Source: Paraphysomonas bandaiensis (Eukaryota; Protista; Chrysophyceae). Taken from it: DNA of 64,000 nucleotides. The DNA lies in contig CBFFRP010000431.1 in NCBI GenBank assembly GCA_965644295.1, positions 62,001-126,000 on the forward strand, written 5' to 3'. The notes under the pieces were generated by a model, which was not told where the DNA came from, ran no database searches, and was given only the letters and a program-made list of their open reading frames with translations. Position 1 is the stretch's first letter; every line of letters begins with the position of its first letter. Below, one piece after another: positions 1 through 64,000 of the stretch. The position numbers and the translations under genes were made by a program.

Positions 1-527
1 TTAGAGTCAGAACTAATGTCGGAAACAATATCACTAACTTGTGCTATACTCTGATATCCTACTATTTAGCGGTTTGCCCGTCACCGTAAACCACTTTTAA
101 TCTATCACTCAAACCAAATGCAGCCAGTATCAAGCAGTTCTTAATGCGTAGTTGTATGTGAGTACAAATTATGACTAGGTTTGACACTAAAACTGATTAG
201 GTTGAAGTAATTTCTTCCGTAGTGAAATACAATGGATCAATGGATAGCCTGCTTCGTAAGATGTCAGTAAGAATACCAATTCGTTCGATATCGTGCAAAG
301 AATTGATGGCGTTCATTTCGCAATCCTGTGTTACAAGTATCTAAAATCCAGTGTACTGCTTTATTCTCGGTAAGTCTTCGGCTTCAAGCTTTGCTGTAGC
401 ACTGAAAAACATTCCTTAACGCATGCTATAACGAGATAACTGATAATTCATTATTAGTTGACATAGTGGAACAATGGTTCTAAAAAATGTCTCTAAAGGA
501 AATATCTCGCTAGGTACAACGCATGTT

Positions 528-1726
528 TTAACGACCACCAATAAAGTCATAAGCAGCCATACGCCCGGCTGCAAAACCGCCCGCACTATTGGTAGACTGT
601 TGAGTGGGATCTCTTTCCTGTATTGCAGCCTGACCATGCTCCCGCTCATGCTGTCCCTCCGATTGTGCTACCTGCAGTTCAGACCGAAGCCAGTGTTCAG
701 CCACCCTCAGTAGAGGTCCTGCCTCCCCTGTTTTCACATACGAAGCGTGCTCAGGTCTATAAACAGTAATATTTGCAACACAACACCTTTGGCTTTAAGT
801 TCCTGCAACAACTCAAGATCCTCCACAGGACCTTGCCACCCTGTGAATCCTTTATTTGTCAGGTAATGCACGTGCGTAGGCCAGTCATCCAGCCCGTCGA
901 AAATGTGGGTCGCATACCTATCAAATTTAACGGAGGAAAGATTAAAAAAGAAACATCGAGCAGTTAATCAACATACAGTATGGTGGCTCCCCTAGTCTCA
1001 GACTCCTTCCTCAGCCATCGCAAAAGGTCTTGACGCACGACTACATCCAAGGAAACAGTCACTTCGTCCAGAAGAAGTATCTTGAAAGGACGCAAAAGCC
1101 CAATAAATATCTGAACGCGTCGTCGTTGTCCGTCAGATACCTGAATGTATATTAAACGAAGGTGCGTAAGATTGATTCCCGTTTCCATACCATGTGCATG
1201 CGCCAGTTCAAGTCTATGCCTAACATTTTAACCAGCTCATCCCGACGCTCAGGGAAGTCATTCTGCAGCTTCGTCATCATACCATGAACCGGTATGTCCG
1301 CCTGTAGAGGGCATCCGTACCCAGCGAATGCAACAGTACGCATTCCCCAGTCGGTGTCTAGGTACGCCCGATCGAAGTTCAAAGTAGTATCATGAAAGGA
1401 CTCTCGACCAAGGATCATCACAGCACCATCAGGTTTCGTCAAATGACGACCGGCTAATATTCTGAGGATGGTGCTTTTACTGTATAAGGATACATACATA
1501 AGTATAATACAGCGAACAGCGAACAGTATCCATATCGCTTACCCTGCACCATTAGCCCCGATGAGCAGACAGCGTGCACCATTGGTAAGTTGCATGTTTA
1601 AGTTCCGCAGCACGGGCTGTAATAACAGTGAGACGCACAGGAACATGCCCTCCTATAGTAACACACCTGTTGTCCAGGATAAGCGAATGTAAGATCATTA
1701 ACATTAATATGAAGGGGTTGACTCAT
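528..1726 (-). CDS. Soluble ABC ATPase, CAF16/ABCI20-21-like (multi-exon)
   Basis: Spliced reading [26 protein letters not shown]...[19 protein letters not shown] (Walker A), [10 protein letters not shown] (variant signature), [12 protein letters not shown] (Walker B), ATH switch. No TM domain. Short GT-AG introns. Confidence 0.9.
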
Positions 1727-2132
1727 GTTCAATAATATCAATATATGTATTGGGATCTTATGGATGTGATATATGAGTGATCTGGAGTGTGTGATGTAGC
1801 TTGTTGTCTTTCTAAGGGCTCCAAATGACGTGATGAGAAATCCCTTCTACAGACCGCATACTCCTCTGCACTTGCGTATGAATCATATGGCAGGGTCTTC
1901 GTAGTTTGCGAGATTTCATTTCACAAAATTTGGGAATTTAAAGATATATTTTCAGAAATATACTATCTGGATTAGAAGAAACCCCACAATGCACTCTAAA
2001 AAGGTCATTTTTTATTGTACACCACAAATATACAGCAATATATGTGCGGCTCCTGATATCGCTCCTATGTATGTGTCTTAGCAGTACAGTGTATCTGATC
2101 TCTCATTCACTATGAACATATAGAAGAAATTA

Positions 2133-2900
2133 ATGAGGCATATCACAATCTTTTTATCTTTATTGAGCTTACAGTTTCATATTTATACTATTAGCTCAAG
2201 TGCTCCTCATTTGTGTGTTCATAACAGACACTGTCTGAGGCCCAGTGGCTCTATACATTACCGTACAATGAAACATAGAGGAGGAGCAATACAAACAACA
2301 ACTCAAACAGATTCATCACCATTAGCAGTTAGTGATAAACTCCGTATCAGTCATACACCCACATCGTTTGCACTGACTGCATGGGGTACACTGGGAGTGG
2401 TCATCATGCTGGCGAATGCTATTAAGAGACTCTTCCCAGTTGCTATTCTTCCATTAATACGGAAAGATTTAGAGTCCACACATGTTGCAGCATACATTCT
2501 ATGGACATTATATATGATATATGCTGAGGGCTATAAAGCATTTCACTTAAAGTTCTCGCCTCTTGTCGTTCGTCGAGCTCTCACTATATCAGATAATCCT
2601 TCTTTTCTTAAGTGTGTTCTGGCAGGCCCTTACAGCATGGGTCTCTTCGGTGCCACCAAGCAAAGAATGATTGTAAGCTGGTTGATAATGGTTGGAGTGT
2701 TTGGATTAGTAAAAGTTGTTAAACTCGTTCCGTATCCATGGAGGTCTATCATTGATTCAGGAGTTGTCGCTGGCCTATCTGTTGGTACGTTATCCATATT
2801 GTGGCATTTTATTCGGACCTTTTTTGGTTATATTCCGGACATTGACCCATGTCTTCCGAATGGTAATAGAGAAGTAGAAACGAAAAATAAAGAGGAATAG
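2133..2900 (+). CDS. Uncharacterised membrane protein with N-terminal signal peptide, about 4 TM helices
   Basis: Intronless 255-aa ORF with hydrophobic N-terminus and TM-like segments; conserved-looking blocks YAEGYKAFHLKFSP and PYPWRSIIDSGVVAGL. Confidence 0.75.
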   Translation: MRHITIFLSLLSLQFHIYTISSSAPHLCVHNRHCLRPSGSIHYRTMKHRGGAIQTTTQTDSSPLAVSDKLRISHTPTSFALTAWGTLGVVIMLANAIKRLFPVAILPLIRKDLESTHVAAYILWTLYMIYAEGYKAFHLKFSPLVVRRALTISDNPSFLKCVLAGPYSMGLFGATKQRMIVSWLIMVGVFGLVKVVKLVPYPWRSIIDSGVVAGLSVGTLSILWHFIRTFFGYIPDIDPCLPNGNREVETKNKEE

Positions 2901-3495
2901 GTTGTAGCTACTTTGTATCTCTAAACGTGTAGATCTCGAAACTTTTTGCAATCACTACGTACTAATAATGATAACGATTAACTGAAAAGGAATTTTGCCC
3001 TATCATATCTCCTTGTGTGCTGAAATTCGCATAGTATCGTAGTAATGCTATAAACTCGTATACTTGTAGTACGGTTTACGGGACAGGAAGATACTTAATA
3101 CTACTGTAGGTTTTGGTCAAGATTGTGCAATACATAAGCAGTACAATTTTTGTACATTACTAAATAGTATGTATGTGTTGAAGCTGTATCAGTGCGGCTA
3201 TATACTTTTGATCTATTCGTACACCGTTTGATATTAAATCCTTTTTTAATACTTACTTTTTCCATTACTTACGATTTACGATTGATATTTAATACTGCTC
3301 ACATTTAACGCTTCTGCAACTATTAAACTCGTAATGCCATTGATCCGACAAGAATAACAGATGCAATACAAATGCCAATATATAATATATATTCAGTGGT
3401 CACAAAACACATCTAATCTAATTTTGCTGCAACGAAGGGAGCACCTGTTCGTACATTTGTCCTGTTCGAGCGACGCCAACGCAATTACCTGTTCG

Positions 3496-6400
3496 TTACA
3501 GCATGGATGCTCGAAATCGAAAGACAACGTACGCCAATAATACATATGACACCGTGACCAAACACAGCATGCCAATGGTAAACTGTTTGTTACCGTTATT
3601 ATCTTCATTATACGTCATCTCGTAGGCTTCAATGACCTCTTCGCCATGTGTATAAGGACATACAGCACTATCACAATCAAAAGATTCGCCATTGAAGACG
3701 TAATTTGCCAGCAACACACTCCCCCATTTCATCGGAGAGAAATACGACACATATTGCAGAATGAGGGGTATGTTAAGAGAGATAAACCCCGCAAGAGTAC
3801 AGAATATTGCTAATACAACACTCATCATATCAACTGCAACACCACTTTCTTTGAAAATACTAAATGCCATGACTCCCATTGCCTCACCATTTACAATGTA
3901 ACATATCACAGTGAGGAATATGTGCCAGTATGCCTCGGGTGTGGGTTGCAACTTTATCACATATCCCGTAAGAGCGGATATGATAAATGCCAAAGTGATG
4001 ATGAAAGGCACACTTTGTAGGGCATAGGATATAAAAAATGCGCTAGCGGAGTACCCGCCACTTGTATACTCTCGGTAAAACACATCTCTCTGCTCCGGAA
4101 AAGATGCGATACTCACGAGCATTCCAATAAATCCCAGAGCAGTCAGCTCGTACAGACATCCGATTCGGTTCTGAATGGACTCCTGGGAATGATCCAATGG
4201 AGCATAAAAGAGACAGAGTATTAGTGCCAAACTAAGAGCCTGAAATACACGATCCACACAACTCAAAGGCTGTCGGAACAAGTTCTTATAGGCCCTGCTA
4301 AGAAGCAAAGGTAGTGTGTATACGATAGATTTATCGTGAATCTCAGGGTACTCGTGAGTATCCTGACTTCCTGCATCACTTCCCGAATTCCTTCTAACTG
4401 ACTTTTTATAAGCTTTTACAAGCTTTTTCCTTCTTTTCCTTGTTTTCTTTTCTTTTTTCTCACTAGTGAAGTTTATAGATGATGTGTCTATTATAAAATC
4501 TGCAGGGTTTGAAAACTCTGGACACTTATATCCAAGATTTTCAAAGTGTTTCAAGAGATTCTGTGAGCTCCCCGACCATATGAGCTCTCCCTTGGATAGC
4601 AAAATGATATCATCAAATTGATTGTATATATCATATCGAGGCTGGTGAATGGTCAGCGCCACGGCTTTACCATCTGTGTGTGCGAGCTCACGAAGAACTT
4701 TCACGATTCTCGCTGCAGTGAATGAGTCCAACCCAGTTGTAGGCTGCATATTAGCTTAGAATCAGGGACAAGGAAAATGAAGAGCTGAACTACACACCTC
4801 GTCAAGAAGGCACACCGAAGGATCTAGCAAAAGTTCACAACCTATGGACACACGCTTCATCTCTCCGCCACTAATACCCTTAACTTTTCCTCCTCCTATA
4901 TGCCAGAGCCATTAACTTGTGTTAATACAAGTACATAAAATTAAAAGGAAATTTCTGAATCCACTTACCTACATAAGTATCAAGGCAACTATCCAGCCCC
5001 AACCTATCAACAACAGAAGAAATCCTTTCTTGCTTAGTCTCGAGAGATAGTGAAGAGGACATATGTAGTTGAGCGTGGAACATCAGAGTCTCTCTGACAG
5101 TTAAACTCGGCATGTGCTTGTCAAACTGCTCCACCAAGCCAATGGTGTGTCGTACTTTCTTGTGTGGTAGAATTTCACCATTAAATAAAATTTGCCCCGT
5201 GCCATACATCCTACTTCGAAAAAACGTAGAAAGATAGTGACTGATACTCATTGATTCTTTAAATGGACGACGATTCCGTTGAGATATTACATTAAGCAGC
5301 GACGTCTTCCCACTACCACTGCCCCCCATTATAGCCACCATTCTTTTGTGATGAATTTTGCATGTAACATTCTTCAAAATATGTTTGATGCGGAACTTAT
5401 CCTCACCAGGTTTGGGATTAGAGACGCGCGACACTTTGAACAAGCAAATGTCCAAGACGTCAATATCCACTCTTGGTGTGGAGTGTACAAACTCAATTAC
5501 ATCGGAATTCGATACAGTGGTTAACGCAGGCGTGACGCTATCTTTCATGGCCTGTTTCACCAACTTCTTGTCATTCATTTTATTTGATACTGGTCGTATA
5601 CATATCATCAATCCCACCGCAAGTATATAGTACAAGATTATGATCGGCAACAAGACCGCCCACATAGTGTGATGGTCACGACTTCCTATATCTAGCGTTT
5701 CCAAGTAGTCATTTCCCTGATACACGACATCTACACAAGCTGAATTAGGAGACACATTGACACAAGTTGTAAATTCTCGATCAGAAATCTCATTTGCCAT
5801 TAAAATTTTGTATGCATATGTGAGAAAGCTGATGGTACTGATCCATCCTGCGTATGGGGGTACCGTCTTCGTATTCACGAGAAACCCAGAGGAAAGAGTA
5901 AAGAAAGTGAATTGGGTATTCGCAATGATGGAAGATATTGAAAACGAGCGATGACACGCCGCTGAAAACCACGCAATACCAAGCATGCCAAAACTAATGA
6001 CCGTGTTAGTTGTAAAGAAAATCCAGCCAGCTTCGCTTCCACTCCTCAGATTGCTTCCAAGGTATACAGGAAGGCAGTACAAAATCGAATGCAGCACCAG
6101 TATAGGACACACCGACAACATTTGAGCAGTGAAGAAGGCAGAATGTGAATAAATATGATCCAAACGCTCGCGATCAAAGAACTTCAACTCATCTGCGAGG
6201 TCTTTGACTAGTGTGATCATAAGCAAATAGGGACCCAGTGAGAGTAGCACATACATTAACCCCGCTCGGGACAGTAAGTCTGTGTAGGAATCTTCCAGCT
6301 GCCAAAATATAAAACATATAATAAGGCCAATTACAAGGGCTTGGGCCATCATGCCAATAAAATTCGATTTATTTCGAGTTCTCGCTAATAAAAATCGTTG

Positions 6401-7907
6401 AAGTAGAAGAACCACTTGTTGCGGCCAAAGAAGTTTAAACGAAGTCTTCTCAAATACACTATCTCGGCGACCAGATATCTTACTTATATGCATCACACTC
6501 TGTCCATACCTAAGAGGTGCGGGTGTCGTGCGAGTAGTCCCTGTGGGGCTGGATGCTCCCAAGACAACATCACTGTAACTCTGGATCAGTTTATTCACTC
6601 TCTCCTTGTCCACAACCCCTCCGTTTTCTGAACTCCCAACAGATATGATATCAATAAAGTAGTCCGCCGGATTGCAATGACGTGGGCATTCCAATCCAAG
6701 TGATGAAAAATATCCAATCATTTCACTAGACTTCCCACAGTATATTGGATGGCCCCGTGAGATAAGCATGACAGAATCAAACAATTTAAAAACATCAGCT
6801 CGAGGTTGGTGAAGTGTGCACAAGGCCGCTTTAAGACCTTTAGACGTTGTGACCTGTCGTAGAGTCTCCACTACATGTTCAGCAGTGAACGCATCTAGCC
6901 CAGATGTAATCTCATCAGCACATAGAATGTCCGGGTCGGAAACGAGTTGAACTGCCATTGACAGTCGCCGGAGTTCCCCTCCAGATGGACCTGCTTCTCC
7001 TGCTACTATTCGAACATCAGCACATTCTTTCAGTCCAAGACTAAGAATGAGATCGTTGGTGATAGACTCGCACTCTGCTACGCCCCTAGCGCATGCCAAA
7101 TGGACGTGCTTGGAAGAGTGTCTGCTCCTCATTCGAGACACAAAGTATATAGTTTCTCGTACAGTGAGATGTGGGAAAAACGAATCGTCTTGCGTAATGT
7201 AGGCAATGGTGCAGTGGCTCATACCTTCAAATGAAAGTTTACCACTGAATTGTACGTGTTTGCGGTCGTAGCGCCCTGCAATTGCATTTAACAGTGTCGT
7301 TTTACCTAAGAACACTGGTTAGCAGAGATACTATATGACGTGAACATAGCGCATCTACTTGTTCTAATTAAAATGAAAATCACGTACTGCAATGTACACA
7401 CGTACCACTGCCACTTCCACCCATTATTGCAAACATAGAGCCACTCTTAATGGTTGCAGTGACGGGGTGAATTAACACTTTCTCAGAATTTTTCATTCGA
7501 ATACTAAAGGCTTTAAATACAATAGCATTTTTATCCTCATCTTCAAAGTCAACAATCGAATCAAACGATTCCTTCTTCGCAATGGAACCTCCACTAGTGG
7601 ATGGAGGCTCAGCATTGCGAATAGAATGAGAATCAGATGGATTCGATACTCCAAATGAACCAAACGAACCCAATCTCGTCATCTTTACATTACTATTAAC
7701 TTGTGGTACCCCTTTACTTGCTGTTGGTGATGTACGATTACGCGGACTAGAACTATCAGAAGCTGTATCAGGAAATGAATGGGTCGACTCTTGCTGACTG
7801 AGATTAACCATTGCATGATATCTGGAAACCGAACTTTTAGATCCAAATCGTCCCACTCCTTGACTTACACCACTTTTAGTGGTATCTGATGAATGCTTTG
7901 GCTTCAT
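3496..7907 (-). CDS. Full-size ABCG transporter (NBD-TMD-NBD-TMD), multi-exon
   Basis: Two Walker A motifs ([18 protein letters not shown]), signatures SGGELRR and SGGEMKR, Walker B DEITSGLD and DE/PTTGLD, TLHQPR/TIHQPR switches, two ABC2-type membrane domains. ORF pieces join across short introns. Confidence 0.93.
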
Positions 7908-8699
7908 CTTATGATATAGTATGGTTCAACTGTACGATAACTATAGTACGGTATGTTCCCTAACAATAATCCCTAATTGAGAAGTTCACCATATGCTGAG
8001 AGTCAATCCACACCACAGTATTCCACAACTTCTTTTTTTTAACAAGAATTTGGTTAAAATCATAAAAATTAATTTTTTTGGTCATTCTCACCTGCTGGTA
8101 CTTTATGAGGGTCTATATCTATATGTAGATTCCGTTTAATAACTCCAACGGTCCCTTCGGTCCGTTTACTTTTTTTTTTACCACAATCTGCTATAATATC
8201 TGTATACCGGTATACAGGGATATGCATGCATAGCCAGCAGCAGTACAGGCACATTCAAGCGAAGGGAGGGACTGGAGATCTGTACCCATGTAGCAATGAG
8301 ATATTTATAAGAGGATCATAAGATATTGTCTCAGAATCTTTTAGTAAATCCATCTCGCTGTATGGATTGAATATTATCTCTATGGGACTATAGTGCGTTC
8401 CAACAAGATTTCGCCACCTGTTGTTCTCGTTCGCATGCGTGTACGACGTGCGCTTATCGGACAGTGATATAATGCTTCACTTATCCACCAGTCGAGACGC
8501 TATATATTCATAATTTTATTCAGTTGTGGGATTATGTATATAAGGTAAACGTTGAGTTTTTGTAAGTAAGAAAATCTCCAAACTGGGTGAACAATACATC
8601 GACTATTCTGGAAACGTATAAAATGCCTTACTCAATATATAAGATCATGCATTTCTCAAGACCACACAGAGATAAAGCCTTACCACTTAACAGGCTTGT

Positions 8700-8830
8700 G
8701 TAACAATTATATAGCAATTAAGTGGTGACAGATGTCCAACGATAATAATAGCAATTATTAAGCAAGCATCCAATTATTGGCATTGCAATTAATTGACAAT
8801 TACTTGCAACTAAATGCCTTCAATTCTATT
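8700..8830. mobile_element. Degenerate relic resembling the subterminal repeats of the hAT element at 55999-57237
   Basis: Cluster of GCAATTATTA / GCAATTAATTGACAATTA motifs like those in that element's ends; no TIR seen. Confidence 0.4.
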
Positions 8831-9816
8831 GCTAGATTTTAGAATAACTTTCTGAACTATAATCTACCCCCAAAGATGCCGATGTTCACACAGAAACATC
8901 AACATTTCATAATTCAGCCAGCCAATTAATGACGTTCTCTGAGCACAGCGTAAGAAAGAGTCGTCGGAAGATAGAGATTGAGAGCTCTGAGAAGTTGCCT
9001 GCATGCATTCATTCATAATGGGCACTCCAGCAGTTGTGAAGAGGAGGCATCATTCAGTGCTAGAAACAGCTTCCTCGAAACATGAGACCCCCTCCCGTCG
9101 AAACCGGAGCAAAGATAGAAAGCTGAGCAGGAAGAACTCCTCCACAGAAAGTCTTCTACTGGAACACGTTCAGATGGCTTAGGAATGCGACAACTTCAAA
9201 GCTAAATCCCACCGCCTCGAGCTTGAGAACCGGGAGGAGAAGAACAAAGAATTCTGCAAAATGTTATTGAAATATAGAGAAGAGAAGAGTGTACACGTGT
9301 ACACTGCAAGTTGTTGCTCTTCTGTTAAATAATTATGTGCTTCTAAGTTTATACAAAGCTAGAACTAGTTTGTAGCTAATTCACATACATAACAATCAAA
9401 CGGTTAGTCAAGCCCATTATTATACTGAAAATATTATTAATTAGTAATAACAGTCAACAATATATCAATACAAATGCAGAAAACAATTATTAGCGCTCTA
9501 GTAACTCACTAGTTTTAACAAGGAATACACGTCAAAAGCGTGGGAATGTTTTTTCTCACGTTAGCATATTCTTACTTAATATACCACATAGTTATTTCTA
9601 TAGAATAGCTGTCAGTCATGTCATAATTAGAGTTTATAAAGTTAAAGCCATTAGGGATATACATTCAATTAACTATTTATTTTTAATGATAGTATACTTC
9701 AAGAAATTGAAAATTACTTTTATCACAGTAACTTCACCCAGAAAAGAAGCAGAAAAAACAAAGAAACGTATTGTGTACATTTGGTACGAATATTTACCAG
9801 TCAATCTTGTGTATAA

Positions 9817-11427
9817 TTACCCAATATTTTCATACACCCGACTTGGAAATATTTTTGGTCTGTATGCAGCAGCCGATCCTTTTACGCCAAAGTTGAACCT
9901 TTCGTCGATTGGAGGCGTGGCAATAGGCTTGTGCACTTGCATACCTTTGTCCAAGTTCAACAACTTGGAATAGCGCAGTGTCCTGGAAGGACAAACATCA
10001 AATGTGAAGAGTACAAACAAGCAGGTATACCACTTACCATATGAATGGACTGAGAAATTGTAATGTATTATGAACTGAATTCTGTATTTGTTGTTTGGGA
10101 GGAAGAAACCACCTCGTGGCTACCCCAATCGATACTGGATCCAGGTTCTCGATCATGTGCCACTGCCACTATCTCGACAATATTAGAAGCTTAAAATAAT
10201 TAAAATATATTTACCGGTGGATTGATGAGGATATCCCCAGGCTCCAGAACAACAGTCATTTTAGGTGCATACTAAACGCATATTAATGATAATAATTAGA
10301 CACATTACAAAGAAACCTTGTATAGAGGAAAGTGTGACTGCATAGCTTCTTCAGAGTCTAGCGCCACCGTAGTCAGAAAAGATGCCACGTCAATAGACTT
10401 AGCATTAAACATTGGGTACTGAAACATGACACGCGGTGTTACTAGTGGTTGCTAAATCAAAATATACACACGAACCATCAGTGCAGTGTATTGAGGCGAC
10501 ACGAAAGTCCACTTCTTTCGACCATTAATCTATGAATATGAGCTTCAACTCACTAGGTTACATAGTCTATTACAGCTTACCATAAAAAAAATGTTGTTAA
10601 AGTTCGCACTATGATATGAAGTTCCTGATGTGTCTGCCATTCCCATAAATATTTGAGAAGTGATGAGTTTTGACTGAACATACTCCTTTAGTCTCTGTGC
10701 ACCCAGTTGCTCGACCAGCTCCTGTGCAACCAATATACGTTACTAGGTTTTGAGCAATAGCAATGCTTACCGGATGATGATCAAATATTTCGCTAAGAGC
10801 TCGTATATACCAGGTATCATTTCCTCGCTCAGGATCTTGGTCGGTGCGGTGCGCGTCGACGTATCGAGACATGTTCATTCGAATTGTTGACATATTATCA
10901 ATATTCACAACATCAACTCCTTGGTCCCCATAATGAGTAGCAAAAAAATCTGGAGACCACATACCCTTTGCAGTAGATGGAACATTCTTCAGAACAAATG
11001 GAATTCCAGGAATAATGAACTTGTTATGAACATCTTCTGGGCTAATTTCACCCCATTGCATGGTAGGTACTTGTATTTCACTGAATGTACTTGTATTCCA
11101 TCCATTATCAGCATATTCAATTCGTAAACGATGTTCAATATCAGCAAGAGTTTTGTCGGCAATAGAGGAGAGTAGAAATTGATCCTTAAATATGTATCGT
11201 GCTACATATATAAGCTTCATAGTCAGTATATTCCCTTCGCCCATATCCAGTTCAGGAATATAAGCATTCAATTTTGTAAATCCTTTGAAAAAAAGCGAAA
11301 AAAAGAAGTAATTGTTGGCAAACATACTTATTTGCATCGCAGTGGCAATGGTTGCTGCCTTTAGTTCAGATTTGAATACCACTGCCAGCAAAGCACAAAC
11401 ACAAGTAAGAAGAATAGTGGATTTCAT
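9817..11427 (-). CDS. JmjC / cupin-8 domain protein with N-terminal signal or TM segment (multi-exon)
   Basis: PFVLKNVP...WSPDFF, IFMG...GTSYHSANFNNIFFM/INGRKKWTF, VLEPGDILINPP/WQWHMIENL match the JmjC double-stranded beta-helix pattern. Confidence 0.85.
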
Positions 11428-11880
11428 ACCCACAGATATCCTGATCTATTCGGATACTGCTAGTTATAAGGTTCACAACTCTTGGGGTCCCAATCTGAGT
11501 AATCATCGTTTGCTTCCAAGGTACATATTCTCTGTATAGTTATATACACGCGGCAACGTGAGTGGTGTGAACAACGTGTTGATGAAGTTATCCAATCAAA
11601 TCACAAGATTCAAAAACAGGACAAATACAAAATACAGTCTCGTAGGGGTTAAGAACTACAGGAAGAGTATCATATACAAGACACTACCAGCAGCAGATAT
11701 ATATATACAACGTACAAATATCATGCAATAATTTTCTCAGGAACACAACTTCCTGACATGGTTATTCCATATCACACTCCACAATCATAGCCATGATTAT
11801 AACATTGTCTCTCAACAAGGTGTATGGATTGGAAGTGGTACTGTAGCTTTTGGAGGTGAATCGAGTGTCCGTATATCCCA

Positions 11881-13408
11881 ATGGCCTCTCCTACTGTGTC
11901 TGCTGATGGGAGTGAAGGCTCCTGTATGTATATTAAGCCCGCGCTGTGTCGGCGAAACACTTCCAAAGATCTAGATCCAAAAAACAATCAACGACTACTC
12001 TCTTTTATTCCTAGGTTAAAAGGGAATCGAGTAACTGATCGACCTCGTAGTGCTGAAACTAGCTCAACGCGGCGGGGTAGCCACACGAAGAATATATCAG
12101 ACAACAGTGAGCAGAGTAGTCTCGTTGCTGAAGATTCTGAGTCGTTTGAGTGTTCATTTGGCTATCGCGATATTTTGAATCAAGGACCCGGGGATAGGAA
12201 TTCTCAATGCAAAGTTGTGATGTCTCCTACGACGATATCACGTTGTATCAGTGTTCTGATCAGAAGACTGATGCTGTCTCAACAGCCAATAAAGTATCCT
12301 AAGAAAGATCAGTTCGATTTTGAAACCAGTCATCGGAAGAATGTATTTGCTTCTTCTTCACTTCCACTGACCTCTGCTGACTATGCGGTTTTCCGAAAGT
12401 CTCTCCCTGAAAGCTCGGAAGCAGAGAATCAACACCAGACATTCCCTTCAACCCCTACAAGTCTAGTGAATTTGTTTAATCCTAATAATTCCCTCAACGT
12501 GAGACCTTGTTTTATTTTGTTTTTGACTTCTAACTCATGTGTAGATACCTGACCAAAACACGTTGACCCGGTTTTTCACAAAGATTTGCATTGACTCTCA
12601 GATGGAGTACGAATGTGCAGTGATTTCACTCATTTTCTTGACTCGCCTCGTGGAGCTGGGGAATGGAGCTTTCCGCTTGGACGAGGATACGTACAGGGGG
12701 GCAGTATTGGCTTGTATGCTTGTCGCTAACAAGCTCTGGGATGACTTTGCGATGCTGAATGCGGATTACTGTTGTATTTTCCGGGGGCTAACTCTGCGTC
12801 GTGTCAACGAACTCGAACTACAACTTCTTCGCGTATTAGGTGGAGATCTCTGGGTGTCACCGAGCGAGTTTGCGAGATGTCATTTTGCTATCCAGGAATT
12901 AGTAACGCAGGAAGAGATAAAACGGGTTCTGGGCTCCGCTGCTGGCACACAAAACAGGATGGGGTCCGAACGGGGAGCGAGAAACTCCCGTAAAGTCCCC
13001 CCGCGTAGACTTGATCGTGAAGACCTCGCTGTTCTTACTGTTCCTACCTGTGAAATAATTGAGACTGGAGTTAGTGTGGCAGAGGAAGAAGGCCCCAGGA
13101 CTGGCAATATCAGCTCCAATGGTCCCGGGAATGGCGGAGCGCAAACATCTTCAGTCTCTGTGGAACGATCACTGTCATGCCTCTCGGAAGTCACGCACAA
13201 CAGTTCCAAAGATGTTAACCCAACCTACTTAAAAGCGACCCACATTCAGGCGGGAAAAAGTCACTGCGATTCTACTGTAGAGTTTGGGTGTTGTTTACCA
13301 CTTCACTTCTGGTCTTACAAGCTCAGAACTCGCTCTGTGATGCCTTTTCCACTGTCAGTTCCTAGATATCGGAAAAAGAGCATCAGTGACGTTGGTGGTA
13401 CGATATAA
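11881..13408 (+). CDS. Cyclin-Y-like (cyclin N-terminal box) protein
   Basis: SQMEYECAVISLIFLTRL...ACMLVANKLWDDFAMLNADY...LRRVNELELQLL; one intron at about 12499-12544 joins the two ORFs. Confidence 0.85.
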
Positions 13409-14179
13409 TTTGATGAACTTTACTCAATGTTTGGTGCTCATTATACAGCAAACATTCGATTTATGGGTATGTGTGCATAGGATATCGTTATAATGTTACA
13501 ACCTACTTCAGTAGAAATCTGATGTGACAGTATCGTGTATTTATTACAATGGAAGTGCGAGAAACTATGACAACCATCTTATTACATTACATAACGAGTT
13601 TTTAAATACATCAATGTCCAGTATATTTTATAAAGTCTTCGATTTATTTTGCCCCTAAAACTCTGAATTTCTATTGCACAAGTGCAGTCGATTTATTGAA
13701 AGACGGTGTTCGAATATTAAGACTTAGCATATTATGGAGAGACAGTTATAGCTAGCTGTTATTGTGGTAGGACGGTGTTGTTACAGAACAAAGGACAACA
13801 ACTAACAACCAACACCATCACTGCAGCTGTGCTTCATTGAGTAAATCATAGAAACGATTAGAAAAAAGTCATGTTAACTAAACAAGCGTATATACGTCTG
13901 TGTCTGCAATGGGTACTATATTGTCAGTTTCGTTATCTCTTTGTGCAGCTTCCTCTCCTGGTATTGACGTTGTCTACTTTTGGTATGTCATTGCTACGTA
14001 TGCAGACCAACACTAGTCATAAATACCAGCTATCTATAGAGAAGTCTAATACATTGATTTATGTTGTTCTTCAACAACTATGGTAGCTACAAGATCTTCA
14101 CTGTACTGGAGAACAAGATATCCAGATACTGGCTGTGTAAGATACTGTACATGAAAAGTGTGGGTTTCCTAGAAATATA

Positions 14180-14660
14180 CTAGTCAAGTGGTGCAAAAAC
14201 CTAGTCAAGTGGTGTAAAAACCTAGTCAAGTGGTGTAAAAACCTAGTCAAGTGGTGTAAAAACCTAGTCAAGTGGTGTAAAAACCTAGTCATGTGGTGTA
14301 AAAACCTAGTCAAGTGGTGTAAAAACCTAGTCAAGTGGTGTAAAAACCTAGTCAAGTGGTGTAAAAACCTAGTCATGTGGTGTAAAAACCTAGTCAAGTG
14401 GTGTAAAAACCTAGTCAAGTGGTGTAAAAACCTAGTCATGTGGTGTAAAAACCTAGTCAAGTGGTGTAAAAACCTAGTCAAGTGGTGTAAAAACCTAGTC
14501 AAGTGGTGTAAAAACCTAGTCAAGTGGTGTAAAAACCTAGTCATGTGGTGTAAAAACCTAGTCATGTGGTGTAAAAACCTAGTCAAGTGGTGTAAAAACC
14601 TAGTCAAGTGGTGTAAAAACCTAGCCATGTGGTGTAAAAACCTAGTCAAGTGGTGTAAAA
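14180..14660. repeat. Minisatellite: 23 tandem copies of 21-bp CTAGTC(A)(A/T)GTGGTGTAAAAAC
   Basis: Counted directly. No spacers. Six units carry the CATG variant. Confidence 0.98.
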
Positions 14661-14867
14661 TGGTGTAAATGAAAACCTAGGTTTTCATACAACAATTCAG
14701 CTGCATTTCTACAATAGCACGTACAGTACTTAATGCATAACTGCAATGTCAAAAAAACTTCCTACAGAATGCACTGATCTCCCTGTCATTCAATTGGCCA
14801 CACATCTAGATACATATATATGCCCCAGTGTCGAGAGTATAGATAGTATTAACCCAAACGTGGTCTC

Positions 14868-16015
14868 ATGGAAGCTAATCCAGCTTTTCGAGATATGATG
14901 GGGTATTTCCAGAAGTACCATCAGGCCGAAATGATGGCATCTGTGTGCACCTCCTCATTCGCTCGTCATGTACGTATAGTGTATCCATTGAGCAGTGAAC
15001 TGCTCCGTGATTGTGATAATCCTGAATACGAACCTGTTGTTCACTTGTTTGTGCTAAAGAAAGACGAAAAGTTCGCTGAAATGAATGCTCAAATTGTATC
15101 CACTGCATTGGAACAAGAAAAGTATGGTGATGGAATTCAGGTCAGCAACAAAGGCGGGTTTCATTCCCATCGGGATCTATTTGAGTCAACCCAACGTACT
15201 GCTCCCGCACTGCAACATTTAAAGCGTGTATTGAGTACTGCAGTAGCGGAAGCGGAAGTCTCAGACAGAGCTAATGAGAAAACGTTACAAATGTTTGTGG
15301 ACTCTATTTCTACTGATTCATCTGGAAAAAATGATCTGGAAGGGCCAACATCTTCGTGGATTAATGTCAATAGGGATGGGTAAGAATATTTCATGCCCAT
15401 TTGTAGTCGTTTGCTGATGAATTGTGTTTCATCTGTAATGTTAGGGACTGGAATGGTCTGCACGATCATGAGGGTGCTGTATGGAGTGGAGTTTATTACG
15501 TATCTATTCCGCCTTCTGATCCCAAAGACGAAGCTGTGGTCAGCATCGATGATCTTGCTCAATTGCACTCTGGGAGGCTTTGTCTTCGAACAGCAGTAGG
15601 TGGGTTTGAACATGGCAAGCAAGTTGTAGCTGCAGATTCTGAGCACCCAGAGGGATGGTGTCAGTACGCGTATATAGAGCCAACAGAAGGACTTATTGTG
15701 TTATTTCCATCGTGGCTTCAGCACGGAGTCATGCCTTTGTACACAAAACAAGCTCACGAAACCACGAGGGCCAAGCGCAAGGTGGCTAACCTTTTAGATG
15801 GTAAAAATGCCGGAAACGCTCGAGTTAGCTTGGCATTTAATTTTGGCGAAAAGCTCAAAAGCCCTGACCTAGAGCATAGACACTCTGGTAAAGATAGGAG
15901 CAATCGTTTCGAGAAGGCGGAACTTAGTGTCGTTACTAATACAGGCAAATTCACCGGGTTGAAACGTAAAACTAAAAGGAAAAAGCTGCGTCGAAATTCG
16001 TCTTATCAAAGATAG
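14868..16015 (+). CDS. Putative 2OG-Fe(II) oxygenase, TIGR02466 / 2OG-FeII_Oxy_5-like (one intron about 15380-15443; 5' end uncertain)
   Basis: SNKGGFHS, SWINVNRDG/DWNGLHDH, WSGVYYV, PTEGLIVLFPSWLQHGV, RVSLAFN motifs. Confidence 0.85.
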
Positions 16016-16396
16016 ATATTGAAAGAGTTTCGTGAATGTAAATAGTAGTAAATCTTTGTGGGTAAATACTTGTAATTCATATGTGCCCATATTCCTTTTT
16101 ATTTAGATCATTTTGCTTACCGTCTTACCGATGAATGAGTCCTCTATAGACATAGACACCGACAGTATCGTCGCCTACGTTGAAGTTAGAACTGTATGGC
16201 AGCAGTATTTGGTCTATATACAATTAAATTATAGCAGATAAAATATCTTTATAGACTAGACCCTGCTTCGTTGTTATTCTCCTGGAACACGACTAATCTA
16301 TTTGACCATCATACTTGGCATATTCTTAATACTAAATACCTCTGATGACATCGTTGATGCGTTAATGCTATATACAGTATACAGATGTACAGCCCG

Positions 16397-17536
16397 TAAA
16401 TACCACTCATCATGTGATAATCTGTGGTTCTTCAAGTAGTTATAACCATTCGATATCTTCATATATTGAAAGTCTTTTTATTTAGCAATAGGCGTTAAAA
16501 ACCTGTGCCAATATAGTGGCTAGTTGAATGCTCGACATACTAGTTAGACCTCTACCCATAACTAATCAGCACAAATTCCATTATCCTACTATTTAACGCT
16601 ACAGGAGCTGCTTGTGCGTCGCCGCAAGCACCAAGGTGCGACCACTTCCGTTCTTGATGTTGATTGCGAGTTTCGCCATTGTCGTGTGTCCTAGGACTCA
16701 CCGGCGCTATATGATAGATGTGTATGTAGGGGACACGTTGTGCAACGTACAGCATGACAAGTGAAAGCAGTGATCTAAGTCTACTACTGCAACACTGGAA
16801 CGCTTAAGACTACACATGCATCGGGGACTGCCTTATGTACCTCACGGCAACCAGGGGAACACAGTACTATACTCTGCTTATATTGGCGATCTGGTGGCCT
16901 TCCTTTTGGCATTGTGCCAAGTGGCTCGGAGGTATGTGGATGAAGGTCTTGCAAAAGGTTATGGCCTACTGTGAAGAAGCGTCGAAATCGACTCTTTTGC
17001 TGTCTTAGCCAACGGTAAAGAGCACATGCAAGAGAGTGTATAGCTGGACAGGGGTGGGATATGAGGGTCATCCGGCGTGTCCAGCAACAGGGAGTCGAGA
17101 GGGAGTGTGATGGTGCAAAAGAGGCAACATCTGATTGAGTAGAGTGGGACTGCGCAACAGAACTAGGTCTGCCAAGGTCGGGTACTCTGATAGCCCTATG
17201 CACGAGATGATGATGATGATGGTCTGGAGGAGAGACTCGGACGTCCTCAGCTGCCCTTGTTAGTGTCTGTGTTGGTGCAGGGGGGTACAGGCTGAGGCAT
17301 AGAGTGTGTGTGGAAGGAATATGACGGCAAGGTGTCAGAGACGGAGGGAGGGGAGATGGTTTGTCTGGAGGTTCTCGAGGAGGAGGTAGAGTGTAAGGTG
17401 CGAGTGTATGACAGCGCAGCGGTGTTATGAGTGTGTTGGACAGAGAGAGAGATAGCCGGTGATGTGTCCATAAATACCACTCATCATGTGACAATCTGTG
17501 GTTCTTCAAGTCGTTATATAACCATTCGATATCTTC
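16397..17536. repeat. About 65-bp imperfect direct repeats (16397-16460 and 17471-17536) enclosing a degenerate 1-kb insert
   Basis: TAAATACCACTCATCATGTGA(T/C)AATCTGTGGTTCTTCAAGT...AACCATTCGATATCTTC is present twice. Confidence 0.85.
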
Positions 17537-18194
17537 TGTTGTCGTCTACGTCCACAGACTTTGCACTCGTGCTTGTTTGGTTCACCTTCAACCGGACTCC
17601 AATAGCAGCGGTAAATGTCCCTACTTTTGTATCAGATGTCTCTTCTTATCACTACATGATATATATATTATATTAAGAGAATTAGTACTGTACATACATG
17701 TGTAATATGTAGAGGAACAGAGTACATAAAATATAGAAAATAACATCAAATATAGGCTTTATTCTTATTTTCCGGATATTCATATACATGAACTCAGTTT
17801 TACCCTACAGTTAAGAAGAAGCTTTCTGTATATCTGACCTATAACATACAGTAAAGACCTTTTCTAAAGTTCACTATATTCTGTATTTACGTGTCTACCT
17901 CAGCTATTACTAATGTTACATACTTTATCTAAATCTACTTGCTAAATTCTGGCATGTCATCCTAAACGCTAATAAGATCAAGAATCTCATTCTTTCAAAT
18001 TTTTACAAACAGCATTGGTAAACAGCAGTATCATTTAGTAATCGTTAGTAAAAAATTACTTGCAGTATTCCCAAAGAATTTTGCCGTATACTCGACAGGT
18101 ATCAGGTATTGTCAGTCAAGACTATGTCGTCATTTTAAGATTACAAGAAGAAATATTACACTGCAAAGTAAACAATTAATTCTTTGATTCATCG

Positions 18195-19790
18195 TTACTC
18201 GATATCAGGACAGTCAATACCGCCAACACTGGCCACATCTAATCTCGACAAATATATATCTGTTGTTACATGAGCCAGACACCATATCATATACATTGTA
18301 AACGCTTGATTCGGAATACCAAGTTTTCCAGAGAGAAGCTTTTGCCATATAGTCAGAATTCCGCGTTGGTATGTCAGTACACAGAGCGCATCCGTGTACC
18401 AAAACAATAGTAATTCGATAACCACTGACATGATAGTGATATTCATTAGCTTGATAAAATAGGTGGGTGACAGTTCACTGTAGAGGCAATAGAAGTTTTT
18501 GTTGTATCCGTAGCGCAGGAATACAAAGAAAATCATAAACACCAGTGCGGTATACAGGAAAACGTAAAGCTTCATTCCAGCCCGAATACACTGCCGCTGA
18601 ATCGATACCTCAGGGGTGTGTGACCCGGTAAATACCACAAGTAGACGCATCCGGAGTGGTGAGTCTTTCCAACGCTCAAACAAATATCGTAGCGTGGAGC
18701 GATACCAAGATGAAAAGCAGACTGTGAAATTCACCGCTTCAGAAAGAACATGAATAGATTTCATAATAAAGAAAACCCTATAGGAGTGAACTGATATGAA
18801 TAAGTTCCGATAAAAGGTATAGTAAAAAACAGATATTGTTAATTCCATGAGAACTTCCATACTGGGCCCCCCTGTTTTATGCTGGTCGACTAAAAAACCC
18901 AAGTGTCTAGCCACAGGCCGGATTACTAAAAACGAAATGACAAACATAAGATACACTCCTACTTCGCCAAATGCCCCCTCAGCAGAGTAAAAGAAGAGAG
19001 ATAACCATTGGCAGTACATGTAAGCAGCCGTGACACACAGGAGCATAAACAACGAACGTGCCCACTGATGCACAACAAGCCCAATTATGCGCACACATTT
19101 CATATCCTCAAATGTGGGAGCACACCCACACATATCTTGAGTTAATACAAATGCCCCGGACGTAGGATGCTGACTACTTGGGACTGATAAGTCAGCATCA
19201 GATATCGAATCCGTGACCGTATTCTCACTATCCGAAACGTCTTTTCGGGGATAACTAGCAAGTGAGAGACTTAGTAGTTCCCGAAGCGGCGAAGCAGTTG
19301 TGACTAAATTTATACTTTTGTCAAAACTCCCCATCGAAAGTTTACGCTCCATCTCAGACTTGTCTTTGTCAATAGAATGTATAAGATAAATTATGACTAT
19401 GAAAAAGACCATAAAATTGGCCCCTGTTGTTCGTATGTATCCCAGAGACACATCAATCACACCAAAAAAATATAAGATATAAAATAATAATGTCAATGTT
19501 GTCCCAACAATGAATGAGAATGCAAAACGAAAAGTACTTAATCCAGGTGCAGAGAGTTCGAAAGTATATCTAGACATATTAAATGCTCCAATTCCATAGA
19601 CAAAATGAAACACAAGAAAAGCAATTTCATTAATATCACCATGCATTCCTAATGGAATAGCGATATTGATTAATGCCAGAAGGGCTGCACAGCCACCAAT
19701 TTTGGCAAACAGCAACATATCAAACCCGAAACTACAGACATTCTCAACTTTCAAATTAGTTTCAGCTTCTGTTTTGCTGTCACTTGTCAT
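18195..19790 (-). CDS. Uncharacterised multi-pass membrane protein (about 10-11 TM)
   Basis: Intronless 531-aa ORF: about 4 N-terminal TM segments, a Ser-rich loop, then about 7 more hydrophobic segments. Confidence 0.75.
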   Translation of the reverse strand: MTSDSKTEAETNLKVENVCSFGFDMLLFAKIGGCAALLALINIAIPLGMHGDINEIAFLVFHFVYGIGAFNMSRYTFELSAPGLSTFRFAFSFIVGTTLTLLFYILYFFGVIDVSLGYIRTTGANFMVFFIVIIYLIHSIDKDKSEMERKLSMGSFDKSINLVTTASPLRELLSLSLASYPRKDVSDSENTVTDSISDADLSVPSSQHPTSGAFVLTQDMCGCAPTFEDMKCVRIIGLVVHQWARSLFMLLCVTAAYMYCQWLSLFFYSAEGAFGEVGVYLMFVISFLVIRPVARHLGFLVDQHKTGGPSMEVLMELTISVFYYTFYRNLFISVHSYRVFFIMKSIHVLSEAVNFTVCFSSWYRSTLRYLFERWKDSPLRMRLLVVFTGSHTPEVSIQRQCIRAGMKLYVFLYTALVFMIFFVFLRYGYNKNFYCLYSELSPTYFIKLMNITIMSVVIELLLFWYTDALCVLTYQRGILTIWQKLLSGKLGIPNQAFTMYMIWCLAHVTTDIYLSRLDVASVGGIDCPDIE

Positions 19791-20247
19791 TGAACCGAAT
19801 CGTAATGGTTCGTTACCTAAATAGGTTACGTATGATAAGTTGAATCCTGAACTATGAATGATATCATTATATATGTATGTATGGTGTGGATATATGATAC
19901 AAGTATATGTATGACAATCATGTAGTTAACTGCTGTGAGAATACTGTTGAAATACAACACAATATACGGGACACTGCACCATACACTACGTGTGTACATA
20001 GCAAATTCGACTACTCTTTCTTGGAGTGGTCACTACATATAGTACATACAGCAGTGTATATGGTATAGGTACAAGCAGTGGCAGAGTCCACATATGCATA
20101 CAGCAGTACTGTATATATACACATACGGCACTGGCGTACTATCAATACAAGCAACTCAGAAGACACATTGCTCCATCTACAACTCTTACACCTCCTCTAG
20201 GTAACTTCTCACCCTCATCTAGCTTGTTTCTTTACATTTAGAGAGCA

Positions 20248-23200
20248 ATGGACGAATTAGAGAACCTCTTATCTCTAGGGAAGATCGAGGTGTGTGTCTA
20301 CTGCTTGTGGTGATCATCATATATAATACTATTGCATATATTACAGCGTTTACCTGAGATTTGTCGCAAATTAGAAGATCTTATTAACTTTGATACATCC
20401 TCACAAATATCAGGAGGACAAGAAAGTTTCTATGTGATATTTTTATTCTTGAATCGTGTGTTTGGTGAGGAAGCAACAGGCTGTACCCGAGTGAAAATAT
20501 CAGAGAATTGGGTGCGAGGTAGTTTAGGTGGGTGGCTGAAGCAAGTGAGTTCAGAAAGGACTAGGTCATCGTCATCGTCGTCACATGCTTTAAGTTCTAT
20601 CCCCAAGGAGCTGCAAGGGCTTGGCCTCAATGAAAACACAATGCAGTTGTTAAGCTTGCTCTGGTTTAGTGAAAGTGGCATCTTGAAGGCTATGAGTCCC
20701 TTGCATCGCTGTAATGATACTACCCTAAGCATATTTCCGCGAAAGATTCAAATGCGGCTTCAAGGGCGCCCTGAGTACGAATGTGTTCGTTCTGCGAATC
20801 ATTTCATATACGACGACTGGTTTGTAGGGCGTGGCATGTATCAGGTACTCTGCGTTTATGGATTCTTGGTACATAGCGAAGATATTACATAATTAGTCAT
20901 TGCATATCATCTTTTATTTGCATTCATTTATTCAGGTGGCGAACGTGCCTGCTACAGATGGGTCAACGACAACTGCAGTGCCTCCGAGCGAACTTGACGA
21001 GCTGACCTTGTCTTTAGACATGTTTTCGTTCTACTTGGTGTGCTTTCTGCGGTATCCATTGTCAGGGGATATATTGCGGTCACCATATTCACATAGACAG
21101 CCATCATCAGTGGACGCAGTTGCTTTGGGTCGATTTTTTTCATCCGCAAGTGACGTACATGGGGTGTATCGTATGCTCTCATCTGCCCCTTCAGCACGTG
21201 GAAATGCCTATCTGTCTCTATTGCAGAGATACCTTCATCTCTATCTACCGTCCAGGGTTCATACAGCAGAAAGGGGTAGCCACTATGAAGACTCTGGTCC
21301 GATTAATACGCAGCTATCTAGGAAAGGAGAGTTGTTTTTGCGTCTGTTGATTGATTTTTGGGTGGACTCTATATCGATCGCTCGCTTCTCTTTCGATAAA
21401 CTCCCAATGTTCAAAGACATGATGCGCAGGCAAGCTCTGACGGCTCCAGCAACGAATGCATTGGACAATCTCGCACCCGGTGGAGGGAGCGTTGGCAGCA
21501 GTGGCTATGGATCTCGATTACTGATGACACAACACGAAGTCGATCAAGCCTATTGGGGGGCTGCAGGAAATCCCTCTGCACATTATACGGCCCCTGTTAA
21601 ATGCACCGATGTGGCATTTTTAGAATCTTCTACTCCCACTACAAGCACGTTGCAGTGTGTCTATATTGTCGTCTCGCATGTATTGTCTCATATTCCAGAG
21701 GAATCGTTGCGCTATCTTGGACACGGGGCGGCCTCTTTACGGACAGATGATATGGGTGCCAGCGCTGCTTCTGCATTGCCTTTACCTCATGCTGTGCAGT
21801 TATTACAGCAACCAGTATTCGATCTTCTTCGATCTCTTCTCCACAGGTGGATACTTTCTTTTTATCAGTATGTTTCTAAGGGCGATCGATAGGGGCGACG
21901 GGTTGGACAGGGATAAATTTTTACTAGTTGGAAAGATATGGCACCTGTGGCTGACCCCATGGAAGTTATGTGCCGCTAAAAAGACGCGTGAATCTAATAT
22001 TACTACTCGAACACTGACACGGGCGGTCAGCAGAGGTCTTTGTTCATAAAATTACCTTATATTTGCTGCTGAAGTCTCATGCATGCTCTTGACTTGAAAT
22101 GTGTTTGCATGTGTGCTTGCAGAGGTATATATCGGAATTTTAACTTATTGTTTTAGTTACTGAATCTGCTGATGAAATGCTCAAATGGAGGACCTATATT
22201 GCAGCAAACCTTCATTTCTACACTACTCTTTTGGCCATATTTCTGAAGTAGATATGATATAGTAGCTGTTTGCTTCAATGACTTGTGCTGCAGGTCACTG
22301 GCTATGTGGGATATAGGTTCCAATTTTCATTGTCTATATTTACTGGATGTCACCCTGCAGGTAAATGTTCTAAGTTATATGGCTTAGCATATATTGTTCT
22401 GTTCTGTATAAGTCATCCCGAGTTGTATCTGTGATGTACTTATTATACATCCCGAGTTGTATCTGTGATGTACCTACCGTGATGTTCACGTGTAGATTTA
22501 TACTCCTTGGGTAGTCAATAGCATTGATACACTTTCCATGGGGTTTCTACATTGGTTAAAACGCAGCGCCACCGATGCCAGCAGGGCAGAAATGTTTCTC
22601 TACAGGGATTTTATTCAACACGTTGATGAGGGAGTGTACCAGGCGTATATGGAGGGTAGCCAATTCTGCTACTTATGATGGAAGCTTAGTTGTGTGTATT
22701 ATAGGAGTGAGAGGTGAATCCACCAGGACAAAGAATGAGTTCGTGCCACTTAGTAATGTCGAGATAGATGCTGTTCGTATCCAGGTATGTATATCATAAT
22801 TGTGAGCTGAAGCAGTGGACTCGTCTGGATTTAATACTGTACCAGCATTTGAACCTCTATCCCGGCATGGTGAACTCCGACCCGACAGCAGCTATTGTTC
22901 ACTTCCGCTACGAGACACGAGAGGTAAATTCAGTTGATGGCAAAAAGTTTTGAACTCACGACTTCTTTTTATTCCTCTTTAGGCTGGAAGAGTACTAATT
23001 GACGCTTTAGTACGTCTTTCTGATGTTCCCAAAGCATTCCATGGTATGTATATGTGCAGCTATTGAAAAGTGTTTGAGTTAAGAATTCTAGAAAAACTAC
23101 TGAGTGTCATCCTAGACAAAGCTGTGTACCCATTATTGAAAATACAAGCATCTCAAGGTATTCTTTTAAACTACTTTTCTCCTGATCAAAGACATTCTGT

Positions 23201-24002
23201 AGATACTAAGCCATCAAGACAACGTGATATGAGTATTCAACTGAGGGAGCTTCTTTGCATCGTAGAGAGCGGACTCGCGGATCGCCATGACCGCAGCGCA
23301 GGTGAAGACATACGTTGGAACTCAAGACTGGGGAATTCCGGTAGAGACTCTAGAGAGGTAACCACCCGTGGAAATTTATCCCAGATAATATTTTACTTTT
23401 ATCATTAGGATTGGAAAGATATCGATAAAAGGAAAATTACATTTCGGTAAGAGTTTCTGCGTGTGCCTGATGTGTAGTGTGCCTAATTCTGTGCACTTCA
23501 TGTGCAGTGGTGACGTTATGACTCGGCCCTTGCGCAGTGACGAGTTTGATATACTGGCCCGATTGCTGGTACTCGCGAATTAACCGTAAATTACGCACAA
23601 TGTTAAAGTATACACGTATATATGTAGGTGTACTGGTCAAAGCAGATAAACTCCAAGTATAATCTGCCTTCCGATCCTTCTTCTGTCACGAAGTCGTGGG
23701 TTCAGGTGAAGTCCAAACTGCTTGGATTTATGTTCAATATGATGTGACTGAAATCGTAGATACTGAGGGAGACTAAATTTGGCTTGCGTACCTATACTCA
23801 CATGGTGTCATCTGCGTTTCGAGTAAATCTACGCTTTATGGCTCATATCAGGTGTCTTAGCATTGGATTGTTTTTGTTAACTGTAGTCATACACAAGCTC
23901 CACTGGATAGATGATGTGTACTTTTACGTTATTATTGCAACACTTCTGTTCGCATTTAGTCGAGGAACATTTACTGGTCTTCTGCCTTGGAGATCCTACT
24001 AG
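20248..24002 (+). CDS. Sphingomyelin phosphodiesterase 4 (SMPD4/nSMase3)-like protein, many exons (exact structure approximate)
   Basis: Family-like blocks LDMFSFYLVCFLRY, YLSLLQRYLHLYLP, LQQPVFDLLRSLLHR, WHLWLTPW, WRTYIAANLHFYT, and C-terminal RVNLRFMA followed by TM segments. Confidence 0.7.
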
Positions 24003-24716
24003 TGGACACTGTGGTAATAAGTATGTAGTTGTTGATTGTTTTTATATCGCAGCTGTATCTATGTTATTGAGCATATCGTAGTTACATTAAATACACATTT
24101 TCTGTGCCGACCACTCAGAAATATCAAAAGAAACGAAACGATGGGATAAGTTTTAATCATAATAATGGTAAATCGTAAATCCTATATATTATCGATATCT
24201 ATCTTAGTTCTTCGGAGCTCATAGCTCGTAATCTAGGCAAGAATGAGAATTTTTGTCGTCGTTGTGTGAGTGTAAGTTATAAAGAATACTTGTTTTCTAC
24301 AAGCAATAGCGAGAATTTAGCATTATAAAAGCAATACTGAGAACTCATTACACCTAATTAGTATTCCTTCATGCACTAAAAGTAGCACCTGCGAACTGTA
24401 CCTGCTGTAAATGCTACAGAAATTTAGAACAGCTTCTCTATTTTTTGACTCAATGATATTGCAGTTCTCGTAACATCCTTCTACTTTTCTACGTTCAAAT
24501 TAATTCTCTTTTTATTAGTCAGCATATTACATGACTCTAACAAACTTGTGCATCAAAGGCTAGCTAACGTAAACAGTGCCATAAATTTCTAATTCACCTT
24601 AAGTCTGTGAGAGCAATCTGCATGTACGGTATTATTGTCACATACCACTTCGTTTCCTTCTTTTAGAAAAACGTCTAGTGAATGTTACTCACATAGTCGC
24701 TGTCATATTATCACTC

Positions 24717-25666
24717 CTAACAGCACCCGCCTCCAGCGCTGCCGCCGGAAGGTTTACCGTCCAATTGAGTACGTCCTGGTTTGGCAGGGCGTGTGTTGGA
24801 AAGTAAGGTAGGGTTCTCAAGAATCTATGTATTAGACAGCATGATAAGAAAAGATGCAACTCTCAAATTCACATTTTCTACCTTCTGGACGACTTCATTA
24901 AACACTTGCGAAATGCCTTCCTTGGTCTTTGCACTGGCCTCCATAAAGAGCATTCCTCTAGATCGAGCCCACTCGTCAGCATCTTCGCGGGATACCACTC
25001 GCTGTTGGTCCACCTACAAATTTGTCGTTTAAGTATAGGGGATGCACTTATACATAGACATATACCTTGTTGCCCACCAGAAGTTTTACCACCTCCTTTC
25101 CTCCCCCCATACTGAATTGCTCAACCTCTTGGAGCCACATACTCAAGCTATCAAACGTTTCTTTACGGGTTACATCATATACTGTTTTACGAACAAATAA
25201 TGAGAGTAGTGAATTACAATATTTGGGTTGAACCTAGAATAATTCCTTGTGCACCGCGGTAGTATGAGCTGGTGAGTGTTCTGAATCTTTCTTGTCCAGC
25301 TGAAATATTCAAATCAAATTTGAAGTCAGAAATAAAATGATATACCTGTATCCCAAATTGTAACTTTGACACGTTTAGGACGACCATCTGGTCCAGCAAC
25401 ATCCATTACTTTGACCTTAAAGTCAACACCTACATACACAGAGCTCACATATGAGACATATAAGAGCCCCATATGATGCAAAAGTACCTATCGTGCTCTG
25501 CAAATTGTCATTAAAATACCCATCGGTAAACTGCAACAAGATGCTATAGCAACGAAGCATATTATGAAGATAAGATACCAATATCAGCAGTATACCTTGA
25601 TTTTCCTACACCCGCATCACCAATCAATAGAATTTTAAAAACATGATCCAAGGATTCTGATGACAT
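24717..25666 (-). CDS. RAB18: Rab18 small GTPase (multi-exon)
   Basis: [59 protein letters not shown]-terminal GGCC prenylation motif. Confidence 0.93.
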
Positions 25667-25983
25667 GCTTCACACGCTAACGTCAATAACGAGATAGCGT
25701 TATTTGCATTAACTATTACTCTAAGTGTATGTTGTGTGCAAGATGCAACGACAATTTACAACCCAACTGCATAATAACAACCATAGTCCACTGCATATAT
25801 ACTGTAGGTAGGTATACACAAAGCCAGTTCAGGTACACCATTCCTGGCTGTATATTTTTTTGTCGATATTTTTTTTTCAGATCCAACTGAAAAAATAAAT
25901 AAACTGAAAAAGTTTTCAACTTATTGCGTTGTACATATCAAAATAAGATACGGACTGAAAACACCGATATCTGTGTAAGATAT

Positions 25984-26020
25984 TTCCAGAAAAGCAACTC
26001 TAGAAACTTCGACTTTTCTG
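25984..26020 (+). promoter_or_regulatory. Putative heat-shock elements upstream of Hsp90
   Basis: Alternating nTTCn/nGAAn units: TTCCAGAA and TCTAGAAACTTCGA, about 110-145 bp upstream of the ATG. Confidence 0.55.
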
Positions 26021-26127
26021 GACCTCACAGTGGAGTGATAAGACATCATAGTAATGATCTTAATTTCAGTTCAACCTTTCAGTCATAATTAGCAAGTGAG
26101 ACGATACTTACAAACTAATCATTAAAC

Positions 26128-28248
26128 ATGGCTGAACAAGCTGAAACATTCGCATTCTCTGCTGATATTAATCAGCTTCTCTCTCTGATCATCAACACCT
26201 TCTATTCCAACAAGGAGATCTTTTTGAGAGAGCTTATTTCCAACTCATCTGATGCTTTGGACAAGATCCGCTACATGAGTCTTACCGACCCCTCTGCTCT
26301 TGAGAAGGAGCCTTCTATGGAGATTAGACTTATTCCCGACAAGACCAACAAGACTCTCACTATTGAGGACACTGGTATTGGTATGACTAAGGCTGATCTT
26401 GTTAACAACCTCGGTACTATCGCCAAGTCTGGTACCAAGGCTTTCATGGAGGCCCTTTCAGCTGGTGCTGATATTAGCATGATTGGACAGTTTGGTGTCG
26501 GATTTTACTCTGCCTACCTTGTGGCGGATAAGGTAGTTGTTCACTCAAAGAATAACGACGATGAGCAGTACGTTTGGGAGTCTGCTGCTGGTGGTTCCTT
26601 CACTGTAACCCCTGATACTTCTGAGCCACTTGGACGTGGTACTCGTATTGTACTTCACTTGAAGGAGGATATGCAGGAGTACCTCGAGGAGCGCCGACTC
26701 AAGGATCTTGTTAAGAAGCACTCCGAATTTATTGGATTCCCCATTCGACTATACTCAGAGAAGGAGGAGGAGAAGGAAGTGACTGATGATGAGGATGAGG
26801 AGGAGGACAAGGAGGGTGATGATGAAGACAAGCCCAAGGTTGAAGATGTCGACGAGGAAGATGGGGAGAAGAAGAAGAAGACGAAGAAGGTCAAGCAGGT
26901 CTCCAAATCTTGGGATCACCTCAACGAACAGAAGCCCATCTGGATGCGCAAGACTGAGGATGTTACCAACGAGGAGTATGCTTCTTTCTACAAGTCTATT
27001 TCCAATGACTGGGAAGAGCACCTTGCTGTCAAACACTTTTCCGTTGAGGGACAGCTCGAGTTCCGTGCTATCCTCTTTATTCCCAAGCGTGCTCCCTTCG
27101 ACATGTTTGAGGGCGGCTCCAAGAAGAAGTTTAACAACATCAAGTTGTACGTTCGCCGTGTGTTCATCATGGATAACTGCGAGGACCTTATGCCTGAGTG
27201 GCTCCAGTTCGTTAAGGGTGTTGTAGATTCCGAGGACCTCCCACTCAACATCTCCCGTGAGTCACTTCAGCAAAACAAGATTCTCCGCGTTATCAAGAAG
27301 AACTTGGTGAAGAAGTCCATTGATATGTTCAACGAGATCGCCGAGGATTCTGAGAAGTATGCCAAGTTCTACGAGCAGTTTGGAAAGAATCTTAAGCTCG
27401 GTATCCACGAGGATTCCACCAACCGTGCCAAAATTGCCAAGCTCCTCCGATATTATTCCACCAAGTCTGGCGAGTCCCAGACCTCTCTTGACGACTACCT
27501 TGCACGCATGCCAGAGGACCAGGAATGCATCTACTATGTTACAGGTGAATCTAAGAAGGCTTTAGAGAGTTCTCCCTTTATTGAGCGCCTTAAGCGCAAA
27601 GGACTCGAAGTGCTTTTCATGGTTGACCCCATTGATGAGTACGCTGTTCAGCAGTTGAAAGAGTACGAGGGCAAGAAGCTTGTCTGCGCCACAAAGGAAG
27701 GGCTTAAGCTCAATGAGACTGAGGAAGAGAAGAAGGCTTTTGAGGAGAAGAAAGCCGCCACTGAGGGACTTTGCAAGCTTATCAAGGAAGTGTTGGACGA
27801 CAAGGTCGAGAAAGTCGTTGTTTCCAACCGCCTTGAGCAGGCACCTTGTGTCCTTGTGACTGGTGAGTTCGGGTGGTCCGCTAACATGGAGCGTATTATG
27901 AAGGCCCAGGCTCTTCGTGATGCTTCCACCTCATCTTATATGATGTCTAAGAAGACCATGGAAGTCAACCCCTCTAATCCTATTATTGTTTCTCTTCGTG
28001 ACAAGGTATCTGCTGATCAGTCTGACAAGACAGTCAAAGATGTCATCTGGATGCTTTACGACACATCTTTGTTGACGTCTGGATTCTCTCTTGACGAGCC
28101 CACTACCTTCGCTAACCGCATCCACAGATTGATTAAGCTAGGCCTTTCTATCGATGATGACGACGAAGGTGACGATGCCATCGAGGACATGCCCGAGCTT
28201 GAGGGTGCCGAAGATGTCGGAGAGTCCACCATGGAAGAGGTCGATTAA
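26128..28248 (+). CDS. HSP90: Cytosolic heat shock protein 90
   Basis: [34 protein letters not shown]-terminal MEEVD. Intronless with strong codon bias. Confidence 0.99.
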
Positions 28249-28548
28249 GCTTTCTGAGGGCGGAAGCATCTTTCTTGAGTATGCCAGTCGCTACACGAGA
28301 ATGGTGGTATGTGTTAGCGTAGACTATATTTTACGACATAATAATTATGCACTTTTACGAACAATTTGTGATGAACCGTAAGCGCAGTGTAGTGAGTAGA
28401 TGACAAATGTCAACATATCCAGCATCTTAGTATAAGGGCCAGAAGCACCTCTAAAGAGATATCCTGAAGACACCTCGTGTTTACATAACAGGAGTGCTTA
28501 GTTTTCATGACACTCGATTATCCCCTCAAAGTATTCAGCAATAAGAAC

Positions 28549-28729
28549 TGTTGTTCATAACTTTCCAAAAATATTTTTATTGCTAACTTAGGGCACTAAC
28601 TGATTTAACTTATAGTACGTAGTAACAGAAGTTGACATTATTTGCTAAGGTTTACTATTCTCAAATGATAAGATGAAGTTATAAACATTACATGATAAAG
28701 AACCTAAGTTGTGTTCGATGTGTTCAACA
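28549..28729 (-). mobile_element. Candidate 3' LTR of the Copia remnant
   Basis: About 180 bp bounded by TGTTG...CAACA just downstream of the RNase H ORF; the purine tract is weak and no second LTR is seen. Confidence 0.3.
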
Positions 28730-28820
28730 CCATTCATTTACTACTATAGTGTACAAAAAATTCTTGACAGTAAAATAGACTCATCTCTAAGTCTAAACCT
28801 CTGTCTAAAAAACTCAGTAC

Positions 28821-30170
28821 CTACTTGCGTTTTTTATCTCTTGGTCCCTCATTAATCACTTCAGTGGAACTCTTAATTTTCTCTCCAAGATTTCTCATTC
28901 TCTGCTCCATATATGATAAACCAACCAATGACTTTGTATAAATATCTGCTGCTTGTTGCGATGTATGCACATGCACTAACTTAATCGTATTGAACTGATT
29001 GGGATCCACGTGCTCTCTCACCATGTGATACTTAATCTCAATGTGCTTCGACTTCTTGTGAAACACTGGGTTTTCGGCCAAATCCTGGGCACTCTGACTG
29101 TCGATGAAGAATGGTGTGGGTTTGATGAGCCTCAACTTAATCTCACCCGTCACCCCCCGAACCCATAGCACTTCTTGGAGACCCGAGTAAATACACTGAT
29201 ACTCAGACTGCATGCTTGACGTTGCCACTGTCATCTGCAGTTTGGACTGCCAGACTATAGGCCCTCCCGCTGCAAACCCAACGTACCCCGACGTGGACTT
29301 CCTGGAGAGCTGGTCTCCCGCCCAATCCGCATCAGTAAACATATGGAAGTCGAACCGTCTACTCCCATATTGAATCCCTTTGTCAATAGAACCACGAATA
29401 TATTGCCATACGTGTGTTAATAGCTTGCATACTTCAATATTCACTTTATTACTGAACCGAGACAGTACTCCCACTGCATATAGGCAATATCCGGCCTCGT
29501 GTTCATCGATAGGTATAGTAATGCACCTATCAGCGGCCGATATGGGAAGTTATCTAGAGTATAAGCTGTTCCTCCTCGGTATGCTCATGCCGCGCCCCTT
29601 TTGCCAGTAAATCCATTGCTTCCGCCGGTAGAGGACTCTTCCGTACCTTTCGCGGTGGCCCAAGGTACTTTTCAAACTTTTCTAAGATCTTAGCCGGATT
29701 GGTCAAGACGAATATACTCTGGCGTCCTTGTGACTCGAACATTCAGAAAATGTTCCATCTTGCCCATATCCTTCATATCAAACCGGGCACACAGTTGAGC
29801 TTTAATATCCTTCACTATGTTGACATCTCGACCTAACACTAGGATATCATCCACATGTATCGTTAATAATACCAATTCATCGCCCTTATACTGATAATAC
29901 AAACACGGGTCTAATACACATGGTTTAAAAGGCATAGATCGTATGAATTTATCCAATGTTTTCCACCCGTATAACGACTTCTTCAACTTAAAGCGGTACC
30001 CCTCAGGCAGCTGAAAGTCCGGAGTTGCCTTCATATATATACGTCTCCCTCTATATCTGCATATAGAAATGCGTTAGACACATCCAGTTGATGAATTACC
30101 ATGTTAATCACGAAGGCAATGGCGATTAACAGTCGCACTGTTACCCCCTTAACAACGGGAGCGAAATGGT
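28821..30170 (-). mobile_element. Ty1/Copia LTR-retrotransposon remnant (RT + RNase H), disrupted
   Basis: HQLDVSNAFLY, LKKSLYG, DPCLY, IHVDD, FTDADWAG...RKSTSGY, SSMQSEY, HKKSKHIEIKYH, QAADIYTK. Frameshifts, and a deletion after SLYG. Confidence 0.93.
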
Positions 30171-30341
30171 TCGCCCAACCACTCGACTGCTGTCCACAAC
30201 CGTTTGCCGATGTTGCATTACCTCTCTACGAATCGACTCCAATCACTGGTTGAGGACTGAAGCTTTTTCTGGCGAAGCATAATTCCAGTTTTTGCCTCTT
30301 ACAATGCTTGTTGCAACAGAGAGTATTTCCGGGGACGCGCC

Positions 30342-30600
30342 CTAACCAACAAATTGGAATCCAACTGAATGGACCATATACTTTAGACAATTGTGATCAA
30401 AATGCACCTCAAATTTCCGGCCACTACTAAGATAAATATGCCAATGGAGAATGACGTCTCGGAGTGCTTTACATTTAATATCGAAAAAGCGCATATAAAT
30501 TACCGTGAGTTGCGTTTTCTTGGACACATCCTGTCCAATAATGTCCTGATTCAAAAAAGGTAGAGGCGATCGCAAACCTTGCGGACCCAGCGGATCTTAC
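30342..30600. mobile_element. Ty3/Gypsy pol fragments in opposite orientations
   Basis: Minus strand: ALRDVILHWHIYLSSGRKFEVHFDHNCLKY (RNase H-like). Plus strand from about 30506: ELRFLGHILS...PDSKKVEAIANLADP (end of RT). Confidence 0.65.
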
Positions 30601-31118
30601 ATATAAAGAAGCAAGGGAGCCTTACGCAGTGATCCTTCGCAGTGCTAAATGGCTCTAGCTTGTTTCATTTAGCACTGAGGATCAGAGCAATGATTATTGA
30701 AGAACAACAGTCAATATCGAGTACTGATGAGCAGCGCGTCAGAGATATTGGACTCGTTATGGTATTAGATGATGCTGACACTAATAGGCTAATAGGAGGG
30801 TGTTACAATTAACTACAACCGTACACTACTCGTAACGGTTATGCTTTAAATACCTTATAACTACAGCTTTCAATTGCTCTCACATAGCAGAACTCAACAC
30901 GATAAACTGGTACCAGCTACAAACTCTAAAGAATGTTTGTTATCTCCGTAAGAAAGGTTCTCTGCGCATAAATCAAACAAGATACCAGTTGGGGCTCCAC
31001 ATTTGCCATGATTGACCGCTACTTGCTTCTATCTAATCATTTGCGATCATGCGAAGTTGGTTCCGACGTGTTAAGTCAAACCAAGTGAAATAATGGAACC
31101 TCATGAATCAATAATTAT

Positions 31119-31141
31119 CAATTAATTGATACGCAACCCTG
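31119..31141. mobile_element. Solo terminal inverted repeat of the hAT family found at 55999-57237
   Basis: CAATTAATTGATACGCAACCCTG versus CAATTAATTGATACGCAGCCCTG (1 mismatch). Confidence 0.75.
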
Positions 31142-31655
31142 GGAACATGCCATGCTCGTGCAACTAAGGGATGAATTGGAATTCTTTCAACTAGTGTCCA
31201 TACAATTGCAGAAGGAAGTTGGCCACCAGCTCGACCTCCACGTGTTCCTGTTGAATGACAGACTTGGGACACTATTCAGACTTCCTTTAGTAGGTCTACC
31301 TTGCACGTCTGATTGCTTCAAAAAACAAGGAAGCGAAAACAGAGTAAATCCGCATCACTGTTTCTCATAAGCATGATACATACACCTCTAGCCCCTCTTC
31401 CATGTTGGCAGATCAATTTTTTATATAAATACAAAAAATGTGCGCACAACAAATAAATATTACTTTAACTGACATTGAGAGACTATCCAATGATTATAGA
31501 AATGTAATCACTGTACACACACTAACTAATACTCGTAATACATCACATTCAAATTTATATACATTCATATCAATGAGGGTTATTCCAAACGGAATCGTTA
31601 ACACGTTCAATCAGTCGTATAATTCGTTTACTATATGACCACAAGAGTGAATACA

Positions 31656-34600
31656 CTACTCTCCATTTCCTGTGGTCGACCAATTGTGAAGAGCAGAAGG
31701 TACTGAAGACCATCCGGCAATGTCAGGTTCAGTAACACGGAAGTCTGCATCCATTTCAGTGCAATGGACAATTGCATAACGCAGTTTTTCAGCCATGACC
31801 TGCACAAACAGCAACAGTTACACGATAATGCACGCAATTGGTCACTGGATATACTTACCGATTTGCTTGAGTATCGCGGCAAATTAATCGAAAAGAAACA
31901 TGTGTGAGCTTTAGGTAAATATTGATCTGGCTTTGAGGACGCGTCATCGCCAACTGCACTCTGAATTTTTAATTTCTGAGGAAACTCAACATCCTTCGGT
32001 GGCAATGTCGGTCGCGCCCATACAAAACGCAAAAATGCACCTTTCTCCTCTTCAGAAAATTCATTCAGAACTTCCCAAAAAGCTACGATGTGAGCATCTG
32101 TCGGAGAAACGTCATCGTCATATTCAGTATTGGCCTTTAGGCGTTCAATATCAATAGTTTTGGAACCACATACAAGTTGTTCCAGCTCGTCCCAACATAA
32201 AAGGCTGATTGCACTTTCCGGAATCACACTTAATATGCCACACCTAAAAGATTCCACAGCACGAGCACACTCTCCGAGGCGAGCTTCTACATACAGCTGC
32301 AAGTATTTCCCCAGTTCTTCAATAACTACGCTCTTATTACGCCCACCAGGGATAAGATCAACAATCTGTCCGTCAGTGAACGTAACTGCCCAAGTTACAT
32401 CCTGAAGGACAGCTTCCCCCTCTTGACGAAGTGAAGAAAGGATATCAGGTGAATCCGCAGAGGTGCACAGTCTGTGGTGAATGTTCGCCAAGTATTGAAT
32501 AAAACTACATGCCGGCGCATCAAACGACGCAATATCAGCCTCAGTGAGAGGTTGCCGAACCACAGATTTCCATATGAAAGAAGCCAATGGTAAATTAAGA
32601 GTTATTTTCGATCTCAGGGCTATACCGACTAGCTGGCCCAAAAACTTGAATAAATCAAGACGTATAGCGGAAGTAGATGCTGGATGAAACGTGTATTTAT
32701 ATCGCTCTTCACATTGCTCACCAGCAATCCAATTAGAAGTGGGATGCAAAAGCGGTAAGAAGCAGGAAGCTGGAATTTTCTCTCCAGAGAGAAACGCTTC
32801 TGATGAAGCTGATTCTGTTGTATTCAGTGCCACTGCGGAAGGATCTTGAACTTGTAATTCTTCACATAGCTTTTGAAATATTTCCCTATAAGGTCCACCG
32901 TAATCATCCACTCCCTCCCCTTCAAATCTCACTTTGAAGGTTCTAGACTGCCCATCATCCATTGGGTGCGTATAACTAATTCGCAGCTTATCTTCAGAAT
33001 GCTGACGCAGATCCTTCCATAGTTGACAAAACATTGATGAGAACATTACATCTTCTCCTATGACCCGCATCTGTTGGGCTGCTTCAAGAGCACGGAAGCT
33101 CTTGAATCTGTTCAGCTTTACAAGGGGCAAATCCTCTGGATAATCATAGTCATCATCTGTTTTCGAAACCTTAGCTGTAGAGGAATTCAATATCTTCCAG
33201 AAGTGGGATATCTTGAGATCAGCATATATATATTTACGAGCCTGTGCGCAGAGAAAAAAGTGATTAAGGGCAGTGCACAAGCCGTATTCTTGGGCAGTGC
33301 TCTTCCCAACCCAGGAGAATTGATATATAGGCCATGCAATACCACCTTGTGTTTGATCTGGATAGTGGAAAAAAACGGACTTTTCATTCATATCACAAGG
33401 GTTGCTATTATGTTGCAAGGACTCATCAGAATGTACAGTTGGAATAGAAATGGTAACCGGTGCGTAATCTTCACAATGTTTTTTCGGCGGTGAGGCCAAA
33501 TCGCTACTGGTGCTTGAAAGTGTCGGTAAAAAGTATGGTAGAATGTGTTCTAGTTGGTGATTTAGTACACGCAGCATTCCGATTCGAGCAAGGACCGCTT
33601 TCCGTTTGGGACCAGTGATACCCCATTTATGAGAAAGTTCAACACTGTCAATAACATAACGCGACAACTGTTGCTGTATGCTTCTAAAATCATCACATAT
33701 ATCTTGGCAGCTGACATCCCAAGGAGTACACACACCTGGATGAATACCCTTCAGTTGATTGTTTTTATGTCGCTGCGCATCATGTTCGCCAAACTTAGAG
33801 CTTTTCTTCATCAAAAACTGCACCAGCGCACAATCAATATCTTCCGACCACCGCTGGGGATCCAACAGCTCTTTCAAAGTTAATGTGTCGAATTGAATCA
33901 TTTTCTCATTGCCATCCGCTTGCTGATACTCAGCATCACTATTTCCGACAGCGTCTTCATATGAACACCGCTGAAAGAGGCCCCTTGCTCTACCCGCAAC
34001 GAGCTGTTGGCGAGAGAAATACCATACTTCATTTTTCTCTTTCGTTCGAAACCATATTCTACCGTAAGCGGTACCAACAATTTCAGCAATGCCATATTGA
34101 GTGCGAACACGGTCTCCCACATTAAGGCCATACTGTTTTAACAATGCTGAATTATGCGACAAGAAAACATAACTTCCTGAAACAGTTTTTCTTCTGAAGA
34201 CACTCCCACTACTCCACGACATCAAATGATTCGATATGATGTCAAGTATTCGTGGTGAAAATGGTGTGCGAGTATTAAGACAGTACAGCATTTCATGGGC
34301 CACACTAAACTGATCCAAGCTCACAATTGAAGGTGAGCATGGAAGTGGTACAGGTGGACAGAGGGTGCGCCCTGAGTCACATACAATCTCCACTTCCTGA
34401 CCGACATTGTAAAACGCAATAGCAGGAAACAATTCCCCGTAAATTTTGTCAAATGCAACTCCCAGATTTTTTCCATTTCTCGTAAATGACAGAGTTCCAC
34501 AGTTGAAATCCAAAACAACTCCTACGATATCTCCGACAGAGAATGGCTCTCCATAGATCTTAACTTTTTCACGACCATGGTATAGCGCTTGCTCGCCAAT

Positions 34601-37600
34601 AAATCCCCAGCCTTCTGAACATCCACCCAGAAAAGTGTTCAAATCCACATCTGACGAAGCCACACCAACAAAAATATAAGCTGTCGATGACGAAACAATC
34701 TTGACCTCCCAGCTATTCACACCATTCGTAAAAGGATAGTTACCCAAAATCGTACTCCAATTATCATCACCAGTGTATGACGCTGCTCGACCATCTTGAC
34801 TAATAATGATATCCGCACCACATCGCAAAGGGTCAAACGTAAATGGAGAACTGGAAGTCTTGGTCCGAAAGTCCACGTGCCCACTCCATGGACCAGGAAT
34901 GGAATCAATGATCAGGCGGTATCGAGTACTGAAACTGCTGTTCGAACACAATCCAGTGTGTGTAATTCGAGAAGAAATGCCGTAATATACAGTTTCATAC
35001 GAACTGTTCTCCTCATTGGAGTCGCCACTATCTCCAACTACACGTATAGCTATTTCCACTAGCACTGGACCGTTCTCCAGTTCAGGATATTGATCCACTG
35101 CAGTACTTACATCGATTTCTACTGAATGAAACCCACAATGTATAATACTGGGGAACGGCAGAACAGGAACATTTACAGTGATCTGGGGGACCCTAGGAGT
35201 ACGTGGTGTCATTGAATGAACATTGGAACTTCCACGAGAATCCTTGTTTACATTTATTGTACAATTGCGACTGCAGTTTCTTTGAATAATAGCAAAGCCA
35301 GACGCAAGACATACCAACTGTTGTGCAGCAGTGGTTGCATTATACACAGCATGCCCACGTTCCCGCATTAAATGTTCTTGCGCTCGAGACCAAAGAAGGT
35401 TAAACGTATTGCTTTTACACAGGTGGATAATATCAGCAGTCGGTGACCATCCCGCCATGAGACGGACAATAATTCGTTGAACAGCGAGTACACAAAGAGA
35501 CATGACATGAAGCTCAACTGCAGAGTTTTCAATAGAAGAGAGTATAGGTAGCAAGAGCTTGAGAAAACTAGAACAGACATCAGGCTCTTCTTCTGTATGT
35601 TCATGCAAACGCAGCCAAACAAATGCCGACTGTAAATACCGACTAAATAAATCTGTGCTTTCAAGTATGCTGGAACTCCTCGAAGAATTAAGCGAAGAAG
35701 ACTGAAGAAAAGATGCTGCTACATATCTGATTGAATGGACAAGGGAATGTGTAAGTTCTGAACCATGACTGTGATAGAGGTGTGTACTAAAATTTTCACA
35801 CAAAGTATTGAGTTCAAAATTCTTCCTAAAACTCTGTTCATGAGATATCCCATGCCACAACATCACTTTAGCCGGAAATTGAAGTGAAGAATAGGTAGAA
35901 ATATCCATTTTGTGTGATGTACATAGTGTACGTGTATGATATATAATAGAATCGCGCAATTCTAACACTAGTTGAAATGGAAACTCCGGTATTCGCTCAG
36001 CTATTCCATCTTGACATACACTCTGCCCACTTGTTTCTGTACAAATAAAATCATCCCTCGAAGAAATATTTGATGGCGGTACATTTGTCGACTGACAATA
36101 TATTAATTCGGCAAGTAGTCCTGTTTTTAAAAGACTTTTCTGACTAGGCTGAATGCTTTCGGTGACTATTCCCATCTGCCTCGTCACAAAATCTGCCCAA
36201 ACGATTTCCGCATCATCGGGGGGAAATTCACTCTGTGTAATTTTGTCAGGCATCGTCGTCATATAGGCTATACTTTTCATCCATAATGAAGGTAGCTGTT
36301 GTTCGGTAACAGACCTGTCACATCCACCACGATTAACGTTGGACGAACTCCATTGAACTGCTCGTGCACAGTGTTGAAGTACTGCACTAAATAAGTTTGA
36401 ATGTGCCCGCATATCTACCACAGTTAGGTCACTTGACCGCGCAAGTCTTCTGGTTAACTGATGGTAAATAAATATTTCAACAGGTCGACAGTATTTATAC
36501 ACATAATTGCGCATGAACTCATGATCCGGACAATTAATTGCGAGGAAATCCGAAAGAGCAATAGAGACATAACCGCAAAGAGAATCCATGAGATCCAACA
36601 TTGAGTGCGTGACATGGTTCCGTAATATTAAGTTGTCAACTTCAGAATCGTACCCAGATAGTTCAGTTGTTTTCATTGATATCAACTGTTGACGGCACGA
36701 GATAGAACTTTTCGTTAGAAGAGTAGCTTGATTTGTAGTTTTATCGATACTCAACACCTTGGAAGGGAATCTACAATACCTACTTTTTACGTCACCGCCA
36801 ATATATGGTCTCACTGGGAAATCACCAACAAATACAGCAGTACCAAGCATATCCGTGACCACTAAGTCAGTCCATTCTGAGCGAATTTCTATGGCCACCC
36901 GACATTTGCAAAGGCAACGATACAGAACAGCCGATATAGCCGCATTCCAACTAGGTACCGTTGAAAGATGCCTCAGGAAGCGAACTAAGTTCTGCGATAG
37001 CTCCCCAACTAAGTCCTCCCTTGCTACAGGAACTTCAATTGCACCTGCGCCATGCACACCGTCAATTCCGGAGCTGGGTTCAAAATCTTGATTGGTCTTC
37101 ACTATAACGAAAGCTGGGCAAAAGGAAAGAAAGTGTAACAGCCTTTCTTTGTGGTGCGTCTTGCTATCATTGTCAGCATCCACGTTCCTCCGAGCAGTGG
37201 AGGAACTGTCTCGAAGTGCTGAAGACGGTACCCAACACACACCAATTAATCGGATAATATATAATACAAATTTTTCCCTAAAAGTCGAATGCTCGGGTAA
37301 GCACGACACATTCATAATTGTACTGGACTCATTGAGCGAAGATGTACGATCCATGCCATCGTGTGTTGACAGTTCAATATCCTCCACTACATCTAACAGC
37401 AATATTTTCTCCATTACTTTGAGAGCTCCATACCGCAGCCTATTAGAATCCGATAAAAAGAGACAATGCATTGAGCTCAAAACCTTTGCGCAATTGGCTA
37501 CAGCCTTATAACAGTTAATTTTCGTTACAAGCGACATACATGCAGCAAGCAACTGATATGCTAATCTTTCGCGCGCATCATGTGCTTCAGGGGGACCTTG

Positions 37601-40600
37601 ATCATAAACAACCCGCACATGAATCGGGGACAAAGCACGCGTGTAATACTTCAAACTTGCAAGCAAGCCATCAAATCCTTCGCGAATATAGTCAACCCTA
37701 GTGCGAACACCACTTGGACAAGAACCAATTATAACAGGGTACAAAATTGCTCTGGCATTACCAGCTGTAGTTACTTGACAATCCATCGCCCCGTTAACAA
37801 ATAATTTCACTTTCCTAGACTCTACAACTGCTGCGACATGAACCCAAGAGTACATTGGAATAGAACTTTGACTTGTCAGGCGTTCAAACTCATTGGCTCT
37901 CCCATATATCACTTCTAGCTTCATGTCAGAACCACGAATTGCAATGAGTGGCCACGCATCATTGTGACTGACTTTGCCAACCAAAAAATTGTAACGTGCT
38001 GTCGTCTTTTTCGTAATAAACACCCAAAAAGCAAGCGTAAAGTCAATACCCTTGAGATTACTGAGCAGTTTTTCGCCTTGAACAACAAATCCCTCTTGAG
38101 TTCGGCCAAATTGCATTGGATTAACGATGAGCTCCTGACAGCGACGTCGCTGAGCTGAGCTATCTTTACCGCTCCTCGCCATAGCAGAGTCCTTATTCTC
38201 ATTCGCAAACGACATATTGTTACACTCGGCCATCGCAACAACACGTCGAGACCGCTGGAATTGATGAAGTAGCGAACAATTGGCATCTAAAAGTAGGTTG
38301 TACACAAACGAAGAATTGCAGTCATCGCACTCTGTGCTACGTACTGCTACGGCTTGCATGAAGCTTACAATTACGCAAGCCGCACGCCGCAGATGAGATG
38401 CACGCTCTCTATTTGTAGCACGCTTCGCAGCGCCCCCACCGCGCTCATCAGATACTTGAAATTCAACGAGCTTGTCGTCCACAAACACCAAAGTATCTTT
38501 TAAACAAACAAACGTCGATAATATTGACGACGACGAAACAGCATCAAACCTGTCAATGACAATAAGCTGCAAAAACTTCATATTGAAGCAAAATAAATTG
38601 ATTTCAGAGTTCTGATATGGAAGGCTTGACCCGTCACATATTGCTGAACAGAAAGATTTCACTGAATCTTGAATGGTGTCAATTAAAAACTGCACCGCAT
38701 TTTTGCGCGAGACCGTTGATACAGATGTGCCAATCGTACTTGACGGGTCATCGCCAATAACTTTCTCTATTTCTATCAATCGGAACAGCCTATGTTTCCA
38801 CATCATAGAAATAATAGACACAACGTCGATTTGCAGAGAAGGCTGCTTCTTTGATCGAGATAATAATTGGCCTATAGATAGTATACCGGCAGTTTGCCGT
38901 TCGAAATTTTCTTTGACACCAATCATTCTTTCAATCATACTACGCCACGATGACTCTACTAATGCAACCGATATTGTATTCAAGCATAGAGCAGACTCTG
39001 TCACTACACTCTTGAAGATGCGCAGAACATATCCCATTCTTTTCTTAATTTTAAATTGATGGCAAGATTTCCAACGATTTATGCACATAACAACAAGAAT
39101 TGTTCGTCGCAATGCGGGGCGTAGTCTTCCGCGAGCACTCACAGACAGTGGAAGCGGGGCGACAGAAGTCTTGCTAACACAAGTATTCAAAATTTTATGA
39201 CAGCCATACACCACTCTACTTAGCAACGAAAATATGTCGCGCCATGATTGTCCTTTAGCTTTCATGACAAGTTCCGTACGTTTACTTATTACGTACTTCA
39301 CGATATCCGCAATCCCAGACCACATCCCCTTAAAAAATACCTCGTCACGGAGAAATACAGTGCCAGTCCACTCGCTGCAAAGCATTCGAATGCTAGCAGC
39401 AATACACGCCTCGATACCATATACAATATCTATACACTTCGATGCTTTAGCAGCTACCAATACTGCACGATATGTCGGATTGGACTCGTACTCACCATGT
39501 CGGAGCACATTATTCTCATCACTTTCAACAGGTGGACAGCACTGGGAGATCAGGTCTAAATGCTGTGTCATGTTATCAGGTCCCGCCCAATATTGCCAGA
39601 AACTTCCATACTCGATATTCGAAGCCCCACTTTTATAACTCTCTTTACCAAGAAGAATGGATGATAATTTTGCACTGAGCACAATAGTCAATTTTAGTAA
39701 CCTATTCCACCAATTGGTTTGAACAATTTCTTTTTTCAATGGAGAAGCTGAATCGTTGATTCTACACGATGGAGACAGGTATCCGGAAGAATCATCCTTT
39801 AAGCGCTTCCGCGCTGGCGAATAGTTGTCTCGTTCTGAATCTGAGTTCTGAACAAATTCCTGTAATTTGAGAAGTAAATTGTTCACTGGATCGGACAAAT
39901 CAAACACTCTATCCGACAAATCCGTATTGGAGAGAGCATACAGCATGAAAGTAGGAAGTATTGAGCTCAATACTGTACCATTTCTAAGAGTATCCCTAGT
40001 ATCTTCCGTGATGGGGTGGGAATTCAAGTAGTCAACAACACTTTCCGCAGCATAGAATAAACTTCGAATAATTCTTTCGCCAAGGGAATGAATGTGCGTA
40101 TCGTAAGTCTCCCCTGCATTCCTATTTTCAAAAATTATTGGAATCGCGCATTTCGTAAAGTGAGTACAACAGTGTTCTAAGTTATTCAGCCAATGAGATA
40201 ATTCATTGAAACAGTCTTGATTCCTGTCGTGTAACTTATACTCAAGTCTCGCTTTAGATATATGGGCGTATACATTCAACAGATGTGAATATATTTGCAA
40301 GCCTTGCTGAACAGATGTCTGAAATAATTGAACTACTTCTCCAATACTGCGATATTTGAAACAAACGCGCGTAAACAAACGTACATATCTGGAGTAGTCA
40401 ATGGAGTCCACCGGGTTGTCCCCCGCAAGTGAACTGAATGAGATATCGTAGAACTCGTCACCCGAATTTGATCCTTCCGTCACAGTTTCTGCAAGAAAAG
40501 TAACAAACCTACACCTCTCGTTTGTTGACCAAAACAATGTTTCAAAATGCCTAGCAACGCACGACGCAGCCTGTTTCACAACAACTAGCGATCGTCCTTG

Positions 40601-43600
40601 ACTAGTATCTGGAAGGAGAAAGTATACACATAGAAGCTCTTTCCGCAAATCCCGCACCGCTGTCGCCAATTCATTCACAACAAAGTTGCCGGAATCATTG
40701 TTGCAGTCTTCACCTTCACACGATGAGAATTGCGCATGATGAAGAGATACAATCCTACTGATGATGTCCTTTGACGACAGCAATGGAAACATTGGTGCTT
40801 GCTGCAGCAACAATGCAGCGTAGTCGATTTCATCCTCGAAAGTTGAATTGTCTAACCCGTACGCACTGGCCAAAGACGGTCCACCACAACTACAGAAGTA
40901 AGACTCCACAACACGTACTATGGTGGACATAATTGCTAGAGTTTCTTCTTGCGAGAAAGGCAAATTAATTGCAAGCGAACCAACTACAAACTGCCGAGTT
41001 ACTTGAAGCAATATTGTCATAGTTTTAATATGTAGGGTGGCGCATTTCGATGGGGCGGAACTGGCATTTTCTGATTCGTTAGACCACATTGAAGCTTGAG
41101 TCCTCCCACCATCCGATGGTACAGACACCTCCACACGGGGCGTAACGCTCTCCAGGTGCCGAATTAAGAAGATAAACAACTCTTTCACTTCAACTGTACC
41201 TCCGGATGGTGTCATGCTGTCTTGTAGGTCTTGAATGGATAAAACTCTGTTAGCCGGCCGTTGAACTGGGCTTTCTCTGTCCTGTTTCTCAGCATCTTGT
41301 TCCTTATCCAAAGTTTGAGTCAGTTGCCCCATTTCCCGCCCGTCAAGAGATGACTGCGGAGCAATACTTGCACTACGATCACTCGATGTATTCTCACCAG
41401 CAGCAATGTCATCGGGCTCGCGACAATCAGATAAATAAAGATTATTGTCCACATCTTCGGTTATATCATCACTGGAAGGCAATCCACTACGTGATAGCAA
41501 TACAATGGTATGATAAAATCCCGCTGCAATCTGTACAACTTTCTTGCCTACAAAATCATCAACAGGATGAGGAACATGGCGTTCGTCAATGTCCCCAGTG
41601 CCAAGCTGACCATGGTTATTTCGTCCGAACACATACAGCATGGAGTTCGTCGTCACAGCAATTGAGTGATAGCAACCAGCCGCGATTGATACAACGTTTT
41701 TATCACGAAGATACGTATTAGTATGGACACCATACATTCGGGGCTGTGAATGACCGAGCCCTAGCTGACCATAATCGTTCCGACCAAACCCATAAACTAG
41801 CCCACTATGCGAAAGAACAATTGTATGATAATAGCCACAGCACACCTGTACAGCACTGTCAAGATCCGACGGAGAAGAACCTAAAGATGTAAAGTTTTTC
41901 ACACATTCCGATCCCTCGAGACCCAGTTGCCCGTAGTCATTTTTTCCGCTGGCCAATACACAGCCCGACGATGTCACAATCATACTGTGGAATTGTCCAC
42001 AAGACACACTTGTCACTTTCTGGGATTCCAGCCCAGGTATGAGTTGGGGCTGTTTTTTATCGATCGTATCACCATGTCCAAGCTGGCCACAATCATTTCT
42101 GCCAAAAGAAAATACAGCGCCATCCGTACACACCACAATTGTATGGTGGTAACTGCACGCGGCGAGTGACACCTTTCGTGACATAAGTCCTTTAACAGGC
42201 CTAGGAATAGGTTCACTGTTCGTACTGCCTAAACCCAATTGTCCACGGTAATTATATCCGAAGGAGTACATCTTCCCATCCCGGGTCGTTACAAGCGTAT
42301 GTTCACAGCCGTTGTGCACAAACACGTTAGCTATATCCTCCCCTTCCAGAAATGGAATCAGGCACGGGTGACGAACTTGTTGAGTAGAGCCCATTCCACA
42401 TTGTCCATTGTCGTTGTAGCCACAAACAAAAGCCCGCCCTTGCTGCGAAACAAAAATAGAGTGCTCATTTCCAGCTCCAATGCATGAGATTTTCTGAGAA
42501 TCAAAAAATTGAACCCGAGCAAACGATCGCCGCAAATTTGCATCTCCGTGTCCAAGCTCACCATACGAATTTTGTCCACATGTCCATACTTCGGAATTTC
42601 CTTCAGCATACGGCGACAGTGAACCTGCAATAACTGCACCGTTAGGGCTGAAGGGACCCTTACTGGTACAATTGGTTACAACAGTGTCCAGAATATCCTT
42701 TGGAACGTTTTGAATACAATCGAGGCCTGATCGCAATCTCTGCTGGGTATGAGAATGTACTTCATCAACAGTTTGCTCCTGACCGAAGCGTGAAGACAGC
42801 TTGCCTCCAACAGAGGCCGGTATGTCCTTCGAGCCAGAAGCGTGAATAGCTTTCTTGACGAGAGGATCACTAGAAGCTCTCCAAGTCGACACCGGGTAAG
42901 CATTGGACATTCCGCTACTACCAGGAGGCGTGCTACATGGCGTCAGCCCATCAAGTCCTAAATCTGTGTCAAAATGTGATGGCCCATGACCCGGGCGATT
43001 CGAAGAGTGGGACGACTTCACAATGTGCAATTTACTTGGTACACTTGACACCGCAGAAATATGAGAAGGATGTTTATCTCCCCAAGATTTCATAGTATTC
43101 AACTTGACCTCATATGAGTCTGATTCATCTCTCAATGGCAAATCAGCATCACTACCTTCATCCAATACTGCAGGGCCATGAGAATGATGAGGCAGTTGTT
43201 TCTTCTTGTTGACTCGGGCATCTTCAAGTTTAGCTTTCATTCTCAGTTTTTCCTGAAGTGTAAATTCAGCATCGACGCTATACAACTCTTCATCTAACTC
43301 TAATTGACGCTCTTCAGCACAGAGTGACACGGCTAGTAACTGGGTTAGGCCCAACAATGTATCGGGAGAGCTGCCCGTGCATAATCCCAACTTAAGTAGA
43401 CCATAAGCACATGTCAATGCCATACGAAGAGATTCCAATATATCCTCAGGATGGGGTACATTCTTGTCAGAGCAATTAGTACCAAACCTGACGCCATTGC
43501 AAAGAATCATTCGCAACGTCTGCGAATGTACATGGGACAAAAAGTGAGAGGCAGGCACGTTCGAAGAAACCGAGAATTGAAAAAACTGCGCTATTAGAGA

Positions 43601-44131
43601 CAACAGTGAAGTCACCGTCGACTGTTTTAGACCGATGCTGCTTCTCCTTTCAGCTATTCGTAATGCACAAGATAAAGCCTGTGGGAGGATATAACCACGT
43701 GACGCTGAATTAGTTTTCTCTACAGAACAAATGCCCGGCTTTATACTTTTCGAGGTCACTACATTTCCACACTTCTCAACGACAAGTTTACCGATGTGCT
43801 CGAAGACTTTGATTTGACGTACAACTATTTCAGAGTGACTATCGAGACAGCGCACGCTCGAATTATCATCATACAGAGATTTGTGATACATAAAGTTATG
43901 AGCTAATTTGTGTGCTTCACCAAAGAGAAGGACATCTTCTGGCAAGTCAGCAGTAATCGCCCATACATTAAGTTGGGACTGATCTTGTTCACCAGACACA
44001 TCACTCGAAAATAAACGGCTTAAATAGTCACTATCACAAAGGTTTTCATAGTTCAACGCAAAAATCTGATCATTGTCCCTCGAAAATTTCGCGGAGACAT
44101 TTTTTGTCGTCCAACACCAATGATGGCTCAT
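31656..44131 (-). CDS. Giant HERC-like E3 ubiquitin ligase: RCC1 repeats, LamG-like, FN3-like, SPRY and HECT domains
   Basis: Repeated GxNxxGQLG (RCC1), FTLAFWVF...WVHVAAV...LFVNG (LamG), WEVKI...GDIVGVVLD...LFPA (SPRY), FEGEGVDDYGGPYRE...LPKAHTCFF (HECT, catalytic Cys). Intron 31800-31858 restores VMAEKLRYAI...MDADF. Confidence 0.95.
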
Positions 44132-44806
44132 TTGAATGAGTTGGTACTACACACTAAATAATAATATTAACTATCATAGGCGCTTACGAAATCAATATCC
44201 ACTCCAGAAGTAAGTTATGTAGCCTCTGAGATTCCTTCCTTAGCCTTGATAACACATCTCATTCCATGTGCTATCGACAGTACAATATATATTTAATCTA
44301 ACAATATTGATATAGACCTCTATGTATCATATATGTATATATGTATATATGTACTCAGCTCTCCACTCTCACCCCCCCCCTCCTATAACTTACACACGAT
44401 TCGAGTTCCGCTGAATTATATACTGCAACAGTACTACCTTGCTGTATATCTACGTATGCTACACTGTGGACATTATGAGGTAGAATACATATACACTACT
44501 CTGTAGGTCCAGTCAATTCATATGTATAACGAATGAATCTTTAGTGTAACGAGTGCAGGTTTACTACACCGTACGTACTCTACAGGACTGTAGGACAGGT
44601 TGTATTCTATCGGTAGTTTTCTCAGAATATTCAAAATCACGAGCAGCAGATAAGAATTCCTCTCACCACAAAATCTTTCAGAAATCGTATCTTGAACAGT
44701 CAGATTAGAATTAGTGGCTTACGATGTGGCAGCGAAATCTTACATTTCCATGTCATAAGCACTCATTATTTTGTCTCTTCTAGTGATACAAAAGTACTTT
44801 ACAAAA

Positions 44807-46294
<1,488 letters not shown>

Positions 46295-47183
46295 ATTCTT
46301 AGTTTTACGTGTATGCGAGGATGTTTTGTTTTAAGGACCAAGCACGTAGCGCTAGTTGACTTGCTCCTGAAACATTTACAAAAATGTCTTCATGGTTCTA
46401 ATCATCTCATTTTATGGTTGGCATGATTATTCTCCTGACTATTGTGGCATGATTTATTTTTCTTAGACTGTATAATAACCAGCGAAGAAATAAGCGCTTT
46501 ATTTTTATGAGTTTTTGACCTCTATATATGTACTGTACTCTCAAAATATCAGAAAAAGTTGGCTCGCTTTAATTGTGGTCTATTACTTGTTCGTGTCCTA
46601 ACCCTAATTTCACCATATAATATACCCTAGTAGAACTTCATATAACATTACTGATTAGAATAGGAAATACGCATGTACTACGGTATGAGTTAACAGTTAC
46701 CAGGCTCTGATATATTGCAAGTCATAAAGCGAGAGTTTCTTAACTGTAGGTGCAAAATATAAGTTCATGTATGTCCTAGTTTCGATGTTTTTTCTAGTTA
46801 GTATGTATCGCCAGCTCAAGTGTTGATTGGCTATGCGGAAAAATTTCTTCAGGTAGCTCAAAATATTTACAAGCGAAAAGTTGAGGCATCTAAGTATAGG
46901 GGCTCGAGTTATGTAGAATGTAGAATATGGTTGTCATGTGATCTTAAAGTCTAGTACTAATAATGGTTTAATTGTTGGTTAATGCTACTAATACATTGAA
47001 ATATTGTTGGGTTTGTTTAAAACTCTGATATTATTGATGGGACGCTATCTAACAATCTAACAATTGTTCCCTAGAATAAAACAGCTATTTAGTTGTCATA
47101 AAACATCGAATAACAAAAACACAGAACAACTAAAAATGCAGCGTGATAGTCGCGGATTCTATGTATCATATCCTGAGTAATTC

Positions 47184-48144
47184 CTATATATTGTAACATC
47201 CAATCTGCAAAACATCACTATGAAAAGTGGCGAACTAACACAAACGTTATACATACCTCAAGCTGCATCACTTCATTTTCAAGTGATATACACGGGTGAA
47301 ATTTAGGACTCGTATCATTCTCACTCCCAGTGCACTTCTACCGTCGTAAACTATTCACAAAAATATTATAAATGATAGCAAATACAAACCTGCAATATGT
47401 TTTCTGGATGCTGATTGTTATCTACAATCCAATTACCACTTGTCAACGCATCATGTAGGACAACTGGAGGCAAGTCATTTTGATATATACACAACTATTG
47501 CACATCAATTACCAGATTCTGCTCCGCTCTCGCTTTCTTTTGCAGAAGAAGTTGAACACATAACAACAAGAGACCAATTATGTTGATCTGTGTAATATTG
47601 GTTACTGCGAAATATGGTGGATTGTACAAAGTACACACCAGGAAGAAATTTAGACAAACGCGACTCCAAGTGCATTAGTCGTAGTATCGCACTCCGAAGT
47701 TGCTCTTCCACAAGAGAAAACGATACCTTTCCATCTTGATCAATAGACAAATCATCTGCTAAACGGCACTGAATAAAAATAACATCAATCGGTTGTGCCA
47801 TCGAATTATAAGTAACAGACGCTATCTTATCGGCTATGCCCTAAATAGAACGTCAGTGATTTCATATCGCAAGTGTAGCACATACATTTATTATTAGAGG
47901 TGCACATTGATCCAGGAACTTCGTAATGTACTCGCATATTTCTTCATCCTGGCAATGCCATACTGAGATGCCATATTTCAATCGCCGCTGGAAAATATCT
48001 GTCATGAGAATAAACTAAATTGATTCAGACATATATATAAATGAGGAACATACGCTGGGGGTAAATACAGCGAAAATAGAGAATTTGATGGAAAGTACAC
48101 TCTAGAAATTCAAGGTATATTTCTTGTACAATGGAAGCACTCAT
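47184..48144 (-). CDS. REV7: HORMA-domain protein, REV7/MAD2L2-like (multi-exon)
   Basis: EFLECTFHQILYFRCIYP...IFQRRLKYGISV...EICEYI...VEEQLRSAILRL. Confidence 0.75.
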
Positions 48145-48709
48145 CAATGCACTTGGTCTTGGAAGAGGGCACCCAAGATTTACCACCACACAACTATAGA
48201 TGCTATAAATTTAAAATTCAATACTATCAATGAATCTACTTCGGTATCCGGTTATGTTATTTGCTATATATTTCTCCTTTTGCTTGGTGGTAAGTTTAAG
48301 CTAATGTTCATATATGTCGATCTCATCTCATGCAGTGCACTACATAACATACATACATTGTGTCAACATATCATATTGATTTTACCCGATATGATTGGTT
48401 CACATACAAGTAAAATACGGTAAATATTGGGACAAACAGTACGAATTTTATGAAATATCATTGTAGTGTGTCTTGTATTTGTGGAATACTGTGCAATGTG
48501 TAATAGAGCAGTTGCATTTGTATTGGGTTTGAATGGTATCATACACAGCAGTATGATACGGAATATATACGGTAGTAGCTATGCATGTACAGTATAGTGG
48601 GCACGAATATCATCCTTTGGTTTCATCAATACAATATCAGTGTATCGTATAGTGACTGTTCATCACTAGATATTGATAGAGGTTTATACTATTTCTTTCT
48701 TCAGTACGA

Positions 48710-49848
48710 ATGAGAACCTCAATTCATTCTCCTTATGCTGGTACGAGATTATATTTTTCAAGTTATGCATTGATGTGGGTATGTAGATTGCGACTCTCCG
48801 ATTGCTGCGGCAAAGAGACCTCATTCATGTATAACAGGTATTTGACTCTATAAAAGTTGTTATTATCACTTTTAATGATATTTATATTTAGAAAAAGAGA
48901 AATCTTTTGCGTCGCCGACACAGCGAATTCGTACTCTGATCTCAGCAGAATTTGATGATATAGAGTACGTAATATATGTAGGGACCCTCTGTTTAATATA
49001 ACACTGAGTGTGGCAGAGAAAACGACGACCCAACATCATTATTTTCTCCAAGTCTGTCACAACCAGATATATTTATTGCCTGCCAGGAGACGCTAGAAGC
49101 AGAACAGTGTGTTGAAGAGGAGGACGCCAGCGACGATGATTCGGAAACCTTTGATCCCTATTTGTTTATGTTCACGCTACCCCCCCATTCCACTGTAGCA
49201 ATTCAAGGAAAGCTCTGTTTATCACCACCTACGAATTATCACCAAAAGTCGCTAGTGTTAGACTTAGACGAAACACTTGTACACTGTACTGTCGAGCCGA
49301 TCCCAAACCCTGATTTCATTTTTCCTGTTACATTTAACTCTGTCTGTTATCAAGTGTATGCTAGAAAGCGCCCATTTGTTGACTACTTTCTGGAATCAGT
49401 TTCGAAAGAGTTCGAGGTCATAATTTTCACGGCATCGCAACAGGTGTATGCCGATAAGCTGTTGGATTTGTTGGACCCCGAAAACAAATATTTCTCAAGC
49501 AGACTTTTCAGAGAAGCGTGTCTTGACGTTAGCGGAAACTTCATTAAAGATTTAAGTGTGCTGAACCGAGATTTATCAAAGGTTTGTATATTTATTCTGA
49601 TATGCAATTGTTGCACTGACTTAATACTACAGACTGTTTTGGTCGACAATTCGCCCTACGCGTATGGGTATCAGATTGATAATGGCATTCCAATCGAGAG
49701 CTGGTTTGATGATGATGAAGACACGGAACTGTTGAAGCTCGTCGGCTTTTTGCGGCAGTTACATTCTGCACCTGATGTTCGAAAACTGTTGCGAGACCGG
49801 TTTAAGACCTTCAAGTTAGTAGAAATGGCGGGCAGTGTGCATTTTTAG
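48710..49848 (+). CDS. CTD small phosphatase-like (NIF/FCP1 HAD family); 5' end uncertain
   Basis: LVLDLDETLVH, KRPFV, FTASQQVYAD, LFREAC, KDLSVL, LVDNSP, NGIPIESW. Confidence 0.9.
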
Positions 49849-50303
49849 CAGTTTTGGTATACCTTTTATGCTTACTATCTGCGACATATAATGCTATCTA
49901 GTACCCTATTTCGAAAAGTAAAATACCTTTCACGCATTTGTTGTGAATGAAATTGTTAGTAACTGAAGTGAAAGAGTGAAATCGTAAATAATGTAATATT
50001 ATGACGACTAGCTACTACCTTGCACGAAACCCCATGTATGATGTACTTTGTAGATATAGAGCGATAAAGTAGCGTCTATACTACAGCTAGTATGGTGCAG
50101 TACTTTGCAAATTAATTTGCCAACGAGCTATATTGTTAAATTTAAAAGGAAAATATATCTTAGATATATAGTATAAGAGTTCGAATGCCAGCTTTAGAAT
50201 GCAAACAGCAGTGAAAATCAGAAAATTTTGTAATAAACATGAATTTAAAAGTTAAATAACTTCACACATACATAAATGACTTACTATGACCGGTCTAAGC
50301 GGC

Positions 50304-53300
50304 TCAAAGAAATTTTTCTATTTCAGTATAAATTGGTCCATAGGTACCCGCTCGCCCGTAGCAAATATGACCAATCGAGGTTAGCTCCCATCTGGAGCCT
50401 ACAGACGATCTCTGCAACTTACACATAATAACGGCCGTCTTGTCACCGGTGTTCTGCTCCTCCAACTGGTATCGACACATCTCTGTGTCACTCTCAACAT
50501 CATGCAGATGCGCGGATGGCTGAGATATCTCCTTTAAAGAAGTTGTCCACGCAGACACAGTAAAAAATAAAGATCCAACTATGCTAGGAAGCTTTTTAAA
50601 GTCTATGTCAATGGTGTGCTGTCCGATTCCAGTATCACTATCAACAACATCCCCACTATGTACCACCGGAGCGGATCTGTTCAGCCCACTACCATTTCCA
50701 TTATCCCATGATGTATGACAGTAGTCAACTTTCCCAAGATTCTTCCCATGAAAGTCGAAAATAAGGCAGGAAGCATCTAAGAATATAGTATGACCGTCGA
50801 ATCTCCACTTTTCAATCATTCGAATTCGTCTAAGGTTTGGAGCAGCAGAATAAGTCTCACCTTTCAGCAAAATTCTTGAAACTCCTGACCGCATGACGTT
50901 CTGAAAGACAGTATCTCGAGAATGGTATCCTTTCTTGAGAGAATTTTTAACTGCTGATTCTAACACAGAAAGAAGCTGGGGTTTAGATGGAAGAGGGATA
51001 CCAGATATGGCAAAGAACTGAGGCCACGATTCAAGATTTAGTATAGATTCAACAGCATTTTGCCACTTTCGACGAATGTATAGAGGAGGGCGACCTTGGA
51101 AAGTGTCATATCGGTCGATACAATCATCTAGCTTGTTCCTAGAGCCCCCCCCTCTCACCAAGAGAGTGAGAAACACCGCATGGAAAAGAGTGAGGCGCAT
51201 GGCGACCTTCTGTACAGCAAAGTACTTATCTAATCTGCTTTCGTCTCCATGAATAACAGTGGCAAGAGAAGGATCCCGTGAGCATGCCCACAAAACGGAC
51301 CGATCAAACGACTCCTTGATATATGCCATCGCTATTGAACTCCACGAGTAAGTGTCACTAACCGAGAGTAGAGTTAACAGTTCACCCAACGACGGTGTGT
51401 ACTGCTTCACGCGTTTATCTGGTCTTCTCGCAAAGTCATCAAGTCTGCGCCTCACGATTATTCGAAGCTGAGGAAAACTGTCGACTAAAGCAAGCAACAG
51501 ACGGTGGAGTTGGCAGTATCCAGTTAAAGTTACATCTGATACTGCTATACCCTTATCCATCAAGAGCACCACTTGGGTGTTCATCATTTTCGTCAGAAGA
51601 AAGAGTGCCATCTCTGGATCACTGTGAGGAGTCCACGCCGGCTCAATGTTGTCTGCTTTATCCTGTTTGAGATATCTATGAGACTCGTGGCGGCGTTGTT
51701 GCTGTTGGCGATGAGGCCGAGTGTTCAATGTACCCTCGGTGACAATTTTTCGACAAGTGCTTAGGAGCGGTTTCAGAGCCCTAGTAAAGTGTTCCTCATC
51801 AATATATATCGGTAAAAAGCTGGAGAACTTCTCTCCCCAGACAGTTCGTCTCACTCCCTGAGTTTTGTAGGACTCCAAACTCAGAATATCGAAAGTAGAG
51901 GTAACGTAATCCAAACATCCAGTCTTTGGATTCGTGGTGTATATGATGGGAAATCCTAGGACTGCTTCTGATTTAGTGCTGAACGAGTGAAAGCAAGTAA
52001 GGTCCTGCGCGAGACAATTGGCCTCAAGCATATAGGCAGTCCTCCACGAGTACGTCGGTCCACTAGGAGATAGGGAAGACCTCGGGTAACGAGTCTTGAA
52101 GAGAGTTCTCCAGACCACCCAATCATCTGTCATTGATGCGGTTCCACGACAAGCTATCCCCAACGCAAGGACATCAGCAACAGATAAATAGGAGATAACT
52201 GCTAATGAGGTATCTCGAGAGAGTGTCCGGAGCAGGCCCATATTTTGATCTGTAGCTCCCGCCAGCTCTTCACATCGCCAGCGTGATTTCCACTCTTCAT
52301 CTGTGTCCACGACAACATCCTCATCAACTATAGAAAGATCCGAAGGTATGTCAGAATTAGAAGATGAAATCTCAGTTGTTGGTTCTTCTGGTTTTGTTGA
52401 CTGTGCCAGAAGTTGTTTAGCGAGGCGGCGCTTCTGTCTACGGGCAAAGTTCTTATTTACAGGCGGCGACACGCCCTTGTGGGATGATAAATTGACCACG
52501 GCTTTCAAACATTCGGAGCACCTCCTACCCTCGCTTTTTGAGAGCTGAGAGCGCGAGAAGTACTTTTGCTTTAGCTTTCTTTGACATGAAGAACATGAGT
52601 ACTTTACCAGTTCAGATTCAGCTGCCTCGAGCATATTGTACGGATTACTTTGCTCCCCGTCGTCTGTGGTAAAGGAAAGTTTCACAGATTTGACTTTGTT
52701 AAAAGCACGGCGGCTGTTGACAGTAACCCACTGAGGCTCAAGAGCGCTTTCAGGGACAGACTGCTTCTCACTACCAGTGCTTACTGTTGAAGCCGACGAA
52801 TCAGAAGTTGGAGCCTTAACCTTCTGGGTATCGTCTTTTTCTTTCAATAGTTCAAGGCTGGACTTTTGTTGCTGTATACGCCTGGCAAGTATACGCGCCT
52901 GAAGCTTCTGTGCAGCTTCTCCAGATACCTCCACGGAAGGAAAAGCCACAGGAGCTGCTGATACTTCAAGGTCACTCGGGAAGGGAGGCGTGGGATGCAT
53001 ACGACTATGGCCGCAAGCGACACACTCATAGCTTGACGATTCTGTTACTGTACGAGAGATATTACCGCTAGAAACTTCCGTCGGTTGTCCCTTTGCAAGG
53101 ATGAAGGACGTCAGCTGAATTAAGATAGATCGGACTGAGAAGGCAGAAGACCAATACTGATAGGCCACAGTCATGGAGCCAATTGGAGGTGTTTCCAACA
53201 TATCCAGACAGACTTCCCACCTCATATTCCTTCTCTGGATGTTGAGGTGAGGGATGTACGAGCACATTTCAATGCGAGGAGGCATAGAGGGGTAGCCAGT

Positions 53301-53539
53301 AGGAAAAGTGACCACAAAATGAACTACGATGTCTTCGAAATCACTGTCCTCTGCTCCCTTAATGTTACCATGCCTAATCATGCGTCAGGTAAGGGTATTC
53401 ATATATGTATTGTATAAAGCACATACCATTCCTCAAGATTCTCTTCGTTTAATGGTGCAATAGTAATATTAGCAACCGGACAACGCATCACCTCTGCATA
53501 CTCTCTCATTAAACGAGATGTTCTCATCTGTTGGTGCAT
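50304..53539 (-). CDS. Ubiquitin-conjugating (E2) domain + Zn finger + F-box-like + uncharacterised helical domain + C-terminal TerD-like domain
   Basis: Exon 1 MHQQMRTSRLMREYAEV...NLEEW / exon 2 HGNI...FPTGYPSMPP...HLNI...VCLDML...WSSAFSVRSILIQL (E2). CSSC...FSRSQL...CSEC. LSRDTSLAVISYLSVADVLALGIACR...WRTLF. LDASC...HSGD...IDIDFKKLP (TerD). Confidence 0.85.
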
Positions 53540-54091
53540 TGATACTGATATATGCTAATACTTATGCGTCTTTAACGAAGTAACAAACAACAATATATTG
53601 TTGATTGTGATGATATATAAGTATCATATATTCACTTCTATCCACATACTTTTACATACTTTACTTTCCTGGAAAAAGAAAGCGAATTCCTTTATATGCA
53701 ATGAACAAAAGTAGAAGTGAGAATCGGCGCTCATAATCATGCATGCATCATTCCTTTCTATTCCACGGTATTCCTGACTTGTATTATGGACTACAGCTAC
53801 GTTGTACCAACAAAAGATACCATATCCATATCATATGGCATCACTGCAATTACAATACCGATGCCGGATGGGTATACTGTAACAGTTGGTACGTCGTAGT
53901 ATATACAACTCCCCATACATACAGAGGTATACATACATCTTCAATTGACGACATATACAGCAGTATACATATATATATAGATGGTGCGCATACAGCACGC
54001 AGCTCTCACGGCATGCATATATATGCATATAAGAATAGCAGTGAATATTAAGTTACAGTAACATGACACTTCTTCTTTACCTCTACTAACA

Positions 54092-55349
54092 ATGCTATCT
54101 AACTTAATATATATACTCCTTGCTTTATTTATATTGAGTATAGAGAATGTTGTATCAGAGAGAATGTGTGTGCTTAGCACTGTTGACTCACACGGTTTAG
54201 TATCTGAAATAGTCAAAGTACATTCTATTATTGAATCCACTAGAAATAAAGCAGATTTGTTTTTTGGGTTTGCTACTAAAGATCAAACAAATAAACAAAT
54301 ATTAGAAACTGCTTTAAAGGGATGTTTTGGTAATATATCAGCAGAGGTAAAGATACTTAACCAGCCACCGACTTTTAAGAAATATGTTGCTCCAAACCGC
54401 CCTGTAACTCAGTTGGCGAGAGTTATTCTACCTGAACACTTTCCGCAATGTGAAAAATTTATATACATCGACAGCGATGCTATTGGAAATATTGATATCG
54501 AGGAGGTTAGACTCCTTCACTCTAACAATATTTTCGTTGATGTGTTAGATATATCATAGGTGTTAAGTTTTCCACTGAAACGCATGAACGCAGAGGGAAG
54601 AATGGAAGATGTACACTCTGGCTATATTTTTGATTCGTGTCACTCGAACTATATTCATACTCAAAGACAGTTCAACATGTCTCACCCAGATGTAATTGAT
54701 ATGTTTGCCGCAAACAAAGGGTTCTATATAAATGCTGGTGTATGGATGTGCAACTCCAATCTGTGGATTAAACAAAATGTAACTGGGCAGATGCTGGAAT
54801 TCATGGAGCGCACATCTGTGGAGCCCTTATTCATTAAGCCATGGGACGACCAGTCTTTAGCTTACATGGTTTCTGGTAAAAACGCTGCGAAGTTACCGAA
54901 CACATTTAATATGCGCCGCCTTTGTAAGCATACGGTGTCTAATTTTGATAATGGAGCCAGAGGTGAGGCGATACTTAAAATATAATATATATTAAATAGA
55001 ATCTCAAAGTCTATGATTTGCAGGTTTTGTACATTTTGCTGGAACTTCAGCCAAACACTGCAACATAGTATCGTATCCTGCTTTTGCAGGAGCTGCCGGA
55101 TACTTTGCAGGTGTAGCGCTGTCGTTATCTCGCAAGTGTAATATATCCCCACAAATGTATTCTCAATGTGAGAAGCATATAAGACTTGTAGAAAGAATTA
55201 ACGCCAAGTTAAATCTTACTGACAGTCGGCGAATTGATGTTTACAAACAAGTGGATCCGGGTTATGGTAATTTCACGTGGCCAGGATTAATGAACTTTAC
55301 TTTTTTGGAGCCAGTTCTTGGCCGTTTTCATGAAAAACTAGGGTCGTAG
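54092..55349 (+). CDS. Glycosyltransferase family 8 protein (signal anchor, multi-exon)
   Basis: ARVILPEHFP...FIYIDSD (DxD), INAGV, DDQ, FN, LHFAG. Confidence 0.85.
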
Positions 55350-55998
55350 TTGATATATTCTTCTCAAGTAGTATAACACTTACTAGTTCTGTCGCTGTAC
55401 ATTACACGGAAGAAGTAGAATTACTTTTCTATCGAACTTTTGATACTGATGATGAAGCATACACCTCAAGGTGAAAATGTAATAGAGAACGCTAATTTAA
55501 ATATTATTGATGTACGTCGAAAACATAGTTGTTGTGTCGAAAACGTAATATTAAGTCCTCATTGTATGTACATGTGTCATGTATTGACTACGCTTTGTCA
55601 GCAGAGTCTAGAATACCTCAATACCGCAGGTTGACCAATTCTGGACGGGGACTACTACCGAGACCCAGCTGGAGAATGTATACAACTATGCTTTAAACTC
55701 GCGAGGACTCCGTACTCTAGAAACAGCAGTTGTCAATCTTCTCCAGCCGCTTTACGCTGCCGCCAAACAAATGATTTAAGCCCACAGTCGTCGTTATATG
55801 TTACCACCCCCGAAGTACCACATAGACCCCATTACTTCAGAAACGTAACCACACGCGATTGAAACGTAGAAACACACAACGTATAACGAGGAGACCTAAA
55901 GTCGAGGTAATAATCCAAAACCTGTTGAAATTTTTGATGGTCGGAATTGAGTATAACTATTATGCACCTTTTATTATCCTCCACCTACTAGTAATAAT

Positions 55999-57237
55999 CA
56001 GGGCTGCGTATCAATTAATTGACGCAGGTTGTAGTCAATTATAATTGCAATTATTACTTGCTGTCTCAATTTCAACTATTGCAATTAACTGCAATTAATT
56101 GCAATTATTTAGTACTAAAATAAACTAGCTGCGAATATAGCTACCTCAACTGTCATTTCATTCCAGAGGCAACGATTCATGCGTAAAAACATAATTAGCA
56201 CTAAATGTTGAGGAGTCAAGCTCTTGAGCAAGCCCGTCATAACAATCGTAGCCTCTACTGAACAACCTCTCAACCTTATTGGTTGTGCTATGCAAGTGTT
56301 TCATCCGTAACGAGTTAGCTGATTAAGTCTTGCTCGCTTCCGCTGCCTGATACCATCAAACAAACGTTGCGCTGCGTCGTCATTCGGAGCTAGACTCGCA
56401 CCGTCATAATCTTCTTCTTCCTCATCGAACAAATATATTTTAGTTTGATCCTTTGCCGTCGGAGTTACGGCTTCGTTGCCACATTGAATCTTCACGACTG
56501 CCTTTTCGAAAGCAGCGTTATGAATAATAGCAGCACTGTCGCCCAGATGACGCTCAACAATCGGGTGCATTATGAAGGGTTCGTCAATTAATGTATGTGC
56601 AAACGTCGTGGAAGTCAAGCTGGTGTTAACCTTACTTCTGTAATTGTACAACACTTATTTTTATAATACAGGGTATAATATACATGTATATACTCTGTAT
56701 ATAGGTGGATAGAGTCCTACAATTAGAATTTTAACACATCGGATCCAAACTCGAATGATCGCATATGATTAGATAGAAGCAAGTAGCGATCAATCACGAA
56801 AAATGTGGAGCCCCTTTTCCTGCAGGACAAATCTCTATTGTAGCCTTTTCGTTATTATTATCATCATTCATTTACTTTCTCAAATAACACTCGTGCAATG
56901 ACTTCTGGTGCCAATTTGTCGCTCCTATCGCTAATTAATTAAATGAATTACTATGTGAAATAATCCTATGGATATTATAGTATTTCACCAATTTTCGATT
57001 TTTATCCTAAAAATTGGTTTTTGTTACTAAAAATACCGTTTTTTAACAACGTTTCAGCATAAAAAGATGGGTTTTTTAATATCAATTAATTGCAATTAAT
57101 TGACAATTAATTGAAGTCAGCTGGAGTCAATTATAATTGCAATTATGAATCGATGTCCCAATTTCAACAATTGCAATTTCAATAATTGACAATTAATTGC
57201 AATTAATTGAAAGTCAATTAATTGATACGCAGCCCTG
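55999..57237 (-). mobile_element. Non-autonomous hAT DNA transposon, 1239 bp
   Basis: Perfect 25-bp TIR CAGGGCTGCGTATCAATTAATTGAC and 8-bp TSD GTAATAAT (55991-55998, 57238-57245). Internal decayed transposase C-terminus: IIHNAAFEKAVVKIQ, TNKVERLFS...IMFLRMNRCLW. Confidence 0.95.
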
Positions 57238-58109
57238 GTAATAATGTGCCCCCAACGGCTGTTGCCGCGTTGTCTCCGAGCATAGGTACTAATACTACTG
57301 TAAGTAGTAGTGGTGTTATTGCATGCAGTAGTAGTGGAGATAGCTATATTATGAGTATGCAATGTATCTAAAATCAGGCTATTCGGTTGGAGCGTTTGCA
57401 ATTTACCCCCTCGCCCATGTTTCTCAAACTAGGCACACTCGAATTACTAATTCAGAATTCATGCCTCCACAAAGTCCTGCAGAGTCTTACCCCAAGGGAC
57501 GCCCCCCTCACTAATAACCCCATCTGCACTACTAGACCTCACGCCCATAGAGATCTTCTCCCTCACATATACAGAAACGGAAGTGGTCACACCTTGATGC
57601 TTCTGCTTCATATATAACAGGATATGAGAATTTGTACTAGTTTGCTAGGTAGTTACGGGTAGAAGTCTATGTAGGTTGGCTACAATATTCATCTAGCTAC
57701 TTATCTGGTGCTAATTCTTGACGCCTATTGCTAATAATAAGTAATAAGACTTTCATATACATTCACTACGCAGCCCTGTAGTTTAAGGTGCCTGTTTATA
57801 GCCGTTAATCGTGAACCATTATTTTTACAATTAAGCTAATGCTGTTTTACATTTCTTAATAATGTATTAGGAAATATATCAGAGAAATTGAATTATTGCG
57901 ACTGTGTAGCAGATAATGAATCATTGATTGGCTGAAGTGATTTTAATCAATAGAGCAGATTTCAATGAATTGTAAGAACTTTTTCCACAATCTTAAAAGT
58001 AATTGAGCGCTATGTGCATTTATTTTTCTTCAAAGGTTAATAATTTCGATTTATCACACAATAAAGAGAGATCATTATTCTATTACGACAATGAAATATG
58101 TAATCTACA

Positions 58110-61100
58110 TTACCTACTGCTTGAACTCTGTCGTTCTGCCTTATTAGCATCTGACAGTGACTGCATTTCAATAACAGCTCCCGTCTGAACAAAGGAGAGA
58201 AATATGGGCCAATCTACCACGCCATCAGTATCCACTTTCGAGCCTGCATCACGCTGAAGAGTCATAAACTTCATGAATATACGCCGCAATAACGTGCGGT
58301 TATAACGAATAGCATCCTCTTTTCGAGTTTTTGTAGCTGTTCTCGTTCGCACGAGAGATTCTGGCGCAACGTGTTGAATAGTATTCAAAAAATCATCATA
58401 CGATAGATAAGGGGTCGGGTAATTTTCTGTCCTACCCCTATTGCGGGGATATATCGACTCCGCAGATAATCCTATCAATTCTTTACGCATCTGGAGTTTC
58501 AAGTGGTTAAGAAAGATATCATTCAATGACATAGTTTCACCTGACGAAGAAGGTATACCTCTTCTCTGGTAAACATAAAACTATTGGCATCTTTAGCAGG
58601 CGCGGGGCTGCTTTCTGCAACAGCTGAACTAAACTGCGATGATGGTGCGACAATTTTGTTCGCCTTTCTTTGTGCCGATATCGCTGCCATCGACTTGCGA
58701 ATGCGAGATACTTCCCTATCCTTGTTCAGCACAGACGTCGTCTCTTTGGACTCCTCGCCAGTAGGGGCGGGAGTGGCAGTCACTACATCCCCACATTCGA
58801 TATCAACATGAAGAACGTCCTGAGTCTTTGTTGCCGACACTTTTAAATCTCGCCGCAGAGGGCGACTGAACTGAGCAGCGCGGTTGAATAAGGACCCACT
58901 CTCATTATTAATACCAAGAGATGACTTCAATGCTGAGGATAATATACCGGAATACAGCTCGTCGGATTCAGCATCTTGGAGAGAAGACTCAAGCATTTCC
59001 TTGTCAGGTGGATACCACTTAACAACTGCAAATAAGTGTCTGCGCAACTTTGGTGGCACCTGAAGTAATGTAGGTGTCACGAGCTACATAACATGACAAT
59101 GTACTTGGCGCACCATTGATGCTAAGTTTGGGTCTTCTGATGCTTCCACCACTACAGTTTCGGGACGGTGTCTCGCCAGCATTTCACTCGTATCAGCAGC
59201 AATAAACTTCTCCGTACGATGCAAAATAATAGGACAGTAAGCAATTATCCCGCGAACCTCAGAATAAAGCTTCTTAGACCCTTTCGATGTCTCCACCTCA
59301 GCCTCATTGAAGAATAATGATTTCAAAAACTTGTACATCGGCTCAATAAAAATAACAATCGCAATAAAAAGGATGACTACAATCGCAGTCCACTGAATAC
59401 ACATTCCTGTTAAAGTCTCTACGAAACAGATATTACGATGCATACCTTGTATGTGTGCAGAATAGAAGCCTGACTGTTGCTGTGCCACGATTGCTTTATA
59501 TATATCACATGAGCTAAATTGGGATTACATGAAACGAGACATACCACAGACATTGTCCACAAACGGTAGGGTGGTGTCTTGTTAACTTTGTGAATGACAT
59601 CACCTTTCTCATACGCGCTATCCAGCGGCCAGCTGAATGGAGGAATATGCGATTAGCAATGCAACTTGTAAAGTATTATTCTTACCTATATATGAACCGA
59701 GTGGTAACGTACATGTGTACTGCCACTGCAAATAGTATGTATTCTCGAATCTAAATCAAAGTTAAGACAGGGTATGCATAAATCACATAGGTTCTCACAG
59801 TAGACGCCATAGTCGCGTCCAACATCGGTGGGATTTTAGTCTTTCGTAGAAGAAGAAATCTGTCTACGGCAAAGAGCACAAGACACGCCACACAAGACAC
59901 GAAAAGTGCTGTTGGAGTCAAGATCGAATAGAAAAGCGAGATAAACATGATCTGAAATTAAAATATTGTCAATAAATAAATGAGACGCGATTCACATGTT
60001 ACCTTAGATATCTCGGTATATCTGTCTGCAAGAGTAAATTGAGACCCCTCCCAGTATTGGTTCATCTGTGCTTGAGTTGCTACAGCAAAATATAACTACA
60101 ACTAGTGGCAATACATTCACACGAGGAACATACTCGACAGGATACGAGAAATAAACCATCTGTTGACCAGTCCTGGAAGATCCAATACTTTAACAAAAGG
60201 AGAAACGAAACTAGCAGATAACTACAGAAATCGTGTCAGAGAAGGGTATCGTATATAGGTACATACCTGAATATTTATAATCTTTACGATTTCGATTTCA
60301 TTGAGAAAATCCGGCCACTGCGTATAGAGTAAGGGGAAATTTTCTTTGCAAAACATCGTACCGCAGTATTAACAAAATTAAATACGACTGCAGTCAATAG
60401 CTTCGCCGCATAGAGTTTAAACTGAATCCCACAATTAATATATGACGTAGGGAGCAATAACACGGGTGCATCTACCAAGAGACTATTCTGCCGGTCATCC
60501 TCGTCAACATGCTCCTCCACTGCAGTGATGTATATAAACGTCTGAGGCAACAATAGGTCCAGCTTCACACTAGTTAGCATCATAAACAAAAGTACACATC
60601 ATTGACTTACCCCGCCAATAGCCATGGGAACAAAGAGAGGGTAGTTGACAAACGTGTACTGGATGACGTAATAACTGATGGCCATTGCAGCCCCAGCAAG
60701 AAACCAACCAGCCGTCTTACGTAAAAGTCTGTAGTATACAATCGCTTCAGTACAGCCTTGAACAAAAGGCTCCACAAACCTCTCTGCAGTAGAGTTGTCA
60801 AGATGCAACCAAAGGATGTTGTTTGGTTCAGCGCTCTCAACTACACTTAACACATCTGCGTTGCGAAACTTGGTTCTACCCTATATAAACAAATCCACAG
60901 TGGGGACGCAAAACACTAACTAAGGTCTATATTCTTACCCGGCCACCAATGTCGTAAATAGACTCCAACTTACTCACCCCGAGTTCCTATTTCTGATATA
61001 ATTCCACGATTATGGCGGCAAAATAACCAACCTTGAGACATAGTCGTTGCTCGTATTCGCTCTCAAAACTGACGTAGACCCTATAAGAAATCATCCTCGG

Positions 61101-62137
61101 TATGAATTATAACTTATTAAAGCAACTGCACCTAGATACAGGAAACTGGATCTTGGATACTTCTTCGATTTTTTTGTTTAACTCGCACAGTATCCTAATC
61201 CAATAGAAATGGTCTCTCCCAAACCCCATCGACTGTACATCATGCAATTATGATGACATACATCCACAACATTAACATACGACCTGTTTCAGCTTCAACC
61301 AGCAAGACTGCTCGGGCATATTAGGGAACTCTTTCTTGTCCTGAACTTGCTCAGCCATCCTCGGATTAAGTTTTCGCAGTATCATCCGCTTCTTCAGCAG
61401 CAAACGGATGAGCGGCTTGTTCTTCTTCGCTACTGTTACATTCCTCACACGTCCAAAGCGACCGAAGAAGTCTCTATATTCATCAGGGTCGCAGGCATCT
61501 GCCACTGGGTCATTGACTACTACCGAGTAGTCCTGAGAGGTTTGTATAGCCTCATCCAATCGATCCTCTACATGATCGATAAACATATTGAAGTACATGA
61601 CAATAACAATAAACAAACACATCGCGATATCCGCCACAACTGCCTTTTCGGGTATGTTACAGTCTTCGCGGTAATCTACACTACAGCTCATTGATTCAGA
61701 CGAGCAGCCTTCAGTAGCATTGACAACCACTACTTGCCCGCAAGCTGCGGTACCGGAAATACGAGGATCGGAGCTTCCGTGGCGATCAGAGTTTACATAT
61801 CCCACTATAGCAGGTAACATTATTGCCCCCGCAGTAAAACTAATAGCCGCAATGATTAACAATTGAAGCAAGTACACACTCACACCCAACCCAAATTGGG
61901 CCATTGATTTGAAACTCAAGTCGAAATACGGGTATAGGTGACCACCCTCATCATTACGACTGGCTCGTCTGTATTTAGTCTTCTCACACTGCCGTCCATC
62001 CTTTTTAGTTGTAACAACCTCTTCCGCTATACGACGAGGAAGAACTTTTGTTACAAAATGTTCCTAATTTAACATTATAAACAGTGTTATTATTAATTCA
62101 CAGTATAAACCTGAGCAAGTATTACTGAGGGTTTCAT
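58110..62137 (-). CDS. OSCA/CSC1/TMEM63-like channel protein (many exons; start approximate)
   Basis: FGLGVSVY, QDYSVVV, FFGRFGRV...VYVSFE (RRM-like cytosolic loop), AEPNNILW, LADRY...ISLFYS, DRFLLLR...PP; multiple TM segments. Confidence 0.7.
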
Positions 62138-62882
62138 ACAAACAAATTACAAGAATATAAGAAGATAATGAAGCTAATGAATAGTGAATTGTTTCTTAAG
62201 ACATCAGTGTCGATGATATCTGAAGAGGTTTACTATAGTGATATATATCCAATCGAAGCTTTTACTTATGAATCCCTCACAAGAGACAGACGCGTGATTT
62301 TAAATATAGACGAATATATACATACAAAAAAAAACAGCGAAACAGACATTCAAATTAACGCTATACTGCCATACATACAGAGTTGAGACTGGTATACATA
62401 CATGTACAGCAGCAGTATATAGCAGAGCTGTCCATGCAACTACCATACATAGGTATGATATGGACACTGGACAGGACATGTTGTGTACATATGGACTACG
62501 ACATGACGGTTGGTATACAGCAGTGTAGTATGGCTCCGTCATCGTTTTTTTACGTATATAGTAGGAACGTATGTATGTAAGTGGAGCCTATCGTCGTATG
62601 TATGTATGTCTACATATCGCGAAATCATATGTTGATTGATAGGAGACTCGGGGCATCAAATAGGTCTTATTCATACGTAATTTTCACTATCCCGGACGTA
62701 CATTATACACTTACTAACACTTACAGTGTATTGTTCATAAGGCTAGTTCGCTTTGTATTGTTTCATTAGGTAATAGTCACTGTATCTCACTTGTGTCCTT
62801 AGCAGTTCATTAATATGCATATATGTGTTTGTAGACTTTATTATTGATCGGTATAACTATTAAATAGCCATCAATAATAGTA

Positions 62883-63689
62883 ATGGAAGACCATGGGAGC
62901 GATTTTAGTGACAATGATCTCGACTTTGAAGATTTTTTTGATTTTGCATCGCCCAAGAAGGTTACATATATGCACATTGTGGATAAAACACTATTAATAT
63001 ACTGTATGTCGTACAGAGATCATATAGTGAAGTAGATTGTCCAACTGTCAATCACACTTATGAGGTGCTTCCAGATACTATGTAAGTTTGTGGTTCTATT
63101 GAATTATAAGGTTTAAAGCCTGTTTAGTTCCTCGAATCCCTGCAATCATGAAGACACATCCCCGTGGGAAATTTTCCCTATCGATCAGTGGGCAAAAGTA
63201 CAGATTTTGGGGCGTATTGCGGACTCGCGAAAGGTCTTGACCCCAGAAACTCACCGAACGCGCTCGACAGACGGAATTAATAGCATGAAAGTAGTATATG
63301 ATGCATGTGAGGAGGGCACCAGCTTGAAGAAACGCCGGATGAACGACGACAAGTCGATGTTAAGCTCGGATGCTAGAATAGAACACAACAAAATGCCAGC
63401 TGTAGCGCTTGCTCCTGTTTCTGTTGCATCTCTTTTACGGCAGCCTGAGGCATCTGATGTACCTAGTAGACCGAAGAACATGAAGGAATGGTCACAATTG
63501 TTTAAACAGAGTTCGGAATTGTATTCGGCCATCACTTCAAAGAATGATTCATGTAGAGACTATAAAAAAGCGGAATTAGTGCAAGTGTACATGTTACTGC
63601 AGTCTGCTGGGGAGGCACTTGGAGTGAATGAGATATTAATAGGCCACGTGACTGAGAAACTGAACGTTCTTTTCCCCACTAGGTCATGA
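62883..63689 (+). CDS. Hypothetical protein (multi-exon, acidic N-terminus, possible NLS KKRR)
   Basis: ATG at 62883 (MEDHGSDFSDND...) links through plausible short introns to ORF 63207-63689; no family recognised. Confidence 0.5.
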
Positions 63690-64000
63690 CTTTTGACATA
63701 TATATCAGCATCAGTTGAGTAAGCTGGACAGATGAAAATCATTGCACAGCAGTGCGGGATACAGAGTTATTATTGCTGATGCTTTACTTTCACTGATACT
63801 AATAAAAACATTAGAGTGTATTTGTCCTTTGTTCGCACAATTACTACCCGACTTGCGTAACAATTACTTGGTTATAATTGGACTACATATGGGATCTTAC
63901 ATAGTTCCTCTTTGCATTAAGAGATTGAATTATCATGAGCACTATACATTTCACGCTTACTATTCAGTCAGAGAATTTCAGTGAGTAGATGTAGTTTATA

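What the first reader, a model, noticed from the sequence alone, without database searches (positions are those of the whole stretch)
50304..53539. Single-chain ubiquitylation module: E2 + Zn finger + F-box-like + TerD stress-sensor domain
Seen: one reading frame carries an E2 fold with its catalytic Cys (VCLDML, codon 53208-53210; HPN appears as HLN) and a small CxxCxH. It then has a CxxC...FSxSQL...CxxC Stc1-like Zn finger (about 52510-52595), an F-box-like helix set (about 52095-52240), an unnamed conserved-looking helical region (EEHF...KMMNTQVVLLM...GYCQLHRLL) and a C-terminal TerD-like domain (about 50304-50820). Established: TerD domains are mainly bacterial metal/Ca-binding components of the ter stress-response operons; E2s and F-box proteins normally act as separate SCF components. 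Inference: this could be a self-contained sensor-to-ubiquitin device, in which a TerD domain recognises a ligand or membrane stress and the fused E2/F-box modifies a target. I cannot check whether this architecture has already been described.
Basis: partly seen in the sequence, partly recalled or inferred. Interest (0 to 1): 0.8.

Follow-up and report, generated by a model that had tools for sequence, protein, structure and literature searches.

The report
E2 fused to UBR-type E3, TerD
This chrysophyte gene really does encode one long protein joining a ubiquitin-conjugating enzyme, an F-box and a bacterial-type TerD domain, and its unnamed middle part has the fold of the ubiquitin-ligase module of UBR4/UBR1; it belongs to a large, widespread, apparently unstudied eukaryotic family.

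Summary
A two-exon gene on the minus strand (ATG 53539 or 53527, 53-nt intron 53374-53426, stop 50304-50306) encodes a 1056/1060-aa protein. One spliced mRNA covers it in transcriptome contigs that match the window 99.4-100%. Pfam calls UQ_con and TerD above threshold. The F-box is sub-threshold for this protein alone but clear by family profile (Fbw7 F-box, E 3.4e-6) and by fold.

Yeast Ubr1's RING plus helical cap is second (Z 11.6). UBR4's C2HC zinc ligands are not kept, and no sequence-level match to UBR4 was found.

The E2 is UBE2G2/Ubc7-like and keeps its catalytic Cys, His and Asn.

The middle module defines a big family: 2464 clusters at 50% identity, in stramenopiles, Amoebozoa, chytrids and Ascomycota. 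It nearly always sits with the E2, often with the F-box, and with TerD in a large subset. Public members are named only hypothetical or "UBC core domain-containing".

My reading: a single-chain E2-E3 hybrid, with TerD as ligand- or substrate-binding end.

The architecture is already in databases; no open-access paper describes it.

The parts
53427..53539 (-). Exon 1. ATG at 53539 (MHQQ...) or 53527 (MRTS..., the start used by public protein P0001). Encodes E2 helix 1 and the first strands, ending in a split Trp codon.
   Evidence: transcript contigs.
53374..53426 (-). 53-nt GT..AG intron, phase 2.
   Evidence: The transcript contig L001 aligns to the window in two blocks that leave it out. Contigs of runs X1 and X2 also skip it, and the 24.7-kb DNA contig of X17 keeps it. 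The spliced CDS translates exactly to P0001.
50304..53373 (-). Exon 2, including the stop codon at 50304-50306.
53055..53527 (-). UBC/E2 core (residues 1-140, spanning the intron). Closest solved relative is UBE2G2/Ubc7.
   Evidence: Pfam UQ_con E 2.9e-12. PDB UBE2G2 E 5.9e-16. Foldseek 2cyx E 1.2e-6, 32% identity.
53208..53210 (-). Catalytic Cys89 codon (VCLDML). H76 is at 53247-53249 and N78 at 53241-53243 (HLN in place of HPN).
   Evidence: Conservation in 35 full-length members: Cys 29/35, His 34/35, Asn 31/35.
53007..53024 (-). E2-tail motif C151-x2-C154-x-H156, conserved across the family and in a confidently modelled segment (residues 141-217).
   Evidence: Conserved in 31-34 of 35 members, with and without TerD. 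pLDDT 88-95 in the full-length model.
52509..52595 (-). C4 zinc-finger-like insert CxxC..FSxSQL..CxxC (residues 294-322), Stc1-like. Restricted to one lineage.
   Evidence: Pfam Stc1 E 7.7e-4, below cut-off. Motif found in 25 of 181 family proteins. pLDDT 85-89.
52050..52262 (-). F-box (residues about 405-475).
   Evidence: Pfam F-box-like E 1.9e-3. Family profile against the Fbw7 F-box, E 3.4e-6. Fold Z 6-7 to FBXO31, beta-TrCP, Fbw7 and Cdc4 F-boxes.
51750..51995 (-). RING-like (hemiRING-like) subdomain, residues 494-575. Carries the invariant C494 (51993-51995) and H562 (51789-51791).
   Evidence: Model residues 100-170 align to the UBR4 hemiRING and, weakly, to RNF4, BIRC7 and Bre1 RINGs. 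Conservation.
50937..51620 (-). UZI-like helical bundle, residues 619-846 (12 helices listed by DSSP in the model). It follows a disordered loop at 599-609.
   Evidence: VIA-align Z 20.0 to 8b5w over model 100-452 against chain 4839-5183. Z 11.6 to yeast Ubr1 chain 1218-1641. Secondary structure.
50367..50846 (-). TerD domain (Pfam match, residues 877-1036). The fold runs on to the C-terminus at 50307.
   Evidence: Pfam TerD E 2e-12. PDB 2kxt E 4.1e-5. Foldseek 3ibz E 9.9e-9, TM 0.72.
50124..53598 (-). Extent of the mRNA seen in transcriptome contigs (5' UTR to at least 53598, 3' UTR to about 50124-50182).

Best explanation
The gene encodes a single-chain E2-E3 hybrid of the ubiquitin system. 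It belongs to a large, uncharacterised eukaryotic family.

Domain order:
1. A UBE2G2/Ubc7-like E2 with its catalytic Cys.
2. A conserved CxxCxH tail.
3. In this lineage only, a C4 zinc finger.
4. An F-box.
5. A RING-like plus helical UZI module with the fold of the E3 module of UBR4/UBR1.
6. A C-terminal TerD beta-sandwich.

Proposed mechanism (all steps inferred):
- E1 loads ubiquitin onto Cys89.
- The RING-like/UZI module holds and activates the tethered E2~Ub, in cis or across a dimer, as the UBR4 module does for UBE2A.
- The F-box recruits Skp1, and possibly a cullin scaffold.
- The TerD domain sits where F-box proteins carry their substrate receptor. It binds the substrate or a small ligand (Ca2+ or a nucleotide-like molecule) that gates activity.

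Shown here: the gene structure, the single transcript, the domain identities and folds, the conservation of catalytic and Cys/His residues, and the co-occurrence of the E2 with the RING-like/UZI module across the family.
For: Gene and transcript:
- Spliced contigs from several runs cover the whole ORF. The 53-nt intron is absent from two of them and kept in a DNA contig.

E2:
- Pfam UQ_con above cut-off.
- UBE2G2 is the best solved relative, E 5.9e-16, including the loop insertion after the Cys.
- H76, N78 and C89 are conserved in 34, 31 and 29 of 35 full-length members.

F-box:
- Family profile E 3.4e-6 to the Fbw7 F-box. Fold Z 6-7.

Middle module:
- AF2 model with pLDDT 85.
- Foldseek E 4.8e-5 to UBR4 8b5w.
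- VIA-align Z 20.0, 297 of 346 residues aligned. The next unrelated hit to this part is Z about 4.4.
- An exhaustive search again puts UBR4 first (Z 19.6) and yeast Ubr1's RING plus cap second (Z 11.6). Isolated RING domains match model residues 100-170.

Co-occurrence:
- Of 181 family proteins, 94 carry E2 plus the middle module, and 53 of those also carry TerD. Most of the rest look like truncated gene models.

TerD:
- Pfam above cut-off. Solved TerD structures at E 1e-8 to 3e-7, TM about 0.7.

Whole chain:
- The full-length model has pTM 0.75, which fits a packed multidomain particle.
- The C494 loop rises from pLDDT about 55 in the isolated model to about 90 in the full-length model.
Against: - No biochemical data exist for any member.
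- UBR4's zinc ligands (CxxC...HxxC; PMC10873205) are not conserved. Only C494 and H562 are invariant, so E2 binding by this module is unproven.
- No sequence-level link to UBR4 was found: Pfam PF13764 is not hit by any of 30 members, and the PDB profile search finds only F-boxes.
- The fused E2 resembles UBE2G2 more than UBE2A/Rad6, the E2 partner of UBR4 and Ubr1.
- This protein's F-box reads LSRD where F-boxes usually have LP (other family members read LPRD), and it is below the Pfam cut-off on its own.
- The acidic stretch that aligns to the TerD Ca-binding segment is replaced.
- 6 of 35 members lack the Cys at the aligned position.
Confidence: 0.6

Rival explanations
1. Conventional SCF substrate receptor with a tethered E2. 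The F-box brings Skp1-Cul1-Rbx1, Rbx1 is the real RING, and the fused Ubc7/Cdc34-like E2 is simply kept close. The middle module and TerD together form the substrate-binding region and have no E3 activity of their own.
For: - The F-box is supported by profile and fold.
- The E2 is nearest to the UBE2G/Ubc7 group, which from general knowledge is the group nearest Cdc34, the usual SCF E2.
- The RING-like part lacks the C2HC zinc ligand set.
Against: - 22 of 181 family proteins show E2 plus the middle module with no detectable F-box, so the constant pairing is E2 with the middle module, not E2 with the F-box.
- The middle module matches a proven E2-binding E3 module over its whole length at Z about 20.
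Confidence: 0.2
2. A mainly non-catalytic scaffold or sensor. The E2 and RING-like parts are degenerate interaction domains (UEV-like and zinc-less), and the protein acts as a TerD-dependent adaptor rather than as an enzyme.
For: - HPN reads HLN in this protein.
- The zinc ligands of the hemiRING are not conserved.
- 6 of 35 members have LSLWDC or LALWDC in place of VCLDML.
Against: - Cys89, His76 and Asn78 are conserved in most members, including this one.
- The proline of HPN varies within the family while His and Asn stay fixed, the pattern expected of an active E2.
Confidence: 0.12
3. Artefact: two or more neighbouring genes read through as one ORF, or a chimeric assembly.
For: None found. 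The only complication is that the E2 N-terminus is in a separate exon.
Against: - Independent spliced contigs of 3.3-3.4 kb from different runs cover the ORF end to end.
- A 24.7-kb DNA contig is collinear with the window.
- The same architecture recurs in distant eukaryotes.
Confidence: 0.01

Closest known systems
UBR4 hemiRING-UZI E3 module with its E2 UBE2A (PDB 8B5W, 8BTL; PMC10873205), and the RING plus cap helical domain of yeast Ubr1 (PDB 7MEY)
   Same: Both have a RING-like beta/alpha subdomain followed by a bundle of about 11 helices, in the same order and over the whole module. Z is 20 to UBR4 and 11.6 to Ubr1. In both cases the module works, or is proposed to work, with a UBC-fold E2.
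   Different: - There is no detectable sequence similarity.
- UBR4's C2HC zinc ligands are not conserved.
- There is no UBR box or giant scaffold.
- The E2 is part of the same chain and is UBE2G2-like rather than Rad6-like.
- An F-box precedes the module and a TerD domain follows it.
E2-E3 hybrid enzymes UBE2O and BIRC6 (general knowledge, not tested here)
   Same: These are large single chains in which a UBC domain is combined with substrate-binding and E3-like functions.
   Different: They carry the UBC domain in the middle or at the C-terminus, with unrelated flanking domains. Neither is known to me to have an F-box, a UBR-type RING-UZI module or a TerD domain.
SCF F-box substrate receptors working with Cdc34/UBE2R or UBE2G1 (general knowledge)
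   Same: The F-box lies upstream of the presumed recognition region, and the E2 belongs to the related Ubc7/UBE2G group.
   Different: In SCF the E2, the RING (Rbx1) and the F-box protein are separate polypeptides. Here an E2 and a RING-like module are fused to the F-box.
Bacterial TerD proteins (Klebsiella TerD 2KXT, Streptomyces 3IBZ) and the Dictyostelium cAMP-binding TerD homologue (cited in PMC8123226)
   Same: The beta-sandwich fold and core motifs are shared: LDAS, and H-x-G-D.
   Different: - Here TerD is the C-terminal domain of a ubiquitin-system enzyme, not a stand-alone protein of a ter operon.
- The acidic GDGDDE-type stretch is replaced by a family-specific G-x-H-T.

Membership tests
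UBC/E2 (Pfam PF00179) | Sequence match to the UBC core above the curated cut-off | tested here: met
   46.8 bits against a cut-off of 27, E 2.9e-12, on exon 2 alone. 215 PDB E2 sequences match at E up to 1e-3.
UBC/E2 (Pfam PF00179) | Catalytic Cys and the HPN motif | tested here: met
   C89 is present, and H76 and N78 are present with Pro replaced by Leu. Family conservation is 29/35, 34/35 and 31/35.
UBC/E2 (Pfam PF00179) | E1-dependent ubiquitin thioester | not testable with these tools
   Needs a biochemical assay.
UBE2G/Ubc7-type E2 | Closest to UBE2G2/Ubc7, with a loop insertion after the active-site Cys | tested here: met
   UBE2G2 is the best PDB hit at E 5.9e-16, about 4-5 orders of magnitude better than UBE2D. 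The insertion aligns with a single short gap. Foldseek gives 32% identity. The acidic character of the loop is not kept.
F-box (Pfam PF12937/PF00646) | Sequence match above the curated cut-off | tested here: not met
   18.4 bits against a cut-off of 24.3 for this protein alone. Several homologues carry precomputed PF12937, and the family profile hits the Fbw7 F-box at E 3.4e-6.
F-box (Pfam PF12937/PF00646) | Three-helix F-box fold | tested here: met
   Z 6-7, about 75 residues aligned, to FBXO31, beta-TrCP, Fbw7 and Cdc4 in Skp1 complexes.
F-box (Pfam PF12937/PF00646) | Skp1 binding | not testable with these tools
   Needs a pull-down.
UBR4-type hemiRING-UZI E3 module (Pfam PF13764) | Overall fold: RING-like subdomain plus a UZI bundle of about 11 helices | tested here: met
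   Z 20.0, rmsd 4.2, 297 of 346 residues. Z 19.6 in the exhaustive search, with Ubr1 second at 11.6. Foldseek E 4.8e-5.
UBR4-type hemiRING-UZI E3 module (Pfam PF13764) | Sequence match to PF13764 | tested here: not met
   No hit at E up to 1 for this protein or for any of 30 family members. The PDB profile search does not reach 8B5W.
UBR4-type hemiRING-UZI E3 module (Pfam PF13764) | C2HC zinc site (CxxC ... HxxC) | tested here: not met
   Only C494 and H562 are invariant. Position 496 is H in 20/35 and position 559 is D in 13/35. The correspondence to UBR4 residues was judged from alignment ranges, not from coordinates.
UBR4-type hemiRING-UZI E3 module (Pfam PF13764) | Binds and activates an E2~Ub | not testable with these tools
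   Inferred only from the constant fusion with an E2.
TerD (Pfam PF02342) | Sequence match above the curated cut-off, and the fold | tested here: met
   47.4 bits against a cut-off of 25.3. 2kxt E 4.1e-5. Foldseek 3ibz E 9.9e-9, TM 0.72.
TerD (Pfam PF02342) | Acid-rich Ca2+-binding stretch of Klebsiella TerD (GDN..GDGDDE; the motif itself is recalled from memory of Pan et al. 2011) | tested here: not met
   HTGDNRTGEGDGDDES of 2kxt aligns to HSGDVVDSDTGIGQHT. The family keeps H939, G941 and D942, then G951-x-H953.
Stc1 zinc finger (Pfam PF12898) | Sequence match above the curated cut-off | tested here: not met
   20.4 bits against a cut-off of 24.8, and only the last 38 profile positions match. 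The four Cys are present.

The most novel reading that the evidence does not exclude
This is a widespread, never-studied class of autonomous ubiquitin enzymes in which a UBR-type RING-UZI E3 module has been fused to its own E2.

The module has lost half of its zinc site. The missing half may be supplied in trans by the conserved CxxC(xH) tail of the E2: C151, C154, C494 and H562 would give the same 3 Cys + 1 His set as UBR4's site. That would lock E2 and E3 together.

A bacterial-type TerD domain would make the enzyme answer to Ca2+ or a nucleotide-like signal. That would link a ter-type stress or defence sensor to ubiquitylation in eukaryotes.
Probability: 0.25. Interest if true: 0.85.

Novelty: new variant of a known kind. 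Interest (0 to 1): 0.62.

Why it matters
E2-E3 hybrids are rare and mechanistically informative. The hemiRING-UZI module was only recognised in 2024, and only inside giant N-degron ligases.

Finding the same fold fused to an E2, usually with an F-box as well, in thousands of protist and fungal proteins would do three things:
- It would widen the known range of RING-related E3 modules.
- It would provide a compact natural E2-E3 pair for structural and biochemical work.
- It would give the eukaryotic TerD domain, whose ligand is still debated, a concrete output (ubiquitylation) that can be assayed.

Members exist in organisms that can be cultured (Orbilia/Arthrobotrys, chytrids, Ectocarpus, diatoms), so the hypothesis can be tested directly.

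Tried and rejected
- Pfam on the middle region, alone and for 30 family members, gave nothing: no PF13764 and no PF24467.
- A language-model feature search suggested FBXO47 ARM repeats at 0.81-0.83, below the tool's 0.9 trust level. Neither Pfam nor the fold searches supported this, so I dropped it.
- A sequence-profile search of PDB with the F-box-plus-middle profile reached only F-boxes, not UBR4. The UBR link therefore rests on predicted fold alone.
- I could not run a profile-profile comparison against UBR4, because no UBR4 sequence was available from a tool.
- Literature searches found nothing on this architecture: TerD + F-box + ubiquitin-conjugating, TerD + F-box, UQ_con/TerD/F-box-like, and UBC core/F-box/E2-E3 hybrid.
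- The Ter-system review by Anantharaman, Iyer and Aravind 2012 (PMC4104200) is not held. A brief mention of the architecture there cannot be excluded.
- The trans zinc-site idea could not be tested, because model coordinates and PAE are not exposed.
- The gene-fusion artefact was rejected by the transcript data.
Full report
**Gene structure and expression**

The long minus-strand ORF 50304-53381 begins inside the UBC profile. The missing E2 N-terminus lies upstream in a small ORF starting at 53539, MHQQMRTSRLMREYAEV...NLEEW. A 53-nt GT..AG intron (53374-53426) follows it.

Joining 53527..53427 to 53373..50304 gives a translation identical to public protein P0001, 1056 aa.

P0001 sits on a 3364-nt JGI contig that matches the window at 100% over exon 2 and 99.4% (one mismatch) over exon 1, and lacks the intron.

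Laying contigs of four public runs on the region gave this picture:
- Two transcriptome-like contigs (3258 and 3394 nt) skip exactly those 53 bases.
- A 24.7-kb DNA contig keeps them.
- A poly-A marine metatranscriptome covers most of the gene.

One mRNA, about 50124-53598, therefore covers everything.

The cluster of P0001 contains an MMETSP1103 peptide with taxon id 36769, *Paraphysomonas*, a chrysophyte stramenopile.

| Feature | Residues | Evidence |
|---|---|---|
| UQ_con | 1-140 | Pfam 46.8 bits, cut-off 27 |
| TerD | 877-1036 | Pfam 47.4 bits, cut-off 25.3 |
| Stc1-like finger | 294-322 | Pfam E 7.7e-4, below cut-off |
| F-box-like | about 405-475 | Pfam E 1.9e-3, below cut-off |

- **F-box.** It is real at family level. 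A profile of 31 homologues hits the Fbw7 F-box at E 3.4e-6. The predicted fold aligns to F-boxes in Skp1 complexes at Z 6-7.
- **Zinc finger.** The CxxC..FSxSQL..CxxC finger is modelled with pLDDT 85-89. It occurs in only 25 of 181 family proteins, so it is a lineage-specific insert.
- **E2.** It is closest to UBE2G2/Ubc7 (E 5.9e-16, 32% identity), including the loop insertion after the active-site Cys. In 35 full-length members H76, N78 and C89 are kept in 34, 31 and 29. Only the Pro of HPN varies.
- **E2 tail.** It lies in a confidently modelled tail.
- **TerD.** The domain matches solved TerD structures: 2kxt by sequence (E 4.1e-5) and 3ibz by fold (E 9.9e-9, TM 0.72). The acid-rich stretch of Klebsiella TerD aligns to a non-acidic, family-specific G-x-H-T. 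Classical two-site Ca2+ binding should not be assumed.

**The unnamed middle region**

Pfam finds nothing there, in this protein or in 30 relatives. An AlphaFold2 model of residues 395-860, built on 31 homologues, has mean pLDDT 85. Fold searches with it gave:

| Search | Top result for this region |
|---|---|
| Foldseek, PDB | only two hits at E ≤ 0.001, both the human UBR4 E3 module: 8b5w E 4.8e-5 and 8btl |
| VIA-align re-alignment | Z 20.0, rmsd 4.2 Å, 297 of 346 residues, model 100-452 on chain 4839-5183; next hit to this part Z 4.4 |
| Exhaustive search, 48,161 PDB representatives | UBR4 first (Z 19.6), yeast Ubr1 RING plus cap helical domain second (Z 11.6, 265 residues) |
| Isolated RINGs (RNF4, BIRC7, Bre1) | Z 3.5-3.9 on model residues 100-170 |
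| ESM Atlas | a PF13764 cluster at TM 0.64, normalised by the match |

According to PMC10873205, the UBR4 module is a hemiRING with one C2HC zinc site plus an 11-helix UZI bundle. It binds UBE2A and modestly activates E2~Ub. UBR1-3 are predicted to carry RING-UZI modules.

In the present family only C494 and H562 are invariant in the RING-like part. The other two ligand positions vary, so the zinc site is degenerate or built differently.

**A family, not a one-off**

The word search found 32 relatives. These include *Ectocarpus fasciculatus*, *Planoprotostelium fungivorum* PROFUN_04561, *Protostelium* and diatoms.

A profile of the middle module alone matches 2464 representative clusters at E ≤ 1e-3, and 725 at E ≤ 1e-30.

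I scored the 181 proteins in hand with my own HMMs:

| Architecture | Count |
|---|---|
| E2+(ZnF)+F-box+mid+TerD | 52 |
| F-box+mid+TerD | 47 |
| E2+mid | 22 |
| mid alone | 21 |
| E2+F-box+mid | 19 |
| mid+TerD | 13 |
| F-box+mid | 6 |
| E2+mid+TerD | 1 |

Many of the proteins without an E2 look like gene models missing N-terminal exons; I did not check this.

Named members are chytrids (*Rhizophlyctis*, *Geranomyces*, labelled "Ubiquitin-conjugating enzyme E2 2"), *Orbilia oligospora*/*Arthrobotrys* ("UBC core domain-containing protein"), *Mastigamoeba*, and *Seminavis*.

The constant partnership is the E2 with the RING-like/UZI module. TerD is a frequent but dispensable addition.

**Interpretation**

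The simplest reading is a single-chain E2-E3 hybrid. The tethered Ubc7-like E2 would be held by its own UBR-type E3 module. The F-box would add Skp1, and perhaps a cullin. TerD sits where F-box proteins carry their substrate receptor, and would bind a substrate or a small ligand.

Two observations are consistent with the domains packing into one particle, though neither shows it:
- The full-length model has pTM 0.75 despite about 140 disordered residues.
- The loop around C494 goes from pLDDT about 55 in the isolated model to about 90 in the full-length model. This could reflect contact with another part of the chain, possibly the conserved E2 tail. The two models also used different alignments, which may account for some of the change.

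The idea that C151/C154 of the tail complete a 3 Cys + 1 His zinc site with C494 and H562 is speculation. I could not test it without coordinates.

**Novelty**

The architecture is present, unannotated, in public protein sets. No open-access paper I could search mentions TerD together with an F-box or an E2. The 2012 Ter-system review could not be read. As far as I could check, the link of the middle domain to the UBR4/UBR1 E3 module is new.

I rate the finding a new variant of a known kind (E2-E3 hybrids and UBR-type RING-UZI modules), of solid but not extreme interest.

Noticed in passing
window 49162-49848 (+): The neighbouring gene encodes an NIF/FCP1-like CTD phosphatase (Pfam NIF E 2.3e-54, full profile).
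   Followed up: no
window 54092-54985 (+): A glycosyltransferase family 8 match is split over two adjacent same-frame ORFs (54092-54559 and 54560-54985), separated by one stop codon. This could be an intron carrying a stop, or a disrupted gene.
   Followed up: no
alignment A4 (family members P0060, P0084, P0092, P0113, P0137, P0153): Six of 35 full-length family members read LSLWDC or LALWDC instead of VCLDML and lack the loop insertion. Either the catalytic Cys has moved by a few residues or these are inactive E2-like paralogues.
   Followed up: partly
P0001 residues 485-504 (window about 51965-52022): The loop holding the invariant C494 is poorly modelled (pLDDT about 55) when residues 395-860 are folded alone. 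It is confident (about 90) in the full-length model, which hints at contact with a part outside that range.
   Followed up: partly
window 50627-53513: Contigs from other runs differ from the window at 6 to 12 scattered single-base positions across the gene. This indicates closely related strains in culture and in marine poly-A metatranscriptomes.
   Followed up: no
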